The notes beneath the pieces were generated by a model. It searched no databases. It saw only the letters and a program-made list of their open reading frames with translations, and had not been told where the DNA came from. Positions 1 through 56,550 of a stretch of DNA of 56,550 nucleotides are shown piece by piece. Every line of letters begins with the position of its first letter. Within the stretch, counting starts at the first letter, position 1. Origin of the DNA: a virus (lineage: Duplodnaviria > Caudoviricetes). The stretch lies in IMG/VR virus record IMGVR_UViG_3300037493_003812, positions 1 to 56,550 of that record. One strand, given 5' to 3'. The position numbers were made by a program, and so were the translations under genes.

Positions 1-104
1 ATCGATACCGTATCCCGTATCTCATAATCAAGAACATCCCATTCCTTGTTAGTCGCAATAACATCAGCATCAAACCCATATAGCTGCCCAGATGTTAACA
101 TCAT
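1..104 (-). CDS. Small SH3/KOW-like family protein (3' end runs off window)
   Basis: Hand translation MMLTSGQLYGFD..., ATGA overlap with upstream gene stop. Confidence 0.5.
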   Translation of the reverse strand, partial: MMLTSGQLYGFDADVIATNKEWDVLDYEIRDTVS

Positions 105-397
105 ATCGGTAATAATTTCTGATACGCATAGTATACATCAATAAGAGTATCCTCATACAAGAAGACTTGTATAGGCGTCTGACAACCAATACAAGAACAT
201 GCATCTACCGACCTAACACGCTCCTTTACATACAGAAACATACTGTCAATAGGGCATGCCACTGCACCATCACTATCATGCAGATCCATATAATACATGT
301 TTTCAGCAAGAGCATCAGGTGAAAATTTATAAAGCCGTCCTGACTCAAATTGCCACCCTTTACCACCAATCACTATTCCATGCATCTGTTTACTCAT
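101..397 (-). CDS. Small SH3/KOW-like family protein
   Basis: FESGRLY motif, C-terminal VFLYED; CxCxxC insert shared with 3016..3282. Confidence 0.65.
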   Translation of the reverse strand: MSKQMHGIVIGGKGWQFESGRLYKFSPDALAENMYYMDLHDSDGAVACPIDSMFLYVKERVRSVDACSCIGCQTPIQVFLYEDTLIDVYYAYQKLLPI

Positions 398-689
398 TTA
401 ATTCTCTTACTCCATAGTCAGGAACAACATATAAAACTTCCTCCACCAATACAAGATAATCCACACGAGCCCCACGCATTCTAACGTTTTTCGTTTTAGT
501 TAGAGCCTTGATAAGAATACCAACAGTCCCAGCTTTAAGGTTATAGGACACAGGAGGTATTGTAAACGTAAGAGGATTTACATAAAAAGGACTTCTCTCG
601 TCGTTCTTGTATAAATGACAATTCACAAAAGAATAGCTGTCATCCCTTATCTCCACTAAACATCCTTCTATCAACAATGTCGATTTCAT
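390..689 (-). CDS. Small SH3/KOW-like family protein
   Basis: EGCLV ... VLVEEVLYVVP. Confidence 0.65.
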   Translation of the reverse strand: MKSTLLIEGCLVEIRDDSYSFVNCHLYKNDERSPFYVNPLTFTIPPVSYNLKAGTVGILIKALTKTKNVRMRGARVDYLVLVEEVLYVVPDYGVRELNE

Positions 690-739
690 ACTCTATCTCC
701 AATACTTCTCAGTGCAACACATCCTAATAAGCCTTTTCA

Positions 740-1122
740 ATTCAAAAAAACCAAAAAAAATTTTCTAAAGTAAGTTCTCTGTCACTCAATTATTTCAAAA
801 ATTTGGATTCACTAAGAGCGATGCGTGCCTTATAAAGATATCAGAAAATGAAAAAATCCAAAAAAATTTAGTGTCAGGTTAGGTGACAATATAAGCCTTA
901 TAAAAACACGGGGAAATGAAAATGAAAAAATCCAAAAAAAATTTAGTGCGTGGGTATAGTCCCACTCCACCACCCCGTCGAGCTACACGGCCTGTAGCCC
1001 CCCTATATAGGGGTCGGGTAGGCCGAGGGGTACCCCTATGGGTAGGCCGACAGGGCCAAGTACGGGTATGCTCATGGGGTCTAAAGCACTTAGGCCCCTG
1101 GCCCCTTATATTATAAGGGGTT
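740..1122. repeat. Non-coding A-tract/direct-repeat/palindrome locus (candidate terminus, pac site or origin)
   Basis: GAAAATGAAAAAATCCAAAAAAA(A)TTTAGTG at 844-873 and 918-948; CCCCTATATAGGGG and CCCCTTATATTATAAGGGG palindromes; GGGTAGGCCGA twice; strand skew flips here. Confidence 0.6.
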
Positions 1123-1127
1123 GGTAT

Positions 1128-1400
1128 CTATTGATTAGAGTAGAGGGCTGGGTAATCTTCAAAGAAGAAGTGGGTTCTATCTTTGTATATCTCTACGAGG
1201 CACTCGTCTAATAGAAAGATATCGGCTATCATCTCTCCTCGGAGTGATCGACAGGAGGTATCTGTTTTGAGATAGGCGCCTATTGAATGTACGTTAACGT
1301 CTACGACGTTATTAACTGGGTAGCCTGTGAGGTTGGTAACATAGGCCTTAGCGCCATATGTGAATTGAACTAATTGTCCGGGGATGCGAGAGAGGGTCAT
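1128..1400 (-). CDS. Small SH3/KOW-like family protein
   Basis: PGQLV ... IFLLDECLVEI. Confidence 0.65.
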   Translation of the reverse strand: MTLSRIPGQLVQFTYGAKAYVTNLTGYPVNNVVDVNVHSIGAYLKTDTSCRSLRGEMIADIFLLDECLVEIYKDRTHFFFEDYPALYSNQ

Positions 1401-1428
1401 ATGGGTTATTTTGGGGAGTGAGTGGTTG

Positions 1429-1938
1429 TTATGAACTGAGTGAATTCATTGCGAGGGATCTGATGTATGCGAGGATGTTCTCTACGTGATGAAGGGCATC
1501 GCTTATTTTGTAGATATCATCTTGTTCGGGGGAATCATGGTCAGCGCTGAGATTATCTATGACATCGATTATTTCTGAGAGCAATGCGTCAGATTCATTG
1601 AGAGACGTGATGAAATACTCCATGTTTCCATTGTCTATTCCTTGGAGCGGAAGGATGCCTAGTCTTCTGAGTTTTTTGCCGGCTTTATTGATATTATCGG
1701 AGTCTGTGGTCCCTGGGCGGAAGTATTTGCTATCTCTGAGTACCATGAGCGCTTTGGCGGCATTAAAGGTTTCTGAGGAGAATTTCTCGAGTCCTTGTCT
1801 TAGGCCTGGCAGATGAACGGTCTCGCCGGTTGTCTCAATGGAGTTTGGGTCTATGATGCCCTCAGGGTTATCTACCATTGTTGCGATAACTTCTCTAATC
1901 AGAGTTCTTAGGTTTGTCAAATTTCTATTAACGGCCAT
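1429..1938 (-). CDS. Hypothetical protein, possibly virion-associated
   Basis: 169 aa, N-terminal LRTLIREVI; ATACTTA motif upstream rather than the early promoter. Confidence 0.6.
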   Translation of the reverse strand: MAVNRNLTNLRTLIREVIATMVDNPEGIIDPNSIETTGETVHLPGLRQGLEKFSSETFNAAKALMVLRDSKYFRPGTTDSDNINKAGKKLRRLGILPLQGIDNGNMEYFITSLNESDALLSEIIDVIDNLSADHDSPEQDDIYKISDALHHVENILAYIRSLAMNSLSS

Positions 1939-1964
1939 GTTATACCTCGACTGATAAGTATGGT

Positions 1965-2261
1965 TCAGCCGACTTGTTTACAGGGGTCGCTCGTGACTAA
2001 TTCCCAGCCTGAGGTAAGGTCAGCTGAGAGCATGATATCTCCATAGAGGATAATGTCTCTATCTTCGAGGGACACGCTTCCTCGCATGAATGAGTCAGTT
2101 CTGAGGTAGACTGCATATTCATCAGGATAGACGGTGACATAGTTTTGGGAGAGGTCATCTCCGTGGGCATTTACTTGCCAGCAATATGAGGCGGTCTGAG
2201 AGGAGCGTCTAATGAGTTGGCCGGCCATAAAAGGTGATGGTGGCTTCAAGATGGTGGTCAT
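1965..2261 (-). CDS. Small SH3/KOW-like family protein
   Basis: FMAGQLI ... ILYGD; ATGA coupling. Confidence 0.65.
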   Translation of the reverse strand: MTTILKPPSPFMAGQLIRRSSQTASYCWQVNAHGDDLSQNYVTVYPDEYAVYLRTDSFMRGSVSLEDRDIILYGDIMLSADLTSGWELVTSDPCKQVG

Positions 2262-2506
2262 AGGAGTTTGCACCAGTCAGGGGAGACTGAGACCATTACA
2301 TCATCGAAGAGGACGGCGAATAGAGCGGAGTCTGTTTTGATGACTATGCCGACGGCATTGGGTTGAATGAGTATCCGTTTAATTTTAGGGCGAGAGAGGC
2401 CATTTGACAGGTCCATGTCTGGGGTATAGAGCATGAAGTTATAGGGCATATCAAGGGTGTTAGTGATAAGGTCTCCGGCCTTGATTGATTTAGTGTGTTT
2501 ATTCAT
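2258..2506 (-). CDS. Small SH3/KOW-like family protein
   Basis: KAGDLI ... VLFDD. Confidence 0.65.
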   Translation of the reverse strand: MNKHTKSIKAGDLITNTLDMPYNFMLYTPDMDLSNGLSRPKIKRILIQPNAVGIVIKTDSALFAVLFDDVMVSVSPDWCKLL

Positions 2507-2757
2507 ATTGAATGAATCCAGAGAGCGGTGACGGCGAGCAACTGTTCATTGAACAGAACGATATGACAGGCCTCATTGTTAGGGAGCTTTGATATCCAGA
2601 GACAAATTGTATCCGCTGGGATACAGACGGTAGGTTGGTCGAGGTCGGTACCGTTTGGCTTGACGTTCCATCCCCAGCTATCGCTATCGCCTGGGTCTGG
2701 GTCATCGCTTTTAAGACGGACTAATTGGCCTGCGGAGAAGTTCTTAGGCTTTTTCAT
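2503..2757 (-). CDS. Small SH3/KOW-like family protein
   Basis: FSAGQLV ... VLFNEQ; start placed at MKKPKNF. Confidence 0.65.
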   Translation of the reverse strand: MKKPKNFSAGQLVRLKSDDPDPGDSDSWGWNVKPNGTDLDQPTVCIPADTICLWISKLPNNEACHIVLFNEQLLAVTALWIHSI

Positions 2758-3019
2758 TGAATTCCTCTTGGACGAGTTCGAAGACATTTCTGAATTTGGG
2801 GTGGATTTTCTGGAGTTCTCCATCTGGAGTGACGACGGTCCAGACACGATAGGACTTAGCGGCTGCTGGCGGGTTCTCGGACTTAATGATTAAGAATACG
2901 TCATTTTCGTTAAATTCGACGGTGCTAAAGAAGGCCCACCAAGGAATCTTTCTGCGTCGATGTTTCATATGTGGTTTAAGTCGGATAAGTTTCCCGACAC
3001 GCATAATTGGTTTGTTCAT
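2744..3019 (-). CDS. Small SH3/KOW-like family protein
   Basis: MRVGKLIRLK ... VVTPDG. Confidence 0.65.
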   Translation of the reverse strand: MNKPIMRVGKLIRLKPHMKHRRRKIPWWAFFSTVEFNENDVFLIIKSENPPAAAKSYRVWTVVTPDGELQKIHPKFRNVFELVQEEFNEKA

Positions 3020-3282
3020 AGTTTGATTAGATTCTCTTCTGGGTCCCAGAGCATTACGATTTTATCTTCGACCAGAAAATTGTGATAAGTAGTGGAGCGG
3101 CACCCGCAGCAATTGCAAGTCTCTCCTGGTTGTTTATCTGGGGAGGACACATACATAGCTACGGTGTCCTTTTTGAATTGTAAATGAACTTCTGGGTTAG
3201 CGGCTAGTTCTGCTTCCAGTTTCCATTTTGCTTTAAAGACTTGACCGGCCATGGCTTTGAATTTGATTTTGATTTTCTTCAT
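3016..3282 (-). CDS. Small SH3/KOW-like family protein
   Basis: AGQVF ... FLVEDKIV; CNCCGC insert. Confidence 0.65.
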   Translation of the reverse strand: MKKIKIKFKAMAGQVFKAKWKLEAELAANPEVHLQFKKDTVAMYVSSPDKQPGETCNCCGCRSTTYHNFLVEDKIVMLWDPEENLIKL

Positions 3283-3539
3283 ATTGGGTTTAACAGGTTA
3301 AAAGGAATGAGGACTTTCTCATCGCTTACAAGGACGATGGCACGATGTTTAGCGCCTTCTGCACCAGTGGTCACATGAAAGAAGTAATCGCCTAGAAAGA
3401 CTCCCAGGGTGCCAGCATCGATGCGTTTGAGAGCATAGGGGTATGTTGGTAGTCGTCTAGCATAATATACGCTATCTTCTCTGAGGGGAGAGGAGCCTGT
3501 GACGATTAATTGGCCTGGTGATAGGTCACGAGCTTCCAT
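3279..3539 (-). CDS. Small SH3/KOW-like family protein
   Basis: SPGQLI ... VLVSDEKVLIP. Confidence 0.65.
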   Translation of the reverse strand: MEARDLSPGQLIVTGSSPLREDSVYYARRLPTYPYALKRIDAGTLGVFLGDYFFHVTTGAEGAKHRAIVLVSDEKVLIPFNLLNPI

Positions 3540-3888
3540 TATAGGGCTCCAGGAGATTTCTAGCGATTCTAACTTTTACATCCTTGAAGAGGACAGTGAC
3601 GAGTTGATTAGTGCCGGCAACATTTTGAAGATGGATACCGACCTCCAACGGATTAATTGCGAGATAGTTCCAAGCCATTGGATTTTCGTTATCCACCGGC
3701 TCGATAGCCGCATAATAGGGAGGAGCTATCGATATCATATTCGCTATGCGGAAAGTACGAGTCTCTTCATAGTCATCGACATCATCCCAATGCATACGAA
3801 GCCGCACTAGTTCGCCTGGCGAGAAGAATGGACCTTCACTCTTCACGGCGATGGTCCTTAACGGTGATGCGCTTAATCTTCGATTCAT
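3526..3888 (-). CDS. Small SH3/KOW-like family protein
   Basis: FSPGELVRL ... VLFKD; start uncertain. Confidence 0.6.
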   Translation of the reverse strand: MNRRLSASPLRTIAVKSEGPFFSPGELVRLRMHWDDVDDYEETRTFRIANMISIAPPYYAAIEPVDNENPMAWNYLAINPLEVGIHLQNVAGTNQLVTVLFKDVKVRIARNLLEPYNGSS

Positions 3889-4213
3889 ACTTTCTTGGAG
3901 AAGAGCGACGAATGCGGCGCTGTTCGAAGGCGACAATCTGTTCACCGACTAGCACCACGTCAACCCACTTCGGTCCATAGTAGGCTGACGACGGTTCTTC
4001 AACGATGACGGTCTTGATAAAGATACCGACTTCATCATTACGAACATAACGAGCGACCTCCTGCTGACCGGTGCCCTCCGGCGTCGGGTATAGTTCTGGA
4101 TGACGGTGATGATTTTGCCAGACGAAATCATTTGTTTCCGAATTCCAAAAATAAGCATGTTCGTTGCGATAGCGGACCTTGAGCTTAACGACTTGACCTG
4201 ACTTGAATTCCAT
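3836..4213 (-). CDS. Small SH3/KOW-like family protein
   Basis: FKSGQVV ... VLVGEQIV. Confidence 0.65.
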   Translation of the reverse strand: MEFKSGQVVKLKVRYRNEHAYFWNSETNDFVWQNHHRHPELYPTPEGTGQQEVARYVRNDEVGIFIKTVIVEEPSSAYYGPKWVDVVLVGEQIVAFEQRRIRRSSPRKYESKIKRITVKDHRREE

Positions 4214-4490
4214 TAGACCTTCTCCATCCATTTTTCTGGGACTTCACACAAAACACCGTTTAGAACAATTACGTCATAAATGCCGTCACGGCAATGAAAT
4301 ATTTAATAAAGAGAACAATGTCGTCTTCGCTGATCGGAGTGCCATGTTCCCAGACGCTAACAGCCGCAGGGTTCCCGTCAGAATCTTCGGCGTATATATA
4401 GCAGGATAGCGCTCCGCCTGCCCCGCTATTAATGCGAAGTAGATCTCCGGGTTTAAACTTTGGTGTTGGAGTCAATACCTTTTTAGCCAT
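4213..4490 (-). pseudogene. Frameshifted SH3/KOW-like family gene
   Basis: FKPGDLL N-terminus stops at 4269; family-type C-terminus YDVIVLNGVLCEVPEKWMEKV* lies in another frame and ends in a TAATG overlap at 4213. Confidence 0.6.
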
Positions 4491-4779
4491 TGTAGACCTC
4501 GACGTTTGCCGGACAGATATAACAGCATTGCTCATTAAGCAATATTTTGATATAGCCGCCAAGAGGCATATGCTCTGCGCCTTCTGGTAATGGCAGGACC
4601 ATAGCGATATCCTGACTCTGCATCAAAAGTTTTCGATGTGGAAGCGGCAGACCTCGGCCGAGCAGCCCGGAGAGCGTCGACCCCTCCCAAAATTCTGCTA
4701 GATAAGCGGGATACCACCATTTACCTTCACGATGGGAGAGTTGAACTAGTTGGCCGGGCGTAAAAATTTGCTTAGTCAT
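4483..4779 (-). CDS. Small SH3/KOW-like family protein
   Basis: FTPGQLV; close paralog of 4776..5051 (WWYPAY). Confidence 0.7.
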   Translation of the reverse strand: MTKQIFTPGQLVQLSHREGKWWYPAYLAEFWEGSTLSGLLGRGLPLPHRKLLMQSQDIAMVLPLPEGAEHMPLGGYIKILLNEQCCYICPANVEVYNG

Positions 4780-5051
4780 TCTACTGGCACCAGGTCGTTA
4801 ATCATATAGACCGCACGGTCATTGAACAAAATCTTAATCCAGTGCTGATTATCAGACGAGCGACGCATATGCCTAGGCATTGGTAGCACCAAAGCAATAT
4901 CAGCTGATGTAAATTGAACCACATGGTTCGCCGTCGGCATTGCGGAGCCGTCGGTCTCCCACCATTCTGCACAATAGGCTGGATACCACCAGACACTATT
5001 TCGGTGCTCTAGGCGGACCAGCTGACCCTCAGTGAATTTATGCTTTGCCAT
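4776..5051 (-). CDS. Small SH3/KOW-like family protein
   Basis: FTEGQLV ... KILFND; early promoter directly upstream. Confidence 0.7.
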   Translation of the reverse strand: MAKHKFTEGQLVRLEHRNSVWWYPAYCAEWWETDGSAMPTANHVVQFTSADIALVLPMPRHMRRSSDNQHWIKILFNDRAVYMINDLVPVE

Positions 5052-5102
5052 TATACTTTATTATAGCACGGAAAGAACAAAATTTAAAGTAATTACTTTA
5101 AA

Positions 5103-5420
5103 TTATTCTATAATTACCGGCACGATAACGTCGAGTGGAATTTCCACGAGATTATCGCCAAAAAGAACCACGTCCACTGGATAATATGGATAATTTAGAA
5201 ATTCATCTCCGCACTCAGCGCTTGACACGGTGAAATCGCTAATGAATTTTATGTAGACGCCGAGGGAGTCTGCTTCTATCAAAACGGCGTTAGGCCAACC
5301 GGTTCTGGGTTCAGTGTGAACGTATCCGATGTAACCGTGCCGCCAGGATGGGTTGAGCTTGACCAGTTGCCCTTGTGAGAAGCTATTGACCTGATCCACT
5401 TGAAAGAATTGGGGGCGCAT
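5103..5420 (-). CDS. Small SH3/KOW-like family protein
   Basis: FSQGQLV ... VLFGDNLVEIP. Confidence 0.65.
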   Translation of the reverse strand: MRPQFFQVDQVNSFSQGQLVKLNPSWRHGYIGYVHTEPRTGWPNAVLIEADSLGVYIKFISDFTVSSAECGDEFLNYPYYPVDVVLFGDNLVEIPLDVIVPVIIE

Positions 5421-5682
5421 TCGGGTATGACATTAAGTAGTCATTGCTCACCAATAGAACTTCTTCGTTGAATAGAACATGACAGTGACTGTCGCCATAT
5501 TCTGCATCATAACGCAAAAAGACACCGATGAAATCTTCATCGATGTCAATAAGCCCGCATAATTCATTATCCGAGATAGCGTCGATTAGTCTAATCGCTT
5601 GATATAAAATCGGATACATCGATCCGGCTCCATCTGCCGATTCTCCGTCGGTTCTACAAACTAGCTCGCCGGGTAAGAGCAT
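5383..5682 (-). CDS. Small SH3/KOW-like family protein
   Basis: LPGELV ... VLFNEE. Confidence 0.65.
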   Translation of the reverse strand: MLLPGELVCRTDGESADGAGSMYPILYQAIRLIDAISDNELCGLIDIDEDFIGVFLRYDAEYGDSHCHVLFNEEVLLVSNDYLMSYPNAPPILSSGSGQ

Positions 5683-5888
5683 TAACTTTTCTTATCTGAT
5701 TTAGAGGAATATCCATCGGCATACCATCCATCCCCTTTAAGAACGAAATTCGTATTGGAAGAGATTAGACGTTGAACTTCAAGGCCGAGGCAATGTGGGC
5801 AGGAAGTGAGCGGTTCGTCCTTAATGGATTGTTCTGCTTCGAACTCGACTGCGCAGGCTTCATTTTTGCACTTATATTCGTAAATCAT
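5682..5888 (-). CDS. FmdB-family zinc-ribbon putative regulatory protein
   Basis: MIYEYKC...C...CPHC...RLIS...FVLKGDGWY signature. Confidence 0.85.
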   Translation of the reverse strand: MIYEYKCKNEACAVEFEAEQSIKDEPLTSCPHCLGLEVQRLISSNTNFVLKGDGWYADGYSSKSDKKS

Positions 5889-5899
5889 TCTGTATTTCC

Positions 5900-6169
5900 T
5901 TATTCAACGGGGAACGCAATTAAATCATTTTTAGGTACCGACCAGATTTGGTCTTCAATAAGAATATTATGTCGTGGCAGTGGCCCGGCATTGCGCTGCG
6001 CACGAGCTTCATCCTCAGCGGAGGATGAATTTAGATAGACGCCGACGGTACCATTTCGGTGTGCTTGAGATTTTGAGGACTCTCTGGGAACGGTCCAGCA
6101 CCAAACAAAACGAACGTCGGTGAAGGCGTTCTTAAGCATAACAAGTTGGCCGGGCATAAAGTCTGTCAT
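5900..6169 (-). CDS. Small SH3/KOW-like family protein
   Basis: FMPGQLV ... ILIEDQIW. Confidence 0.65.
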   Translation of the reverse strand: MTDFMPGQLVMLKNAFTDVRFVWCWTVPRESSKSQAHRNGTVGVYLNSSSAEDEARAQRNAGPLPRHNILIEDQIWSVPKNDLIAFPVE

Positions 6170-6342
6170 TTTCGTTTATTAAGCATATAGGCCAAAACAT
6201 GAGCGCCGACAGCTATCACTAGAAGTAGGATACCGACGACTCTCATCATTTACTTTCTTAAGGTCTTGATATAGTCAGCGACCCATAGACTTATGAACAA
6301 CAGCAATATACTCCCGCCGACGACATTTAGAATACTCATAAT

Positions 6343-7857
6343 TTACTTTTCCTCTGCGCACGTTGAACAGGAGCACCGAAGCCAGTGATTTTTAGTTATA
6401 ATCTTGCCGGCCTTACCACAACTTTCGCATGTAGTCTCCGACACCTTTTCAGCGGTTCTCGTAAACTGATAAATCATATCGTCTATATCACTTTCACCGT
6501 CTTCGGGATCAATATATGCACGAAGAGAATTTCCACACCAAACTCCCTTACCATTTCTTCTTACAAAGAGAGTATGATTAGGAACCGTAGCGCAGTACAC
6601 TTTTCCACTATACGTGGTCCATTGCTCAACATAAGAATTGGAATCGCGAAATGTCTTACCAGATATATTAAAACTGTTAGAATTCGTCAGCCAATTAATG
6701 CAATGACAATCGTAATTGCCGACAATGTTTCTATCTCCAACTGTTTTCTTTCTTTCCAAATTTCGAACTTGCTGATCTCGGCAAACATGACTAGAAGCAT
6801 ACCCAGCTTTTAAAATAAGCTCTTGAACATCGTCACTAAGACCCTTTGATACGGTATATAAGGTATTGGCGGTTTTACTTTTATGCCCATCGCCTCTATA
6901 AAGCCACTTTAAAAATATTTCTATTTGGTGCGGAGGAAGTTCTTTAATAAAATCGGGAGCCCTTTTGTTTTCTGCTCGGTGCTTTATATTTTTTGCACAC
7001 CATTTAGACAACTGTTGACTATAAATGTTATACACTACGGCCGGCTTATCAAGGCCAGATTTTGCGTATTTATAGCCGCAATCAGTTATAATTTTTTCCC
7101 ACGCCAATTGTTCTAGCCTTGCTTTTTCACTGCCGGAATTATCGGCACAAATTCCAACGGTATCTCCACGTTTATCAATACATCCCTCTGCGACTATAAT
7201 TCCAAGCAACGCTAACCAATTATCCATGTCAATAGTTTTATCACTAATAGTATATGTCCTGTTATATCTAGCAGTATTGGCAGAGTATTTCCAACCATTA
7301 AGAGTATAGGCATTTTCTTTTTTACCAACCCATGTAGCAGACTTTAAAAATCTTTTAGTCTTTTGAAAATATTTTTCCGGAGTGCTAAATTCCATGTCGT
7401 GAATTTTTGTATTTCCGGCTTTGTAAGCGCCCATAGAGTTTCCTTTGGCCCAAAACATATTGTGATTTGGCGTAACAAACAAGTCAACCCCTCTTGCCTG
7501 TAATTGATACATGGGACCAGAGTAATCATACGAAATTAGGTCGCTCGGCGCCTGATATTCCATAATGTGGGTGCTGGGATTTATTGTTGCGAGCAGGTCA
7601 TTCATCCCAACGTCTACAAAATACTTCCAACCATCTTTGGTTAGGACTTCTGTTTCCGTATCATAGCATCCGAACTTCTCCTTAAATTGAGAAGCAGTGA
7701 TTTGCTTTACGTTGTCATTTTCGTCAACATAGGATTGAATCTGAGAGCAAAGGTTGTCTGTTAGGTCATACCAACCGTCGCTATATTCAAACCAGAAATC
7801 TTCTGGGAACATCTTTGGGTATTTGGTAATGAGTCTAGCAGTCTTTTCTGGTGTCAT
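6343..7857 (-). CDS. Conserved phage hypothetical protein (GWY..QxKEKFG-xLR-x-Y..CExCG type, 124 aa spliced) interrupted by an intein
   Basis: 63-aa N-extein ending KEKFG, 61-aa C-extein SLRAY...CESCG...CSTC. Confidence 0.8.
   Translation of the reverse strand: MTPEKTARLITKYPKMFPEDFWFEYSDGWYDLTDNLCSQIQSYVDENDNVKQITASQFKEKFGCYDTETEVLTKDGWKYFVDVGMNDLLATINPSTHIMEYQAPSDLISYDYSGPMYQLQARGVDLFVTPNHNMFWAKGNSMGAYKAGNTKIHDMEFSTPEKYFQKTKRFLKSATWVGKKENAYTLNGWKYSANTARYNRTYTISDKTIDMDNWLALLGIIVAEGCIDKRGDTVGICADNSGSEKARLEQLAWEKIITDCGYKYAKSGLDKPAVVYNIYSQQLSKWCAKNIKHRAENKRAPDFIKELPPHQIEIFLKWLYRGDGHKSKTANTLYTVSKGLSDDVQELILKAGYASSHVCRDQQVRNLERKKTVGDRNIVGNYDCHCINWLTNSNSFNISGKTFRDSNSYVEQWTTYSGKVYCATVPNHTLFVRRNGKGVWCGNSLRAYIDPEDGESDIDDMIYQFTRTAEKVSETTCESCGKAGKIITKNHWLRCSCSTCAEEK
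6529..7668 (-). mobile_element. Intein (380 aa) with LAGLIDADG-type homing endonuclease
   Basis: N-terminus CYDTETEVLTKDGW, block B VTPNH, LLGIIVAEG and WLYRGDG motifs, C-terminus VYCATVPNH...VWCGN followed by Ser. Confidence 0.9.
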
Positions 7858-7866
7858 TTGTTTTCC

Positions 7867-8016
7867 TATTGTTCGTTAGCAGAAACACCTTGTCGGTATC
7901 CGGCCATATATTCTTCGGAGGCAAAGTAGTCTTGGTCAATAGGTTTGTGATTCATCCCATCGTTCAAGCCGAGGTCATACAGGTCTACATACATTTCATC
8001 ATCATCGTACATCATA
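7867..8016 (-). CDS. Small acidic hypothetical protein (49 aa)
   Basis: Hand translation MMYDDDEMYVDLYDLGLNDG...EYMAGYRQG. Confidence 0.5.
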
Positions 8017-8058
8017 TACTCTTATATATTCTCGCCGGCTCAATTTCACATTATAGTC

Positions 8059-8346
8059 TTATTTGAATCGTCGGGGATGCCATTCGTCTTTAATGCCTAA
8101 TGTCTTCCGGCCATCAGGACATTTCAATATCGTTATGTCGTTAACCCAGCAACCAGTCAGGTCCGTATAGGCATTGAAATCAAATTCGTGTTTTTGGTCG
8201 CCAACTAGAACGGTCAAATAAATAGCGAAGCGGTGAGCCAAGACAATACCCTTAGTGTCTCCCGTCCCATTCCACGGAATCAACTCAGGATTTAATTCAA
8301 TAAGCGTTCCAACTGGAATTCTATGTTTTGCGACGTTAACAGTCAT
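8059..8346 (-). CDS. Small SH3/KOW-like family protein
   Basis: PVGTLI ... VLVGDQ. Confidence 0.65.
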   Translation of the reverse strand: MTVNVAKHRIPVGTLIELNPELIPWNGTGDTKGIVLAHRFAIYLTVLVGDQKHEFDFNAYTDLTGCWVNDITILKCPDGRKTLGIKDEWHPRRFK

Positions 8347-8696
8347 TTACGGTCACCTGTCAATTCAGCAATATCATCAAAGCGATAACGTTCCATCGTA
8401 CCTCGACGGTATTCGTGTTCGCTATAAGCGAACGTTCCAACATAGCCTTCTGCCGTCAAGGCCTGACAAGTGTAGAGATCGAGCTTAACAACGAGAAAAG
8501 GCGCTCTCGATGGAAAATAGATGCGGCTGCTACCAGCCCCTTCCGACCAATAAAACGACGTGAGCACACTACGACACCATAGACGCTGATCTCCGACACG
8601 TACCATAAGCTGATAGAGCCGGCCAACCTTAAGGTCAAACGGATTCTTCTTAAAGCTGAATTTGTAATAATCCAGCGGCTGCTCTTCATTGCTCAT
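8343..8696 (-). CDS. Small SH3/KOW-like family protein
   Basis: LKVGRLY; leaderless early promoter upstream. Confidence 0.65.
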   Translation of the reverse strand: MSNEEQPLDYYKFSFKKNPFDLKVGRLYQLMVRVGDQRLWCRSVLTSFYWSEGAGSSRIYFPSRAPFLVVKLDLYTCQALTAEGYVGTFAYSEHEYRRGTMERYRFDDIAELTGDRK

Positions 8697-8735
8697 AGGA
8701 CTATTATACCAGAATTCTTTTGATATTTAAACTAA

Positions 8736-9031
8736 TTAGTCGTCTTTAACTTCGATGAAATTCTGGCGCCCCAAATATGTCAGGTTAATCCATCCCATAG
8801 TACCATCGTCCATCACTACTTTATAGAAAGAGGCATCTTGTGGACTGTCGTGATTTGAAGCCACGACCATAATCGTGCTCCCCGGAACTTCCACTAAAAT
8901 TGAATGCCTACCGGCCTTCCCGGTCCGAGCCTTGGTGGTCATTTCGCTGTCATCTGTGTGCATGGCATACGGACTGACGCCCCTACGTATTGATAAAGAT
9001 GACCGACCTTAAACCGTGCTCTACTATTCAT
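8736..9031 (-). pseudogene. Frameshifted SH3/KOW-like family gene
   Basis: MNSRARFKVGHLYQY from 9031 is out of frame with 8736..8963; one more G in the G4 run near 8980-8983 restores the frame. Confidence 0.55.
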
Positions 9032-9341
9032 CATCGGTATACCATTCCTCTTCGTCAAAGGTTGTCTTGGCCACTGCTCTATCAATCACAGAGGTTTCTG
9101 GGATTGTAGGTTTCTCTGGGTCTTCAAGTTCTAACAGGTCTCTATTTGGAATCCAGTATTTGCGCCCTTCAAGGATGACTTCGCTCTTAAAGCCGCAAAA
9201 GTCTTTATCGACCAAAATCACGATATTGTAAAAATCTAGTGGATGGGTTTCTCTCGTTGGTGCGACGCCTCTCGGCAGCGAAGGGTCAAAGTTGGTTGGA
9301 TACTGCGGGACGTACTTATAGAGTTTTCCAATCGTTGTCAT
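9024..9341 (-). CDS. Small SH3/KOW-like family protein with acidic tail
   Basis: IGKLYKY; paralog of 9338..9592. Confidence 0.65.
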   Translation of the reverse strand: MTTIGKLYKYVPQYPTNFDPSLPRGVAPTRETHPLDFYNIVILVDKDFCGFKSEVILEGRKYWIPNRDLLELEDPEKPTIPETSVIDRAVAKTTFDEEEWYTDDE

Positions 9342-9592
9342 TTGTTATTCCATTCATCATAAAAGCCTTCATCGAAGGAAGAAGGGCCGATCTCACCCTC
9401 TTCATTGATTTGAAATAAGTCGCTATTGCTAACGAGATACTGTTGCCCATTGATGAGCATCACACTATCGGAATCGTTTCTTTCGAGAATAAGCACTAGA
9501 CATTCATATTGAAGCGGGTCGTTCTCAACCGTTGTATTCCAATTGATGATTGGAAAGGCTGGACTATATTTATAGAGCGTGCCGGGATTCAT
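9338..9592 (-). CDS. Small SH3/KOW-like family protein with acidic tail
   Basis: PGTLYKY ... MLINGQ. Confidence 0.65.
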   Translation of the reverse strand: MNPGTLYKYSPAFPIINWNTTVENDPLQYECLVLILERNDSDSVMLINGQQYLVSNSDLFQINEEGEIGPSSFDEGFYDEWNNK

Positions 9593-9593
9593 T

Positions 9594-9938
9594 TTATTCC
9601 CCGTCCTTCTTTCTTTGTTTTAAGGCGTGCTCGAATTCAATGGGGCTTGCCCCGGAACAAATATACGTGATTTTATCACCAAGAAGAATTTTGAGGCACA
9701 CGAGGTCATCACCGGGGAAGCACATGCCGCTACGCTCGACGTGGCGCTCTTCCAAAATCACAAAAGGCATATCTGGAAAAACAATTACTTCTCGATTTGC
9801 TTCGTTGTTTGAATAAGACGAATGAGCAAGACCACCGTCCAGCGCATCGAGCGGTGCAGCGAACAACCAGGCGGCCTTGCTTACCACGCAAAGTTTTCCG
9901 ATTAAGTCTTTCAAGTGTTGATGCTTTTCGCTGTTCAT
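9594..9938 (-). CDS. Small SH3/KOW-like family protein
   Basis: LIGKLC ... KILLGDKI; leaderless promoter upstream. Confidence 0.65.
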   Translation of the reverse strand: MNSEKHQHLKDLIGKLCVVSKAAWLFAAPLDALDGGLAHSSYSNNEANREVIVFPDMPFVILEERHVERSGMCFPGDDLVCLKILLGDKITYICSGASPIEFEHALKQRKKDGE

Positions 9939-10058
9939 ATATTCAGTATATCTAATTATTGTCGAAATTTAAACTGATAATAGCAGAATGCCCCACTGGC
10001 CGATTTGGCGAGCAGGGCGAATTGTTCGAATTTGTTTTGGAGACGCTATTAGACTGGC

Positions 10059-10421
10059 TTAACCTGTACGATTGTGCGGCGAGCCTTCCACTATTTCATT
10101 TCCATTTGCCAGACTGAGATGAACGGGGCCATGGACTCCGCTTGGCTCTGCTCGTCGGCTGAGTATCCGTATTGGATGACCAGGCTGGTCTTGAATTTCA
10201 TCGCCATACCGGCCAACCTTGACTTCGCACGCCTCGCAGAAGCGATAACCCTTCTTTACCAGAGCGGCACGCTCTTTCACGATGAGAGCCTCCTTAAGGG
10301 CAGACTCCTCGAAAGTCAGGCTGGTCAGCTTCGTTTGAACGCTCTTAAGCGCCTTGGTCAGCTGAACCTTGGTCATTGAGGATGGGGTCATCTGCACCGT
10401 AACGGTCTTCTTCGTCTTCAT
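10059..10421 (-). CDS. Hypothetical early protein (coiled-coil N-terminus; 3' frame uncertain)
   Basis: ATG 6 nt after the -10 box. Confidence 0.55.
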   Translation of the reverse strand: MKTKKTVTVQMTPSSMTKVQLTKALKSVQTKLTSLTFEESALKEALIVKERAALVKKGYRFCEACEVKVGRYGDEIQDQPGHPIRILSRRAEPSGVHGPVHLSLANGNEIVEGSPHNRTG

Positions 10422-10427
10422 ATATTC

Positions 10428-10456
10428 ATTATAACAAAATTCTCTCGCCTTTTAAA
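10428..10456 (-). promoter_or_regulatory. Phage early promoter, leaderless (representative copy)
   Basis: TTTAAA-17 bp-TATAAT-6 nt-ATG. Confidence 0.85.
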
Positions 10457-10468
10457 GTATTTAACCGG

Positions 10469-10560
10469 CCTCCCTGTCGATTTCTTTCACTTATTTTGAG
10501 GCTTCCGGTCCCGGCCGAGCCGCCAGGACCGTTCCAGAGCTCTCAGGCGCACTAGGAGTC
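10469..10560. repeat. GC-rich intergenic repeat, copy 1
   Basis: CCTCCCTGTCGATTTCTTTCACTTATTTTG and CGCCAGGACCGTTCCAGAGCTCTCAGGCGCACTAGG recur at 11894-11975. Confidence 0.85.
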
Positions 10561-10668
10561 GTCCGACGCTCAGAAGAGCTCCAGGACGCTCTGGGAGCGC
10601 CAGAAAAGGCTTAGAACGGTGAAGGTCCTGGCGCACACTTTCAGCGTAGAAAGGTATCAAATTGATAC

Positions 10669-10696
10669 AAAAAAACCGCCCTGGTCGGGGCGGTTC
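10669..10696 (-). terminator. Intrinsic terminator
   Basis: AACCGCCC/GGGCGGTT stem with U-tract on the minus strand. Confidence 0.7.
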
Positions 10697-10733
10697 ATTT
10701 TACAGCTTTACTGAATTTATAGGGAGAGAAGAA

Positions 10734-10958
10734 TTACAGCGCAGTGCTCGGCCACGGACGATCACGCCGCACTAGACGGGCAAGATGGTCACGAACGTAT
10801 CCCATACGGGAGGCACAATCGCCGCCGAAGAACATCGGACCACGCCGACGCTCCTCATAGGTCGGAATCGTTCCAGCCCAGACGGCCCCAAGGTTCTCCA
10901 AAAATTCGAAATATTCGTTGGTCGAAAGCGTTGCGGTGTTCATCGTCGTCGTCTTCAT
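10734..10958 (-). CDS. Hypothetical early protein
   Basis: Own promoter 10965-10993, MKT start. Confidence 0.65.
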   Translation of the reverse strand: MKTTTMNTATLSTNEYFEFLENLGAVWAGTIPTYEERRRGPMFFGGDCASRMGYVRDHLARLVRRDRPWPSTAL

Positions 10959-11006
10959 AGATTCATTATACCGAATTGAGAGCCGAATTTAAAGTCTTAA
11001 ATCGAT

Positions 11007-11234
11007 TTACTTCTGGCGGCGGCCCTTAGGGAGCGGGAACTTTCCTTGAATCTGTCCGCAATCCATACAGAACGCAATTTCAACGTAATCCATATCCTCG
11101 CCAATTCCCTTGCCAGTGGGAACGTAACCCTCTTGCCACTCGCCGCCTGCGGTACGCCAGGAGCAGAGATCAGAGCACTTCGCACACACTTCCAGAATAC
11201 GACTGGAACCACATTTACACTCGGTCGTTTTCAT
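11007..11234 (-). CDS. Small Cys-rich (Zn-binding) hypothetical protein
   Basis: CKCG..CAKCSDLC..CMDCG; own promoter 11241-11269. Confidence 0.7.
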   Translation of the reverse strand: MKTTECKCGSSRILEVCAKCSDLCSWRTAGGEWQEGYVPTGKGIGEDMDYVEIAFCMDCGQIQGKFPLPKGRRQK

Positions 11235-11309
11235 ATATTCATTATACCAGAATGTTTGCCGATTTTAAAGTAATTAAAGCCAGGGATTTCCTGGCTTTCT
11301 TCGATTACT

Positions 11310-11636
11310 TCAAGCCTTGATCGTGAGCCTCGTGCCACGGACGAAAGAACGCTCGGCCCAGCCGTCTTCGCTCTCTGTCCAGGTCAAATACAATCGTCCC
11401 AGGTAGGCTTCACGTCCGATCACGGTTTTGTAATCTCCCTCACGGAAGATGCGGTCGCCGACCTTGATATCTTCGACCTTGACAACCTTCTTACCCTTCG
11501 CCGCCCTAGACTCGGCGAGCCTCTTCGTGCTTAGCCGCTCCAGGCGCTTTTCGAGCTTGATCTCCTCAGAGCGAAGGTTGCGCTGTTCGGTGCGGATTGC
11601 CGTGAGGCGGGCGTTGATCTCTTTCGTCGTCTTCAT
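11310..11636 (-). CDS. Coiled-coil plus KOW-like hypothetical protein
   Basis: Helical N-terminus, DIKVGDRI; own promoter 11643-11671. Confidence 0.7.
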   Translation of the reverse strand: MKTTKEINARLTAIRTEQRNLRSEEIKLEKRLERLSTKRLAESRAAKGKKVVKVEDIKVGDRIFREGDYKTVIGREAYLGRLYLTWTESEDGWAERSFVRGTRLTIKA

Positions 11637-11678
11637 ATACTTAGTATACCAGGGTTTTACGGGGATTTAAAGGGATTA

Positions 11679-11846
11679 TCAGGTAATCGATCCGGCGTAC
11701 TTAATGATCGCATAGCGCTCTGAGTCTGGCATGTCGTTCCATTTCTTGCCAGAAATCCCCAGAAAGAAATTGATCAGGGCATAGCCGATCTTAAGCCGCT
11801 TCTGGATCGGGTCAAACTTCGGATCGAGGATCATCGTCTTGTTCAT
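11679..11846 (-). CDS. Small hypothetical early protein (55 aa)
   Basis: Hand translation MNKTMILDPKFDP...; own promoter 11853-11881. Confidence 0.6.
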   Translation of the reverse strand: MNKTMILDPKFDPIQKRLKIGYALINFFLGISGKKWNDMPDSERYAIIKYAGSIT

Positions 11847-11893
11847 ACTCTTAGTATACCAAAAAGATGCCCGATTTTAAAGTAATAAGCCAC

Positions 11894-12075
11894 CCTCCCT
11901 GTCGATTTCTTTCACTTATTTTGCGGGCCCCAGGCGGCGCCAGGACCGTTCCAGAGCTCTCAGGCGCACTAGGGGTCGCCCGTGGGATCCAGGCGCCTCC
12001 TAGAGCCTCCCAGGCCCGTGCTAAGAGCACGGGCGACCCTCTAGGTCGTTCCTGCGTTCCGCAGGAATCTAGGGC
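11894..12075. repeat. GC-rich intergenic repeat, copy 2, with nested palindromes
   Basis: Shares two identical blocks with 10469-10560; GCCCGTGCT-AAG-AGCACGGGC and TTCCTGCG-TTC-CGCAGGAA hairpins. Confidence 0.8.
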
Positions 12076-12232
12076 AAGAAAAGGCGTATAAAGGCGAGCG
12101 TTTCGGTGCGAGGAACCTATGGGAAAACAGACGCAAAAACCCCAATAAAAAAGCCGCCTTTCGGCAGCTTGTCTCATTCTTAGAATTTACACCAGGAGTG
12201 TATTATGCTGGCATCGTACCAGCGGTCTCGTC

Positions 12233-12616
12233 TCAGGCAGAGACCTTCGTGGTGCGAACACCAACACGCTTACGACCAAGCATCATTTCTACGTTCAAGG
12301 CCGGCTTTCGCTCGGTCATAATCTCACGTTCAAGGTCATGCGCTTCCGTCTTCCCACGGACGACCGCCAGAAGTTCGTGCGTGAAGTTCTCAGGACCATG
12401 CTCACGGATGGCAACCTGTAGCGGGAACGTGCGCCCTTCCACCAGCGCATGATAAGTGTGCTTCTGCCAGCGAGACTTGACGCTCTTAAGGTATGCCCGA
12501 CCAAGGGCGACCGTGATGCCGATGTATTCCTCGCCCGTGATATCGCACACGATTGAATATACGCAATGATTGCGATCAGTCCTGCGCTTCCGACATCCAT
12601 TTCTTCCGGTCTTCAT
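12233..12616 (-). CDS. Small GIY-YIG nuclease
   Basis: VYSIVC...EEYIGIT..RWQKH...E..PALN; own promoter 12624-12652. Confidence 0.8.
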   Translation of the reverse strand: MKTGRNGCRKRRTDRNHCVYSIVCDITGEEYIGITVALGRAYLKSVKSRWQKHTYHALVEGRTFPLQVAIREHGPENFTHELLAVVRGKTEAHDLEREIMTERKPALNVEMMLGRKRVGVRTTKVSA

Positions 12617-12673
12617 ACTTACTAGTATACCAAGATTCAGACCGAATTTAAACCAATTGATTCCTTAATGATT

Positions 12674-13504
12674 TCAAGCACTTAGAGCGGCTCGGTAAGC
12701 CTCCAACGAGGCTCTGCCGTTAGCTAAGTCATCTGGATGGTCAGACCAACGATTCAACTTACGGCGATTTTCGGCAATGAGAAGAGGTTGTAAATTGTCA
12801 AGCGCCCAGCATTCTTTTATTTGTGGGTCTTCTAAGGAAGAAAAACTGAACCAGCTAACCGGTCGCTTGTGATCAATTTCCCACACTTTTCCTAGGCCAT
12901 CCCACGTTAAGCCTTTTTCTGAGAGCAGTTGGTCAAAATGAGCCTTAAGATCTTCCACTGTATAACCCGCCAAGGTTTCCCATTTCCGTTTATTTTTAGA
13001 TACCCGGCTGGTTTTCAACGAACTAGCTATGCTTCCGCTCATCATCGCATATAGATGACGGAGCGTGCTACTGGTGCGATAGTTTCGATGCCAAGCATTG
13101 ATGCGCCCTCGGTTAACGGCTCTGTATACTTTAAGAGTCATTTTGAATTCTTCTGTATTTCGGCACTTATTATTGCAAACTTTACCTTTTTCCGACCGAT
13201 GCCATTTCTTTTTCGTAGAGTCATAAGAGACTGGATTCGCCAATCGGTAATCAAGTATCTTCTGATAGTTGCATTTCTTACACGCCGCACGCACGCCATA
13301 AAGCCCTTTACTGTCTTTATGGTAATCGCAAACAGATTTAAGCTCTTTGCAAATCACGCATATTTTGCTCTTGTCTAATTCAAGAGCGTTGCGTCTCGAC
13401 CGAATGCATAATTTACAGCGCTTCGTGAAACCCGAAGACGTGTATTTGTCTTTATTGAACTCCGTTTCATCTTTTTCTATATGGCATTTCGAGCATGTTT
13501 TCAT
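12674..13504 (-). CDS. HNH homing endonuclease
   Basis: Two CxxC..CxxC modules, WEIDHKRP...NLQPL...NRRK. Confidence 0.85.
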   Translation of the reverse strand: MKTCSKCHIEKDETEFNKDKYTSSGFTKRCKLCIRSRRNALELDKSKICVICKELKSVCDYHKDSKGLYGVRAACKKCNYQKILDYRLANPVSYDSTKKKWHRSEKGKVCNNKCRNTEEFKMTLKVYRAVNRGRINAWHRNYRTSSTLRHLYAMMSGSIASSLKTSRVSKNKRKWETLAGYTVEDLKAHFDQLLSEKGLTWDGLGKVWEIDHKRPVSWFSFSSLEDPQIKECWALDNLQPLLIAENRRKLNRWSDHPDDLANGRASLEAYRAALSA

Positions 13505-13550
13505 ACGGATAAGTATATGATTTGCTTAAATTAATGCCTAAAAAGAACGC

Positions 13551-13579
13551 AAAAAGCCTCCAAAGTTTCCCTTGGAGGC
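13551..13579 (-). terminator. Intrinsic terminator
   Basis: GCCTCCAA/TTGGAGGC stem plus U-tract. Confidence 0.7.
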
Positions 13580-13885
13580 CGACACTTAATTTGTTCGATT
13601 AACGTCTTTCATTGAAAGTATAATCGGCGCCTTCATAGCTTGCGCAGCTTGGATTATTAAATCGCACTTTGGCTGCAATTTGCTCTTTACTTTCACGCAC
13701 GTAGTTCTCTGCGCCAACGTAATCATTGTCGAAGCGCTGGCGCTCGGCATGAGACCTTATTTCAAATCCAAGACCGGAATTAGGACCGTCCATCGCCTCG
13801 TCAAACTCCGCTTGACATTCTAGGCAGAACCCGTCCCTGACAGAAAGGACAGGGGGTGAGCAATTCCAGTCTCTTGCTGAGAAAT

Positions 13886-14446
13886 CTACTCGCCCCGGTC
13901 TCTTGGTACCGGAAATGATTTATAAGCCGGAGAGATAATTGTTTTAATGGGCTCAATCTCAATAGGCGCTTGTTGAATAGTAAATCCAGGAACGCTAGCA
14001 GAAGGATACGTGAGGGGGCCAACGAAATCATTCGGTGCATGAATCGTCGCCAAACAGAGCGCATCCCAAGCGGCAAGCTCAATCGCATCGGCTTCCTGCC
14101 GCTTAATTTCCAGAGCACGCTCCTCAATTTCATCCATAATAGCGAATTGATTGCTAGGAGGAATGCTCAATGGAACATATGGAATTCTCGCCCCATCATC
14201 CTCAGAGGAGTTAGCCTCTTTGAAATCCATTGGATTCAGAACGGGTTTAGCAAGCGCCTTTTGAAAACGTGCAAGGTCCTCACTGAGTTCCAGCAAGCTC
14301 TCACCTATCGGTTCGACAGGAGACTCGGTATAAACTTGAAGACTTCCATCCTCGTTATAGTAGACCTCGTGAATAGAGAACCAGGTCTCTTCCTCACCGT
14401 CCGACATTAGTTGACTATGCTTGATTACTCGATGATTCCAGGACAT
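13886..14446 (-). CDS. Phage hypothetical protein
   Basis: MSWNHRVI...FSIHEVYYNEDG motif typical of a phage hypothetical family. Confidence 0.7.
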   Translation of the reverse strand: MSWNHRVIKHSQLMSDGEEETWFSIHEVYYNEDGSLQVYTESPVEPIGESLLELSEDLARFQKALAKPVLNPMDFKEANSSEDDGARIPYVPLSIPPSNQFAIMDEIEERALEIKRQEADAIELAAWDALCLATIHAPNDFVGPLTYPSASVPGFTIQQAPIEIEPIKTIISPAYKSFPVPRDRGE

Positions 14447-14462
14447 ATCTTAATTTCCTTAC

Positions 14463-14693
14463 TTAGTCGCTTGCGCCAGACTCCACATTAATTACCTTAC
14501 AGAATTCTTCGATGTACGATTCTGCAAGCTCAAAGTATTCACCATTTCGAATAGAGCCCCACCACCTGTAGGTGTAGACGCCCTCCCAATTATCGTGCCA
14601 CGCAAGCAGAAGCATAAGGGATTCACGTCCCTTGTCTCGATAAGGGTCCCAGATTAAATCGCCTGCTTTATACTTCGGTCCCATCAGACTCAT
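14463..14693 (-). CDS. Small SH3/KOW-like family protein
   Basis: YKAGDLI. Confidence 0.6.
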   Translation of the reverse strand: MSLMGPKYKAGDLIWDPYRDKGRESLMLLLAWHDNWEGVYTYRWWGSIRNGEYFELAESYIEEFCKVINVESGASD

Positions 14694-15450
14694 ACTTTCC
14701 CATCGGCTGGCAATATTCCCGTAGCGCTTGCACCTGAACGATTTCCCGACTCTTCGGCTTTTCGGTATCCAGAATCATTGCCGTGAGATAGCCGCCGAAA
14801 CAAACGCCCGTATCGATTCCATAAGTTCGTCCGGTGCTCAACCCATCCCAAGCGCCAATGCTTCCATTCAGCGAAACAACAGAGTGTCCGATAACTACAT
14901 CAGCCGTTCCATCATACGTCTCCGCCCAGAAAACAGAATTCTCCGGCTGAGAAAAATCTGGATACTTCAACGACAGCATCTTTCGTCCATCAATATCGAT
15001 GAATCTAACCATCGTCAGAATTTCCTTGGTCTGATTCGCAAGCGGAATACACGGAAGCATTCCCGCATGCATCGCTACCACGTTAACTTCTGGAAACGTC
15101 AAGTAATGCGGCAGGTCTGCAATCCATTGCAGATCTTCATCGCTCAGGGCAGCGATGGTATCCATCTGGTCCTGCGAATAATGCATCGGAATACGATACG
15201 AAGGCTCCTCACGCTTGCGAACAACGTGGCGCCAGCGTCGCACCAGCTTAGCATCATGGTTGCCCATAACAGACTTAATGCCGTTCGCTCGACAGAACTT
15301 GACGACACCAGGCGAATCCGGTCCTCGATCCGTCAAATCCCCAAGCGTATAAGCTTCATCCGTTCCTTGAACGTAGTCGACCTTATCCAAGAGAAGCTTA
15401 AGCTCCTCGGAGGCGCCGTGAACATCACCGATTAATATCTTCCTAGTCAT
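14668..15450 (-). CDS. Metallophosphoesterase, ApaH/PrpE/Ser-Thr phosphatase type
   Basis: IGDVHG, GDLTDRG, GNHD, HAG, GIDTG motifs. Confidence 0.9.
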   Translation of the reverse strand: MTRKILIGDVHGASEELKLLLDKVDYVQGTDEAYTLGDLTDRGPDSPGVVKFCRANGIKSVMGNHDAKLVRRWRHVVRKREEPSYRIPMHYSQDQMDTIAALSDEDLQWIADLPHYLTFPEVNVVAMHAGMLPCIPLANQTKEILTMVRFIDIDGRKMLSLKYPDFSQPENSVFWAETYDGTADVVIGHSVVSLNGSIGAWDGLSTGRTYGIDTGVCFGGYLTAMILDTEKPKSREIVQVQALREYCQPMGKYESDGTEV

Positions 15451-15494
15451 GCTATAATTATAACATAATAGGTTTAAAATTTAAACCAATTAAA

Positions 15495-15749
15495 TTAAGG
15501 GGTTTCTTCAAGAAGAGCGAGGTGCGTCTTATAAATCATACGCTTGGTTTCCTGATGTAGCACGACGTAAAAATCATCCTCGGCTTCTGCGAGAATGAGC
15601 ACGACCTCCCCATCTGGAAGGAACGTTCGTTTCTGAGACATGACAATGCCTCCCAGCCTACCATCGCTTGGAGCGAGACTATAACTGAAACAGCCTTCGC
15701 CCCGGGAGTCGGCGCCTTCGACTTGATAGAGTTTACCGATGATTATCAT
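15495..15749 (-). CDS. Small SH3/KOW-like family protein
   Basis: IIGKLY. Confidence 0.6.
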   Translation of the reverse strand: MIIIGKLYQVEGADSRGEGCFSYSLAPSDGRLGGIVMSQKRTFLPDGEVVLILAEAEDDFYVVLHQETKRMIYKTHLALLEETP

Positions 15750-15979
15750 ATGACAATTTCCCAAGCCCAGCAAGCCGAATAAGGCACTTCGATGAGGGTG
15801 CCATCTTCTCTAAGAAGCTTGATATAGCGAATCCTTTCAAAAATGGTTTTTGGGGAATAGTAGTCTTCTACTATGAGACAGACTCCATTGCTTATATCAT
15901 CAGGTTGCCGGTTAATTGGCATATAGTCGGGTTTAAAACGTATTAGCATCCCGACTATGAACTTTCGGTCGATGCTCAT
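15746..15979 (-). CDS. Small SH3/KOW-like family protein
   Basis: FIVGMLI ... LLREDG. Confidence 0.65.
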   Translation of the reverse strand: MSIDRKFIVGMLIRFKPDYMPINRQPDDISNGVCLIVEDYYSPKTIFERIRYIKLLREDGTLIEVPYSACWAWEIVI

Positions 15980-16212
15980 TCTTGACCTTTGGCGATTACT
16001 TTGAAATAACGTTCGGACTCAGGAGTAGCAAGGCATAACTCAACGGTGCCGTCTTCTCTAAGAAATTCCCAGTAGAACAATTCTTCCATTATGGACCAAC
16101 CTTCTCCGCAGAGTCCTCCAGCCTGCTCATAAGAGATTTTATTGAGCACCAAATAGTTTGTCTTTGGACCCAATATACCTTTCTTACGTTGAACTAAATC
16201 TCCAATTTTCAT
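15976..16212 (-). CDS. Small SH3/KOW-like family protein
   Basis: MKIGDLV ... FKVI. Confidence 0.7.
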   Translation of the reverse strand: MKIGDLVQRKKGILGPKTNYLVLNKISYEQAGGLCGEGWSIMEELFYWEFLREDGTVELCLATPESERYFKVIAKGQE

Positions 16213-16424
16213 TCGTTAATTACTTCCCAGTATTGCTCATTAACTACCATAATCATACCATCGTTGGTTTCATTACATAGAAGCTTCCAACCACCTGGGA
16301 TTCCTGACAATGAAATTGTGTGGTCATAACCAATGATAAGAGCAATATGATCCCAGGGGACGGCCTCATATCTATACCATTTTTGGCCGGCCTCATTCAA
16401 CCGAACTAAATCACCTATCTTCAT
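16209..16424 (-). CDS. Small SH3/KOW-like family protein
   Basis: MKIGDLV ... WEVI. Confidence 0.7.
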   Translation of the reverse strand: MKIGDLVRLNEAGQKWYRYEAVPWDHIALIIGYDHTISLSGIPGGWKLLCNETNDGMIMVVNEQYWEVINE

Positions 16425-16642
16425 GCTATCACCTCAAACATACCATGAGCTATATCAGCATAGTCAATTTCACCAAAATCATTTAAATCATCATTGATTA
16501 AGACCTTCCAGCCTCTATCCCCAATATCAATTATGAGAGCATTCCACTCATAACCTAAGGAACTAACGGCCCAAAAGCATTCATGTCCTTTTGCTGTTAA
16601 GCGAATAAGAGCGCCTATTCTAAACTTAGGTTCTGAACTCAT
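16421..16642 (-). CDS. Small SH3/KOW-like family protein
   Basis: FRIGALI ... FEVI. Confidence 0.7.
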   Translation of the reverse strand: MSSEPKFRIGALIRLTAKGHECFWAVSSLGYEWNALIIDIGDRGWKVLINDDLNDFGEIDYADIAHGMFEVIA

Positions 16643-16872
16643 GCTATCACCTCCCAGTCGTTCACTTCATCCTCTTTGATGACATAATGATTCCAGGCGA
16701 CATTATTGAGAGAAATAACAAGATAATCTTTTGAAGGATTATACCCATCAATTGGCATTCCTTCATAGGCAGGTTTATAGATAGCCGGCTCTATTGGCGA
16801 ACCAATCACCAAATACTTCGCCGCTCCCTCATATGGAACGTTCGCATAAATAACTATATTTCCAGTTCTCAT
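16639..16872 (-). CDS. Small SH3/KOW-like family protein
   Basis: MRTGNIV ... WEVI. Confidence 0.65.
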   Translation of the reverse strand: MRTGNIVIYANVPYEGAAKYLVIGSPIEPAIYKPAYEGMPIDGYNPSKDYLVISLNNVAWNHYVIKEDEVNDWEVIA

Positions 16873-17108
16873 TATCTATTCAGTCTTCCAATCCCGTCAT
16901 TCAAACAATTGCGAGCCTCGCTCACCACATCGAATACATATTCCGACTCCGTAGAGACTTTAATCACAATTCCATCATTATCCATCAATGTCCAATAATC
17001 ATTGGAACGTAATGGGCATGGCGTGATAATCAAATATGCCATCCCAGGCTTAAGCTTTAAAGCATAAGCGTATTCTTTCTTAATGCGAACCAGGTCCCCT
17101 ATCTTCAT
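16872..17108 (-). CDS. Small SH3/KOW-like family protein
   Basis: MKIGDLV ... FDVV. Confidence 0.7.
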   Translation of the reverse strand: MKIGDLVRIKKEYAYALKLKPGMAYLIITPCPLRSNDYWTLMDNDGIVIKVSTESEYVFDVVSEARNCLNDGIGRLNR

Positions 17109-17159
17109 ATATCAAGCCTAACATAGTTGAATTAAAAGATATTCAAATATTGTCGAACT

Positions 17160-17381
17160 TTATTCTGTGAATTCTTCATAAAACTTGTCAACGTAGATGA
17201 CCTTCCAATATTCAACGTGTTCATTCCACAATATAAGATAATGAGGCATTTCACCAAGCTCGACGAGCCGCCAGTGTTCGCTCTCTACTATATCAAGAAC
17301 AAGGAACGTGTCGGCATGCGCCAGCTGAGGCGCCCCGGTCGCATTTCGATATCTGATGAGCGTTCCAGGTTTAAACTTCAT
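17160..17381 (-). CDS. Small SH3/KOW-like family protein
   Basis: MKFKPGTLI. Confidence 0.7.
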   Translation of the reverse strand: MKFKPGTLIRYRNATGAPQLAHADTFLVLDIVESEHWRLVELGEMPHYLILWNEHVEYWKVIYVDKFYEEFTE

Positions 17382-17580
17382 TTTCTCTCAATTCGTGAAA
17401 CATACGCTCGACATAGACCGCCGGCAAAGTAAGAATTTCTTCATTACAAAACAACAATCGATATATATGCTGATAGCCAGGCCGAAATTTCTTCTCATCC
17501 TCTATACACTCAATAACCAAAACAGGCCCGCCTCCAAATTGTCCTTCGTCAGCTAATAGCATCCCAGGACTAAATTTCAT
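17371..17580 (-). CDS. Small SH3/KOW-like family protein
   Basis: MKFSPGMLL. Confidence 0.65.
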   Translation of the reverse strand: MKFSPGMLLADEGQFGGGPVLVIECIEDEKKFRPGYQHIYRLLFCNEEILTLPAVYVERMFHELRENEV

Positions 17581-17842
17581 CGAAAGCCTCCAATAGTCTA
17601 TAACGACTTTCTACATAAGCGGCACTCCATTGCTTAACCTCGTCCACTACCAATACCGTATAATACGGTCGATTTCCCAGACTCTCCATAGATATGGTTA
17701 GTCCAATATAGCCAAGAATCAAAATCGTTTCTTGCTCGCAGCGGACCGAACGAAAGGCGGCGTCCTCGAAGCTGTTGCCCCTATACTTCAATAGATTGCC
17801 GGTTGAAAACATAGGCTCGGCCTTGTCATCCCTATATGTCAT
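17570..17842 (-). CDS. Small SH3/KOW-like family protein
   Basis: FSTGNLL. Confidence 0.65.
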   Translation of the reverse strand: MTYRDDKAEPMFSTGNLLKYRGNSFEDAAFRSVRCEQETILILGYIGLTISMESLGNRPYYTVLVVDEVKQWSAAYVESRYRLLEAFDEI

Positions 17843-18045
17843 TGAAGCACCTTATAGCTGCCTTCATTGCTCCGATCAATCCATCCAATTTGTTCATCAT
17901 TCATAAGCAATTTCCAGGCTTCCTGAAAAGAATCCCAACCAATGATTATCGCCCTCCAACTCTCTTCATCGTCAGGATAATAGCGCCCCCCCTTCTCACT
18001 CAAACAAACAAGAGCGCCAATCCTAAAAATTTGCTTAGCACTCAT
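17839..18045 (-). CDS. Small SH3/KOW-like family protein
   Basis: FRIGALV; paralog of 16209 and 16421. Confidence 0.65.
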   Translation of the reverse strand: MSAKQIFRIGALVCLSEKGGRYYPDDEESWRAIIIGWDSFQEAWKLLMNDEQIGWIDRSNEGSYKVLQ

Positions 18046-18096
18046 TGAATAACCTCATAGTATTCCTTTTAGTCGAATTAAGTTTCCCGGCTTCAT
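18042..18096 (-). pseudogene. Internally deleted relic of a family gene
   Basis: MKPGNLIRLK start fused directly to EYYEVIQ* end in 55 bp, keeping the ATGA coupling. Confidence 0.55.
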
Positions 18097-18175
18097 AAAT
18101 TTTCCAATACAAAAAGACCCCCAACACCCATAAGATGCCGAAGGCCATATAACTCAGTCAAATCATTTCCGCTAC

Positions 18176-18530
18176 TTAATATTTCGCCACAAAAATGCCA
18201 CCCTCCATGTCCCGATAACAGACATGAGGAAATTGACAAGCATGACAAGAATAGTAGCCAGTCTTAGTATAAGAACATAAGACTCCACATTGAAGACAGT
18301 TGGCATTCACCGTCACAGAAGAATCAAACGGTCGAACTGAGAATGGACGCCCACCCCATACACAAAAGACATTTCCCTGACCCTTACGCCTCGGCGGGGG
18401 GATCCGGACGATAATAGCGAACGGGCTCCTCTTCATCTGGAAGACAATCAGCGACAGAACGCAATCCAGCAGCCGCTAGACGAGCTCCAATCGCTGCCGC
18501 CATCAATTTGCCTGCAAATGAAAGTCTCAT
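18176..18530 (-). pseudogene. Split (frameshifted) paralog of 18540..18743: hydrophobic helix plus Zn ribbon
   Basis: 18384..18530 MRLSFAGKLMAAAIGARLAAAGLR...; Zn-ribbon half in the +1 frame, joined at the C6 run 18396-18401. Confidence 0.55.
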
Positions 18531-18539
18531 ATGTTTCTC

Positions 18540-18743
18540 CTAGGTCACGTTGATAGCGTGACCGCAGTCACAGCACGAAGTCCGTCCCAGATGGGGAACA
18601 CGCAATCGTACCCCGCAATTAGGACAATTAATCTCAAAAGGTCCGCCATCAGGAATGGCCTCGGCAACCTTCCGTAGTCCCGCTGCCGCCAATCGTGTTC
18701 CAATTGCGGCAATCAATAACTTACCTGCCCATGAAAGTCTCAT
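18540..18743 (-). CDS. Small helix plus Zn-ribbon protein
   Basis: MRLSWAGKLLIAAIG...CPNCG...CCDCG; GGGGAGGGG upstream. Confidence 0.65.
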   Translation of the reverse strand: MRLSWAGKLLIAAIGTRLAAAGLRKVAEAIPDGGPFEINCPNCGVRLRVPHLGRTSCCDCGHAINVT

Positions 18744-18828
18744 AAACCCCTCCCCGCTTTCTACCGTCTTCCGACGAGACTCAGTACCACAATCAATATA
18801 AACCAATAAGCCATTTTTGGCTCACTCC

Positions 18829-19128
18829 TCAGTCCGGATAAGACTTCGAATTCCAGCGAACAGTCTTCCAGCGACCCTTAGACTTCTCTGCAACATAGGC
18901 GTTCACAAAATCGTAGACCGTGTAAAACGTTGCGCCATGGTCGCCCCCCTCGCAGTACGGATTACATTCCACAAACGCTCGGAGACCATCCAGCGCAAAC
19001 TTCTGCACCGTCTTAGGATTCTTGGAACAAATCAGGTGGGAGTCATACGTCTGGCCATACGGGCCCGGATAAATCTCTCGGACAGACCCACCATACTGAA
19101 ATTCGATGCGGAGCTTGGAATTAGACAT
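18829..19128 (-). CDS. Hypothetical protein
   Basis: ORF in the operon orientation. Confidence 0.6.
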   Translation of the reverse strand: MSNSKLRIEFQYGGSVREIYPGPYGQTYDSHLICSKNPKTVQKFALDGLRAFVECNPYCEGGDHGATFYTVYDFVNAYVAEKSKGRWKTVRWNSKSYPD

Positions 19129-19145
19129 TTTCTTTTATCTCTTAC

Positions 19146-19346
19146 TTAGTTCTGATACTTGAATTGACGAACGATGACATTGGTGACCCACTTAACGTCC
19201 TCAGGACTGTCCGAAAACGAAAGCAGATACCGCCGCTCGTATTCGCTGATATCCGTGTCCTGAACCGTGACCTCAAATGGTGTGCCCATGACATACATCG
19301 TCACGACCTGACCCTTGACCAAAAGCTTTTCGATATCACCGATCAT
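19146..19346 (-). CDS. Small hypothetical protein
   Basis: ATGA coupling to 19343..19531. Confidence 0.55.
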   Translation of the reverse strand: MIGDIEKLLVKGQVVTMYVMGTPFEVTVQDTDISEYERRYLLSFSDSPEDVKWVTNVIVRQFKYQN

Positions 19347-19531
19347 GGCGCACTCCCGTCCACACGCACAATGCGCTCCGCCGTCCAACGAATCACTTCC
19401 ACAAGATTCACAGAATCCGGAAATTCCCGGTCCATGACATTGGACTGTACCTCGTCAAGATTCTCAGCCTCGGTCGTCCAGTTGTAAAGCTGGCCCTGGC
19501 ACTCATACTGCACGGTGTAAACGTTTCGCAT
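19343..19531 (-). CDS. Small beta-beta-alpha-beta family protein (YTVxY..G..A..EA)
   Basis: Paralog of 19596, 19954, 20235, 20470; promoter 19558-19586. Confidence 0.6.
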   Translation of the reverse strand: MRNVYTVQYECQGQLYNWTTEAENLDEVQSNVMDREFPDSVNLVEVIRWTAERIVRVDGSAP

Positions 19532-19595
19532 CTTCTTCGCTTCGTCTTTCTATACTCAGTATACCAAATAATTAGTCTAATTTAAACCAATTAAT

Positions 19596-19778
19596 TCAAA
19601 AAGAATCGACAGGCGGACGCTTACGCTTCGGAGGCTTCACGGTAGCAATCGTGATACGCTTACTGAACCCTTGAAGTTCTGCGAGAAAGGTTGCCTTGGC
19701 CGCATCAGCGTCGATACCACGCCGGGCCACGGTGAAGGTCTGACCATCATAGGTATACGTAATCGTGTAAAACTTCAT
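19596..19778 (-). CDS. Small beta-beta-alpha-beta family protein
   Basis: MKFYTITYTYDGQTF. Confidence 0.65.
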   Translation of the reverse strand: MKFYTITYTYDGQTFTVARRGIDADAAKATFLAELQGFSKRITIATVKPPKRKRPPVDSF

Positions 19779-19961
19779 TTATCGAACATCCGTGTGACGA
19801 ACATCACCAATAAAACCATAATCGTGCGTGGTTACATCGAAGTATACGCCATCCTTGGTCACCCATGGGTCCGTCAAAATGACGGCAGGGACCCAACCCG
19901 CATCAGTGCGAACTTCGACCTGATCCCTTGAATGTAGCTTCGCCGCATCACGCTTACGCAT
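19779..19961 (-). CDS. Small hypothetical protein (60 aa)
   Basis: MRKRDAAKLHSRDQV; 3' part of the longer listed ORF. Confidence 0.55.
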   Translation of the reverse strand: MRKRDAAKLHSRDQVEVRTDAGWVPAVILTDPWVTKDGVYFDVTTHDYGFIGDVRHTDVR

Positions 19962-20166
19962 ACTCAGACTCCCTGAAAATCCCGACCACACCCGACGTGC
20001 GGGGCTTACCCATTCGATCCGACTGCCAGATACAGATGATCGGACCAGAGGAACCAAGGCCACGCTGACGACCAGCAATCTCAGCCTCACTAATGGAGGA
20101 AGCCTGCAAAGTGTGCGTACCGTAATGTCCGGTATCCGTGCGGAATGTAATCGTGTAGTGGTTCAT
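19954..20166 (-). CDS. Small beta-beta-alpha-beta family protein
   Basis: MNHYTITF; own promoter. Confidence 0.6.
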   Translation of the reverse strand: MNHYTITFRTDTGHYGTHTLQASSISEAEIAGRQRGLGSSGPIICIWQSDRMGKPRTSGVVGIFRESEYA

Positions 20167-20234
20167 CGTTTCGCTTTCTTTATACAGTATATCGGGTTTT
20201 GAGCAGAATTTAAAGTAATAAGCCGGCGATTATT

Positions 20235-20399
20235 TCAGAGAAATACGGTCACGGCCTCCAGGAAAACATCGAGGATTTCGACGTTCTGCCCGGTGCTGGC
20301 GTAAGCAAACAGCTTCCGTGCCTCAGTCAGCGAGGTTGCCCGAACATCGCCCCAATACTTCCGTCCATCGAAAGAATACAGCACCGTGTAGGTCTTCAT
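20235..20399 (-). CDS. Small beta-beta-alpha-beta family protein (54 aa, not in ORF track)
   Basis: MKTYTVLYSFDGRKYWGDVRATSLTEARKLF...GQNVEILDV; promoter 20425-20453. Confidence 0.75.
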   Translation of the reverse strand: MKTYTVLYSFDGRKYWGDVRATSLTEARKLFAYASTGQNVEILDVFLEAVTVFL

Positions 20400-20469
20400 C
20401 GTCGTCGTTTCGCTTTCTTTACTTAGTATACCAGGTTTTGAACTGAATTTAAAGTGATTAAAATTTAAT

Positions 20470-20646
20470 TCAGCGAGCTACCGTGAGCACGGTCTCCACG
20501 GATACGTCCAAAATCTGGACGTTCTGACCACGGTGGGCGGCAAGAAATGCACGGCGGGCTTCAATGTGCGTCTTAGCGTCAACGTCACCCCAATACTTCT
20601 GTCCATCAAACGTGTAAAGGACCGAGAAATATTTCATCATCGTCAT
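20470..20646 (-). CDS. Small beta-beta-alpha-beta family protein (58 aa, not in ORF track)
   Basis: MKYFSVLYTFDGQKYWGDV..EARRAF...GQNVQILDV; close paralog of 20235..20399. Confidence 0.75.
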   Translation of the reverse strand: MTMMKYFSVLYTFDGQKYWGDVDAKTHIEARRAFLAAHRGQNVQILDVSVETVLTVAR

Positions 20647-20744
20647 CGTCTCGCTTTCTTTACTTAGTATATCAAAGAAATAGACCTTTTTAACCCAATA
20701 TTATCAAAATATTCACAATCTTCTAAGTGCTTGATATTACAAGC

Positions 20745-20776
20745 AAAAACCCCAGACTATTTCTAGCTGGGGTTTT
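20745..20776. terminator. Intrinsic terminator
   Basis: AAAACCCCAG/CTGGGGTTTT stem. Confidence 0.7.
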
Positions 20777-20809
20777 CGTCTAGCAGGTGGAAAGTGTGCG
20801 TCGAGGTGC

Positions 20810-21982
20810 TCAGGCGTCAAGCTGAATAGGGGCAGCGCCCTCGGGCCCACCAGCGAGATTCTGCTCGGCTAACTTCATTTGTGCCTCCGCTTGCTCATTG
20901 AGCGATGCTACCATACGGTTGTAGCTCTCTACAAAGCCGGGACTGAGCGTAAGGAAACGAGAGTCCTCAGGGTGAGGCTCTACTACCATTGTTCGCATGT
21001 GGTCAACTAAATTAGTTCCCGTGAGAAGCGAAAGTTGAACGAGCTCCCTGACCATTCCGATTACATTGTCATCTAACTTATATAGTTTTGGTTTAAACTC
21101 AGTCGTTTCTGTTTTTACTTGTTCGTCAGTCATTTTCTTTTCCCTAGTAAGTTTATGAGAGGCTTTATGACAGTCCGTGCAAAGGGTAATTCCATTGCTT
21201 GTGTCCCATAATAAAGAACATTGTATTGCATCTTCAATTGTTTGTATATGATATTCTTCTTTTATGATAGCAAAATGCTTAATATGATGACAGTGCAGAT
21301 CGTTACGTTTTAGTTGACACATTTGACAACGATAACTGTCTCGTTTAAAACACTCATTTCTCCATAAGTCATATTCACTGCAATGTCGGATTAACAAATT
21401 TAATGAAGTTACGCCACCCTTCCAAGCGTGATTATCTTCCCCACGTTTGGCATTAGCTCTTATTTTAGCTTTATGTTCTTCGCTAAGTGGTTTTCCTCTG
21501 TGGGAATCCCCTATTTTCTTTTTTATTTTTTCTGTTCGAACATAAGTTACTCTACCAACTAGAGTCGCAGAAATTTTATCTCTCACATCTTGTGATACAG
21601 TTTTACCTTCATGTCCTTTTGATATAGCCGCTCTAGTTTCAGCAGAAAGATGCTTACCATAATTTGGATGGTTTTCACCACGTCGAAGATCAGAAAGTTT
21701 CTGTTTAAGCTCTGGAGAAGCTTTGCATCCTCGATGCTTGGCCGCTATTTTTTCTTTCGTCTCGTCAGAACAGTGACGACCATAATTTGGGCTATCTTGT
21801 CCGCTCTTGCCATACATAGCATTATTTTCACCAGAGCTTGCACAGGACCTGCAACTTTTCCCACTTTTATTAGCGTTATATAATGCTTTTTTGCAAGAGT
21901 ATGACATGACTTTATCGCATGTAGGGCAATTGCGAATAAACGCAATTGTTTGCTCTGTTAGTGCAGGTTGCTCGTCAATCAT
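20810..21982 (-). CDS. NUMOD3-repeat HNH homing endonuclease fused in-frame to a 107-aa hypothetical protein (internal ATG 21133)
   Basis: Repeated HSxETKxKIS motifs, RDSYRCQMC..HCHH..NGITLCTDCH; distinct C-terminal MTDEQV... domain. Confidence 0.8.
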   Translation of the reverse strand: MIDEQPALTEQTIAFIRNCPTCDKVMSYSCKKALYNANKSGKSCRSCASSGENNAMYGKSGQDSPNYGRHCSDETKEKIAAKHRGCKASPELKQKLSDLRRGENHPNYGKHLSAETRAAISKGHEGKTVSQDVRDKISATLVGRVTYVRTEKIKKKIGDSHRGKPLSEEHKAKIRANAKRGEDNHAWKGGVTSLNLLIRHCSEYDLWRNECFKRDSYRCQMCQLKRNDLHCHHIKHFAIIKEEYHIQTIEDAIQCSLLWDTSNGITLCTDCHKASHKLTREKKMTDEQVKTETTEFKPKLYKLDDNVIGMVRELVQLSLLTGTNLVDHMRTMVVEPHPEDSRFLTLSPGFVESYNRMVASLNEQAEAQMKLAEQNLAGGPEGAAPIQLDA

Positions 21983-22091
21983 ATCACGTCTATTGCATAC
22001 AATGAACTGTATAAATTATAACAGCGTAGATAAATATAATTACGCCCCAGACCGGGTCTTTTTCATCTGAATCCATATGATTAACTATTAT

Positions 22092-22247
22092 TCAATTAAA
22101 GACGCTGATATAGATTATGCCGGCCAATGCAACAACAGCATAGACAATCCCTTGCATAACCATATAATTAATATTATCTTGCTGATTCTCTTGAACTGAG
22201 GCCGCATGTGAATTGAAACGTTTTTGAGCCAGCGTTAGTTTTCTCAT
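22092..22247 (-). CDS. Small membrane protein (51 aa)
   Basis: Hand translation, C-terminal hydrophobic helix, AAGGA RBS. Confidence 0.5.
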   Translation of the reverse strand: MRKLTLAQKRFNSHAASVQENQQDNINYMVMQGIVYAVVALAGIIYISVFN

Positions 22248-22386
22248 AATTTATTCCTTTTCCAGGGCAAAAAACGATGCCGATATCTATTCTATCAATC
22301 GGCACGTCCTTTTATAATTAGCCGGCTACATTTAAATATTCCTATAATATTTTAATGCTATCATAAAGCCCTAGCAAAATAAGGGT

Positions 22387-23397
22387 TTACAGATGGGCAG
22401 CGATGAAGCAACCTCTGGCTACTGCATGCAACGGATCAGCGGCATGACGAACTTCCTTGATATCACAAGGGAACTCATTCTCTTCAAGCTTCTTAGCAAA
22501 AGTCTCGACAAAGCCCTTGGCCTGCGAAGTGCCTCCACCAACTACAATCGGTAGAGCATTCTTGAACTTTGGGAGGTCCTTATGATTAGTAAGAGCCGCC
22601 GCTAGCTGTTTAGTCGTATAATCAATCAATCGCTCATAGTAAGCTGAAACAGCCGCAAGAATTTGATTGTCATTCGGTTGACCAATGACAAACTCGCCTG
22701 ACTCCTTCTCAGATTGAACCACGCTATCCGTTTGGCCAGTGGCGACCGCTGACATTCTATCAATCCAGTCGCCGCTCTTTGTTGTAGAGAACGTCAGGAC
22801 TGGTTCGCCTGTAAGCATAACACAAACGTTAACCATTCCAGCTCCCCAAGAGAGAGCAACACCTGTATAGTCATCCTTCTCTAACTCAGAGTAGCAAAGT
22901 GCTTCTGCTTCGTTAATAGACTTAGGTTCATAGCCCAGTTCCGCCAGGACCTTCTTTACTACGTCCTCATGATAGCCAACGTCAAACTCTTCATCCTCTT
23001 GATCGATGGGCTGTGCGGGGATACAGAAGACAATTTTCTCACCAGGTTCAGCCGCTGGTGTAGTGACCTCTTTAAGAATATAGGTGAGGATTTTACGAGC
23101 ATCCTTTTCTTTACTGGAAACTACACCACGAAACATAGGACGCTTAACGCTATCATTACGTTCTACGGCTTTCTCGATGGCATCTTTACCGAGGATAATG
23201 AAAGAACCATCGGAGTCTTTAACGAAGGTCTTACCTGCGAGACCTTTTTCAATCATTTTGGCAGCGATTGGAGTGGCCGGCTTAATGATGTAAAATGCGT
23301 CTCTAAAATCCTTATATTGAACGGTGCCGTCATCCTGCTCACTGGCTAAGACCACGAAACTAGTTCCTACGTCTAGACCTTTTCCTAATTTAGTCAT
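22387..23397 (-). CDS. Actin-fold ATPase (MreB/ParM/FtsA-like)
   Basis: Phosphate-1 GLDVGTS, connect INEAEA, phosphate-2 SWGAG, adenosine VGGGTS motifs. Confidence 0.85.
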   Translation of the reverse strand: MTKLGKGLDVGTSFVVLASEQDDGTVQYKDFRDAFYIIKPATPIAAKMIEKGLAGKTFVKDSDGSFIILGKDAIEKAVERNDSVKRPMFRGVVSSKEKDARKILTYILKEVTTPAAEPGEKIVFCIPAQPIDQEDEEFDVGYHEDVVKKVLAELGYEPKSINEAEALCYSELEKDDYTGVALSWGAGMVNVCVMLTGEPVLTFSTTKSGDWIDRMSAVATGQTDSVVQSEKESGEFVIGQPNDNQILAAVSAYYERLIDYTTKQLAAALTNHKDLPKFKNALPIVVGGGTSQAKGFVETFAKKLEENEFPCDIKEVRHAADPLHAVARGCFIAAHL

Positions 23398-23428
23398 TGG
23401 TGTTTTCTTTCTCATTGATTACTTTCTG

Positions 23429-23842
23429 CTATCTATTCTTTAACATTGACAGTTTAGAGACATTCGCACTTAATTCGTTATCCGTGACGGTCGTTGTTGT
23501 TCCTAGTTCGGTAGCAAACTTCTTCTCTAGACTATCAGTTTTTAGTTCAGATATAAACTTTCTATCGTCAATTTCTATTTTGGGTTTACTGAAAACTGCC
23601 GGATCACCATAACGAGGCATTGATTGATAACTTATCTGCTCAATAGGAGCATTTTTAGATTTAGTCGTTAGATAGTCGGCAAGAGCATCTATTACTAAAT
23701 GAAGGTCCTGTGAAGACTTCATTGGTGGTCTTACAGAAAAGTCTTGTTTAGCCGGCAATAACTTCTTCGCTATATCATTCAGCCGGGCTATAATATAACC
23801 CAAACTAAACACAACGAAATAACTAGAAATTAACAATGCCAT
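23429..23842 (-). CDS. Membrane-anchored hypothetical protein
   Basis: N-terminal TM helix, directly upstream of the actin-like gene. Confidence 0.65.
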   Translation of the reverse strand: MALLISSYFVVFSLGYIIARLNDIAKKLLPAKQDFSVRPPMKSSQDLHLVIDALADYLTTKSKNAPIEQISYQSMPRYGDPAVFSKPKIEIDDRKFISELKTDSLEKKFATELGTTTTVTDNELSANVSKLSMLKNR

Positions 23843-23857
23843 TTATTTATATATTGC

Positions 23858-24343
23858 TCACTCAGTAGATTTAGCAAAACGCTCTCTATAACAACTTTCA
23901 TGCACTACCGGATTCCCAGATTCCAATACTTCTTTCGTTACTGGCATATCCAGTGGCTTATTACAGATAGCACATGATACAACGCTGTCATGCTGTTCTT
24001 TAGCCGCCGCAATTCGCCGAGCTAGCATCTCAGCGTGCCCTAATCCGCTTTCTACTGGTTCACTATCTTTCTGGAGTCCTAGAAGACCATAGCCAATGAT
24101 ATCCGACCAGGCATCAATCTTTCCTTCATTAACAGGAAGATTACTGGCATTACCTATTCGCTTAAGTTTATCGAAGATACGAACAATGCAAAGCGCATCC
24201 GTATAAGCATCAGCTGGAATTCCATTAGGATAAATCAGTTTAAGAAACTCTCCGCTGACGTTAAAGGAATTACCATATTGCTTGTTTTTGCTATCAACAA
24301 GTTTCCCGATTTTGGTTGCTAATTTCTCATACTTGTCGCTCAT
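23858..24343 (-). CDS. DUF1599 / nucleotide-modification-associated domain (MazG-like) protein
   Basis: KNKQYGNSF..RIFDKLKRI..DAWSDIIGY. Confidence 0.75.
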   Translation of the reverse strand: MSDKYEKLATKIGKLVDSKNKQYGNSFNVSGEFLKLIYPNGIPADAYTDALCIVRIFDKLKRIGNASNLPVNEGKIDAWSDIIGYGLLGLQKDSEPVESGLGHAEMLARRIAAAKEQHDSVVSCAICNKPLDMPVTKEVLESGNPVVHESCYRERFAKSTE

Positions 24344-24345
24344 AT

Positions 24346-24561
24346 TCAGTCTTCTTTCTTCTTGTTTTTAGCTTTCAGCTTATCTTCAATGGCAAGAGTT
24401 CGTTCTACACACGTCATCTCATCCTTACAAGCCCAAATATCAATATAACCCTCTTCCCTGTCAATCAGTGCAGTTCCTCGTTGAAGCTTATTCTCTTCTC
24501 CGACCGTCTTGCACCATTGACATGGATGCTTCGCTTTTGTGTTCTTTTTAATTGCCGGCAT
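24346..24561 (-). CDS. Small Cys-containing hypothetical protein
   Basis: CQWC...C....C. Confidence 0.55.
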   Translation of the reverse strand: MPAIKKNTKAKHPCQWCKTVGEENKLQRGTALIDREEGYIDIWACKDEMTCVERTLAIEDKLKAKNKKKED

Positions 24562-24566
24562 AATAG

Positions 24567-26381
24567 CTATTCCCTTGGACTCGTAATATTACCATTTTCA
24601 TCCACAAAACCAAATGCTCTAAGCGTATGCTCAAATGGCTTTCCTTCAATCGAAGCAACCTGCTTAAGCATTTCTCCCGCTATCTCCCTAATTTCCAGCT
24701 GAGCATGCTTCGAATACCTGAGATTAAGGAAATGAGCAAAACTTCTAAAATTAAACATAACATCAATCGTTAGCTGATTCCCATAGGGTAGATATAGTCG
24801 AGCACTTTCCTTCGCTCGCTTTCTGTCCATACCACTAGCCACTAACCGTCCTAGACATTCGTGATAAGCTTTTAGACTATTCTCCATATGCTCGACGTAT
24901 CTAGCAACCTCTACGTTGTTCCAGTCCTGTGGAACGTAATACTTGTCATCCTTAAGTTCCTTATATCGAGCACTATTATGAACGACAACCCCGTTTGCTA
25001 CAAAATTTTTCCATTTACCAGCTATTTCAATATCAAAAGTTTTTTCCTCTTTTAACTCTTCAATTGACACAATTTTAGAATAATTCGCAGACAGTTTTTT
25101 CCCAATTCTTTTTTTTCTAGGCTTCCAGCAAGGCTTGAATTCTTCACTCAATACTTTATCTGCGAAAGATTTTTCTATCTCTTCTGTTTTGTGTATAGAG
25201 TGATGACAATTTTCACAAACAGTTATTAAGTTGTTAAATTCATATGCCAAATTTTCATCGGCGCCGACAGGAACAATGTGATGGGCGTGTAATGTAGAAC
25301 TTCCATTACCACACTCTTGGCATGTCCAATTAAACTTTTCATGAACACGCCGGGCATTTCTAGTTGTCCAAACTCCTATCAAGGATCTCTCCTTTGTTAT
25401 TCCACCCCTCCAAAAATGTGATTTGGATCCGGAGCTTGCTTTCCCTTGTGCTCGGCGTATTTGTAAACTCTCTTCGCTTAAATTTAAGGTGTATCCTTTG
25501 ATATTTTTATTCCAAGGGATACCCTCCTTTTTAAAATCCTTATTTAAATCAAGCTTAAAAAGAGCTTTGTGTATGTACCCCCACTTCTTACAAAGTTCAT
25601 ATTTTATTCCAGACTTTAACGCAAATTCTTTCATTGTAAATTCGTGAGACTGTGCAAAGTATTCAGGAAACGTCCAAGGACGGGAAGGAACATGTGTTTT
25701 AATGCCGTTTGTGGCGACCTCGACACCTACCCGAAGTGTTTTATCGGAAATAGTTGACCACCCATTTCGTGTATATACCCTATGATCTTTTGAGCACTTT
25801 AACACTTTTCCATCTGATAGCGTTATTTTATAAACCAATTTTTGGCCAGAGCAAGTAATGTCCTTAACGTGCGAATATTCGAAAACATTTGTTTCTTCAT
25901 TTAAGACACGAATTTTCATTCGTTGTAATCTTTTTCTTTGATAATCAATCTCTGCCTTAGATGTTGAATTGTTGCGACCAGTATTCCATTTCTGGTATAA
26001 ATCTTCAATTTTAAAACGAAGCTTCGGAGTGGCCTGATCGTTGGTGTTAACGAATGTTATTTCGCTTGAACCATCCAAACATTCACTATTGATAGAGACC
26101 CCAATTCTATGTTTTAGCAAATGAATATGGGAATCCAAAGAGGTGGTGGCTAGAAAATGAAGGCTACTCTTCTCAAAGGGAGAGTGATGATTATTTTCAG
26201 CCAGCATCTTTAGAAGAGCTGGAATACGAGCTACTTTTTCTGGCGTAAGTTCTCTTGAAGTGGAGGTCCACGCAGAACACGCATGTTCACTATCGCCACC
26301 GTAGGTTCCAAGAATTTCGACAGTATTTTGATGTGCTAATTTAATTGCTGTAGTCATTGGTCTATTATAGAATGCCGGCAT
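24567..26381 (-). CDS. thyX: Flavin-dependent thymidylate synthase with intein
   Basis: HHSPFE, KHRIGVSINSE|SARY, KESARLYLP, NFRSFAHFLNLR..HAQLEIR. Confidence 0.92.
   Translation of the reverse strand: MPAFYNRPMTTAIKLAHQNTVEILGTYGGDSEHACSAWTSTSRELTPEKVARIPALLKMLAENNHHSPFEKSSLHFLATTSLDSHIHLLKHRIGVSINSECLDGSSEITFVNTNDQATPKLRFKIEDLYQKWNTGRNNSTSKAEIDYQRKRLQRMKIRVLNEETNVFEYSHVKDITCSGQKLVYKITLSDGKVLKCSKDHRVYTRNGWSTISDKTLRVGVEVATNGIKTHVPSRPWTFPEYFAQSHEFTMKEFALKSGIKYELCKKWGYIHKALFKLDLNKDFKKEGIPWNKNIKGYTLNLSEESLQIRRAQGKASSGSKSHFWRGGITKERSLIGVWTTRNARRVHEKFNWTCQECGNGSSTLHAHHIVPVGADENLAYEFNNLITVCENCHHSIHKTEEIEKSFADKVLSEEFKPCWKPRKKRIGKKLSANYSKIVSIEELKEEKTFDIEIAGKWKNFVANGVVVHNSARYKELKDDKYYVPQDWNNVEVARYVEHMENSLKAYHECLGRLVASGMDRKRAKESARLYLPYGNQLTIDVMFNFRSFAHFLNLRYSKHAQLEIREIAGEMLKQVASIEGKPFEHTLRAFGFVDENGNITSPRE
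24975..26081 (-). mobile_element. Intein (369 aa) carrying an HNH endonuclease
   Basis: CLDGSSEI start, CSKDHRV block B, CQECG..HAHH..NLITVCENCH, NFVANGVVVHN followed by Ser. Confidence 0.9.
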
Positions 26382-26396
26382 TAAAAGATATACCGA

Positions 26397-26744
26397 CTAG
26401 ACAACTTCTATTGTTTCAATTTCCTCAGCTAATAAAGTATAAACCCGCTCACGTCTCTCCCCATTACGAACCTTAAAACAACCAATTTCTAATAATAATA
26501 AACCATTAAGATTTTTCTTCAAGAGGATGGTACCAATAAGTTGCCGGCTTTCTAAATCATCCTCATCAAATCTTAAACTCATCGAACCACTCGGATCAAT
26601 AAATCCACTCTTCTTTGGATCCCTAAACTTCAATCTAGCCGTTGAACCAATCTGTAACTTAGCTAACTGCTCCCTCATGGAAACTGTCTTCTTTGGTGTC
26701 TTCTTAAAGAAGCTCAGAAAATTGTTCATAACTAATGATGGCAT
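26397..26744 (-). CDS. Hypothetical protein
   Basis: 115-aa ORF upstream of thyX. Confidence 0.55.
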   Translation of the reverse strand: MPSLVMNNFLSFFKKTPKKTVSMREQLAKLQIGSTARLKFRDPKKSGFIDPSGSMSLRFDEDDLESRQLIGTILLKKNLNGLLLLEIGCFKVRNGERRERVYTLLAEEIETIEVV

Positions 26745-26772
26745 AAGAATATTCTACAGCATACTTATCATC

Positions 26773-27573
26773 ATGAAAAATTTATTAGAGCATTTTATCA
26801 ATCTTGAAATTAAAAAGTTATTAGCCGAAGGCCAAGTAGAAAAACGTAAGCTAAATCTTGGTGAAATCGTAACTAAATTCAAAAACAAGACATTCATCTT
26901 TTTTGATACAGAAACAACCGGACTTGATCCAAAAAGAGATTTCGCTCTAATCACTGAAATAGCAGGCATCGCCTATAATAGCAATACCGGCGAATGTCTC
27001 GGTGAATACAATGCTAAATCTAGATTGACAGAACCAGTCTACTCAAGAATGAAACACGAAAAAGAAGAGCAGGTCGCCGGAAACTGGCCGCCAACTAAAC
27101 CAACAATCGAAGATATCTTCAAAATGACCAACTACTACGAACAGTCAGCCCCATATGTTCACGAAGAACAATTACTAACAGAATTCGTTGACTTCGTAAA
27201 TGACTTCGCTGATAAATCTCCAATATTAGTCGCTCATAATGCCCGCTTTGATATGTATTATATCGGTAAAGCCTTAAGCCGCCACAAACTTCCAAGAATG
27301 TATCGCTACCCTGTTCTAGACACCAAAGCTCTCACACAGAATTACCTCTTTCCACTCCTCACTAAACTACAAAATAGCAAAGACCCAGAAGTTCAAAAAC
27401 TCTTAGTCTCACTTAGACCAGCCAAAAAATTCATGAACCGACTCGGCAATCTAGGCGACGGCTTTGAAATCTCTACTGAACATTGGCACTCAGCTATAGC
27501 CGATACTGAACAATTGGCCGGTATTCTCGCCGCTATTATCAGCTTCATGGATAGACATCAAGACTCAGTTTGA
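26773..27573 (+). CDS. DEDDh 3'-5' exonuclease (DnaQ-like)
   Basis: FFDTETTG, AHNARFD, LDT, HSAIAD; start at ATG 26773 after ATACTTA. Confidence 0.85.
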   Translation: MKNLLEHFINLEIKKLLAEGQVEKRKLNLGEIVTKFKNKTFIFFDTETTGLDPKRDFALITEIAGIAYNSNTGECLGEYNAKSRLTEPVYSRMKHEKEEQVAGNWPPTKPTIEDIFKMTNYYEQSAPYVHEEQLLTEFVDFVNDFADKSPILVAHNARFDMYYIGKALSRHKLPRMYRYPVLDTKALTQNYLFPLLTKLQNSKDPEVQKLLVSLRPAKKFMNRLGNLGDGFEISTEHWHSAIADTEQLAGILAAIISFMDRHQDSV

Positions 27574-27782
27574 TTAGCCTCTAACTCAGCTATTTTCTTT
27601 CTTAATTCGTCAATTTCGTCAAAAAGAAGATTAATAGCTATATCGGCAGGCCCAGATTTATATCTTGCCGTCTTTCGAATCCTGGCTTCCCACTTGTCAT
27701 CAAACGTAATACCCATTATTTCTCCGTTATAAGTGTGTTGTTCATCTCGTAATACGTATGGCACTCCCGGGATATTTCGCAA
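27558..27782 (-). CDS. Small hypothetical protein
   Basis: ORF with coiled-coil end; start uncertain. Confidence 0.4.
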   Translation of the reverse strand: MRNIPGVPYVLRDEQHTYNGEIMGITFDDKWEARIRKTARYKSGPADIAINLLFDEIDELRKKIAELEANQTES

Positions 27783-27791
27783 CCCAAATAC

Positions 27792-27826
27792 AAAAAGGCC
27801 CGGTCATTTTACTGACCGGGCCTTTT
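27792..27826. terminator. Bidirectional intrinsic terminator
   Basis: AAAAGGCCCGGTCA/TGACCGGGCCTTTT. Confidence 0.85.
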
Positions 27827-27853
27827 ATTCTTTCTGGATGCGCCTAGCTTAAA

Positions 27854-29005
27854 TCATTCGTAATTGCGGACTACAATTCCTACGCAAAAGCGTGGCAATG
27901 GCGGCGTGCTGTTAGTCATCCCCTGGTACCGAACAGTCAGCATCTGCCCAATGTAGTTTGCAGGGTTCTTGAGAATCGGCTTAAGCGTTTCAAGACTTCC
28001 CTCCATCTTACAGTCAAAGCGTCCACCCTGCTTCGTCTGACAAACGAAGATAGCACACTCAGCCATACGTCCCCGGCCAGGACGAACACCGACAATCTCA
28101 AACTCTGCATCATCGAAGCTCTTGATCTTTTGAAGATTATAGGACCGCTTCGTCTCATAGACGCTGTTCGTATTGCGAACCATCGTGCCCTCATATCCAG
28201 CCGCACGGTCGTCCGTAAAGTATTGCATAAGCTCTTCAATGCCCGCAACCTCACGAGTCGTCACGTAGACCAAAGGCTCGCCACAGAGCGCTACAACGCC
28301 CGCTAGAATGGTAGAGCGCTCAGCGAAATACGTCCCAATCTTCGTGTTGCTCAGCGAGTCTGCCACAATGTCATAGCAATGATACTGCACGACCTCATGG
28401 CCAGCCTTCGCCGTCACTTGCCGAACAAAGGAAACAATCTGCTCAAAATTCGTCTTGAACGCATGATTGTAAAGCTCACCGTCCAGAATCATATTGCGAT
28501 TCGGGAACGCCGCTTCAATTGCACGGTTGATATGCGGAACGCCCGTGATAAGCTTACGGGTACGAGTCCAAAGCTTACAGACGCCATTGGCGAGCATAGC
28601 GATACAACGAATACCATCCAGCTTCGGCTGGCAATAAGCGGGAAACGTGATCTTCTTGGCCTGCTCGGCATACTTATGGGCGAGCATTGGCTCAATTCCA
28701 CCCGCAACGAATTGAGCATCGCTCTCGCCAGCGTTAGCAGAGGCGAGGGTCTTACAATAACCAGTCTTAAGCTTCTTCTCCCACTGGGACTGAGCCTCAA
28801 AGACGGCCTGCTCGGCTGCGGTAGTTGCGTTCTTACGCCCGGCGTTCTTACCGGAGGCGATGGTTTCCTGAATGGACTGCATCTTGCCGCCCATCTTACC
28901 ATAGGTCTTATGGATGACGTTGCTAACGACGGAAATGGCCCAGGTCTGGATGGTACCGTTGGAATTCTGCGAATAGAGGGGAGCGAACTGCGTGGTGTTT
29001 GACAT
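27854..29005 (-). CDS. ATP-dependent DNA ligase with N-terminal WGR-like domain
   Basis: KLDGIR, LDGELY, EGTMVR, KIKSFDDAE; leaderless promoter 29012-29040. Confidence 0.93.
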   Translation of the reverse strand: MSNTTQFAPLYSQNSNGTIQTWAISVVSNVIHKTYGKMGGKMQSIQETIASGKNAGRKNATTAAEQAVFEAQSQWEKKLKTGYCKTLASANAGESDAQFVAGGIEPMLAHKYAEQAKKITFPAYCQPKLDGIRCIAMLANGVCKLWTRTRKLITGVPHINRAIEAAFPNRNMILDGELYNHAFKTNFEQIVSFVRQVTAKAGHEVVQYHCYDIVADSLSNTKIGTYFAERSTILAGVVALCGEPLVYVTTREVAGIEELMQYFTDDRAAGYEGTMVRNTNSVYETKRSYNLQKIKSFDDAEFEIVGVRPGRGRMAECAIFVCQTKQGGRFDCKMEGSLETLKPILKNPANYIGQMLTVRYQGMTNSTPPLPRFCVGIVVRNYE

Positions 29006-29112
29006 GCTTATATTATACCAGGATTATTCCATAATTTCAACCAATTAAAAAATAAAAAAGCCGCTCTCTTTCTTGAAGAAAACGGCTCATTTTATAGGGG
29101 TTTTAGTGAAAT

Positions 29113-29862
29113 CTAGGAGCGGCGTGCGAGGTCTGCGAGGCGTCGGCGGCGGAGAGCTTCTTGAAAGCTTCTGGTTCCAGCGACGTTAGAGAACGCTGGA
29201 CGCTCTGGGGGTGGTGGGGCGCCTTGTCTAGTTCTTCTGGCAGAATTTGCCTCGCCTGGGTTACTGCCCATTGCTACTGTGGAGTTAGACGGAACACCTG
29301 ACTTAAGTAAACCATCAGCTGTAGAGGCTGCATCAGCGAGATCTTGAATAAGTTTTTTCGCTGTCTTAAATGAAGACGTAACTGCATTAGCAATTTGTGT
29401 AACTACCTCAGAGCCGTGCGTCTCGTCAGCTTCTACGTTTTCTGTAACATCTTTGAAAGCTTCAAACATATTAATTAAGCTGGTAACATAGCCATCTAAT
29501 GCGGCTTCCATTGCTCCAATATCTGATAATTTGATATTGATTAATGTTTTATATTGACCGTCAACTTTTGATTTAAAAGACTTGAGCTTTTGTAAAGCTG
29601 AGCCAGCTTGAAGATTCTGTGCTGTGGCACCCCCATATTGCTCATGCTCTGGAGCGAAGGTGCTTAGGGAAGCAGTATCGGCGGCTTGTGCCTTTATACC
29701 TTGTCCTAAAGAGCGCCCGAAGTCTTTAACTTTATCAAAGAAGCCTTCATTGAGAACAAGCTTATGATAGGTGTTAACTTTCTCAGTGAAAAGATGATGT
29801 GCGCCTATATAAGCTTGACGACGGGCTTCTTGTAAAATTCTTTTTTGTTGTCTGATAGTCAT
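29113..29862 (-). CDS. Hypothetical helical protein, possibly virion-internal
   Basis: LxE motifs (ILQEA, LNEG, FQEA), Ala-rich. Confidence 0.6.
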   Translation of the reverse strand: MTIRQQKRILQEARRQAYIGAHHLFTEKVNTYHKLVLNEGFFDKVKDFGRSLGQGIKAQAADTASLSTFAPEHEQYGGATAQNLQAGSALQKLKSFKSKVDGQYKTLINIKLSDIGAMEAALDGYVTSLINMFEAFKDVTENVEADETHGSEVVTQIANAVTSSFKTAKKLIQDLADAASTADGLLKSGVPSNSTVAMGSNPGEANSARRTRQGAPPPPERPAFSNVAGTRSFQEALRRRRLADLARRS

Positions 29863-29943
29863 AAATTCTCCTAATGGGATTAATTAGTGTGCCGATCTTG
29901 AATATTCACATTTAGTGTTTCAAATAATTCATGACGCATAATT

Positions 29944-30606
29944 ATGTGTATGCATTCTAATTTAGATAAATTACTGGAAGAACTTCTTGAAGAGGAGGAT
30001 GGACTAGAAGAACAAGTGGCTTTAGCCGGCGGAGGAGTCGGAGCTACATCAACTGGTCTTGGTTTCAATACAGATGAGTTTAGTCCCCCATCGAAACATC
30101 GCCGACTCAACGAACAAATTGCTATCACTATAGCGCCGGCGTCAAAAGTAAAACGCACACTAAAAGTAGTCTGCGATAAAGAACTTAATCCAACCTCATT
30201 GCAAACAGTCGTTGACTTCATTAAGTTCTCAAATGGCGTGCTTAAGATAGAAACTCTTCCAGTGATACATCTTCACACTATTAAGAAACCAGATATGACC
30301 ACTGGCGCCTATGATAGAAATACAAATCATATTCATGCTTTAGTAGGTAAACGTCTAATTGTTGACGTTCTAAGAACTTTAGCACATGAGCTAACTCATC
30401 GAAGACAAGACGAGACTGGTTCCTTGGATGCGCAGTTAGCTAATGCTGACCATATGGATGAAATGGGAGATATCAATACCGGTTATGAGAATGAAGCTTA
30501 TACTTTAGCCGGCAATCTTGTGAAAATCTTCTGTCGTAAATATCCAAATGACAAAAGAATCTCCAAAGAACAACTCTATCAATTACAAGAAAATAAGAAA
30601 TTTTAA
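29944..30606 (+). CDS. Zn-dependent metallopeptidase-like protein
   Basis: LRTLAHELTHRRQ plus downstream ENEA. Confidence 0.75.
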   Translation: MCMHSNLDKLLEELLEEEDGLEEQVALAGGGVGATSTGLGFNTDEFSPPSKHRRLNEQIAITIAPASKVKRTLKVVCDKELNPTSLQTVVDFIKFSNGVLKIETLPVIHLHTIKKPDMTTGAYDRNTNHIHALVGKRLIVDVLRTLAHELTHRRQDETGSLDAQLANADHMDEMGDINTGYENEAYTLAGNLVKIFCRKYPNDKRISKEQLYQLQENKKF

Positions 30607-30691
30607 ATTATCGAAATATTTTGTCCGGTGACGATATATTTATTGAGTGAGCAAATCTACTCACACTCACTATAGAAAAGGATGAATCATT

Positions 30692-31108
30692 ATGGGAATT
30701 AGAAACAAAGTAGTTAAAGATGGTTTTATTGAATCAGGCGTCGATGGAGATACAGGCCTTTTTGGCTTTGAACAGCAATTAATTATTCGCAACGTGCCCG
30801 CAACTCCGCAGGCAATTACCACTGGGCTTACAGTGCTCTCTGGTGCATTAGTAACAGCATCACTTCCAACTATTTCAACTACCGTTCATGCTGATGGAAC
30901 AATTGCTAACGGACTCGTTTGCACAGTTCTACTTGGCTCAGCAGACACATTCTTACTTTCTGCCAGCGTGCCAATCAATGGTAACTCATGGACAAAAAAC
31001 ACCGTCGGAGCATCTTCTTCATACAAGATTCTCACTTGCGTCGGCGTTACCGGGCAAGATGTTGCGGCTCCAATCCAATGGTTCGTGACCTCAGGTAGCG
31101 TAGTCTGA
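30692..31108 (+). CDS. Hypothetical beta-rich protein, possibly structural
   Basis: AAGGA RBS, T/S/G/V-rich, terminator follows. Confidence 0.65.
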   Translation: MGIRNKVVKDGFIESGVDGDTGLFGFEQQLIIRNVPATPQAITTGLTVLSGALVTASLPTISTTVHADGTIANGLVCTVLLGSADTFLLSASVPINGNSWTKNTVGASSSYKILTCVGVTGQDVAAPIQWFVTSGSVV

Positions 31109-31145
31109 TTAGTATCTTAATCTAGATTTGCTAGACACTAAATAG

Positions 31146-31176
31146 AAAAGGGAGCCAAAGCAATTTGGCTCCCTTT
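31146..31176. terminator. Bidirectional intrinsic terminator
   Basis: AAAGGGAGCCAAA/TTTGGCTCCCTTT between convergent genes. Confidence 0.85.
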
Positions 31177-31206
31177 CCTTTTGCTAGACGACTTCCGTCT
31201 TATCTG

Positions 31207-31854
31207 CTACAAAAGCTTTTTGCCGTCGGCTAGACGGAATTCATGCTTAAGAGAAATGTCCACATTGAATGATGGAATTCCAACGTGATTAACAAGATTG
31301 TGCTTAGCACACTCGGCTGAGTCTAGAAACCAATCGGCATGCTTCTTCTGGTGCACCAGGTCGAGGAAATACTCTTCTGATTTCCCACAGTTCTTTGCCA
31401 TCATACGGAAGATGATTTCGTTTAGACGATCCGTTTCAGCGGCATTTGACTTAATCTCTTCATTTTTGCCCCAGCCCATACTGGATACTTCATGAATCAT
31501 TACAGTCGAAGATGGAGCCGCAAAACGATAGCCTTCTGTGCCACATGTTAGAAGAACAGCTCCACATGACATTGCCTTACCTTCTACAATTGTAGCCAGC
31601 TTGACTTTACAAGCCTTCATCATATCCACAATGCTAAGAAGCGAATAGACTTCGCCGCCATATGAGTCAATGACAATTGGCAGAATTTCTTGCTTAGACT
31701 TGAGACAATGGTCTTCTGCCGCTTCTAGCTCTTCACAGAACTTATTGGCACTCTCCTCATTGAAAGCTCCAGTGAACTTGATATAAGTGGGAAGATAACA
31801 GGTGCTATCAATCTCGTCCTTAAATCGCTCATCAACATTAACGGTATATCTCAT
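31207..31854 (-). CDS. clpP: ClpP-like serine protease
   Basis: IDSYGG, AMSCG, VMIHE, DWFLDS. Confidence 0.88.
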   Translation of the reverse strand: MRYTVNVDERFKDEIDSTCYLPTYIKFTGAFNEESANKFCEELEAAEDHCLKSKQEILPIVIDSYGGEVYSLLSIVDMMKACKVKLATIVEGKAMSCGAVLLTCGTEGYRFAAPSSTVMIHEVSSMGWGKNEEIKSNAAETDRLNEIIFRMMAKNCGKSEEYFLDLVHQKKHADWFLDSAECAKHNLVNHVGIPSFNVDISLKHEFRLADGKKLL

Positions 31855-31878
31855 ATTCTTTTCTTCCTTATTGCTTTG

Positions 31879-32451
31879 TTATTGGATACGAACTAGTTCT
31901 TTGAACTTGTGTAATACTGAAAGTGTTAAGTCTACGTCACCTTTGGCTGTATGCAGCTTTTCATCTGCAATAGGGATACCGAGTGATTTAGCGATATCGC
32001 TTAGACTATAGTTTTTGAGATTTGGAAGAACGCCGGCTAAAAATAGAAACTTTGCTATCGATGCTGTATCAATATGACGCCGGTCAAAATACATATCCCA
32101 TTCCGGCATAATATGCGTTTTCATAAACTTTACGTCAAATCGAACATTATGTCCAATTGGAGTAATCTTCTCTTTACTCGCTCCAAAATTCCATTTACAA
32201 ATAGCATTCTTAAATCCCAGCTTAACTTCATCAATAGGCGTCGCCGTCCTATCATGTTCCACTAGATTGATTTTATTGACTTCCAGTGCTTTGGCTTCTA
32301 TGATATAGACACCCATAGGGGCTTTAACAGAATAACTTATCTCATCGACAATCTTGAGTTCTTCGTTCAGTTTATAACCAAAGACGGTCAACAGACTTGA
32401 CTCTTTCTTTAAGCCACCAGTTTCAGTATCGAACAGGAAGTAATTCGTCAT
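31879..32451 (-). CDS. DEDDh 3'-5' exonuclease
   Basis: FDTETGG, GHNVRFD, IDT, HTAKGD. Confidence 0.88.
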   Translation of the reverse strand: MTNYFLFDTETGGLKKESSLLTVFGYKLNEELKIVDEISYSVKAPMGVYIIEAKALEVNKINLVEHDRTATPIDEVKLGFKNAICKWNFGASKEKITPIGHNVRFDVKFMKTHIMPEWDMYFDRRHIDTASIAKFLFLAGVLPNLKNYSLSDIAKSLGIPIADEKLHTAKGDVDLTLSVLHKFKELVRIQ

Positions 32452-32646
32452 TCTCTTAATATAACAGACCCGAATTAAAAGATAAACTGATTGAATTAAT
32501 AAATAAGGAATTATTAGTTTTGATGGTATAGTTATAAGTAGCTACACTAGAGATAGGAGGAGCAGGCAGCAAAAATATATTAAGAAGCATATTCTCTAAA
32601 TTGAGAAAAATGTTAGTCTATTATAATACAAATTAAGGAGAAATTT

Positions 32647-32943
32647 ATGAAAAATGAAACTTCGACTTCTGCAAAACAAATCAACAAAGTAGATGAGAGT
32701 ATTGAGAAATATGACCACTTCTGGCATCCTAGTCCTGGTATCACGAAAATTGATAGATTAGAGTGCTATATTTCTAAACACATATTGATGTGGATGATTG
32801 CAACCATAACAGGCGGTCTTGGAATCGGCTGGGCATTGGGTAGCTTCGCTGGATCAATGATAGGAGCATCAATCGGTTCTATTCTAGGCGGCGTCATCGG
32901 GACCGCTCACGCTAAACATAATTGTCCTAAAGAATTAAGATAA
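32647..32943 (+). CDS. Glycine-zipper membrane protein
   Basis: GxxxGxxxG hydrophobic repeats; AAGGAG RBS. Confidence 0.65.
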   Translation: MKNETSTSAKQINKVDESIEKYDHFWHPSPGITKIDRLECYISKHILMWMIATITGGLGIGWALGSFAGSMIGASIGSILGGVIGTAHAKHNCPKELR

Positions 32944-33090
32944 TTAATTTCTATCGTAAATCATCGTCACGCCGGCCATTATTCGGTCGGCGTTCTCGTT
33001 TCTAGATAATGTTGCGTGGAACGCTACCAATAGAAGGGAATAGAGAGCATGACTAGACTATTTATTTATAATAGACATAGGAGGCTGAAT

Positions 33091-33975
33091 ATGGTTAAAC
33101 GTGCATTAGTTCTTTCCGGAGGAGCGAGCCGTGGCGCCTATCAAGTCGGTGCTCTTAAAGCTCTAATAGAAACTGGACACACCTGGACCAGCATTCATGG
33201 CATCTCTGTGGGCTCTCTTAACGCAGCCTGGCTCACTTCTCATTCTGTGTGTAAAGACTATGATATTGCCGGCTTAATTCAACTTTGGTCAAATATCTCG
33301 CAATCCGAAGATATGATTAAACCTTGGAGCAATATCCGATTCTTCAATTACCTAATGTCAATCTGGAAAGGTTCTCTTAATTCTCATAAGAATCTTAAAG
33401 CAATCATCGAATGCAATATAAAAGCCGAATCCATTCATTCCAGTAATATCAAGTTAACCGTTGGATGTTGTTCGATGAACGATGGACATTATCTCGCCGT
33501 TGCCGGCAATAATCCTCATATTATTGACTTCGTTCTCGCCTCGTCTATGCTCCCAGTAGTCTTTAACCCCATAATCATCAAAAACGAGAAGTGGGTGGAC
33601 GGAGGCATTAGACACCAGATACCTATTGTTGAAGCTTTGGCAGAACGTCCCGCTGAGATTGATATCATTTTAACTCGTAATCCTATTGCCTCATATGACA
33701 TTAAGATTGAAGCTGATATGACTAAACTCCGCAGTGCTCCCAGGATGGCTTTAAGAGCGTCCGAGATAATGAACGACCAGATATATCAGGCGGACTTCAA
33801 CACAGCTTTAAGAGCCGCCAGGACAGTGCAGAACGTTAATTTCAGCCTCTATCTTCCTGAGGGAGTATCGAGCATAAAAGACAGTTTAGTTTTTAACCCG
33901 GCTCTCATTAAAGAGACAATTCAGTTGGGTTATGAAGAAACAATGAAGGTCCTAGCAAAAGCAAAAGGCCAATGA
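33091..33975 (+). CDS. Patatin-like phospholipase
   Basis: LSGGASRG, GISVG, DGG; AGGAGG RBS. Confidence 0.9.
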   Translation: MVKRALVLSGGASRGAYQVGALKALIETGHTWTSIHGISVGSLNAAWLTSHSVCKDYDIAGLIQLWSNISQSEDMIKPWSNIRFFNYLMSIWKGSLNSHKNLKAIIECNIKAESIHSSNIKLTVGCCSMNDGHYLAVAGNNPHIIDFVLASSMLPVVFNPIIIKNEKWVDGGIRHQIPIVEALAERPAEIDIILTRNPIASYDIKIEADMTKLRSAPRMALRASEIMNDQIYQADFNTALRAARTVQNVNFSLYLPEGVSSIKDSLVFNPALIKETIQLGYEETMKVLAKAKGQ

Positions 33976-34158
33976 CTTTCGCCATTGACCTCATTACCGA
34001 CTTATTTGTTAATTGATTAACCTTCTCGTTGAACTCTGTTAGGATGACGCTTTCCGCACTTGACGCAATATTGCTCATAGGTCTTATGACCGAACACACG
34101 CTCAAGGGTGTAGAAATCAATCGCCCAATTATGGCGACACACCAGTTCCTTCAACTTA

Positions 34159-34479
34159 TCAAACATTTTCTTTAAATCCATTTGCAGGGTACCTAATCAA
34201 ATAGGGACTATAAACAGTTACTAGTTCGTCATCTACCAATACAACAGTGCGCCAATCATAGCCATTATTTCGCCGCTCTTCCGGGCTGCCCCATATCGGT
34301 GCTTCCTTTATAAGGAGCAACGGTTGGTCCCAGGCGATATCCCGCTGGTTCTGAACGATAAACGCCCCAGCGGCGTACCCCCACGGAATAGTCGCCAAAT
34401 CCCCTGGCGGGCCGTGCTTTGCCAAACAAACTAGATCACCAGGTTTAAAGCTCATTTTGTATTTCCCAGGCTTAATCAC
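34159..34479 (-). CDS. Small SH3/KOW-like family protein
   Basis: FKPGDLV ... VLVDDELV. Confidence 0.65.
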   Translation of the reverse strand: MIKPGKYKMSFKPGDLVCLAKHGPPGDLATIPWGYAAGAFIVQNQRDIAWDQPLLLIKEAPIWGSPEERRNNGYDWRTVVLVDDELVTVYSPYLIRYPANGFKENV

Positions 34480-35646
34480 TCACCGGAACCGAAGATAATT
34501 GGCCTTCGTACGACCGACCCAAGGCTGAAAAGGCTGCGCCGCACCACGGTACCCAGACTTACTCGCTCCATACAGTCCCGGCGGCGTAAGCTCACGGGCA
34601 CGATCCAGGTCCTTCTCAGGCGTCACTACCCGAGGCGTACCAAAGATTTCCTGCTCCTCAATGACTTCAATCAGGCGGGGAAGATGGGCGAGAAGAAAAC
34701 TCCACTCCTTAGTTGCCGGATTATACGACCGCTCCTTTGGAGCACACACGCCCTTAAGCGCTGCCATAAAGCCAAACATGTTAGCGCCCTTAACCCAATT
34801 GAAACGCAACACGGCGTCCTCAGAGCGAAGCGTAATAACTGCACCGCTGGTGTTCGGCTTAGGCTGCACGAGCGTTCCATCGGCCCTTACAGTGAAGCTG
34901 GCGGTATAGACAGGCGCAGGCTGGGCGAGCTTCCAGGCGGTTGCTTCGGCCGTGATAGTCGCAATATCTCCCTCATACATCGGCCAATGGACCTGGACTG
35001 CATCCAGAAACGCAGTCATGCTCGCCACTGGCGCAGAGTAGGGACTACGGTCGCCACGGAACTTCGGCGTCGTGATACCGGCAATCTTCTTCATCGTCTG
35101 CCAACCGGACGTGTTTCCAAGGCCGGTCATATAGACTCGACCATTCTCAAACCAAATCTTACTGGCGGACGTAGAAGCCTGACCAGAGATAACGCCAGCG
35201 AGACCAACATAGCCCAGCGCTCGAATAACCTGCACCATTGCCGACTTCACCTCGACATAATTTCCACCCTTTACGGAGCGGGGATGATCGAAGGAGCAAA
35301 GAAAATCACACGCACGGATAACTTCACGAAGGTCATTACCGGCCCGAGCCATCACGGTCATATCATCGCAGGAATTTGCGGCACGTTCGGAACACTTCAA
35401 GAGGCTCTTATAAGCCTTATGCCAAACATCGATGGTCTCAGGAATGAGCATATCATCGGTAATTGACATGGCGAAAATCAGAGCGGCCGAATAGTTCGCT
35501 GGGAGATTTTTTGCCATAAGGTGCGAATCCTTCTTACGGCAAATCGGTCCGACGCCCACTTCCCTAGAAATTGGATCCGTTAGAGCGTCATTACAACGTG
35601 AGCAATGGCGGTGGGTATTGTCGGTGGCGAGCTTACGTCGAGTCAT
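34480..35646 (-). CDS. DUF6011-type Zn-finger protein with C-terminal HARP-like segment
   Basis: CSRCNDALTDPISREVGVGPIC; RSYNPATKEW. Confidence 0.7.
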   Translation of the reverse strand: MTRRKLATDNTHRHCSRCNDALTDPISREVGVGPICRKKDSHLMAKNLPANYSAALIFAMSITDDMLIPETIDVWHKAYKSLLKCSERAANSCDDMTVMARAGNDLREVIRACDFLCSFDHPRSVKGGNYVEVKSAMVQVIRALGYVGLAGVISGQASTSASKIWFENGRVYMTGLGNTSGWQTMKKIAGITTPKFRGDRSPYSAPVASMTAFLDAVQVHWPMYEGDIATITAEATAWKLAQPAPVYTASFTVRADGTLVQPKPNTSGAVITLRSEDAVLRFNWVKGANMFGFMAALKGVCAPKERSYNPATKEWSFLLAHLPRLIEVIEEQEIFGTPRVVTPEKDLDRARELTPPGLYGASKSGYRGAAQPFQPWVGRTKANYLRFR

Positions 35647-35935
35647 CTGTGTTCCTCTTCTTTCTACTTACAGAATATCAAAATTATGCCGGATTTTAAA
35701 GTAATTAGAAAATATATTTTTACCGACCTCCCAACAGCAAAAACCCCAGATTTCTCCGGGGTCTGCTACGTTCTGCTAATTTCGCTCTTTACTGGATAAC
35801 ACCCACACGGATCGGCGTGTCCTGGTCTCACTGCTTTTCCGCAGTCAGCGCATCGCCAGGGAAGCTGGTCATTAGCAACCACTCCTCCCATATAAATCTT
35901 CCAGTCTAGACTTCGTGAATAGTTCCAGGAAAACT

Positions 35936-36145
35936 TCACTTTCCTTCTCGCTTCGCCTTCGCCAGTTCTCGGAGAAAAGACATAGCGAGCCTATATCCAT
36001 CAGATAGACCCTGACCATGATCATTACCCTCGGTCGCCCCATACGGGTCGGCATCCTTATCGGCTTCCCATTGAGCCTCTAGGAGCGCTTCGGCCGCTTC
36101 AAGTTCGTCAGCTACACAGCCATCATATATTCGGTTCAGCGACAT
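35936..36145 (-). CDS. Small helical hypothetical protein
   Basis: Paralog of 36164..36403 (ADxL...GYxLAxxF). Confidence 0.6.
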   Translation of the reverse strand: MSLNRIYDGCVADELEAAEALLEAQWEADKDADPYGATEGNDHGQGLSDGYRLAMSFLRELAKAKREGK

Positions 36146-36163
36146 TTCTGTAATTCTTTCTAT

Positions 36164-36403
36164 TTAAGCGGACCGACGTGCGGCAGCGAGGCCACGGATG
36201 AATTCGATGGCGAGGCCATACCCGGCTGCAATACCCGCATCATACGAATCATGCGAGATTGCGCCATCGAGCGTTCCACATTCACGCTCTGCCTTCTCTG
36301 TCAACTGGTCCGCAATCGAGTCAATGCCGGAGGCAAGGCTCTCATTGATGTTGCTCTTAAGAGCGTTGAGGTCTAGGAAACCATTCGTCATCGTCGTCTT
36401 CAT
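36164..36403 (-). CDS. Small helical hypothetical protein
   Basis: Leaderless promoter, MKT start. Confidence 0.65.
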   Translation of the reverse strand: MKTTMTNGFLDLNALKSNINESLASGIDSIADQLTEKAERECGTLDGAISHDSYDAGIAAGYGLAIEFIRGLAAARRSA

Positions 36404-36464
36404 ATATTCATTATATCAAAAAGAAGTCCGATTTTAAAGTAATTAGGGAACTTATTTCCTCGGG

Positions 36465-36725
36465 CTAAATTCTGCTGTAATTTCCATCAGTTACGACCTC
36501 TCGGAGATAGTAGGCATTTATGCTCACGATTCGCTCGTCAAGCAATATATGATATGGACCGTCCTCAGAGTTAGAAACACTACGCAAAATTAAAACAATT
36601 GAATGGGCGGGGATTTGTATCCACCCAGTGTCCTCCGCAATCGTTCGCAGGTCCCAGGCGCACGTCTTAACCAATTCTCCTGGATAATACGTATGGTCAA
36701 TCGTAGGTGACATTAAATTCTTCAT
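36465..36725 (-). CDS. Small SH3/KOW-like family protein
   Basis: YPGELV ... ILLDERIV. Confidence 0.6.
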   Translation of the reverse strand: MKNLMSPTIDHTYYPGELVKTCAWDLRTIAEDTGWIQIPAHSIVLILRSVSNSEDGPYHILLDERIVSINAYYLREVVTDGNYSRI

Positions 36726-36981
36726 TAGACTGCCTTCAAGGAATTCTCTACTACCATTGCCAATTGGTCGCCAATCAAAACAACAGCACACCGAATGTTC
36801 GCATATTCGGCAGCACCTATATAGACCATCACAGGATTGTTTCCAGCTGGAACTTGAACATTGTTGTTTAGTTGCCAATTTCCATGGTCAAGACGAGCTC
36901 CTGGCATATATGCGCCCTCGCTCCTGCAACACGCGGGCACGACACGTCAAATCGATATAGATTTCCGATTTTAAGTTTCAT
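36725..36981 (-). pseudogene. Frameshifted SH3/KOW-like family gene
   Basis: MKLKIGNLYRF from 36981 is out of frame with the VLIGDQ-containing 36725..36940. Confidence 0.55.
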
Positions 36982-37327
36982 TGGCGTTTGCCGGCCCTTC
37001 ATACTTCTTAAACCAGATATCGTCAACCCAAACTTTGCGGTCATTCACAATTGCGTGATAAACTACGTGGTCTGCCAATCCATCCTTAAACGCAGGCTTC
37101 GCATATGCCACAACTATCAAAATAGTGTCGTGTTCGATATAGACAATATGGCGGTCGTCACTACTACACCGATCTGCCTTCGCCACACCAACAATGAGCG
37201 CCTCGTAATTATCCGACTCGTCCGGCTCTGCCAGACGAATCAAATCTCCAGGCTGGAACTTATATCCAGAGCGCTTATAGTCGATTCCATTTGGTCCAAA
37301 ATATGTAGATTGCCCTGGCTTAGGCAT
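36971..37327 (-). CDS. Small SH3/KOW-like family protein
   Basis: FQPGDLI ... AIVNDRKVWV. Confidence 0.65.
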   Translation of the reverse strand: MPKPGQSTYFGPNGIDYKRSGYKFQPGDLIRLAEPDESDNYEALIVGVAKADRCSSDDRHIVYIEHDTILIVVAYAKPAFKDGLADHVVYHAIVNDRKVWVDDIWFKKYEGPANANET

Positions 37328-37330
37328 TGC

Positions 37331-37618
37331 TCACTCCTGCAAATTTAGCACGGCTTCTAGCACACGGATATCCTCGCTAGGCAGCCGCTTAAACATCTTG
37401 TCATTAACACTTCGAGCACGAAACTTACCAAGTTCCGGACGAAGCGCATAACCCACCTGGGACGTAGAAGACTCGCACCGCCTTCTCGCTCCTGCTCCAG
37501 CTAACACTTTACGCTGGACATTGTATTGAGCGCCAGGCCCATAGAAACGAATCAAGTAACCTTCGCTGTCAGTAACCCAGCCAATCCACTTATCCATCAG
37601 ATTCTTTTTAGTGCTCAT
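37331..37618 (-). CDS. Hypothetical protein
   Basis: ORF in operon. Confidence 0.55.
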   Translation of the reverse strand: MSTKKNLMDKWIGWVTDSEGYLIRFYGPGAQYNVQRKVLAGAGARRRCESSTSQVGYALRPELGKFRARSVNDKMFKRLPSEDIRVLEAVLNLQE

Positions 37619-37620
37619 TT

Positions 37621-37899
37621 TTACTGTACCGCTTCCATATTCGCCGGAAAAAGAAAATTCAATTGCGTTTCAAGAATAACAAAACTTTTATGCATATTCA
37701 CATTCATACGTTGCAAATTCTGCACACTCTCACGGGCGTCAACTAGCCGACTGAATACACCAACAACATCCTTGCCCACTAGCATTGCCTGAGGATGGAT
37801 ATCAGTCCGCTCCTTCAAAATTTCGTGGTGCCAAACTTCGGTCGTCTGGCAGCAAATGACATAGATGAATTGATTTTCGATTAGAGCTCCCGTCTTCAT
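37621..37899 (-). CDS. Small SH3/KOW-like family protein
   Basis: MKTGALI; leaderless promoter. Confidence 0.55.
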   Translation of the reverse strand: MKTGALIENQFIYVICCQTTEVWHHEILKERTDIHPQAMLVGKDVVGVFSRLVDARESVQNLQRMNVNMHKSFVILETQLNFLFPANMEAVQ

Positions 37900-37991
37900 A
37901 TATCCATTATAACAAATTTTACCCAGAATTTAAACCAATAAAAGAACACAAAAAGCCCAGGTTTTGTGCTTGAAATTTCGGCTATCCGGCC

Positions 37992-39197
37992 TTACGACCG
38001 CTTCGCCAGCGAGAGGATGGAGTCCAAGAAGGAAGCCGTCCACTCTCCAGAGACGCCCCGCTTCGCCTCGATATACCCAGCGATATCCGAACACTTGCCC
38101 GCATACTGCATCATCGCCGGATCGAACCAGATTCCAGATTGGTGTGCCGACCGAGCAAAAGTCTTCCGATGCGCCGCAGACCCCCACGGCTCAGACGTTG
38201 CCTCTGCTACCAGAGCCGACACTTCATCATACTTCACTCGATAATCCTTAAGCATTGCCCGAACGCCGCCTTGCATCTTCGTCGCAGACACCTTCATATC
38301 ATCCGACATTACCACGAACGCATCATCCAGCTTCTCACCAAGAATAAGCGTCATGACGTTCCGAGGAGACGCCACTGCATCCTTAAGCCGAGAATATGTC
38401 ATATATTGCGCAGACTTGATCTTCACACGGTTGAAGACGCCCGGCGAAACTTCCTGACAAGCCACGATTCCCTCAAACTGACGAGGATCACGGCCCTGAA
38501 CGAACTCCGTGATTTCTGCTACAGAACCGAGGCGATACGTCTCTATAGACTTCACGCCAAGGATAGAAGACGTTGCCGGCCAATATTCACGCCCCGTAAG
38601 CGTCTCACGCACACCGAGAAGAACGATATAGTCCGTCTTGTGCTGAACAACCACTTGGTTCGCTCCCGCACAAAGCTCGAAAACATACGTCATGGACCGA
38701 TCAAGCTTCTCCGACCAGAGTGCAAAATCACACGCCAGCGTCTTCTCAAAGAGATCACGGAACGTCATATCCCAGCCATTAAGCGGGAGATCTGCCTCGC
38801 AAACTGCCCGAGTCGCCACATGCCACGCAGACTGAATATCATCGAAATAGACGATGCAACAAGTTCCGTCATACTTGTTCTCAAGCACGGTATCATTTGC
38901 CATGAGATCGATCGAAGCTGCTGCTCCCATGCCGCAATTAAAAAACCTGCGGAAAGGCTTAGCGAGCACGACCGTCTCACCTACTGCGGCATCCACAGGA
39001 AGCGGCGAACCGTCAACCGTGCGCAATACAAGCCCTCGGCATTCTTGCGAAAGCTCATCGCTATCAACTGCTTCCAGTTGATCATAATTTAGCGACATTT
39101 TGTAATTTCGCTCAGACGCAATGCGGCACTTAACGCCGTGATCCCGATAGAGATCAGCGATTGAGTGCGTAAGCAGATATTCTTGGACAGGGAGCAT
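37992..39197 (-). CDS. RNA ligase, T4 Rnl1-like
   Basis: ECRGLV, PFRRFFN, KYDG (motif I), YVFEL, EGIV, RVKIK; promoter 39217-39245. Confidence 0.88.
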   Translation of the reverse strand: MLPVQEYLLTHSIADLYRDHGVKCRIASERNYKMSLNYDQLEAVDSDELSQECRGLVLRTVDGSPLPVDAAVGETVVLAKPFRRFFNCGMGAAASIDLMANDTVLENKYDGTCCIVYFDDIQSAWHVATRAVCEADLPLNGWDMTFRDLFEKTLACDFALWSEKLDRSMTYVFELCAGANQVVVQHKTDYIVLLGVRETLTGREYWPATSSILGVKSIETYRLGSVAEITEFVQGRDPRQFEGIVACQEVSPGVFNRVKIKSAQYMTYSRLKDAVASPRNVMTLILGEKLDDAFVVMSDDMKVSATKMQGGVRAMLKDYRVKYDEVSALVAEATSEPWGSAAHRKTFARSAHQSGIWFDPAMMQYAGKCSDIAGYIEAKRGVSGEWTASFLDSILSLAKRS

Positions 39198-39324
39198 AGC
39201 GTTTCTTTCTATATACATTATACCAGATTTTTGGTCAAATTTAAACCAATAATATGCTTTTGCACAAAAGAAAAAGCCCCAGTTTCCCAGGGCTTTTCAC
39301 GCATTAATTCTTTTGCCGGCTTAA

Positions 39325-39522
39325 TTACACTTCGGCTCTTGAAACATCATAGCGAACCCAATCCAAAGTTTCAATCTGAGCCGTAACTACCTCGACTTTA
39401 ACCAGATCACCGCAAAGCTTCGCAATCGAAAGCTCAGCCCTCAGTTTCTCTAGCATCCCGTCAATGATGCCATAAACATCACCGATCCGAAGATCGCACG
39501 GTCCGTCGTTCGCCTTGTTCAT
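39325..39522 (-). CDS. Small hypothetical early protein
   Basis: Own leaderless promoter and terminator. Confidence 0.6.
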   Translation of the reverse strand: MNKANDGPCDLRIGDVYGIIDGMLEKLRAELSIAKLCGDLVKVEVVTAQIETLDWVRYDVSRAEV

Positions 39523-39574
39523 ACTCCTAGTATACCAGATTTCTACCCGATTTTAAAGTAATTAAGAAAATTAT

Positions 39575-39850
39575 TTATAGAGCCGGCATTTCTCCCGTAT
39601 AAACCTGCACTTCTGGTAAGAGGGTCCAGACGTAAAGCTTCTCACCATCCAGAAGAATGATATCGTATGGGTCGCCATATATCTGGCAACTACCTAAATA
39701 AAACATAACTTCGTTCGACCATATCACTCTATCGTTTATACCGGTAAGTCCGCCCCTTTTATCTAAATGATGGCCGACTTTTTGCTGAGTAGGCGTCGGC
39801 GGCTGATACGAAAATACTAGTAAATCGCCGGGCTTACAGCCTTCGCTCAC
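39575..39850 (-). CDS. Small SH3/KOW-like family protein
   Basis: KPGDLL ... ILLDGE. Confidence 0.65.
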   Translation of the reverse strand: MSEGCKPGDLLVFSYQPPTPTQQKVGHHLDKRGGLTGINDRVIWSNEVMFYLGSCQIYGDPYDIILLDGEKLYVWTLLPEVQVYTGEMPAL

Positions 39851-40896
39851 TTGCCAGTTCCATTCCGTAGAGCCGTGCTCGACATCTTATAGTGCTCCGC
39901 CGGATTATTGATCCGCTTACAAAGATCTAGCGGTGCGCCGGCAATATGGAACAATGTCTCCACCTGCCCATTAACCTCACGATCCGCCACAAGAAACTTC
40001 GTTCCAAGTGCTCGAAATTCATTCAATAGAGGCGTAATTTCCACTCCCCACTTAGGGTCCAGCATCCGGATAAGAGCGTCTACTCCAACAATAATCTTCG
40101 CACCAGGAAACTTTCTCGCCTTATCTAGATAAAGCGGGTCATCCTGCGTAAAGATTCTCGCATAACCATCCAGAAGCTTTGCACGCTCCACTAGTTCAAT
40201 AACGTTCAATGCCGGCTTATGAGGAGGATTAGTCGTGATATGAAAGATTCCTCGACTCGCTCTCGCCAACCACATATGTCCCTCATGCGGAGGATTGAAC
40301 GCTCCTGGAAACAGAACCAGTCCGTTGCCAGTCTTAGGCACTTCTCCTCGCTCCCCATTTTCAAGAAAATAAGGATGCTCAAAAAAGAGCTTAGTCGCCT
40401 TGTCCGTCGCATCAGTCATAACCAATGCTTCCGGCTCTGCCAATGCCGTCAGGGCCAACGCATCGCACTTGTCGCCATCCTGAATCCTCGCCGCCATACC
40501 GACACCCTTTACCAGGATTTCGCTATAAGCCTTTACGCCGTTCTTAGTTGCCACAGCAATAAAGACCCGATGGGCGCCACGATGCGCAACGGTGCTCGCC
40601 ACAGAAGCCGTAAGGCCCAACCCAACGGCCGCCGCTCCATTCAACACAAACGCTCTGCTATATGCTTCAAGCGCCAACGAGATTGCGGTATCTTCCGAAC
40701 AATACTTTGCCGGCTTAAACCCAAGAAACTTATCAGTTGCCTCAGGCTCATAAGGAAACTCTGCTCCAACAAGAACCGCACTGATTCCAGGCACCTGCCA
40801 AAGAATATTTTGAAGACCAGCACCCGCTCCACTTGCCACAATATAAATGCGGTTCTTAGCGGTAAGGAGCGTGTTCAGCTTTTCGCAGTTGTTCAT
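39847..40896 (-). CDS. CinA_C-like domain plus NMN/NaMN adenylyltransferase (NadD/NadM-like) fusion
   Basis: N-terminal SGAG..L..VPG.S..L...FPY; FPGAFNPPHEGH (HxGH), VGVD, MSSTALR. Confidence 0.8.
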   Translation of the reverse strand: MNNCEKLNTLLTAKNRIYIVASGAGAGLQNILWQVPGISAVLVGAEFPYEPEATDKFLGFKPAKYCSEDTAISLALEAYSRAFVLNGAAAVGLGLTASVASTVAHRGAHRVFIAVATKNGVKAYSEILVKGVGMAARIQDGDKCDALALTALAEPEALVMTDATDKATKLFFEHPYFLENGERGEVPKTGNGLVLFPGAFNPPHEGHMWLARASRGIFHITTNPPHKPALNVIELVERAKLLDGYARIFTQDDPLYLDKARKFPGAKIIVGVDALIRMLDPKWGVEITPLLNEFRALGTKFLVADREVNGQVETLFHIAGAPLDLCKRINNPAEHYKMSSTALRNGTGK

Positions 40897-40972
40897 CTTC
40901 GTTGCCTCTTTATACTTACAGTATACCAGGATTCTAGAATAATTTCAAGGGATTAAACTAAGTAAAAATCGT

Positions 40973-41725
40973 TTAAAATCGGGCACTTATGCGCTTCGCC
41001 ATGGCAATAAAGTCATCGTAAGATAGTTTCCTCTTCGCATAGTTGCAAGTAGAACAACAAGAGACACAGTTATCGGTTTGGTAAGCTAATGAACTGTCCT
41101 TCCTGTCTATGCCGTTATAACGAAATTCTCTTTCTACGGTGGTAAGACTTTTGATTTGCCTAATGTTAGAGTATTCTACACCGCAATAATGACAAGGCGC
41201 CTTGATTAGCACCTCAAACTCTTCCTGCGTAAGAAGGTAGTCCAGCTTAAGCTTCTTAGCATGTGCTCGATATTGGTTGCGGATTTCGTTTAATAGAGCT
41301 TGATTGTTTGGCAATGTAGTTTTTCTGGAATATATTAATCCAGTTTGACAACCGCAACTAGTTGTATAGCCGACCAAAAGAGAATGAGAAACTACGTTAT
41401 GTGTTTTCCCGCAATCGCAAAGACATTCCCACAGCGTCCCGTATCGGTGCTCCGATTTTCCAATAAGAAACTTAATAACAAGGAGTGAGCCAAAACGCTG
41501 TCCTGTTAAATCTTTTGTAGCTGGATGGCATATGCCTTTTCCGCAAGAGGTTGTTTCGCCGGCCATAAGACTAGATTTGTCAACTTCATATTGTTTTCCG
41601 CAATCACATTGAACTTTAACGCGCCGCTTTGGCAACGAGCAGTCAAGTGCTACTAGCTTCCCAAAACGTTTTCCGTCAATGTCAATGAACTTTGGATTAT
41701 CTCTTATTGAGGCAAATCTTCCCAT
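40973..41725 (-). CDS. Homing endonuclease (HNH-like with CDCG repeats)
   Basis: GKRFGKL..CDCG twice, GIDRKDS..NCVSCC..CN..K. Confidence 0.85.
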   Translation of the reverse strand: MGRFASIRDNPKFIDIDGKRFGKLVALDCSLPKRRVKVQCDCGKQYEVDKSSLMAGETTSCGKGICHPATKDLTGQRFGSLLVIKFLIGKSEHRYGTLWECLCDCGKTHNVVSHSLLVGYTTSCGCQTGLIYSRKTTLPNNQALLNEIRNQYRAHAKKLKLDYLLTQEEFEVLIKAPCHYCGVEYSNIRQIKSLTTVEREFRYNGIDRKDSSLAYQTDNCVSCCSTCNYAKRKLSYDDFIAMAKRISARF

Positions 41726-41748
41726 AGTTCATACAGTATAATAGAAAA

Positions 41749-41771
41749 CGGCGGGTATAAATACCCGCCGC
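41749..41771 (-). terminator. Intrinsic terminator
   Basis: GGCGGGTAT/ATACCCGCC. Confidence 0.7.
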
Positions 41772-41804
41772 CCTTAAAATTCAATCTTTATTTGGAGTCT
41801 GCGT

Positions 41805-43250
41805 TCAGTGCCCTGCCTTGGCTGCGTTAGCTCGAACTTCGTCCAGCGTATAGGTCTTCTTGATTTCGCCATTCTCAAAGACGACTTGGAGAAGATCGTT
41901 GGTAACCGGTCCGTTCACCGTGAGCACACGCCCCAGGTCCCCGCTGCGCAGACCTCGGACAAGAGCCTGATGGCCCTTCTTCGACCGCTTACCAGTATCA
42001 GTAATCGGGTCCTTCGATACGTCCCGCCACTCCCCATTCACAAGAGCCGAGGCGCACTTAAAAGCGAAGCGCATTGTGTCCCTGTTGCAGAGTTGCAGCA
42101 AGCCACCTCCCATACCAAATCCAATGCAGCTGGCCGAATAACCTGCTGCCATCACTGCCCGAAGAATCTTAGGAATCGACTCATCGTTAATTCCATCGCC
42201 CTGAATAAGACCGAAGTAAGCAGGGAGCACCTTGAACCCCTTAAGGTTCCGCTTCATCCCAATCTTACGGTCGATAATGTCAAGAATCTTGATAAGAACG
42301 GTCGCCGGGTCACCCGAGTCAGGACGAATAACCAGCTTACCGCCCGAGGAGCTCACAAGGTCCAGAAGCTCCTCGCACCAGATATTCTCTACGGCGTTGT
42401 AAATGTCATACGAATCCGAGACACAAGCCGCAATCTTCTGCATCCCCGCCGGTACCTCACGCTCCACAAGATACTTCTGCACGAAGTTTCTGTAAGCCTT
42501 TGCTTCGTTCTCACGGCCCCACATCGTGATCGTGCTATGTTCAGCCGCAGGAATCGAGAAAGCGCTCATTCGACCCTCGACACCATAATAGTGATTGGCT
42601 GCCCGAATGCCTTCCACAGTGTCCGAACCAAGGAAATTGACAAGGTGCGCCGCTCCACCGATACGAGCCGACTCCTGGCTCGACACGCCTCGTGCGCCAA
42701 AGTCGTGAAGCTTGAAAGCAATCTCGCCTGCCGGATCGTCCGACGACTTTTCAAGTGCTTCAAGAATCGACTGCTTACAGAAATAGCTGATCGTACAAAC
42801 TGTAGTGGCGTACCAAACTTGGACTAGCATCGTTTCAAGATAGCTCACGCACCAAAAGACTTCCGGGTCCGGGACGGTCAATTCGATATCAAAGAGAACA
42901 TTCGACACCGGCACGACAGTTCCCTCAGGGACCGCCCGAATACGGACGGGGAACTTACCATCGTACTTATTGACGAGACACTCCCAGCCCTGCCGATTGA
43001 ACGGCTCGCCATGTGCCTCAAAGAAAGCGGCCGCCTCTTCCACGTGAGCCTGCGTGACAGGCTGCGAGAGGTACTGCTGGAGGTAATACTGGAGACCGAA
43101 GAAAACGGTCGAATGATACCGACCACCACGACTCTCAAAATACGAATACATATTCGTAACGTCGGGCGGATACTGGACCCAGTGCGAAGCCTTATAGCTG
43201 TCCGTGGCGGTAATGGGATTATATGCGAGGGGAGCGATGGTCTTAGTCAT
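41805..43250 (-). CDS. nadV: Nicotinamide phosphoribosyltransferase (NAMPT)
   Basis: TDSYKASH, LHDFGARG, PAAEHS, SDSYD, VIRPDSG, QGDG, FGMGGGLLQ. Confidence 0.95.
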   Translation of the reverse strand: MTKTIAPLAYNPITATDSYKASHWVQYPPDVTNMYSYFESRGGRYHSTVFFGLQYYLQQYLSQPVTQAHVEEAAAFFEAHGEPFNRQGWECLVNKYDGKFPVRIRAVPEGTVVPVSNVLFDIELTVPDPEVFWCVSYLETMLVQVWYATTVCTISYFCKQSILEALEKSSDDPAGEIAFKLHDFGARGVSSQESARIGGAAHLVNFLGSDTVEGIRAANHYYGVEGRMSAFSIPAAEHSTITMWGRENEAKAYRNFVQKYLVEREVPAGMQKIAACVSDSYDIYNAVENIWCEELLDLVSSSGGKLVIRPDSGDPATVLIKILDIIDRKIGMKRNLKGFKVLPAYFGLIQGDGINDESIPKILRAVMAAGYSASCIGFGMGGGLLQLCNRDTMRFAFKCASALVNGEWRDVSKDPITDTGKRSKKGHQALVRGLRSGDLGRVLTVNGPVTNDLLQVVFENGEIKKTYTLDEVRANAAKAGH

Positions 43251-43382
43251 TGTGATATTTTGCAGAGGCTTGGAGAAGAGCGTCGTTGCTCTCTGTCCTG
43301 CTTACACTCTTAGTATACCAGCCCGGCGTCCGATTTTAAACCAATAAAAAGTCGAATGATTTCGCTAAGTTAGCAGATGTTT

Positions 43383-43604
43383 TCATTCCAAGGCTTCAAA
43401 ATTCTTTTCTATCCAGGGCCCGTACCATAGCGTATCTATGTCCTCGTCGCTCATATCGGATTCCTCAGGACACAATAGACAATAAGTGTTTTTATTTTTG
43501 TCTACTGATAGAACCAAGAGCGCTCTGACGGCGAGGTCATGTTCTGGGGAGTGAGCCCGTTTAGAATGGATGGAGCCTAGAAGCTGACCGACCTTAAACT
43601 TCAT
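43383..43604 (-). CDS. Small SH3/KOW-like family protein
   Basis: MKFKVGQLL. Confidence 0.65.
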   Translation of the reverse strand: MKFKVGQLLGSIHSKRAHSPEHDLAVRALLVLSVDKNKNTYCLLCPEESDMSDEDIDTLWYGPWIEKNFEALE

Positions 43605-43888
43605 GCTGGAATCCAATCACCTTCTGCGGAGAATTCAATTATGACCATATCTTCTAAAAGACCGTGATCGCACGGGTCCTCAAATAAAGAAGATTGCGTC
43701 TTAATCCATTTTAGATGATCTTCTGCTCTAGCTTGATCGATACTGGTAATGGGATATTCATATTGGTCCCGGCCTTCTTCTAGTCCCCATATCTCATAAC
43801 CACCACCTAAGATTGCCGGCATCTTAACCAAAAACTTCCAGCCGTCCTCTTCGCAATCAACGCCAAATAAATATAGCTTCATATTCAC
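43601..43888 (-). CDS. Hypothetical protein
   Basis: Translationally coupled ORF. Confidence 0.55.
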   Translation of the reverse strand: MNMKLYLFGVDCEEDGWKFLVKMPAILGGGYEIWGLEEGRDQYEYPITSIDQARAEDHLKWIKTQSSLFEDPCDHGLLEDMVIIEFSAEGDWIPA

Positions 43889-44106
43889 TCTTTTATAATT
43901 TTAAAATATTTATCCGCTGCGGTCCAGGACCAAGACTCTACTCCACTATTTTCCAAAATGCCATATCGACCAAAACCGCCAGTAGAAGAACCTACCGTCC
44001 TTGCCACAACTATAAAGGCTTTTGTTTCCTCGGGAACCCACTCAGGAAAATTATCTATCTTCATCAGCAAATCACCGACTTCGAATTTAGGTTCATATGA
44101 TTTCAT
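43885..44106 (-). CDS. Small SH3/KOW-like family protein
   Basis: FEVGDLL. Confidence 0.65.
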   Translation of the reverse strand: MKSYEPKFEVGDLLMKIDNFPEWVPEETKAFIVVARTVGSSTGGFGRYGILENSGVESWSWTAADKYFKIIKE

Positions 44107-44279
44107 TGAATTAACTCGAAATCTTCATCGACAGTTGATTGATGCCACATCTGCGGCTTATCATCCTCCAATATCTCATAATAGTCCCGAAGAGTTCTAA
44201 TAACGAGAAATGTTGTAGCTTCAACCATTGGTCCGTGAATTAAGGTTAACAAAGAGCCGACTTTAAATTTATGATACAT
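44103..44279 (-). CDS. Small SH3/KOW-like family protein (58 aa, not in ORF track)
   Basis: Hand translation MYHKFKVGSLL...FELIQ. Confidence 0.6.
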   Translation of the reverse strand: MYHKFKVGSLLTLIHGPMVEATTFLVIRTLRDYYEILEDDKPQMWHQSTVDEDFELIQ

Positions 44280-44484
44280 TTAGCACCTTATAATATAATT
44301 CGACCACATGCGTCCATCGCTTTACAGTTCGTTCATCTCCATAGAGACAAGTATAATATTCTCCCAGAGAATTTGTGCTCTTCTCAATTAGAAGGTTAAC
44401 TGCTTCGATACCGTCGTCCTCGACGGTCGTGCAGTCGATACCCCATTTAGCCGTATCCCAAATAACTAAATCGCCAACTTTCAT
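44269..44484 (-). CDS. Small SH3/KOW-like family protein
   Basis: MKVGDLV. Confidence 0.7.
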   Translation of the reverse strand: MKVGDLVIWDTAKWGIDCTTVEDDGIEAVNLLIEKSTNSLGEYYTCLYGDERTVKRWTHVVELYYKVLNVS

Positions 44485-45320
44485 ATATTAAACTCATTAG
44501 CGATACTGGGATCTCCATATTCAGCCGCACCACAAAGTACCGTAAGGTTCTTCAAGGCGAAGTAAGTGGATGCTCCGTGTGTATGGCCACAAAGAACAAT
44601 TGCTTGATTATCTGGATTTGCTAGACACACCTGCGTCAAGGCTTCGCCCATCTTCTTGGAAGAGAAATGGGGGAGCCAAGTATCATCGGAGACTTTACCT
44701 CGATAGACGCTACTCTCTTTGAATGGAGGAACGTGTGTAGCGACGTATACGGTCTTATAGCCGGCATCAAACGCCGCTTGAAGCTGAGTCCGAACATAGT
44801 CTGCGGACGCACCAGAGAGCACTTGGAGAGCATCAAAGCGCTCCTGACGTGACTTGATGCGGGGACCTGACAATTCTCTAATGAGATAATAATCATTCAT
44901 ATCCAATTGGCTCTTAAACCAATCAGCATAGCCGCCATCATACCAGCCGTCACTTCCCACAAGAGCATGAGTATCCGTAAGATGAATGACGCCAGAACAA
45001 CCTAGCCACCAAGCACCTTCACCAGATGGAAGAGTTTTAGCTGGACCTTCATAGACACAAAGACCTCCAGAGAACTTCGCACGAATTTCGTCAATGCTTC
45101 CGTGGTAATAGTCGTGGTTCCCTGCGACGAAGAAAACAGGACAAGGAGCTAGTTCCTTCCTGAGAACCAGAAGGTGTTCAAAGAGAAGATTAGCGTTAGA
45201 GATATCGCCGGTAATAACGACAATATCAGGATTGGCTCTTTTAAGCTTTCTACAATAGGATTGGACCGCCTTGATATGAAGGTGGTCCAGGTGCGTATCG
45301 GTTAGATGTAATAGTTTCAT
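44481..45320 (-). CDS. Calcineurin-like metallophosphoesterase (CpdA/Icc-type motifs)
   Basis: TDTH, TGDI, AGNHD, THVPP, CGHTH. Confidence 0.88.
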   Translation of the reverse strand: MKLLHLTDTHLDHLHIKAVQSYCRKLKRANPDIVVITGDISNANLLFEHLLVLRKELAPCPVFFVAGNHDYYHGSIDEIRAKFSGGLCVYEGPAKTLPSGEGAWWLGCSGVIHLTDTHALVGSDGWYDGGYADWFKSQLDMNDYYLIRELSGPRIKSRQERFDALQVLSGASADYVRTQLQAAFDAGYKTVYVATHVPPFKESSVYRGKVSDDTWLPHFSSKKMGEALTQVCLANPDNQAIVLCGHTHGASTYFALKNLTVLCGAAEYGDPSIANEFNI

Positions 45321-45324
45321 AAGT

Positions 45325-45573
45325 CTAAGTCTTAGTTATTCGCTGTTGAATAGAAATTCCAAAATTGGCTGCTTCCAGCACAATATTTTGGATAAGCTTA
45401 ATGTTCGCCGGCTTTTCAAGAACAGTCTTTTTACGGCCGGCAATAAACCACTGATCCGAAATATGATTAAACAGATGCGTCGCATAACTCCTTTCAATGA
45501 ATAGACCAGAAGCCATATAATCCATTGTATAGCGAAATGCGATAATCCGTGCGAACTGTTCTACGTTAATCAT
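45325..45573 (-). CDS. Hypothetical protein
   Basis: ORF behind an early promoter. Confidence 0.5.
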   Translation of the reverse strand: MINVEQFARIIAFRYTMDYMASGLFIERSYATHLFNHISDQWFIAGRKKTVLEKPANIKLIQNIVLEAANFGISIQQRITKT

Positions 45574-45617
45574 TGTGTTCGTTCCTGTATCTAGTATAAC
45601 AGATTATTTCTAGAATT

Positions 45618-45884
45618 TCAACCATTTAGGAAATACCAATCTTCATCCATTTCATCGCTCCTAGCCGACGGCGTGTTCCAAATTATAGAATATTCAATAT
45701 TTCCATTTGGAGACAACAATTTCAAATAATCTGATTCTTGGTCAGGATTACGATTTAGAGCATAATCTTTGTGAAGACCAACGGGAGCGTTATAGCGCTC
45801 ATAAAGCCTGCAACGTTCTAGTATGACATAAAGTTCGCCAGTGGCACGAAGCTGGATAATAGAGCCGGGCTTATACCTATCCAT
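45618..45884 (-). CDS. Small SH3/KOW-like family protein
   Basis: YKPGSII ... LLSPNG. Confidence 0.6.
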   Translation of the reverse strand: MDRYKPGSIIQLRATGELYVILERCRLYERYNAPVGLHKDYALNRNPDQESDYLKLLSPNGNIEYSIIWNTPSARSDEMDEDWYFLNG

Positions 45885-46152
45885 TCTTCATTTCCTCAGT
45901 CTCAACCTCGTTAGGCTCCGACTCTGCTTCTGTCTTCATTTCCGCCTCGATAAGGTCAACAGCCTCTTCAAGGTCATTCCAGCTAGAACGATAGCGAGGC
46001 GCACGAACCTTGCTCTTAGAGATGCGACGGGCTGCCTTAGACACCAGACGCTTATTCAGCTTCTTATTCGAGTAAGGAACACAGCACCTACAGTTAAGAC
46101 CACCAGGTCCGATGCCGGCACACTTCAATGCTTCTTTCTTTTCATCACTCAT
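45877..46152 (-). CDS. Small basic/acidic hypothetical protein
   Basis: GPGGLNCRCC, basic middle, acidic tail. Confidence 0.55.
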   Translation of the reverse strand: MSDEKKEALKCAGIGPGGLNCRCCVPYSNKKLNKRLVSKAARRISKSKVRAPRYRSSWNDLEEAVDLIEAEMKTEAESEPNEVETEEMKNG

Positions 46153-46153
46153 T

Positions 46154-46363
46154 TTAGATTACCTCAAATTCTAATCGGAAAAGACGAAGAGTGTATTCTC
46201 CCACCAGAACAGTATACATATCGGCTCTAATAGGCAAAAGCTCCTCAGAAAGCGAATCGACTTCTTCCTGCCGAATAATCATTCCTACTTCTTCTCCGAT
46301 TCTTGCAAAGCGTCGGAACGTGAATTGATTTGGCTTAATAAGACTTCCAATCAAATTAATCAT
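46154..46363 (-). CDS. Small SH3/KOW-like family protein
   Basis: LIGSLI ... VLVGE ... FEVI. Confidence 0.6.
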   Translation of the reverse strand: MINLIGSLIKPNQFTFRRFARIGEEVGMIIRQEEVDSLSEELLPIRADMYTVLVGEYTLRLFRLEFEVI

Positions 46364-46605
46364 TCTGCGTAAAATTCTGCATAAGGATTGCGGGCGAGGA
46401 AATCTCGCATCCGGAATAGAAACTGTTGAAAGTGAAGAGCGCCATACTCTTCTGTAAGCCAATCGCTATATGCCCGAGCAATTCCAGCGGTATCCGAATA
46501 TGAAAGAATGAAGTAAATTCGCTCTTGCGAAGGCTGTTGGAGGCGCTCAAACATTGCTCCACGCCCCAGGTTGCTTCCATCTGAAAGATATAGCGTTCTG
46601 CTCAT
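46360..46605 (-). CDS. Hypothetical protein
   Basis: ORF behind an early promoter. Confidence 0.55.
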   Translation of the reverse strand: MSRTLYLSDGSNLGRGAMFERLQQPSQERIYFILSYSDTAGIARAYSDWLTEEYGALHFQQFLFRMRDFLARNPYAEFYAE

Positions 46606-46718
46606 TGTCTTTTCCTTCTACTTACATTATAACAAATTCTTGCCAGATTTTAAAGTAATTACTTTAAATACTTTTGCCGGCTAAATACTTAGCCTTAGAA
46701 CACAAGGAGAAATTTTAT

Positions 46719-47372
46719 ATGACCACACAAGTAACCTGGCAAGAAAAAGTAAGCACCTTCATCAAATCAAAAACCTTCAATGTCGGTATTGTAGCCGCTC
46801 TTACCGTTGCCGTCCTCATTCTCATCGCTTACGGTATCAGTTCCCATAAGGAACCAGGCTATATGGCCACTACTCCACAATGGGAACGCTCAGACTTTCC
46901 TCTTCAAGTTTGCGCTGTAGCCTATGCCGATAGATTAGTCTGCGATCCAGCCTCAATGGTCTGTGATGACGCCGGCAATAACTTATCCTGCGATGCCTAT
47001 GCCACCGTCACCGATGCCATCAATACTACCAATTCACGTCTTGGATTTAAAGCACTGGAAATCGCCTCAACCTCCTGCGATATCACAGCTACAGTCGGAG
47101 TCCCCGTTGAACATGGCTTCACTGAACCAGGCGGCAATGCTCTCATTTCCGCTCACTCCTGCCAAATTCAAACCGCAAACGTTCACGGCGAAGTAAGAGA
47201 CTTGGTTATGGAACACGAACTGGGTCACTGCATCGGGCTCGACCATGACTTTTATCAGCAAAGCATTATGCGTCGGGCTCAAATAGAGACTCCAATGGGA
47301 GAGTTGCCACCGTGGATTTCTGACAGCGACCGAGCGCTCCTCAGGCAAGACTTCGGACCACTTTCCGAATAA
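46719..47372 (+). CDS. Membrane-anchored matrixin-like (M10) metalloprotease
   Basis: N-terminal TM, HELGHCIGLDH, Met-turn SIM; AAGGAG RBS. Confidence 0.85.
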   Translation: MTTQVTWQEKVSTFIKSKTFNVGIVAALTVAVLILIAYGISSHKEPGYMATTPQWERSDFPLQVCAVAYADRLVCDPASMVCDDAGNNLSCDAYATVTDAINTTNSRLGFKALEIASTSCDITATVGVPVEHGFTEPGGNALISAHSCQIQTANVHGEVRDLVMEHELGHCIGLDHDFYQQSIMRRAQIETPMGELPPWISDSDRALLRQDFGPLSE

Positions 47373-47451
47373 ACTGCGATTTGAAATTAATTTAGCCTTT
47401 TAGTGGTCTCGCTATATACTTATGTATATGGTATCTTAGCAAGACCCAAAG

Positions 47452-48210
47452 GTGAATATGAAATATAAGCTTTATGTTTTAGTGGATCCAAATACACGAA
47501 AGATTCGATATGTAGGGCAAACGGTTCAGAGTGTTCGGGCACGTCTTAATCAACATATATGGCACACGACTAGCCCTAGTCAAAGGAAGCTTCATGTAAA
47601 TTACTGGATAAAGCAATTGCTTGACGCCGGCCAGAAACCACTTCTTCGTTTAGTCTGTTTACGGGAAACTGTTGAAGAAATGGACGCCGCCGAAATTGCC
47701 GCTATAGCAAAACTTCGAGCAAAGGGTTATAAGCTTTGTAATATTACCTTCGGCGGGGACGGACACTTTCTTATGTCCGAAGAAACCAAGGAGAAAATTA
47801 GTCAAGCACAGCGAGGCGAAAACAATCATTTCTTTGGTAAGAAGCATACGGAAGAAACGAAAGAACTTATTCGTCAAGCCGGTCTAGGAAGAGCATGCTC
47901 TCCGGAAACCCGAGCGAAGCTTTCAACGACTTTTACCGGGCCTTCGTCTCCTAATTGGGGAAGAAAACACACTTCCGAAACAAGAGCTAAACTTTTAGCG
48001 GCAAAAGCAAAGCTGGCTAAGACATGGACGTTCATAAATCCGGAGGGATTAGAAATCACTTTCACAAACATAAAACAGTTTTGCCGTGAAAATGGTCTTT
48101 GTCATGGAAACATGCTCAGCTTAATTAGAGGTTACACCGCTCGACCAGGCGGAAAACGTGCCGCTGCTATATCCCATAGGGGTTGGACGTATTCCAAACG
48201 AACCGAATAA
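47452..48210 (+). CDS. GIY-YIG homing endonuclease with NUMOD3 repeats
   Basis: LYVLVDP..IRYVGQT..RLNQH, CNITFGG, HTEETKE repeats; flanked by 17-bp direct repeats. Confidence 0.88.
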   Translation: MNMKYKLYVLVDPNTRKIRYVGQTVQSVRARLNQHIWHTTSPSQRKLHVNYWIKQLLDAGQKPLLRLVCLRETVEEMDAAEIAAIAKLRAKGYKLCNITFGGDGHFLMSEETKEKISQAQRGENNHFFGKKHTEETKELIRQAGLGRACSPETRAKLSTTFTGPSSPNWGRKHTSETRAKLLAAKAKLAKTWTFINPEGLEITFTNIKQFCRENGLCHGNMLSLIRGYTARPGGKRAAAISHRGWTYSKRTE

Positions 48211-48301
48211 ACTGCGATTGTTCCCCAGAACGCAAAAATGCCCGGCCGAGAAGCCGGGCATCGTTATTTGCTCACCTAGCGAGGCGTTGCCGCCTCTGCT
48301 C

Positions 48302-49051
48302 TCAGGTCTCGAAAGCGACGCCTGCCGACGAGATATCATAAGTATAAACCATCTGCGCCTGGCCGGTGCGATTCTTTTCCATGCAGGCGGTACGCTTCCC
48401 ATACGTGTCCGACTTGCGGTCCGTATCGACGGCGAGGTGCAGGTGGGCATCGACAACGTGCCGGATCGCCTGCTTACCAGCGAAGGTGCCATCCTTCGTA
48501 ACCATGCCAATCAGGACGAGAACGCCATACGTCTCCTTACACCATTGCGTGAGAGCGATGGCGACCTGGACTTCCTTGTTTCCGGCAGCGGGCGCACGGC
48601 CACGCTTGCCCTTCTCACGCTCCATTTCGACACATTGAAGCGAATCGACAAAGAGGAAAACTTGCTTACCCTTATTCGCCTTCTGCACGGCCTTCGCCTT
48701 GGCGACGATACCCTGCACGCTAGACTCGTAAGACGGGATAAAACCGTTCTTAAGGTCGAGCCGACGGACAACCTTGCGAAGCTGGTAAAGCGACTCCTCG
48801 CCGGTGTTATAGATTGCGATATGGCCTGCGCCAGTCACGGCGTCGGCCAGCTGTAGCGCCAGCGTGGTCTTACCTGCGCCGGGAATTCCCGTGAGAATAG
48901 AAGCGGTTGAAGGCATGATACCGTCGCCGGCGTAAAGCGCATCGATATGCGGCATCCCCGTGCCAACGTTCACTTCAAGTTGCTTAGGCACCTCGATATC
49001 GAGGATGTTGGACTTATTGGTGACGGTGGGCTGGCCGAGATTAATCATCAT
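48302..49051 (-). CDS. RadA/Sms-like RecA-family ATPase (core only)
   Basis: GIPGAGKTT, TGEES, VDSLQ, GMVTKDG.FAG..IRHVVD, KNR. Confidence 0.85.
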   Translation of the reverse strand: MMINLGQPTVTNKSNILDIEVPKQLEVNVGTGMPHIDALYAGDGIMPSTASILTGIPGAGKTTLALQLADAVTGAGHIAIYNTGEESLYQLRKVVRRLDLKNGFIPSYESSVQGIVAKAKAVQKANKGKQVFLFVDSLQCVEMEREKGKRGRAPAAGNKEVQVAIALTQWCKETYGVLVLIGMVTKDGTFAGKQAIRHVVDAHLHLAVDTDRKSDTYGKRTACMEKNRTGQAQMVYTYDISSAGVAFET

Positions 49052-49216
49052 ATGTTCTGGTCTGTTCTTTCGGAGAGAGAATTCGACGGGCGTTTCGTTT
49101 CGCCCGTCTTGATATACTCAGTATAACAAAAAAAAGCGTTCTTTTAAACCAATTAAATTTTATTTTTTGCCCTTATTTTATAAGGGGAAAACGTGTGTCC
49201 TGGCTTACAAAAACGT

Positions 49217-49747
49217 CTAGTCTTCTCCGTGGCTGGTTCGGTCGCACGAGCAGAGCGTCGGAAACACGGCTGGAAGCGGGCTTCCACACCCCGGACACCA
49301 GTCCTCGCTACGATGCTGAGAGGTAGCACAACAATTTCCGCACGTCCATCCAGTAGGGGTCAGCGTGCAACCGGAAGCATTTATTGTGCCCGGCGCAATC
49401 ACGTCTCCACAATGGTCACAATCCTGATCGTCCTCAATTTCCAGAGTATCATCTTCTCTAGAGTCAAGGCGGTCAGCCCGATAATCTTCTGCGGTCTGAC
49501 AACGATTCCTAGTCGCTACATGTCGAGCCGTAGCAAGATCCAGTTCTCGCCCGACAATCTCAAAGCTCCCGCTCCTGAGATCCAGGCGGATTACTTCAAA
49601 CTTCCGATCACCACCAGATACGTGATTCGGATAGATGATTGACTGATACTGGACCCGTGCATCCTCATCCAGCGACTTTTCGATATATATCTCCGTGACG
49701 GACGTAATCGGTTCTGTGAGAATGCTCTCGTTTCGATGCTTAGACAT
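49217..49747 (-). CDS. Hypothetical protein with Cys-rich C-terminus
   Basis: CDHC..CGNC..CPGC. Confidence 0.55.
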   Translation of the reverse strand: MSKHRNESILTEPITSVTEIYIEKSLDEDARVQYQSIIYPNHVSGGDRKFEVIRLDLRSGSFEIVGRELDLATARHVATRNRCQTAEDYRADRLDSREDDTLEIEDDQDCDHCGDVIAPGTINASGCTLTPTGWTCGNCCATSQHRSEDWCPGCGSPLPAVFPTLCSCDRTSHGED

Positions 49748-49749
49748 AA

Positions 49750-50064
49750 TTAAGCCTGTTTAACAGCGTATTTCACGACCTGCACGATCTGTGCAGAAAC
49801 CTTAAAGAATTCAAGATCCCACCGCTCAACGCCGACGAGCGTCCACAGAGCGAGCCCGGCCTTCTTAGCTTCAAGCAACGAAGGGAAACGAGCGCTGTCC
49901 TCGACCTCGCCAACACACTGAGCCAATTCCCGTACTCCGACGCTGATCCAGCGTTCTTGGAGATGCTCAGGCTCATTGCTCCATGCTGTGAGCACCTCGC
50001 TGCGCCACCCCTTGTCGAAAACAATGAAGAATTCTGAGGAGACGTTTTTATCTTGCTTAGACAT
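49750..50064 (-). CDS. Hypothetical early protein
   Basis: Own promoter 50071-50099. Confidence 0.6.
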   Translation of the reverse strand: MSKQDKNVSSEFFIVFDKGWRSEVLTAWSNEPEHLQERWISVGVRELAQCVGEVEDSARFPSLLEAKKAGLALWTLVGVERWDLEFFKVSAQIVQVVKYAVKQA

Positions 50065-50094
50065 AGACTTATTATACCAGAATGAAAGCCGAAT

Positions 50095-50280
50095 TTAAAG
50101 TGATTTAATCAAGTCAGCGGTATCGCAGAGGCAATTATCCTCGTGGCGACCACACCCGTCGCAACGTGCGGCAACAAACTTCACGGGATGACCAAGGAAA
50201 TCCACACGCCTAGCAGAACGCAGACGGTTCTGGCGAGGGCGACTATCTTCCGAGACTTCGAGGCGGTTCGTCTTGCTCAT
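50095..50280 (-). CDS. Small Cys-containing early protein
   Basis: Own promoter 50287-50315. Confidence 0.6.
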   Translation of the reverse strand: MSKTNRLEVSEDSRPRQNRLRSARRVDFLGHPVKFVAARCDGCGRHEDNCLCDTADLIKSL

Positions 50281-50330
50281 ACTCTTATTATACCGGGTAA
50301 TTGACCGAATTTAAAGGAATAAACCGAATT

Positions 50331-50576
50331 TCAGTCGTTTTCGAAATTGCGGAAGAAACGGGTGGCATCCAGCGATTGCTCATAAGCAACCGCATCAAAG
50401 GTATCAAGGGTCTGCTTGATACTGTCATAGTTTGCTGCCAGGACAAGATAGTTCTCACTGGGAGATTCCATCATCTGGTCGAAGGCCGTTTGAAGGCATC
50501 GGCGAAGGTATCGCTCTTGCTTCTCTGCGGTATTGAAGGTGACGGCCAGCTTGAAATTGAGATCGTTGTTGAACAT
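50331..50576 (-). CDS. Hypothetical early protein
   Basis: Own promoter 50583-50611. Confidence 0.6.
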   Translation of the reverse strand: MFNNDLNFKLAVTFNTAEKQERYLRRCLQTAFDQMMESPSENYLVLAANYDSIKQTLDTFDAVAYEQSLDATRFFRNFEND

Positions 50577-50623
50577 AGACTTATTATACCTTAATAGTTG
50601 CCGAATTTAAAGTGATTAATCCT

Positions 50624-50776
50624 TCAAAATTCCTGAGTGGCCCGGATCGTGCGTTCCCGCCGTGTCCCCTGACGCTTCTGGCGCTTGTCCACCATAGGGC
50701 CGGCGGAGGGACGGTGCGCAGACTGAGCCGCCCAAGATCGCCTGGAATGTTCCCGTTGTTTTGCGTTCGTCTTCAT
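50624..50776 (-). CDS. Very basic 50-aa peptide (not in ORF track)
   Basis: MKTNAKQREHSRRSW...DKRQKRQGTRR; own promoter 50783-50811. Confidence 0.6.
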   Translation of the reverse strand: MKTNAKQREHSRRSWAAQSAHRPSAGPMVDKRQKRQGTRRERTIRATQEF

Positions 50777-50914
50777 ATACACAGTATATCAAAGTTTTAG
50801 CCGATTTTAAAGTAATTAATTTGAGTAGGGCACGCCGCCGACCATTGGTCCGTCCAAGCTCTTAGGACGTGCCAGAACGCATCCTGGCGCAAGGGGATAG
50901 CGTTCTGACAGCTT

Positions 50915-51457
50915 TCAGCGGGGAGCCTTCATTGCCGGCTCAAACTTCTCTAACAACAGATTAACAGCAAATTGAACATGACGCTTAAGGAGCCCGCCAG
51001 CAAACATATCCGTCTTCACAAGCCAAGGGAGAAACGGACCCATATCGTCCTCATCATCCAAAATACAAATTCCATCAACATTATCCCAATTAGCAAGCAA
51101 CCAACGTTGGATCTGCTTTCCTCGAATTCCAGGTCCGGTGTCCGTCATTCCAACAATACGGTCAGGGAACTTGAATCCCTTCTCAGCCAACACAGAAGCA
51201 ATCTCGGCCTGAGTATGAAGCACTCGCCAAGTAGAAGAAATAACAACATGACAATCTGCTTGCTCTACAATATCATTCAACACAGAAACATTATCAGAAT
51301 TAATATGCGATAGATCGAAAGCCCGTAGAGTCTCCGCCTCGCTGAGGCTATTTAGCAACGACGAGATCTTGCGCTTCTCATTACGTGCGAAATTCGCTTG
51401 CTGTAGGAAGCTGGAATCATTTAGAACCCCATCAATATCTAAAAACAGTATACGCAT
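50915..51457 (-). CDS. HAD-family phosphatase (RNA-repair associated type)
   Basis: FLDIDGVLN, VISSTWR, RGKQI, ILDD. Confidence 0.85.
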   Translation of the reverse strand: MRILFLDIDGVLNDSSFLQQANFARNEKRKISSLLNSLSEAETLRAFDLSHINSDNVSVLNDIVEQADCHVVISSTWRVLHTQAEIASVLAEKGFKFPDRIVGMTDTGPGIRGKQIQRWLLANWDNVDGICILDDEDDMGPFLPWLVKTDMFAGGLLKRHVQFAVNLLLEKFEPAMKAPR

Positions 51458-51519
51458 AATATTATATAGTCAGCTTAAAATCGTTCTTGTGATTTTAAAG
51501 TAATGATAGCGCTTGGGAA

Positions 51520-51822
51520 TTAGAGGTTTACCGGCTTAAAATCAATTTCACGTCCGACCACAAACTGTTCACCAATCATAAACACTGACCACGCAAGCAT
51601 AACGTTCCCGGTGTGTTCTGGAAACGTTCCAAACTCTCTCACAACCATAAAGATTTCATCATTGTCCGGAATGTAATATTGTCCAACGGGCGAGACTGTG
51701 GCGGTGTCCGAAGACCAACCATCGTGCTCGCACACCATCAAGCGCCGCCGCGACCCTAATGGATCGGCACTCCAACGTACCAATTGACCAGGGCTAAAGG
51801 TAGAAACGCTTGGGGAATTCAT
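51520..51822 (-). CDS. Small SH3/KOW-like family protein
   Basis: FSPGQLV ... FMIGEQ. Confidence 0.65.
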   Translation of the reverse strand: MNSPSVSTFSPGQLVRWSADPLGSRRRLMVCEHDGWSSDTATVSPVGQYYIPDNDEIFMVVREFGTFPEHTGNVMLAWSVFMIGEQFVVGREIDFKPVNL

Positions 51823-52112
51823 ACATTTAGCGGTGTGAAAAGGGATACTCGACCAACAAACAATTGGTCACCAACCAGAACAGTAAGCTCGCCGCCAAAA
51901 TAATTCTGTTCAACAAACAAGAAAATAGTCTCTTCATTAAACAACACGCTCTGCTTCGTCCCAGGAAGATTATTTTCCCCTACAGGGCTAAGCCAACACC
52001 CGCCACGAGGAAGGTTATGAAAAGTAAGCAAGGCTCCTGGCTGCAAGCCCCGAGCCATATTATTGACTTCGAGAATGTTGCGTCCCCTGCTGCTTGGTTT
52101 ATTCTCTGACAT
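51819..52112 (-). CDS. Small SH3/KOW-like family protein
   Basis: LQPGALL ... VLVGDQ. Confidence 0.65.
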   Translation of the reverse strand: MSENKPSSRGRNILEVNNMARGLQPGALLTFHNLPRGGCWLSPVGENNLPGTKQSVLFNEETIFLFVEQNYFGGELTVLVGDQLFVGRVSLFTPLNV

Positions 52113-52191
52113 ACTTCTATTATACCAGAAAGATGCTGGAATTTAAACCAATATTATGCGAAAAGATAATATCGATAAAACGCTTGGGAAT

Positions 52192-52485
52192 TCAGATGTT
52201 AGCCGGCACCAACCACTTTCCATGCATTCCCCATTCCCGGGTATCATCTGGGATTATTACAATAATATCATCAAACATAACTAACCAAGCTTCGTCATTA
52301 TCTCTCTGCTTCAATATCATTCCAACGCTATCGCTAGCAATAGAATGAAATTTTATGGCATAAAAGAAGCCGGGTTCACCAGCTAGGCGCTCTCTATATA
52401 CAGAAAATTCAAGAGCGTTCTTCCTCGCCGCCATATATTGATGATGACTAATTCGAACCAAATCTCCGGCCTTATACGTTTCCAT
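52192..52485 (-). CDS. Small SH3/KOW-like family protein
   Basis: YKAGDLV ... VMFDD. Confidence 0.65.
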   Translation of the reverse strand: METYKAGDLVRISHHQYMAARKNALEFSVYRERLAGEPGFFYAIKFHSIASDSVGMILKQRDNDEAWLVMFDDIIVIIPDDTREWGMHGKWLVPANI

Positions 52486-52759
52486 TCCGAATCTCCTTAA
52501 TATCGTACTGCCACACTGCTACCATTCTATCCTCATATAGACACTTATCATAATTCGTATATGGGTCTGTCGTATACTCTATAATCATTTTAGCATTATC
52601 AGTCTGCTCTATAATCATTTTATGAGAACCAATCCAGAGTAGTATTGTGCCGGCTTTCAGCCAATGCCCCTCTAAGAGAGTTCGACCATCAGCACTTATA
52701 GTATAAGCATCCGTACCCTGCTCGGGGCCCACTTCTACCAAGCATCCAGAAGACTTCAT
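52472..52759 (-). CDS. Small SH3/KOW-like family protein
   Basis: SGCLV ... CLYEDR. Confidence 0.6.
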   Translation of the reverse strand: MKSSGCLVEVGPEQGTDAYTISADGRTLLEGHWLKAGTILLWIGSHKMIIEQTDNAKMIIEYTTDPYTNYDKCLYEDRMVAVWQYDIKEIRNGNV

Positions 52760-53010
52760 TGTTCTTTTTCAATCAGCATTAATTCAAGCTTGTTTGCTAC
52801 TACCAATTCGTCTTCATAAAGAAATATACCCCAATGTTCTTCGTGCAGGGAGCCAGGCTTGTAATCCTTAATGAACATAAAGAGATTTTGTTCAGTATTG
52901 GTGCACAATGTTGCATCTATACACTTACCAGCTTCCGAGTTATATCGCCAATAAGCACCATTCCGTTCGCAAGCAAATAGAACACCTGGCTGAAATTTAG
53001 AAAATCTCAT
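52756..53010 (-). CDS. Small SH3/KOW-like family protein
   Basis: FQPGVL ... WGIFLYED; paralog of the next two. Confidence 0.65.
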   Translation of the reverse strand: MRFSKFQPGVLFACERNGAYWRYNSEAGKCIDATLCTNTEQNLFMFIKDYKPGSLHEEHWGIFLYEDELVVANKLELMLIEKEQ

Positions 53011-53294
53011 TCGTTTCGCTCCTTCTCTATCGGTCGAGCGTGATTCACAGCCCCAACTATTAACCGGTCTTCATAGAGAAAAACACCCCACTGCACACGG
53101 CTTGACGGGTTTCCCTCATAAGGCTTAATAAATATTGCATTAACCTTCTCTGAGATATAATCCTTTTCAATATCCTCATTACACTTTCCAGTGCTTGGGT
53201 CATAGTGCCAATAACTGGCGCCTTGATGCAAGCTGTATAGTGCACCGACTTGAAGTGCGGGATATTGTTCTAGCCAATTCATACTTTTGCTCAC
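53007..53294 (-). CDS. Small SH3/KOW-like family protein
   Basis: LQVGALY ... WGVFLYED. Confidence 0.65.
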   Translation of the reverse strand: MSKSMNWLEQYPALQVGALYSLHQGASYWHYDPSTGKCNEDIEKDYISEKVNAIFIKPYEGNPSSRVQWGVFLYEDRLIVGAVNHARPIEKERNE

Positions 53295-53551
53295 TTAGAC
53301 CTCGGTACAGGTTTGAAATACTTTTTAAGTGCTACACCTAGTCTATCATCCACTAGATATACTCCCCACTCCAGGAGAGGTTGATGATTTTTATAATCAC
53401 GAATATATACTACAATAGAGTCGGACTCCACTATAAATTCTTCGATGGAACAATCGCCTGCTGAATTTAAATACCAGAATCGATTGTCAACATTACGGAC
53501 ACCCTCCCGAAAACAATATAATTGTCCCGGCAAAAACTTGATCTGGCTCAC
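53291..53551 (-). CDS. Small SH3/KOW-like family protein
   Basis: FLPGQLY ... WGVYLVDD. Confidence 0.65.
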   Translation of the reverse strand: MSQIKFLPGQLYCFREGVRNVDNRFWYLNSAGDCSIEEFIVESDSIVVYIRDYKNHQPLLEWGVYLVDDRLGVALKKYFKPVPRSK

Positions 53552-53817
53552 TTGACTCTCCTAAGTGTCCGACAGTCCGCTCTCACAATCTGCTCATTGA
53601 ACATCACAAGCAAATAGTATTCCTCTTCCTCCTCAATCAAATCATCTACCACCAACCCAATATCCAAAGGTTCAACCCTTACAATACTGTTCGATGTAAT
53701 GTGAATCCCCTCAGTATCGTGCCAGCTTTCTTCCGTACAAAAGTTATGATTGCGCAGATTGCTCGCCAAGCGAACTAACGTGCCAGTCTTCATTGTATGC
53801 TTGCTTGACATATCCAT
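53548..53817 (-). CDS. Small SH3/KOW-like family protein
   Basis: MKTGTLV ... VMFNEQ; promoter upstream. Confidence 0.65.
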   Translation of the reverse strand: MDMSSKHTMKTGTLVRLASNLRNHNFCTEESWHDTEGIHITSNSIVRVEPLDIGLVVDDLIEEEEEYYLLVMFNEQIVRADCRTLRRVK

Positions 53818-53907
53818 ACGTCCAGTATATCATACAATTCTTAGATTTTAAAGTAATAAAAAAGCCGGCTAACTATTTGATATCACAAAGAAATTCTCGT
53901 CGTTACT

Positions 53908-53966
53908 CTGGCACTCATTCTACGGTCAAGGCAGATTAGGGATTGAACCTAATAAATGAGCCGGAC
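53908..53966 (-). ncRNA. tRNA-like module (T-arm plus loop-closed stem), candidate ncRNA
   Basis: TTAGG-TTCAATC-CCTAA T-arm, TCTGC/GTAGA hairpin, enclosed by CTCATT/AATGAG. Confidence 0.4.
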
Positions 53967-54082
53967 ATCTAAACCTGACTGATGCAATATCGTGGCCACG
54001 TAATTACACTCGTCGCTATCACTCATACCCAAGCGCTTGGATAAGCAATAAACAAGAACTTCTTTCTAATGTCAAATCAAAC

Positions 54083-54219
54083 GTTATTTGCTTTGTTCTG
54101 TGGATATGAACACACGCCGTTTCGAATGGGCCTTCCATTGTTAGCATCGATTCTAACACATCCGTATCCAGACACGGGCCAACCGTTAGCTTCCTTACCC
54201 ATAGAACAAAACAAATAAC
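54083..54219 (-). ncRNA. Structured ncRNA candidate with 21-bp closing stem
   Basis: GTTATTTGTTTTGTTCTATGG pairs with CCACAGAACAAAGCAAATAAC; internal hairpins; starts right after tRNA-Asn. Confidence 0.55.
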
Positions 54220-54223
54220 AAAG

Positions 54224-54295
54224 CTCCAAGACTAGGGATCGGACCTAGGACTTATCGGTTAACAGCCGAGCGTTCTACCACTGAACTATCTTGGA
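54224..54295 (-). tRNA. tRNA-Asn(GTT)
   Basis: Cloverleaf TCCAAGA/TCTTGGA, anticodon loop CTGTTAA. Confidence 0.92.
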
Positions 54296-54303
54296 ATATA
54301 CAA

Positions 54304-55146
54304 CTACATCTTACTGTAAGATCGAATCCATTTTCTAATGGCATTATCACTCACACCGTATTTTTTACCGACAGACACATAACTAGTCGTCTTCAACTCA
54401 TTCATCAATACTTCTAACGAAGGTCGTTCGACTTTTCTATTTCGTCTCGCCTGACACGGCGCACACCGCTTGGCTCCAATTACTATTTCTGTTTGACATT
54501 CTAAACAGAAACAGTTTTTTCTTTCCGGCTTAATTGGTTTTTCATATTCAACAATAGGTAAAGCCAACTTCTCTAATACAAGATTTACGCAAGCCATAAC
54601 ATCTTCACGAACGGCCTTTGCGGGTATTCTTACCACTTCCCAACCGTGTCCAACAGCAACAGCATCCCGCCGGGCGTCAATCTTTTTGACTTTATCTTGT
54701 CTGTGTGTATCACCGTCGATTTCAACATCTAAACGACACTCTGGCCAAGCAAAGTCAAAACTATACATACCGAAAGCGTATTCAGTTTCCCAGCCCACTA
54801 CACCGTTTTCTTTCAAAGCTTTTTCAAAGGCTTGCTCAGGATAAGAGCGCTTGCTAGAATGATACAGCCGATACGGTATTTTGCTCGGATTTGCTTCATA
54901 ATATCTAATTTGAGATTCGGATATCTTTCGTCTTGTTTCCTCGCTTGGAGCAGGTCGTTTATGATTTAACTGATGCAGCCTCTGCGCTTCACTCGGAGTC
55001 CTAAATGAAATTTCACCTCGACTCTTTGCTTTATACAAAGCAGCAACACACACGCCGTATTTAACACACAAATCTTTTTGACTCATGCCAGAGTCATATT
55101 CCGCTTGCAATAACTTCCAATCGTATCGTTTATGATATTTACTCAT
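54304..55146 (-). CDS. DUF559/Vsr-like homing endonuclease within the tRNA cluster
   Basis: N-terminal HTH, NUMOD3-like motif, YSFDFAW..VEIDGDTH..D..RD, Zn finger, C-terminal HTH. Confidence 0.82.
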   Translation of the reverse strand: MSKYHKRYDWKLLQAEYDSGMSQKDLCVKYGVCVAALYKAKSRGEISFRTPSEAQRLHQLNHKRPAPSEETRRKISESQIRYYEANPSKIPYRLYHSSKRSYPEQAFEKALKENGVVGWETEYAFGMYSFDFAWPECRLDVEIDGDTHRQDKVKKIDARRDAVAVGHGWEVVRIPAKAVREDVMACVNLVLEKLALPIVEYEKPIKPERKNCFCLECQTEIVIGAKRCAPCQARRNRKVERPSLEVLMNELKTTSYVSVGKKYGVSDNAIRKWIRSYSKM

Positions 55147-55212
55147 ACAATTAAGTATAGCACTAGACTCATAAATTTTATACTATTTTCGTGTTCAAAG
55201 TGCTTTTATTTG

Positions 55213-55290
55213 TAGGGCCGGCGGGAGTCGAACCCACATTGCTTTCGCTCGGATTAAGAATCCGCTACATAGCCGCTCTGTCACGACCCT
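55213..55290 (-). tRNA. tRNA with CTT (Lys) anticodon and extended variable arm
   Basis: AGGGTCG/CGGCCCT acceptor, loop TTCTTAA, 11-nt variable region with GC-GAAA-GC, GTTCGACT T-loop. Confidence 0.85.
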
Positions 55291-55308
55291 AAATCTTCAA
55301 CTACTTTG

Positions 55309-55381
55309 TGGAACCAGAGGGGAACGATCCCTCGACTGTCGCCTTAAAAGGGCGCTACTCTACCAACTGAGTTATGGTTCC
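55309..55381 (-). tRNA. tRNA-Lys(TTT)
   Basis: GGAACCA/TGGTTCC, loop CTTTTAA. Confidence 0.92.
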
Positions 55382-55447
55382 ATTTACTTACTACTTCTAC
55401 AGTCTATCACACTTCACAAACAATTTATACTGATTAATTATTTTTCT

Positions 55448-55523
55448 TGGTGACCCCAACGGGGTACGATCCCGTGTACCCGCCGTGAAAGGGCGGTATC
55501 CTTAACCACTAGATGATAGGGCC
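55448..55523 (-). tRNA. tRNA-Glu(TTC)
   Basis: GGCCCTA/TGGGGTC, loop CTTTCAC, encoded CCA. Confidence 0.93.
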
Positions 55524-55539
55524 ATCGCAAAGCCAATGC

Positions 55540-55713
55540 CTTGCATTAAGATAAGGCGTTATAGAAATGAGTCATAATGAAAGACACGAAACCGTAATGG
55601 GTTGGCCTTCAAATGATGCTCGGCAATCATTTCTAATAACACCGGTGATGAGCATACGTATAGCGGAACACAGGTTACCTATGCACGCACGCCCCTTGCG
55701 GGACTCTTAATAT
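55540..55713 (-). ncRNA. Multi-branched structured ncRNA candidate (~170 nt) between tRNAs
   Basis: ATTAAGA/TCTTAAT closing stem, GTCCC-GCAA-GGGGC hairpin, GGTGTTATTAGAAATGA/TCATTTCTATAACGCC long stem. Confidence 0.55.
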
Positions 55714-55727
55714 GTTCTCACTCTCAG

Positions 55728-55816
55728 TCCACCTATGGGGTGTCGATCCCCATCCGTTCGCCGATCTGGCGATTAAAGATTATAAGTCTTCCCGCACTGC
55801 CGAGTGCTTTAGGTGG
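55728..55816 (-). tRNA. tRNA-Ile(TAT) with long variable arm
   Basis: CCACCTA/TAGGTGG, loop CTTATAA, V-arm TCGCC-AGATC-GGCGA, T-arm TGGGG-ATCGACA-CCCCA. Confidence 0.82.
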
Positions 55817-55848
55817 TAATATATTAATTAGTAGTAGACTTGAAATAG

Positions 55849-55916
55849 AGTCGAAACGATTTAGAGGGTACCATCTTCGCCGAGCATACCCAGCCAAGCT
55901 CTTCATCGCCTCGACT
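55849..55916 (-). ncRNA. Small promoter-driven hairpin RNA / structured leader of the tRNA operon
   Basis: AGTCGAGGCGAT/ATCGTTTCGACT stem whose 5' end is at the predicted TSS of promoter 55922-55950. Confidence 0.5.
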
Positions 55917-56009
55917 TACTCAGTATACCAGAACCTTACCCGAATTTAAACCCTTTTAAGAAAGATTTTTATTTTATTTTGCCGGCCTTAATAACCAGCT
56001 GAAATTTAG

Positions 56010-56083
56010 AAGTCAAAGGACCGGTGCACAGAGGCAACACAACGGTTAAGAGAGAAACCCTCGGTGTCGTGTCTCTTTGACTT
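56010..56083 (-). ncRNA. Small promoter-driven structured RNA
   Basis: AAGTCAAAG/CTTTGACTT closing stem starting at the predicted TSS of promoter 56090-56118; no ORF. Confidence 0.5.
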
Positions 56084-56141
56084 ACTTTCAGTATAACAGA
56101 GCCGGCTCTCTTTTTAAACCAATTAAAAGAAAATATATTTG

Positions 56142-56550
56142 TCAGCCGCATTTGCTGTAAGAACAATTTCTGCAAAGCATGCAGCCTTCTTGATACACCA
56201 GGTCTGGTGCGCCACAAGTAGGACACTTTTTATCAGCACTAACCTTAGTGCCATCCTTGATGTAAGGTTTAAGCACTCTGGATAGCGCCTTGGAGAATGA
56301 AAACAAATCATCCTCAACCTCAGAGCCCTTCTGTATTTGTTCAACAACAAATTGAACCGGCGTTCCGTGTCTAAGAGATAAAGATGTAACTCTCGTAAAT
56401 GCTGAATGAACAGCATTCTCAAATAGACTAGTAATATCCTTAATCACCGCTTCATCTTCCGGTCCCTTTTCAAAATCATAATGAAGGTCATAGCGAGCAA
56501 TAGGATTTGAAGGTCCATTATGTTTTAAGATTTTGCCGGACTTCACACGC
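56142..56550 (-). CDS. nrdJ: C-terminal (TSCPD plus Zn-ribbon) part of class II ribonucleotide reductase, 5' end outside window
   Basis: TRVTSLSLRHG...SRVL...CPTCG..YQEGC..CRNCSYSKCG. Confidence 0.8.
   Translation of the reverse strand, partial: RVKSGKILKHNGPSNPIARYDLHYDFEKGPEDEAVIKDITSLFENAVHSAFTRVTSLSLRHGTPVQFVVEQIQKGSEVEDDLFSFSKALSRVLKPYIKDGTKVSADKKCPTCGAPDLVYQEGCMLCRNCSYSKCG

What the first reader, a model, noticed from the sequence alone, without database searches (positions are those of the whole stretch)
54083..54219. 137-nt RNA with a 21-bp closing stem and tRNA-like inner arms
Seen: it begins 4 nt after tRNA-Asn. A long terminal helix encloses GCTAA-CGG-TTGGC, CCGTGTC-TG-GATACGG, GTTAG-AATCGATG-CTAAC (T-arm-like) and AATGG/CCATT hairpins. 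I do not recognise it as a known family. Inference: a novel ncRNA released by tRNA processing.
Basis: seen in the sequence. Interest (0 to 1): 0.7.

Follow-up and report, generated by a model that had tools for sequence, protein, structure and literature searches.

The report
Conserved structured RNA after phage tRNAs
A 137-base stretch just after a tRNA gene in a large freshwater phage folds into a long closed stem around four small hairpins and is kept in related phages, so it is most likely a new small non-coding RNA of unknown job, similar in placement to the unexplained small RNAs of phage T4.

Summary
On the minus strand (the strand of all tRNAs and genes here), 54219->54083 forms a 24-position closing helix (21 Watson-Crick, 2 G.U, 1 A.C) around an 89-nt core. 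The fold beats all 200 shuffles (z -4.6).

No Rfam family matches, even at E<=10, and it is not tRNA-like by ARAGORN or the tRNA model.

I fetched one nucleotide homologue (metagenome contig L010). Three sequencing runs gave variant tables, and four called ORF translations gave indirect information. The element is about 90% identical between the window and L010, at least as conserved as the flanking tRNAs (54-88%).

Changes in the closing helix are compensatory: two double changes, two wobble-to-pair changes, and one mismatch repaired in different ways. Variation supports a revised core (P2-P5).

A second helix-closed module follows directly. The layout (tRNAs, homing endonuclease, tRNA, small RNAs) parallels T4 rnaD/rnaC, but a covariance model finds no homology.

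An open reading frame overlaps the element. It lacks a start codon in the window and is broken by indels in variants, so coding is unlikely.

Expression, processing and function are untested. Verdict: a real, probably new phage tRNA-island ncRNA family of moderate interest.

The parts
54196..54219 (-). P1 5' arm (RNA positions 1-24) of the closing helix
   Evidence: Inverted repeat. Paired in the MFE and in the consensus fold. Positions 18, 19 and 21 change in L010 together with their partners.
54083..54106 (-). P1 3' arm (RNA positions 114-137)
   Evidence: Changes from window to L010: 116 U->C, 117 C->A, 119 A->U, 120 C->U, 129 G->A; all keep or create pairs. X2 and X9 carry 54100 G>A (RNA C120->U), which turns the A18.C120 mismatch into A-U.
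54174..54186 (-). P2 hairpin (RNA 34-37 paired with 43-46, loop 38-42)
   Evidence: RNAalifold consensus. Run X6 has A34->U together with U46->A, which is compensatory. Its other changes here (position 38, loss of one C of the run 42-44) and the L010 change at 39 fall in the loop.
54160..54173 (-). P3 hairpin (RNA 47-51 paired with 56-60, loop GAUA)
   Evidence: U50.G57 in the window becomes U-A in L010 and in X6. The residues of P0046 at these codons are compatible with C-G at 50-57 (inference from a translation).
54139..54158 (-). P4 hairpin (RNA 62-67 paired with 76-81, 8-nt loop AAUCGAUG)
   Evidence: Invariant in the window, L010, X2, X6 and X9. The residues covering it (DVLESMLT) are invariant in all 5 frame-C translations. 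It never varies, so no covariation test is possible.
54126..54138 (-). P5 hairpin (RNA 82-85 paired with 91-94)
   Evidence: X6 loses one nucleotide on the 5' side (position 83) and changes the 3' side (position 93, with a loop deletion at 88), so the stem is shortened on both sides. The L010 and X2 changes (86, 88) lie in the loop.
54114..54124 (-). J segment (RNA 96-106), predicted single-stranded and invariant
   Evidence: No change in the window, L010, X2, X6 or X9. Unpaired in the model. Possible 3-4 bp pseudoknots with the P4 or P5 loop are my inference only and are untested.
54223..54295 (-). tRNA-Asn (GUU) directly upstream, without an encoded CCA
   Evidence: ARAGORN; Rfam 63.4 bits.
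53875..54078 (-). Second helix-closed module: 5' arm 54078-54053, 3' arm 53899-53875, about 150-nt core
   Evidence: Folds. The L010 counterpart has z -8.39 and an inverted repeat. The 5' arm is near-identical in L010 (30 of 32 columns) while the core is not alignable (107 of 194 columns). Four transitions in the L010 3' arm and the X2 change at 54054 all keep or improve pairing (pairing worked out by hand).
55922..55950 (-). Likely promoter of the tRNA / small-RNA transcription unit (TTTAAA-17-TATACT, TG-extended)
   Evidence: It belongs to a motif family with at least 19 copies in the window. That it drives this unit is inference.
54304..55146 (-). DUF559 / Vsr-like endonuclease ORF with HTH motifs, inside the tRNA cluster
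   Evidence: Pfam PF04480, E 9.2e-08. Absent from this position in L010.

Best explanation
The element is a structured non-coding RNA module of a phage tRNA operon, read from the minus strand. I infer that it is transcribed with tRNA-Glu, the two tRNA-Lys genes, the endonuclease ORF and tRNA-Asn, from a phage promoter near 55950. It folds on its own into a 24-position closing helix (P1) around four adjacent hairpins (P2-P5) and an invariant single-stranded segment.

I propose the following. The 5' end is set when the 3' trailer of the upstream tRNA is cut. The roughly two-turn P1 duplex is either an RNase III entry site or an exonuclease-proof cap. The result would be a stable RNA of about 90-140 nt. 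It would act in trans through its invariant P4 loop and J segment, most likely by binding a protein.

Shown: structure above chance, conservation at or above the level of the tRNAs, compensatory change in P1 and P2, no known family.

Inferred: transcription, processing, trans action. The partner and the biological role are unknown. A decoy role in the tRNA-damage/repair conflict, suggested by the neighbouring genes, is a guess at about 15%.
For: Fold:
- z -4.61 with 0 of 200 shuffles as good; L010 copy z -5.95.
- In a 433-nt fold, tRNA-Asn, the element and module 2 each fold as separate closed domains.

Conservation between the window and L010:
- Element: 125 of 139 columns.
- tRNA-Asn 42 of 74, tRNA-Lys(CUU) 66 of 79, tRNA-Lys(UUU) 65 of 74, tRNA-Glu 65 of 76.
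- The flanks on both sides of element plus tail are not alignable by blastn.

Covariation, window against L010:
- Two P1 pairs change on both sides and stay paired: 19-119 U-A to A-U, and 21-117 G-C to U-A.
- Two go from wobble to Watson-Crick: 9-129 and 22-116.
- The 18.120 mismatch becomes G.U.
- 12 of the 137 positions differ and 9 of these lie in P1. All 9 keep a pair or, at 18.120, make one.

Run variants:
- X2 and X9 repair 18.120 to A-U.
- X6 has a compensatory 34/46 double change in P2 and a two-sided shortening of P5.

A distant translated relative, P0047, has residue changes in both arms: Ile->Val with Ile->Thr, and Cys->Asp with Gln->Ser. These are exactly complementary at pairs 4-134, 7-131 and 8-130 if the Ser codon is UCN (inference).

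Strand:
- The minus-strand fold is 11 kcal/mol better than the plus-strand fold.
- The non-Watson-Crick positions in the helices are mostly G.U on the minus strand.
- All 5 tRNA calls in the window are on the minus strand, as are nearly all the longest ORFs.

Other:
- No Rfam match at E<=10.
- The element starts 2-4 nt after a tRNA or tRNA-like 3' end in the window and in L010.
Against: - No RNA data: expression, ends and stability are unknown.
- Only two full nucleotide sequences exist, so the shuffle control has no power (234 of 500 shuffles reach the observed score). The rest of the variation comes from single low-depth contigs (depth 4-8) or from translations.
- P4, J and most of P1 never vary, which says nothing for or against pairing.
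- An open frame spans the element in every sequence seen, and 8 of 13 window/L010 differences fall on its third codon positions.
- No RNase III, Ro/TROVE or RtcB gene is in the window, but the window is only about 24% of the genome.
- No RNA target was found: the longest complement elsewhere in the window is 11 nt, which is chance level.
Confidence: 0.55

Rival explanations
1. Cis-only processing or stability cassette. The long helices of module 1 and module 2 are RNase III sites or 3' caps that separate and protect the tRNA transcripts. The enclosed RNA has no trans function.
For: - Two tandem modules share the same architecture.
- In module 2 only the helix is conserved and the core is exchanged: 30 of 32 columns against 107 of 194.
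- Both sit between the last tRNA and the end of the unit.
- A two-turn duplex is the classical RNase III substrate (established knowledge, recalled).
Against: - The 89-nt core of module 1 is as conserved as its helix: 4 substitutions in positions 25-113 between the window and L010.
- P4 and J are invariant in 5 of 5 nucleotide-level sequences and at residue level in the distant relatives P0046 and P0047. A pure processing stem does not need that.
Confidence: 0.2
2. A small protein gene. The frame open from 54231 to 54022 (70 codons stop to stop) encodes a conserved peptide, and the RNA helix is incidental.
For: - The frame is open in the window and L010.
- Gene callers called it in relatives: P0043, P0044/P0048, P0046, P0047.
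- The stretch DVLESMLT...FE.ACV..HRTK is conserved down to 59-68% identity.
- 8 of 13 window/L010 differences are at third codon positions and 5 codons change only synonymously. One-frame binomial p is about 0.035, and about 0.1 after allowing for three frames (my arithmetic).
Against: - The window has no ATG, GTG or TTG in this frame before RNA position 61, yet the upstream 60 nt are equally conserved.
- Starts, N-termini, C-termini and stop positions differ in every relative. Conservation begins and ends at the edges of the RNA helix.
- P0044/P0048 read the 5' arm in another frame and reach this frame only through an insertion of about 53 nt, which is not a multiple of 3 (my count).
- Run X6 has single-base deletions at RNA 44, 83 and 88. 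These run this frame into a stop, or shift it, while preserving the hairpins.
- The residue changes in the arms are non-conservative but complementary at nucleotide level.
- There is no Pfam domain (precomputed column).
- The protein searches can only find relatives in which the frame happens to be open, so '5 of 5 open' is biased.
Confidence: 0.08
3. A DNA-level element: a terminal-inverted-repeat mobile element, a recombination or endonuclease-associated cassette, or a protein-bound palindrome. On this reading its high identity reflects recent transfer rather than RNA function.
For: - 24-bp inverted repeats.
- Identity drops sharply at both edges, and the upstream neighbour differs: tRNA-Asn in the window, X2 and X8; a tRNA-like gene in L010; unlike sequence in X6.
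- A homing-type endonuclease lies next door.
Against: - Single copy in the window and in L010.
- No target-site duplication visible at the ends.
- The downstream neighbour (module 2) is the same wherever it was seen.
- Arm mismatches are mostly G.U on the transcribed strand.
- Inner hairpins P2, P3 and P5 also show structure-preserving change, which a terminal-repeat model does not predict.
Confidence: 0.07
4. A degenerate or unusual tRNA, or a tRNA-like mimic of the Y RNA / YrlA type.
For: - It lies in a tRNA cluster.
- The 5' and 3' ends pair in a long stem, as in Y RNAs.
- RNA-repair genes are nearby: an Rnl1-like ligase and HAD_SAK_2.
Against: - ARAGORN and the Rfam tRNA model find nothing, and no Rfam family matches at E<=10.
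- The loops are not 7-nt T-loops.
- No TROVE (Ro) or RtcB gene is in the window.
Confidence: 0.04

Closest known systems
Phage T4 small stable RNAs RNAC (species 1, 139 nt) and RNAD (species 2, 119 nt)
   Same: - The genomic grammar matches. In T4: a run of tRNA genes, a homing endonuclease gene (segB), a last tRNA, then two small RNAs of 119 and 139 nt on the same strand. Here: tRNAs, a DUF559 endonuclease ORF, tRNA-Asn, then two structured modules.
- Similar size.
- T4 rnaC folds well above chance (z -4.57).
- The roles of the T4 RNAs are still unknown (passages read in PMC3014915 and PMC9697503).
   Different: - No detectable homology. The covariance model of this element finds nothing in the T4 tRNA region at E<=10.
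- T4 rnaC ends in a T-arm plus acceptor-like stem. This element has neither, and is closed by a 24-position helix instead.
- The endonucleases belong to different families: GIY-YIG in T4, DUF559/Vsr-like here.
ROOL and GOLLD RNAs
   Same: Phage or prophage non-coding RNAs of unknown function that often sit next to tRNA islands (passages read in PMC12286853).
   Different: They are about 500-800 nt or more, with ornate multi-pseudoknot folds that assemble into cages. This element is 137 nt and matches neither Rfam model.
Y RNAs / bacterial YrlA
   Same: The 5' and 3' ends pair in a long stem around a structured core. Both are associated with RNA-repair gene neighbourhoods (recalled knowledge; neighbours here).
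   Different: No match to any Rfam model, no tRNA-like domain, and no Ro (TROVE) gene in the window.
RNase III processing stems (rRNA operon stalks, T7 early-region sites)
   Same: A duplex of about two helical turns, formed by sequences that flank an RNA to be released from a polycistronic transcript (recalled knowledge; helix).
   Different: Cleavage is untested. Here the enclosed RNA is a small conserved core of unknown function, not an rRNA or mRNA.

Membership tests
tRNA / tRNA-like (Rfam RF00005, ARAGORN) | Cloverleaf with acceptor, D, anticodon and T arms that the tRNA covariance model can score | tested here: not met
   ARAGORN finds 5 tRNAs in the window and none at 54083-54219. Rfam tRNA gives no match on the element at E<=10, while it scores the neighbouring tRNAs at 45-63 bits.
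Any Rfam 15 family (4227 models, which I believe include Y RNA, 6S, tmRNA, ROOL, GOLLD and the self-cleaving ribozymes) | Covariance-model match | tested here: not met
   No match overlapping 54083-54219 at gathering score or at E<=10. The same holds for the L010 copy. Which named families the library holds is from my recall, not checked.
T4 RNAC/RNAD-type small stable RNAs | Encoded directly downstream of the last tRNA of a phage tRNA cluster, on the same strand | tested here: met
   window; L010; T4.
T4 RNAC/RNAD-type small stable RNAs | Sequence or structure homology to T4 rnaC or rnaD | tested here: not met
   Model R1 searched over the T4 locus L002 gave no match at E<=10. The folds differ (against 5).
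T4 RNAC/RNAD-type small stable RNAs | Accumulates as a discrete stable RNA during infection | not testable with these tools
   No RNA run holds the stretch. Only DNA contigs could be laid.
Y RNA / YrlA | Ro (TROVE-domain) protein encoded by the same genome, usually nearby | tested here: inconclusive
   No TROVE match in the window at E<=1, but the record is estimated at only 24% of the genome.
RNase III substrate | Uninterrupted duplex of about 20 bp or more | tested here: met
   23 of 24 positions pair in the window. All 23 positions of the helix in the L010 fold pair.
RNase III substrate | Staggered cleavage in the helix, in vivo or in vitro | not testable with these tools
   Needs end mapping or an enzyme assay.
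MITE / terminal-inverted-repeat mobile element | Multiple dispersed copies and target-site duplications | tested here: not met
   One copy in the 56.5-kb record. The covariance model finds only the element itself in the window and L010. No direct repeat flanks the arms.
Small protein-coding gene | Conserved start codon, and a reading frame kept intact across relatives | tested here: not met
   No start codon in the window before RNA position 61. The frame switches in P0044/P0048. Three 1-nt deletions occur in X6.
Small protein-coding gene | Excess of synonymous over non-synonymous change | tested here: inconclusive
   8 of 13 differences are at third positions, but 8 nucleotide changes alter residues and most of those are the compensatory helix changes. 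Two sequences are too few.

The most novel reading that the evidence does not exclude
Phage tRNA islands of this freshwater lineage carry a modular set of 'helix-capped' RNA cassettes. These are helices of about 25 bp that present exchangeable structured cores. Module 1 has a fixed core. Module 2 has a swapped core. One relative has about 53 nt inserted just inside the module 1 helix. RNase III would cut the cassettes out of the tRNA precursor, yielding trans-acting RNAs. These would serve as decoys or cofactors in the conflict over tRNA cleavage and repair.
Probability: 0.12. Interest if true: 0.75.

Novelty: new variant of a known kind. Interest (0 to 1): 0.45.

Why it matters
Small RNAs tied to phage tRNA clusters have lacked a function for fifty years (T4 RNAC/RNAD), and the large ROOL and GOLLD RNAs have the same association. 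This would be a further, compact and unrelated family at the same genomic address, in an uncultured large freshwater phage.

If the family is real, the address itself (just after the last tRNA) looks like a general niche for phage non-coding RNAs. The element is a small, tractable object: 137 nt, with a clear closing helix and invariant loops. That makes it suitable for asking what such RNAs bind.

The practical value is limited for now. The family is rare in the collections searched and its host is unknown.

Tried and rejected
Homologue hunts that found nothing:
- Exact patterns from the element, its tail or tRNA-Asn in IMG/VR: 0 stretches in each of 5 scans.
- Protein-anchored loci in IMG/VR, using the HAD protein, the Rnl1-like ligase and an 11-sequence HAD alignment: no confirmed relative in any of 3 scans.
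- INPHARED phages by blastn: only tRNA-Asn matched in 19 records. The L010 region gave no match.
- The metagenome scan with an 18-mer gave 10 stretches. One was a true homologue (L010) and 9 were chance hits, as the flanks showed.
- The genome-contig scan gave 2 stretches, both chance hits.

The contigs behind P0044, P0046, P0047 and the HAD homologues P0001-P0010 could therefore not be fetched.

Expression:
- No RNA holder was listed for the stretch. Only DNA contigs were laid.

Searches with nothing to add:
- A protein search with the second open frame (54229-54080) found no candidate.
- In the window, no match at E<=1 for TROVE, RtcB, RNase III, reverse transcriptase or the CCA-adding enzyme family.
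- Target search: the longest perfect complement of the core elsewhere in the window is 11 nt, which is chance level.

Considered and dropped:
- A retron msr-msd RNA: no reverse transcriptase.
- Self-cleaving ribozymes and riboswitches: no Rfam match, and the element is not in a 5' UTR.
- A hok-like type I toxin mRNA with 5'-3' pairing: no usable start codon in the window.
- A 7-nt similarity to the 16S rRNA 3' region that I recalled: it is at chance level, so I did not pursue it.

Literature:
- Searches for earlier descriptions turned up only the T4 RNAC/RNAD and ROOL/GOLLD literature. I found nothing on an element like this one, but subscription journals are not covered.

Full report
**Context**

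The window is a 56.5-kb IMG/VR virus record estimated at 24% of a genome, so it comes from a large phage. Its DNA recurs in lake and sediment metagenome runs.

All 5 tRNA calls are on the minus strand, as are nearly all the longest ORFs.

The minus-strand order in this region, is:
- a phage-type promoter at 55950-55922;
- a 90-nt tRNA(UAU);
- tRNA-Glu, tRNA-Lys(UUU) and tRNA-Lys(CUU);
- a 280-aa DUF559/Vsr-like endonuclease ORF (55146-54304);
- tRNA-Asn (54295-54223);
- the 137-nt element (54219-54083);
- about 215 nt of further non-coding sequence;
- the promoter of the next gene (53852-53824).

The window also encodes an Rnl1-like RNA ligase, a HAD 'Swiss Army Knife RNA repair' protein, a NAMPT and a DNA ligase.

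**The observation**

The repeat finder gives arms 54083-54106 and 54196-54219: 24 nt, 88% Watson-Crick. As minus-strand RNA the other three positions are two G.U pairs and one A.C mismatch.

The minus strand folds at -48.1 kcal/mol (z -4.61, 0 of 200 shuffles as good). The plus strand folds at -36.9 kcal/mol.

Folded within 433 nt of context, tRNA-Asn, the element and the following module each close on themselves.

No Rfam family matches, at gathering score or at E<=10. ARAGORN sees no tRNA there. So the object is real and unclassified, but 'tRNA-like' is not borne out.

**Relatives**

The lineage is rare in what I could search.
- Five exact-pattern scans and three protein-anchored scans of IMG/VR found nothing.
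- INPHARED gave only tRNA-Asn hits.
- One 18-mer scan of the metagenome contigs gave 10 stretches, of which one (L010, 5376 nt) is a true homologue.
- The genome-contig scan gave two chance hits.

L010 has the same tRNA series. It lacks the endonuclease at that spot. It has an extra tRNA-like gene of about 103 nt, with an encoded CCA, between tRNA-Asn and the element. The element begins 2 nt after that CCA.

Laying contigs of four DNA runs on the region gave variant tables for three further near relatives: X2, X6 and X9.

Translating the open frame over the element and searching protein collections recovered four called ORFs from other contigs: P0043 (which is L010), P0044/P0048, P0046 and P0047. 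These give indirect, residue-level information on more distant copies. Their DNA could not be fetched.

**Conservation**

Identity between the window and L010:

| Feature | Identical columns |
|---|---|
| Element | 125 of 139 |
| tRNA-Lys(UUU) | 65 of 74 |
| tRNA-Glu | 65 of 76 |
| tRNA-Lys(CUU) | 66 of 79 |
| tRNA-Asn | 42 of 74 |
| tRNA(UAU) | 51 of 95 |

Neighbouring ORFs match only in short tblastx fragments of roughly 54-79% identity. By blastn, similarity stops at the element's 5' edge and 31 nt beyond its 3' edge.

**Structure from variation**

Twelve positions within 2-137 differ between the window and L010, and 9 of them lie in P1.

In P1:
- Pairs 19-119 and 21-117 change on both sides and stay paired.
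- Pairs 9-129 and 22-116 go from G.U to Watson-Crick.
- The A18.C120 mismatch becomes G.U.
- X2 and X9 repair the same mismatch differently: C120->U gives A-U.
- In P0047 the residues over the two arms change together (Ile->Val with Ile->Thr; Cys->Asp with Gln->Ser). This makes pairs 4-134, 7-131 and 8-130 complementary again if Ser is UCN. This step is inference from a translation.

In the core:
- X6 carries A34->U with U46->A.
- L010 and X6 both carry G57->A opposite U50.
- X6 removes one base on each side of the AAUGG/CCAUU stem.

Together with the RNAalifold consensus, these give the following model:

| Part | RNA positions | Note |
|---|---|---|
| P2 | 34-37 / 43-46 | compensatory change in X6 |
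| P3 | 47-51 / 56-60 | wobble becomes Watson-Crick |
| P4 | 62-67 / 76-81 | loop AAUCGAUG |
| P5 | 82-85 / 91-94 | shortened on both sides in X6 |
| J | 96-106 | invariant, unpaired |

P4 and J never vary in any sequence, so their pairing state is untested.

The formal count on two sequences has no statistical power: 234 of 500 shuffles reach the observed score. The slid-partner control does drop from 97.9% of cells paired to 31-50%. As the tool itself notes, that is partly expected for a structure derived from these same sequences.

My rough estimate is that two independent complementary double changes among 12 substitutions have a chance of the order of 1 in 1000. This is arithmetic, not a tool result.

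**A second module**

Immediately after the element, 54078-54053 pairs with 53899-53875 in a helix of about 25 bp around a core of roughly 150 nt.
- L010 has the same helix (fold z -8.39; inverted repeat).
- Its core is unalignable to the window's: 107 of 194 columns, against 30 of 32 columns for the 5' arm.
- The four differences in the L010 3' arm are transitions that keep or improve pairing. Two of them create G.U pairs, which would be A.C mismatches on the other strand.
- The X2 change at 54054 turns a G.U pair into C-G (pairing worked out by hand).

This supports RNA-level helices on the minus strand. It also suggests that the helix is a functional unit in its own right.

**The coding rival**

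A frame is open from 54231 to 54022 (70 codons). The same frame is open in L010 and in the three other relatives.

In its favour: 8 of the 13 window/L010 differences fall on its third codon positions, and five codons change only synonymously.

Against it:
- The window has no ATG, GTG or TTG in this frame before RNA position 61, yet the upstream part is equally conserved.
- Every relative has a different start, N-terminus, C-terminus and stop. Residue conservation begins and ends at the edges of the helix.
- P0044/P0048 read the 5' arm in another frame and rejoin this one only through an insertion of about 53 nt.
- The three single-base deletions in X6 break the frame while keeping the hairpins.
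- A protein search can only recover copies whose frame is open.
- Genes in this phage typically start either a few bases after a -10 hexamer (18 of 72 ORFs) or after a purine-rich ribosome-binding site (25 of 72). Neither precedes a start in this frame.

I put coding at about 8%.

**Mechanism**

Shown: an independently folding, conserved element closed by a helix on the tRNA strand, abutting a tRNA 3' end.

Inferred: it is part of the tRNA precursor. Its 5' end is made when the tRNA trailer is cut; tRNA-Asn lacks an encoded CCA, so an endonucleolytic cut after the discriminator base is expected (established knowledge). The two-turn P1 duplex is cut by RNase III or caps the RNA against exonucleases. 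The stable product acts through the invariant P4 loop and J segment.

What it binds is unknown. No target complement of 12 nt or more exists in the window. No Ro, RtcB, RNase III or reverse transcriptase gene is in the 24% of the genome that is available.

The tRNA set (Glu-UUC, Lys-UUU, Lys-CUU, Asn-GUU) and the ligase and HAD genes are of the kind linked to anticodon-nuclease conflicts (recalled knowledge). A decoy or cofactor role there is therefore my preferred guess, at low confidence.

**Comparison with known systems**

The closest analogue by address is T4. There, tRNAs, segB and tRNA-Arg are followed by rnaD (119 nt) and rnaC (139 nt), whose roles are still unknown (passages in PMC3014915 and PMC9697503).

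There is no homology. The covariance model built from the window and L010 finds only the element itself in the window and L010, and nothing in the T4 region at E<=10. T4 rnaC ends in a T-arm/acceptor-like domain that this element lacks.

ROOL and GOLLD share the 'near phage tRNA islands' habit (passages in PMC12286853). They are several times larger and unmatched here.

Y RNAs share the closed-stem design but fail the tests that could be run.

**Verdict**

This is a real, conserved, structured element and most likely a new small ncRNA family of a phage tRNA island. Its tRNA-likeness and half of its inner hairpins do not. Expression and function remain open.

The evidence base is thin: two full sequences, three low-depth variant tables and four translations.

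Noticed in passing
window 53875-54078 (-); L010 about 2377-2566 (-): A second module with the same design follows the element directly: a closing helix of about 25 bp conserved between the window and L010, around a core of about 130-150 nt that is not alignable between them. The window's core contains a T-arm-like hairpin (UUAGG-UUCAAUC-CCUAA, about 53934-53950).
   Followed up: partly
window, at least 19 copies, e.g. 50067-50113, 11237-11283, 53818-53863, 55918-55964: A repeated promoter-like motif on the minus strand (TTTAAA, 17 nt, TG-extended TATACT/TATAAT), with the ATG only a few bases after the -10 hexamer. 18 of 72 ORFs have such a hexamer just before the start codon, which suggests many leaderless mRNAs.
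   Followed up: partly
window 55727-55816 (-); L010 3797-3886 (-): ARAGORN calls a 90-nt tRNA with anticodon UAU and what looks like a long extra arm. It is present in both contigs, with quite different but internally complementary acceptor stems (51 of 95 columns identical). The Rfam tRNA model does not report it at E<=10. A class-II-like tRNA reading AUA would be unusual. The window ORF 55733-55906 overlapping it is probably spurious.
   Followed up: partly
L010 about 2713-2815 (-): An undetected tRNA-like gene lies between tRNA-Asn and the element. It has a 7-bp acceptor stem, a D-arm, a T-arm (GAAGA-UUCGACU-UCUUC) and an encoded CCA, but about 34 nt where the anticodon loop should be. ARAGORN does not call it and no Rfam match at E<=10 covers it. 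The N-terminus of P0047 translates the same T-arm/acceptor/CCA, so a distant relative has it too.
   Followed up: partly
window 54304-55146 (-): A DUF559/Vsr-like endonuclease ORF with HTH motifs sits between tRNA-Lys(CUU) and tRNA-Asn. It is absent from that position in L010, where a different 148-aa ORF lies between the two tRNA-Lys genes. This looks like a free-standing homing endonuclease in a tRNA cluster, as segB is in T4.
   Followed up: partly
relative known only from P0044/P0048: A near-identical relative seems to carry about 53 extra nucleotides between RNA positions 24 and 28, just inside the closing helix. This is inferred from 19 extra codons and a frame switch in the called ORF. 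P0046 aligns without gaps over P2-P3 but with different residues.
   Followed up: partly
window 53805-53833 (+): A near-consensus sigma-70-type promoter on the plus strand (TTGACA, 17 nt, TATCAT; 11 of 12 matches) points antisense into module 2 and the element. No counterpart is evident in the L010 sequence read.
   Followed up: no
window 53860: Runs X2 and X6 carry a 28-nt insertion at the end of the non-coding region, between module 2 and the next promoter. L010 has a clear hairpin plus U-run terminator at the equivalent place, whereas the window has only a short GC palindrome plus U-run.
   Followed up: no
window 37992-39218, 50915-51457, 41805-43250, 27854-29005, 24567-26381 (all -): The gene set includes an Rnl1-like RNA ligase, a HAD_SAK_2 RNA-repair-associated protein, a NAMPT, an ATP-dependent DNA ligase, and a 604-aa ORF that combines a nucleotide-metabolism match with an inserted HNH endonuclease domain, possibly an intein or a fusion.
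   Followed up: no

What the first reader, a model, noticed from the sequence alone, without database searches (positions are those of the whole stretch)
55849..56118. Two ~70-nt RNAs, each starting at the TSS of its own early promoter
Seen: promoters at 55922-55950 and 56090-56118 are followed not by ATG but by sequences whose first 9-12 nt pair with their last 9-12 nt (55849-55916, 56010-56083), both starting (A)AGTC. With the three other structured elements, the tRNA cluster looks like a bank of at least five unexplained RNAs. Inference: early small RNAs acting as decoys, antitoxin mimics or guides, expressed like the protein cassettes.
Basis: partly seen in the sequence, partly recalled or inferred. 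Interest (0 to 1): 0.75.

Follow-up and report, generated by a model that had tools for sequence, protein, structure and literature searches.

The report
Two promoter-anchored small phage RNAs
At the head of a phage tRNA gene cluster sit two short non-coding units, each with its own promoter and each folding so that its first and last bases pair, which probably yield small stable RNAs of unknown role like those long known in phage T4.

Summary
The window is a fragment of a large uncultured freshwater phage, and everything here is on the minus strand. It carries 27 copies of one promoter type (TTTAAA, 14 nt, TGnTATAMT). In 15 of them an ATG lies exactly 6 nt after the -10 box, which places the transcription start at the 7th base. 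P1 and P2 belong to this family. Their predicted starts fall on the first or second base of a closing helix: element A (56083-56010) has 9 bp plus 3, and element B (55916-55849) has 12 bp. The other 25 promoters reach 8 bp at most. Anchored helices of at least 9 and at least 12 bp occur at 5.1% and 0.36% of background positions. B is a convincing strand-specific structure (z -4.4). A is weaker (z -2.1). Neither is a tRNA, matches Rfam, is followed by a predicted terminator, or carries a conserved ORF. Both persist in close relatives, where the module downstream of B is swapped. My best reading is two small RNA genes released by processing of the tRNA precursor and protected by the end-to-end helix, analogous to T4 RNAC/RNAD (0.45). 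A cis-acting leader role is nearly as likely (0.3). Function, expression and covariation are untested. A Y-RNA reading was tested and its defining features were not met. Interest is moderate.

The parts
56090..56118 (-). Promoter P1: -35-like TTTAAA, 14 nt, TGT, -10 TATACT. The 7th base after the -10 is A56083.
   Evidence: Conserved in L052 apart from 2 spacer changes.
56010..56083 (-). Element A, 74 nt, non-coding. Closing helix of 9 bp, a bulged A, then 3 bp. The inner fold is weak.
   Evidence: -23.9 kcal/mol, z -2.1; anchored 9 bp; helix probability 0.8 in the 267-nt read-through. L052 differs at 2 of 74 positions.
55951..56009 (-). 59-nt spacer, 69% A+T, with no terminator. Likely single-stranded and a candidate endonuclease entry site.
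55922..55950 (-). Promoter P2: TTTAAA, 14 nt, TGG, TATACT. The 6th and 7th bases after the -10 are A55916 and G55915.
   Evidence: Identical in L052.
55849..55916 (-). Element B, 68 nt, non-coding. 12-bp closing helix, a 2x2 GA/AA loop, a 4+3-bp helix, and a 6-bp hairpin with a UAUG loop. The ATG at 55906 is buried in the closing helix.
   Evidence: -31.1 kcal/mol, z -4.4, plus strand -18.7; anchored 12 bp, background 0.36%; pair probabilities 0.95-1.0. L052 copy has 48 of 50 cells paired.
55817..55848 (-). 32-nt spacer, 81% A+T, between B and the next tRNA-like gene. Variable in relatives: 85 nt in L052, deletions of 1, 2, 1 and 21 letters in X12.
55727..55816 (-). Context: first tRNA-like gene of the operon (90 nt, long extra arm, anticodon loop CUUAUAA). 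Its 5' end would give an RNase P cut that frees B plus its trailer.
   Evidence: The L052 counterpart scores 37.6 bits against Rfam tRNA-Sec. The RNase P step is inferred.

Best explanation
A and B are two small non-coding RNA genes at the head of the phage's minus-strand tRNA operon.

Each is transcribed by host RNA polymerase from its own strong extended -10 promoter. Because the transcript begins at the first base of a 12-bp helix formed with its own last bases, the 5'-triphosphate end is never single-stranded.

Transcription runs on, since no terminator follows. P1 reads through P2 and B, and both promoters read into the tRNAs. Cuts in the A+T-rich spacers, and the RNase P cut at the 5' end of the next tRNA-like gene, would free A and B. 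3' exonucleases would then trim back to the helix. That leaves ~70-nt RNAs clamped at both ends, which should accumulate as stable species in the way T4 RNAC and RNAD do.

Shown here: the promoters' family membership, the start-site calibration, the anchored helices, the absence of a conserved ORF, and persistence in close relatives. Inferred: transcription itself, the processing steps, and stability. The trans-acting role is unknown. My guess is binding or titration of a host or phage RNA-binding factor.
For: 1. P1 and P2 are 2 of 27 promoters of one family. Leaderless genes calibrate the start: 15 of 27 have an ATG 6 nt after the -10.

2. Anchored helices are 9 and 12 bp for P1 and P2, against at most 8 bp for the other 25 promoters. 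Background rates are 5.1% and 0.36%.

3. B has z -4.4. G-U pairs make it specific to the minus strand. A covariance model of B scores 98.7 bits on the minus strand and 20.3 on the plus strand.

4. Both domains persist when the whole 267-nt P1 read-through is folded.

5. They look like genes rather than a required leader. P1 plus A is a complete unit with no tRNA before the next promoter. In the same phage's other tRNA cluster (G003), a promoter of this family is followed about 24 nt after its -10 by tRNA-Leu, with no clamp structure.

6. They behave as a module in relatives.
- L052 keeps A and B at 97.3% and 91.2% identity. It then diverges from B's 3' arm onward, with an 85-nt spacer in place of 32 nt and a different UAU tRNA-like gene.
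- Run X7 keeps 55851-56127 with 1 difference and replaces 55723-55850 by 452 other letters.
- Run X12 has a contig covering 54302-56550 with 206 other letters and 72 gap letters (about 9% substitutions), and no listed indel inside A or B.

7. B in L052 keeps the same fold (-29.2 kcal/mol). 3 of the 5 changes in paired positions keep pairing: G-U to A-U, U-A to U-G, G-U to G-C.

8. Not coding.
- The 57-codon frame in B has no homologue.
- That frame is cut to 22 codons in L052.
- 5 of the 6 codons that differ change the amino acid (read).
- The ATG is paired in the helix.
- A has no ATG within 80 nt.

9. Precedent. T4 carries two small stable RNAs of unknown role in its tRNA region (PMC3014915 and PMC9697503, passages read; annotation). 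29 small 5'UTR-derived ncRNA candidates were reported in six Pseudomonas phages (PMC10914365, passages read).
Against: - No transcript data. The single RNA run laid (X20) had contigs only in the four bins spanning 55364-55731, none over A or B.
- No terminator is predicted behind A or B, so discrete 3' ends rest entirely on inferred processing.
- There are no compensatory double changes: 0 of 25 pairs in B.
- In A, both L052 substitutions break predicted inner pairs.
- A's overall fold is weak (z -2.1) and equally stable on the plus strand.
- 2 of the 5 changes in B's paired positions in L052 break pairs, including the outermost pair.
- The RNR-A-B block is about 97% identical to L052 throughout, including synonymous sites of the RNR (ribonucleotide reductase) gene. 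Conservation therefore says little about selection.
- No homologue was found beyond these close relatives.
- A and B are not detectably related to each other: A scores 7.2 bits, E about 1, on B's model.
Confidence: 0.45

Rival explanations
1. Cis-acting leaders of a tandem-promoter tRNA operon. P1 and P2 are two strong promoters stacked to drive the tRNAs, as in rRNA operons. A and B are only the 5' leader domains. Their start-anchored helices protect the precursor's 5' end, keep the nascent RNA off the template, or help the polymerase read through an untranslated operon (a put- or nut-like role). They have no role once cut off.
For: - No terminator follows A or B, and both promoters face the tRNAs.
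- The helices start exactly at the predicted +1, which is what a 5'-end protector needs.
- The elements are lineage-specific and A and B are unrelated in sequence, as expected if only the helix matters.
- A's inner part is poorly structured, and the 2 substitutions in L052 break its predicted inner pairs.
Against: - The same phage's other tRNA cluster has a promoter followed about 24 nt after its -10 by tRNA-Leu, with no such structure.
- P1 plus A is a self-contained unit ahead of a second full promoter.
- B's 44-nt interior is itself strongly structured, more than a protector needs.
- pre-tRNA 5' leaders are removed by RNase P in any case (established knowledge), so a protected leader gives the tRNAs little.
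Confidence: 0.3
2. Relics or chance. P1 and P2 are former protein-cassette promoters whose genes were lost when tRNA and endonuclease modules moved in. The pairings, above all A's 9 bp, are fortuitous.
For: - A's first 25 nt are purine-rich, like the short leaders of several protein cassettes.
- B carries ATGAAGAGC, close to the cassettes' frequent ATGAAGACG start.
- A 9-bp anchored helix occurs at 5.1% of positions.
- The cluster is a mosaic with swapped modules.
Against: - B's helix has a background rate of 0.36% and its fold has z -4.4.
- The two non-coding promoters rank 1st and 2nd of 27 for anchored helices.
- Both units are kept intact in L052, X7 and X12 while neighbouring modules vary.
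Confidence: 0.12
3. Y-RNA-like partners of a Ro60 (TROVE) protein. A and B would be short Y RNAs whose end-to-end stem docks a phage or host Ro60 ring. A complete 231-kb relative carries such RNAs inside its tRNA region.
For: - G001 (RNR 69% identical) encodes a 527-aa TROVE protein. Just upstream it has an array of six to seven end-paired RNAs bearing CCGAA... / ...ACUUG. One of them matches Rfam YrlA at 46.4 bits, E 3.6e-8, below the gathering score of 69.
- That RNA's closing stem begins GUCAAAG, the same 7 bases as A's.
- A also contains an inner helix ACAC[C]GA / UUGUGU with a bulged C. From recall, this resembles the Ro-binding helix GGUC[C]GA / UUGACU of animal Y RNAs.
Against: - No TROVE match in the window or in G003, together 87 kb of an estimated 235 kb.
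- No YrlA or Y_RNA match at E up to 10 in 53500-56550.
- The closing stems of A and B lack the CCGA / ACUUG motif that all the G001 units carry (and the sequence).
- The L052 substitution U45 to C breaks a pair of A's inner helix.
- The stem sequences of the G001 units differ from one another, so one shared 7-mer may be coincidence.
Confidence: 0.06
4. B is the start of a micro-protein cassette (MKSLAGYARRRWYPLNRFDS...), translated from the ATG at 55906 behind a 9-10-nt leader.
For: - An ATG lies 15 nt after the -10, followed by AAG A.., like the common MKT starts. Other cassettes have 19-26-nt leaders.
Against: - The frame is 57 codons here, running through a tRNA-like gene, and 22 codons in L052.
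- 5 of the 6 codons that differ between the two change the amino acid.
- No homologue among proteins of 31-100 aa.
- The ATG is base-paired in a 12-bp helix.
- GAGG lies only 2 nt before the ATG.
Confidence: 0.04

Closest known systems
Phage T4 RNAC and RNAD (species 1 and 2 RNAs) of the tRNA gene region
   Same: - Small non-coding RNAs encoded inside a virulent phage's tRNA cluster, next to a homing-endonuclease gene.
- Biological role still unknown (PMC3014915 and PMC9697503, passages read; annotation).
- RNAC also pairs its two ends.
   Different: - The T4 RNAs are 139 and 119 nt and lie at the distal end of the cluster. No promoter is annotated directly before them in the record; only misc_RNA features are listed.
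- RNAC carries a tRNA-type T arm.
- A and B are 74 and 68 nt and lie at the head of the cluster, each behind its own promoter.
- A and B have no tRNA features and no sequence similarity to the T4 region.
5'UTR-derived small RNAs of virulent Pseudomonas phages (ONT-cappable-seq candidates)
   Same: Short promoter-proximal phage RNAs with a defined start, conserved only within a genus and of unknown function (PMC10914365, section 20, passages read).
   Different: - Those are made by premature termination ahead of protein genes.
- A and B have no predicted terminator and precede tRNAs.
Bacterial and phage Y RNAs (YrlA type) with Ro60
   Same: - An end-to-end closing stem.
- They occur within a tRNA region in the relative G001.
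   Different: - A and B have no tRNA-like domain.
- They lack the CCGA/ACUUG motif at the stem.
- No TROVE gene is in reach.
- No covariance-model match.
5'-terminal stem-loop stabilisers (ompA-type) and HK022 put RNAs
   Same: Structures placed at or just after the start of a transcript that act on the same RNA or on the transcribing polymerase (recalled knowledge, not from a call).
   Different: - Those are single or double local hairpins.
- Here the 5' end pairs with a segment about 60 nt downstream, enclosing a separate interior.
- No put-like family matched in Rfam.

Membership tests
tRNA / tRNA-like gene | Cloverleaf with a 7-bp acceptor stem, D, anticodon and T arms | tested here: not met
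   ARAGORN at default, at relaxed thresholds (-ps, -ps80) and in mitochondrial mode calls nothing at A or B. Rfam tRNA finds nothing there at E up to 10.
Any Rfam 15 family | Covariance-model score at the gathering threshold | tested here: not met
   Only 4 tRNAs pass in the window. At E up to 10 the sole hit in A or B is a 21-nt C/D-box fragment at 11.5 bits. The L052 copies give only such weak hits.
Y RNA (YrlA / Ro60 partner) | Closing stem formed by the 5' and 3' ends | tested here: met
   9+3 bp in A and 12 bp in B.
Y RNA (YrlA / Ro60 partner) | Conserved Ro-binding helix at the closing stem (CCGA with a bulged C opposite ACUUG, as in all G001 units) | tested here: not met
   A motif scan finds 6 units in L074 (a 7th read by eye) and none in the window's tRNA cluster. 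A has a similar helix only internally, and L052 breaks one of its pairs.
Y RNA (YrlA / Ro60 partner) | Encoded next to a TROVE/Ro60 gene | tested here: not met
   PF05731 gives no match in G000 or G003. It matches in G001. About 150 kb of this phage is not available, so absence from the genome is not shown.
T4 RNAC/RNAD-type stable RNAs | Small non-coding RNA gene inside a phage tRNA cluster | tested here: met
   A and B lie directly upstream of 5 tRNA or tRNA-like genes on the same strand.
T4 RNAC/RNAD-type stable RNAs | Sequence or structural homology to rnaC or rnaD | tested here: not met
   Short-word BLAST of A and B against the T4 region gives only chance matches of 8-13 nt, none meaningful in rnaC or rnaD. 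RNAC's T arm has no counterpart.
T4 RNAC/RNAD-type stable RNAs | Accumulates as a discrete stable RNA during infection | not testable with these tools
   No raw-read RNA data. The one metatranscriptome laid holds only contigs, and none lies over A or B.
Terminator-ended independent sRNA | Intrinsic terminator at the 3' end | tested here: not met
   The terminator scan finds no minus-strand site between 56170 and 55057.
Leaderless protein cassette of this phage | ATG at the 7th base after the -10, with a conserved ORF | tested here: not met
   P1 has no ATG within 80 nt. P2 has an ATG at 15 nt, a frame not conserved in L052, and no homologue.

The most novel reading that the evidence does not exclude
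A and B are a new class of phage 'clamp' RNAs. They would be primary transcripts whose triphosphate 5' end is locked in a 12-bp helix and made early in quantity. They would bind and neutralise a host RNA-surveillance or defence factor. One candidate is a Ro60/exonuclease complex, since a relative of this phage carries Ro60 and a Y-RNA array in its tRNA region. Another is a nuclease that senses tRNA-like helices. On this reading they are RNA-based counter-defence genes that travel with the phage's replacement tRNAs.
Probability: 0.1. Interest if true: 0.75.

Novelty: new variant of a known kind. Interest (0 to 1): 0.4.

Why it matters
Phage tRNA clusters are now read as counter-defence loci that supply replacement tRNAs for those cut by host nucleases. 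The small non-tRNA RNAs that ride in them, such as T4 RNAC and RNAD, have had no function for fifty years.

This locus offers a cleaner case. It has two short RNAs, each with its own strong promoter. The start is calibrated by the phage's own leaderless genes, and the fold clamps both ends. If they are stable and act in trans, they would be easy to express and pull down, and could reveal a partner. If they are only leaders, they show how a phage protects or drives an untranslated operon. As it stands this is an uncharacterised, lineage-restricted pair of candidate RNAs with no expression data.

Tried and rejected
Homologues
- Phage database, blastn and megablast: no match.
- IMG/VR exact 20-mer and 26-mer from B and A: 0 hits each.
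- IMG/VR pattern 'promoter + AGTC': 41 stretches. None has the upstream promoter context or an anchored helix over 8 bp, so all are chance.
- Neighbours of the RNR (ribonucleotide reductase) gene: 12 viral loci and 21 metagenome loci. Only L052 carries the cluster. The 2 genome-collection loci are too distant, at 41% identity.
- Two other neighbouring proteins used as bait: nothing useful.
- DNA search of five related records: nothing below E 0.01.

Other negative or unusable results
- Paralogues: B's covariance model finds no further copy in the window, G003 or L052.
- Targets: no complementarity beyond 12-13 nt in 87 kb of the phage.
- Hammerhead, C/D-box k-turn and anticodon-loop mimicry were considered by eye and dropped because the core motifs do not fit.
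- The palindrome AGAGCCGGCTCT in P1's spacer is not kept in L052.
- G001 does not use this promoter type (8 weak hits in 231 kb), so it could not serve as a second test of start-anchored helices.
- The TROVE protein used as bait found only itself.
- RNA run X20: no contig over A or B. This is not evidence of absence.
- The table of X12 substitutions was cut (191 rows not shown), so its roughly 9% divergence could not be used for covariation.
- Supplementary files of papers were not consulted. They may list phage ncRNAs, for example Table S7 of PMC10914365.

Full report
**What the window is.** The window is a 56,550-base IMG/VR virus record, estimated 24% complete. That implies a phage of roughly 235 kb. 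A second record, G003 (30,944 bases), overlaps its right end and continues the same or a near-identical phage. Runs holding near-identical sequence are freshwater and sediment metagenomes: 20 runs from 11 studies. Nearly all genes, and everything discussed here, lie on the minus strand.

**The promoters.** An extended -10 motif preceded by TTTAAA recurs on the minus strand. With a simple -35 filter there are 27 copies, with consensus TAATTgGTTTAAAtTc..TGgTATAcT.
- In 15 of the 27 an ATG begins exactly 6 nt after the -10. One more has it at 7 nt and one at 8 nt.
- The remaining genes have leaders of 19-68 nt.
- A leaderless mRNA must begin at its AUG (established knowledge). These 15 genes therefore place +1 at the 7th base after the -10.
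- P1 (-10 ends at 56090) and P2 (-10 ends at 55922) are ordinary members of the family. The independent consensus scan also found them.
- That they are 'early' is an inference from their sigma-70-like form.

**The two elements.** From P1, the 7th base is A56083. The RNA would begin AAGUCAAAG, which pairs with CUUUGACUU ending at 56010. After one bulged A, GAC pairs with GUC. From P2, the 6th and 7th bases are A55916 and G55915. AGUCGAGGCGAU pairs with AUCGUUUCGACU ending at 55849, 12 bp including two G-U pairs.
- B folds at -31.1 kcal/mol, z -4.4, with 0 of 200 shuffles as good.
- B's reverse complement reaches only -18.7 kcal/mol, so the structure belongs to the minus-strand RNA.
- A folds at -23.9 kcal/mol, z -2.1 (6 of 200), and is equally stable on both strands.

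**Is it more than chance?** Plain 9-bp helices are common: 228 in the window. Helices of 12 bp or more are rare: 8. The sharper test anchors the helix within 1 nt of the predicted start. P1 then gives 9 bp and P2 gives 12 bp, while the other 25 promoters give 4-8 bp. Among 8022 background positions, 5.1% reach 9 bp and 0.36% reach 12 bp. B is clearly non-random. A on its own is borderline. The two promoters without a gene being the top two of 27 is hard to ascribe to chance. Both domains survive when the whole 267-nt P1 read-through is folded: helix probability is 0.8 for A and 0.95-1.0 for B.

**What they are not.**
- *tRNA:* ARAGORN in four settings and Rfam find nothing at A or B.
- *Any Rfam family:* none at E up to 10.
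- *Terminator-ended sRNAs:* no terminator is predicted.
- *Proteins:* A has no ATG within 80 nt. B has an ATG 15 nt after the -10, but several things argue against translation.
  - The ATG is paired within the closing helix.
  - The frame runs 57 codons through the next tRNA-like gene.
  - In relative L052 it stops after 22 codons.
  - 5 of the 6 differing codons change the amino acid.
  - No homologue exists among proteins of 31-100 aa.
- *Copies of each other:* A scores 7.2 bits (E about 1) on B's covariance model, and no other copy exists in the 93.6 kb searched.

**Relatives.** No homologue turned up in the phage database, in IMG/VR by exact words, or by a promoter-plus-AGTC pattern. RNR-linked loci in more distant phages lack the tRNA cluster altogether. 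Three close relatives do carry the elements.
- *L052 (metagenome contig, RNR 99% identical in protein).* It keeps P1, A, P2 and B. A has 2 changes in 74 positions and B has 6 in 68, while the RNR gene is 97.5% identical. From B's 3' arm onward the sequences diverge. L052 has an 85-nt spacer in place of 32 nt and a different UAU tRNA-like gene. Homology resumes at about 55730.
- *X7.* A contig keeps 55851-56127 with one difference and replaces 55723-55850 by 452 other letters.
- *X12.* A contig covers 54302-56550 with 206 other letters and 72 gap letters (about 9% substitutions). It has deletions in the B-to-tRNA spacer and no listed indel in A or B. Its substitution table was truncated.

A and B thus behave as a stable module beside a swappable one. 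The evidence for selection on structure is thin. In B, 3 of the 5 changes in paired positions keep pairing by wobble, 2 break it, and none is compensatory. The L052 fold is retained at -29.2 kcal/mol. In A both changes break predicted inner pairs and leave the closing helix untouched.

**How it most likely works.** Host polymerase starts at the base of the helix. The 5' triphosphate end is sequestered as soon as the 3' arm is made. Transcription continues into the tRNAs. The spacers are 69% and 81% A+T and predicted unpaired, so they are plausible endonuclease sites. RNase P must cut at the 5' end of the next tRNA-like gene. Exonucleases would stop at the helix. That would leave ~70-nt RNAs closed at both ends. 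Everything after 'starts at the base of the helix' is inference from general knowledge of bacterial RNA decay.

Three observations favour discrete RNA genes over mere leaders. First, P1 plus A is a complete unit ahead of another full promoter. Second, the same phage's other tRNA cluster has a promoter followed about 24 nt after its -10 by tRNA-Leu, with no clamp. Third, B's boundary is a module boundary in two relatives. I put discrete small RNAs at 0.45, cis-acting leaders at 0.3, relics or chance at 0.12, Y-RNA-like at 0.06 and a micro-protein at 0.04.

**The Y-RNA lead.** The complete 231-kb relative G001 encodes a TROVE/Ro60 protein. Directly upstream is an array of six to seven end-paired RNAs, each with CCGAA near the 5' stem and ACUUG near the 3' stem. 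One matches Rfam YrlA at 46.4 bits, E 3.6e-8, below the gathering score of 69. That unit's stem begins GUCAAAG, as A's does.

I tested the defining features. The closing stem is met. The motif at the stem is not met. No TROVE gene is found in the 87 kb at hand. There is no covariance-model hit. A's inner helix ACAC[C]GA / UUGUGU resembles the Ro-binding helix recalled from animal Y RNAs, but one of its pairs is broken in L052. I keep this as the most novel reading not excluded, at low probability.

**Comparison with the known.** The nearest precedent is T4 RNAC/RNAD: small stable RNAs in the tRNA region, function unknown (PMC3014915 section 29 and PMC9697503 section 16, passages read; PMC2330249 figure legend, passage read; annotation). 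The T4 RNAs are longer and lie at the far end of the cluster. RNAC has a tRNA T arm. There is no sequence similarity. Promoter-proximal small RNAs are also reported in numbers for Pseudomonas phages (PMC10914365 section 20, passages read), but those arise by premature termination. A and B are therefore a new, lineage-restricted variant of a known kind: small phage RNAs of unknown function tied to a tRNA cluster. They are distinguished by their own promoters and start-anchored clamps.

**Verdict.** Interest is 0.4.

Noticed in passing
window, minus strand, 27 sites from 5060 to 56090: One promoter family (TAATTgGTTTAAAtTc..TGgTATAcT). In 15 of the 27 sites an ATG lies exactly 6 nt after the -10, so much of this phage's early-type gene set appears to be leaderless. 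Many of these genes start ATGAAGACG.
   Followed up: partly
window 55727-55816 (-); L052 2909-2999: A 90-nt tRNA-like gene with a long extra arm, a 5-bp D stem with a 4-nt loop, and anticodon loop CUUAUAA (UAU). ARAGORN calls it tRNA-Ile. Rfam tRNA does not match the window copy. The L052 copy scores 37.6 bits against tRNA-Sec, below the gathering score of 47. Between the two copies the anticodon stem changes GAAGA/UCUUU to GACGG/CCGUC with the loop kept, i.e. compensatory changes. From recall, it resembles the 'allo-tRNAs' described from metagenomes.
   Followed up: partly
L052 3476-3654, within the counterpart of window tRNA-Asn 54223-54295: In the relative, tRNA-Asn is split after position 34, in the anticodon loop, by about 187 nt that match the Rfam group I intron model (45.2 bits, E 6.9e-10, gathering score 50). 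The window copy is uninterrupted.
   Followed up: partly
window 54082-54220 (-) and about 55554-55643 (-): Two further end-paired elements lie in the cluster. D is 139 nt with an 18+6-bp closing stem (z -4.9). Its interior is called tRNA-Ser-like only at ARAGORN's 80% threshold, and L052 has an insertion in it. C is about 90 nt with a 17-bp closing stem, between the UAU tRNA-like gene and tRNA-Glu. A 171-nt metatranscriptome contig (depth 2, from a relative) covers 55552-55710.
   Followed up: partly
G001 (L074 564-1380, TROVE ORF 1429-3012): A complete 231-kb relative carries a Ro60/TROVE gene preceded by six to seven tandem Y-RNA-like genes. Each has CCGAA... and ...ACUUG beside an end-to-end stem, and several have T-arm-like GGUUCGAAUCC segments. 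Only one reaches an Rfam YrlA score (46.4 bits).
   Followed up: partly
window, 51 sites, e.g. 56101-56106 and 55981-55986 flanking A: The palindrome GCCGGC occurs 51 times against 9.7 +/- 2.9 expected. It is often seen just before promoters as AGCCGGCTTTTT. Its meaning is unknown.
   Followed up: no
window 54304-55146 (-): A 280-aa homing-endonuclease-like gene (HNH-type PHROG matches) with its own leaderless promoter sits between tRNA-Lys(CUU) and tRNA-Asn. L052 shows no similarity to window 55386-54305, which holds this gene and both window tRNA-Lys genes. It carries a different tRNA-Lys(UUU) there.
   Followed up: partly
window 22387-23415, 24567-26381, 37992-39218, 39847-43250 (-): The phage encodes an actin-like protein (Volactin, E 4e-62). 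It also encodes a ThyX interrupted by an intein with an HNH domain, and an Rnl1-type RNA ligase. A NAMPT lies next to a CinA/cytidylyltransferase-like protein, suggesting NAD salvage.
   Followed up: no
window 49110-49128 and G003 about 20310: Two promoters of the family are followed by ATCAAGACG instead of ATGAAGACG at the predicted start. At 49120 a perfect 8-bp hairpin (GACGGGCG...CGCCCGTC) follows, ahead of a 68-nt leader.
   Followed up: no
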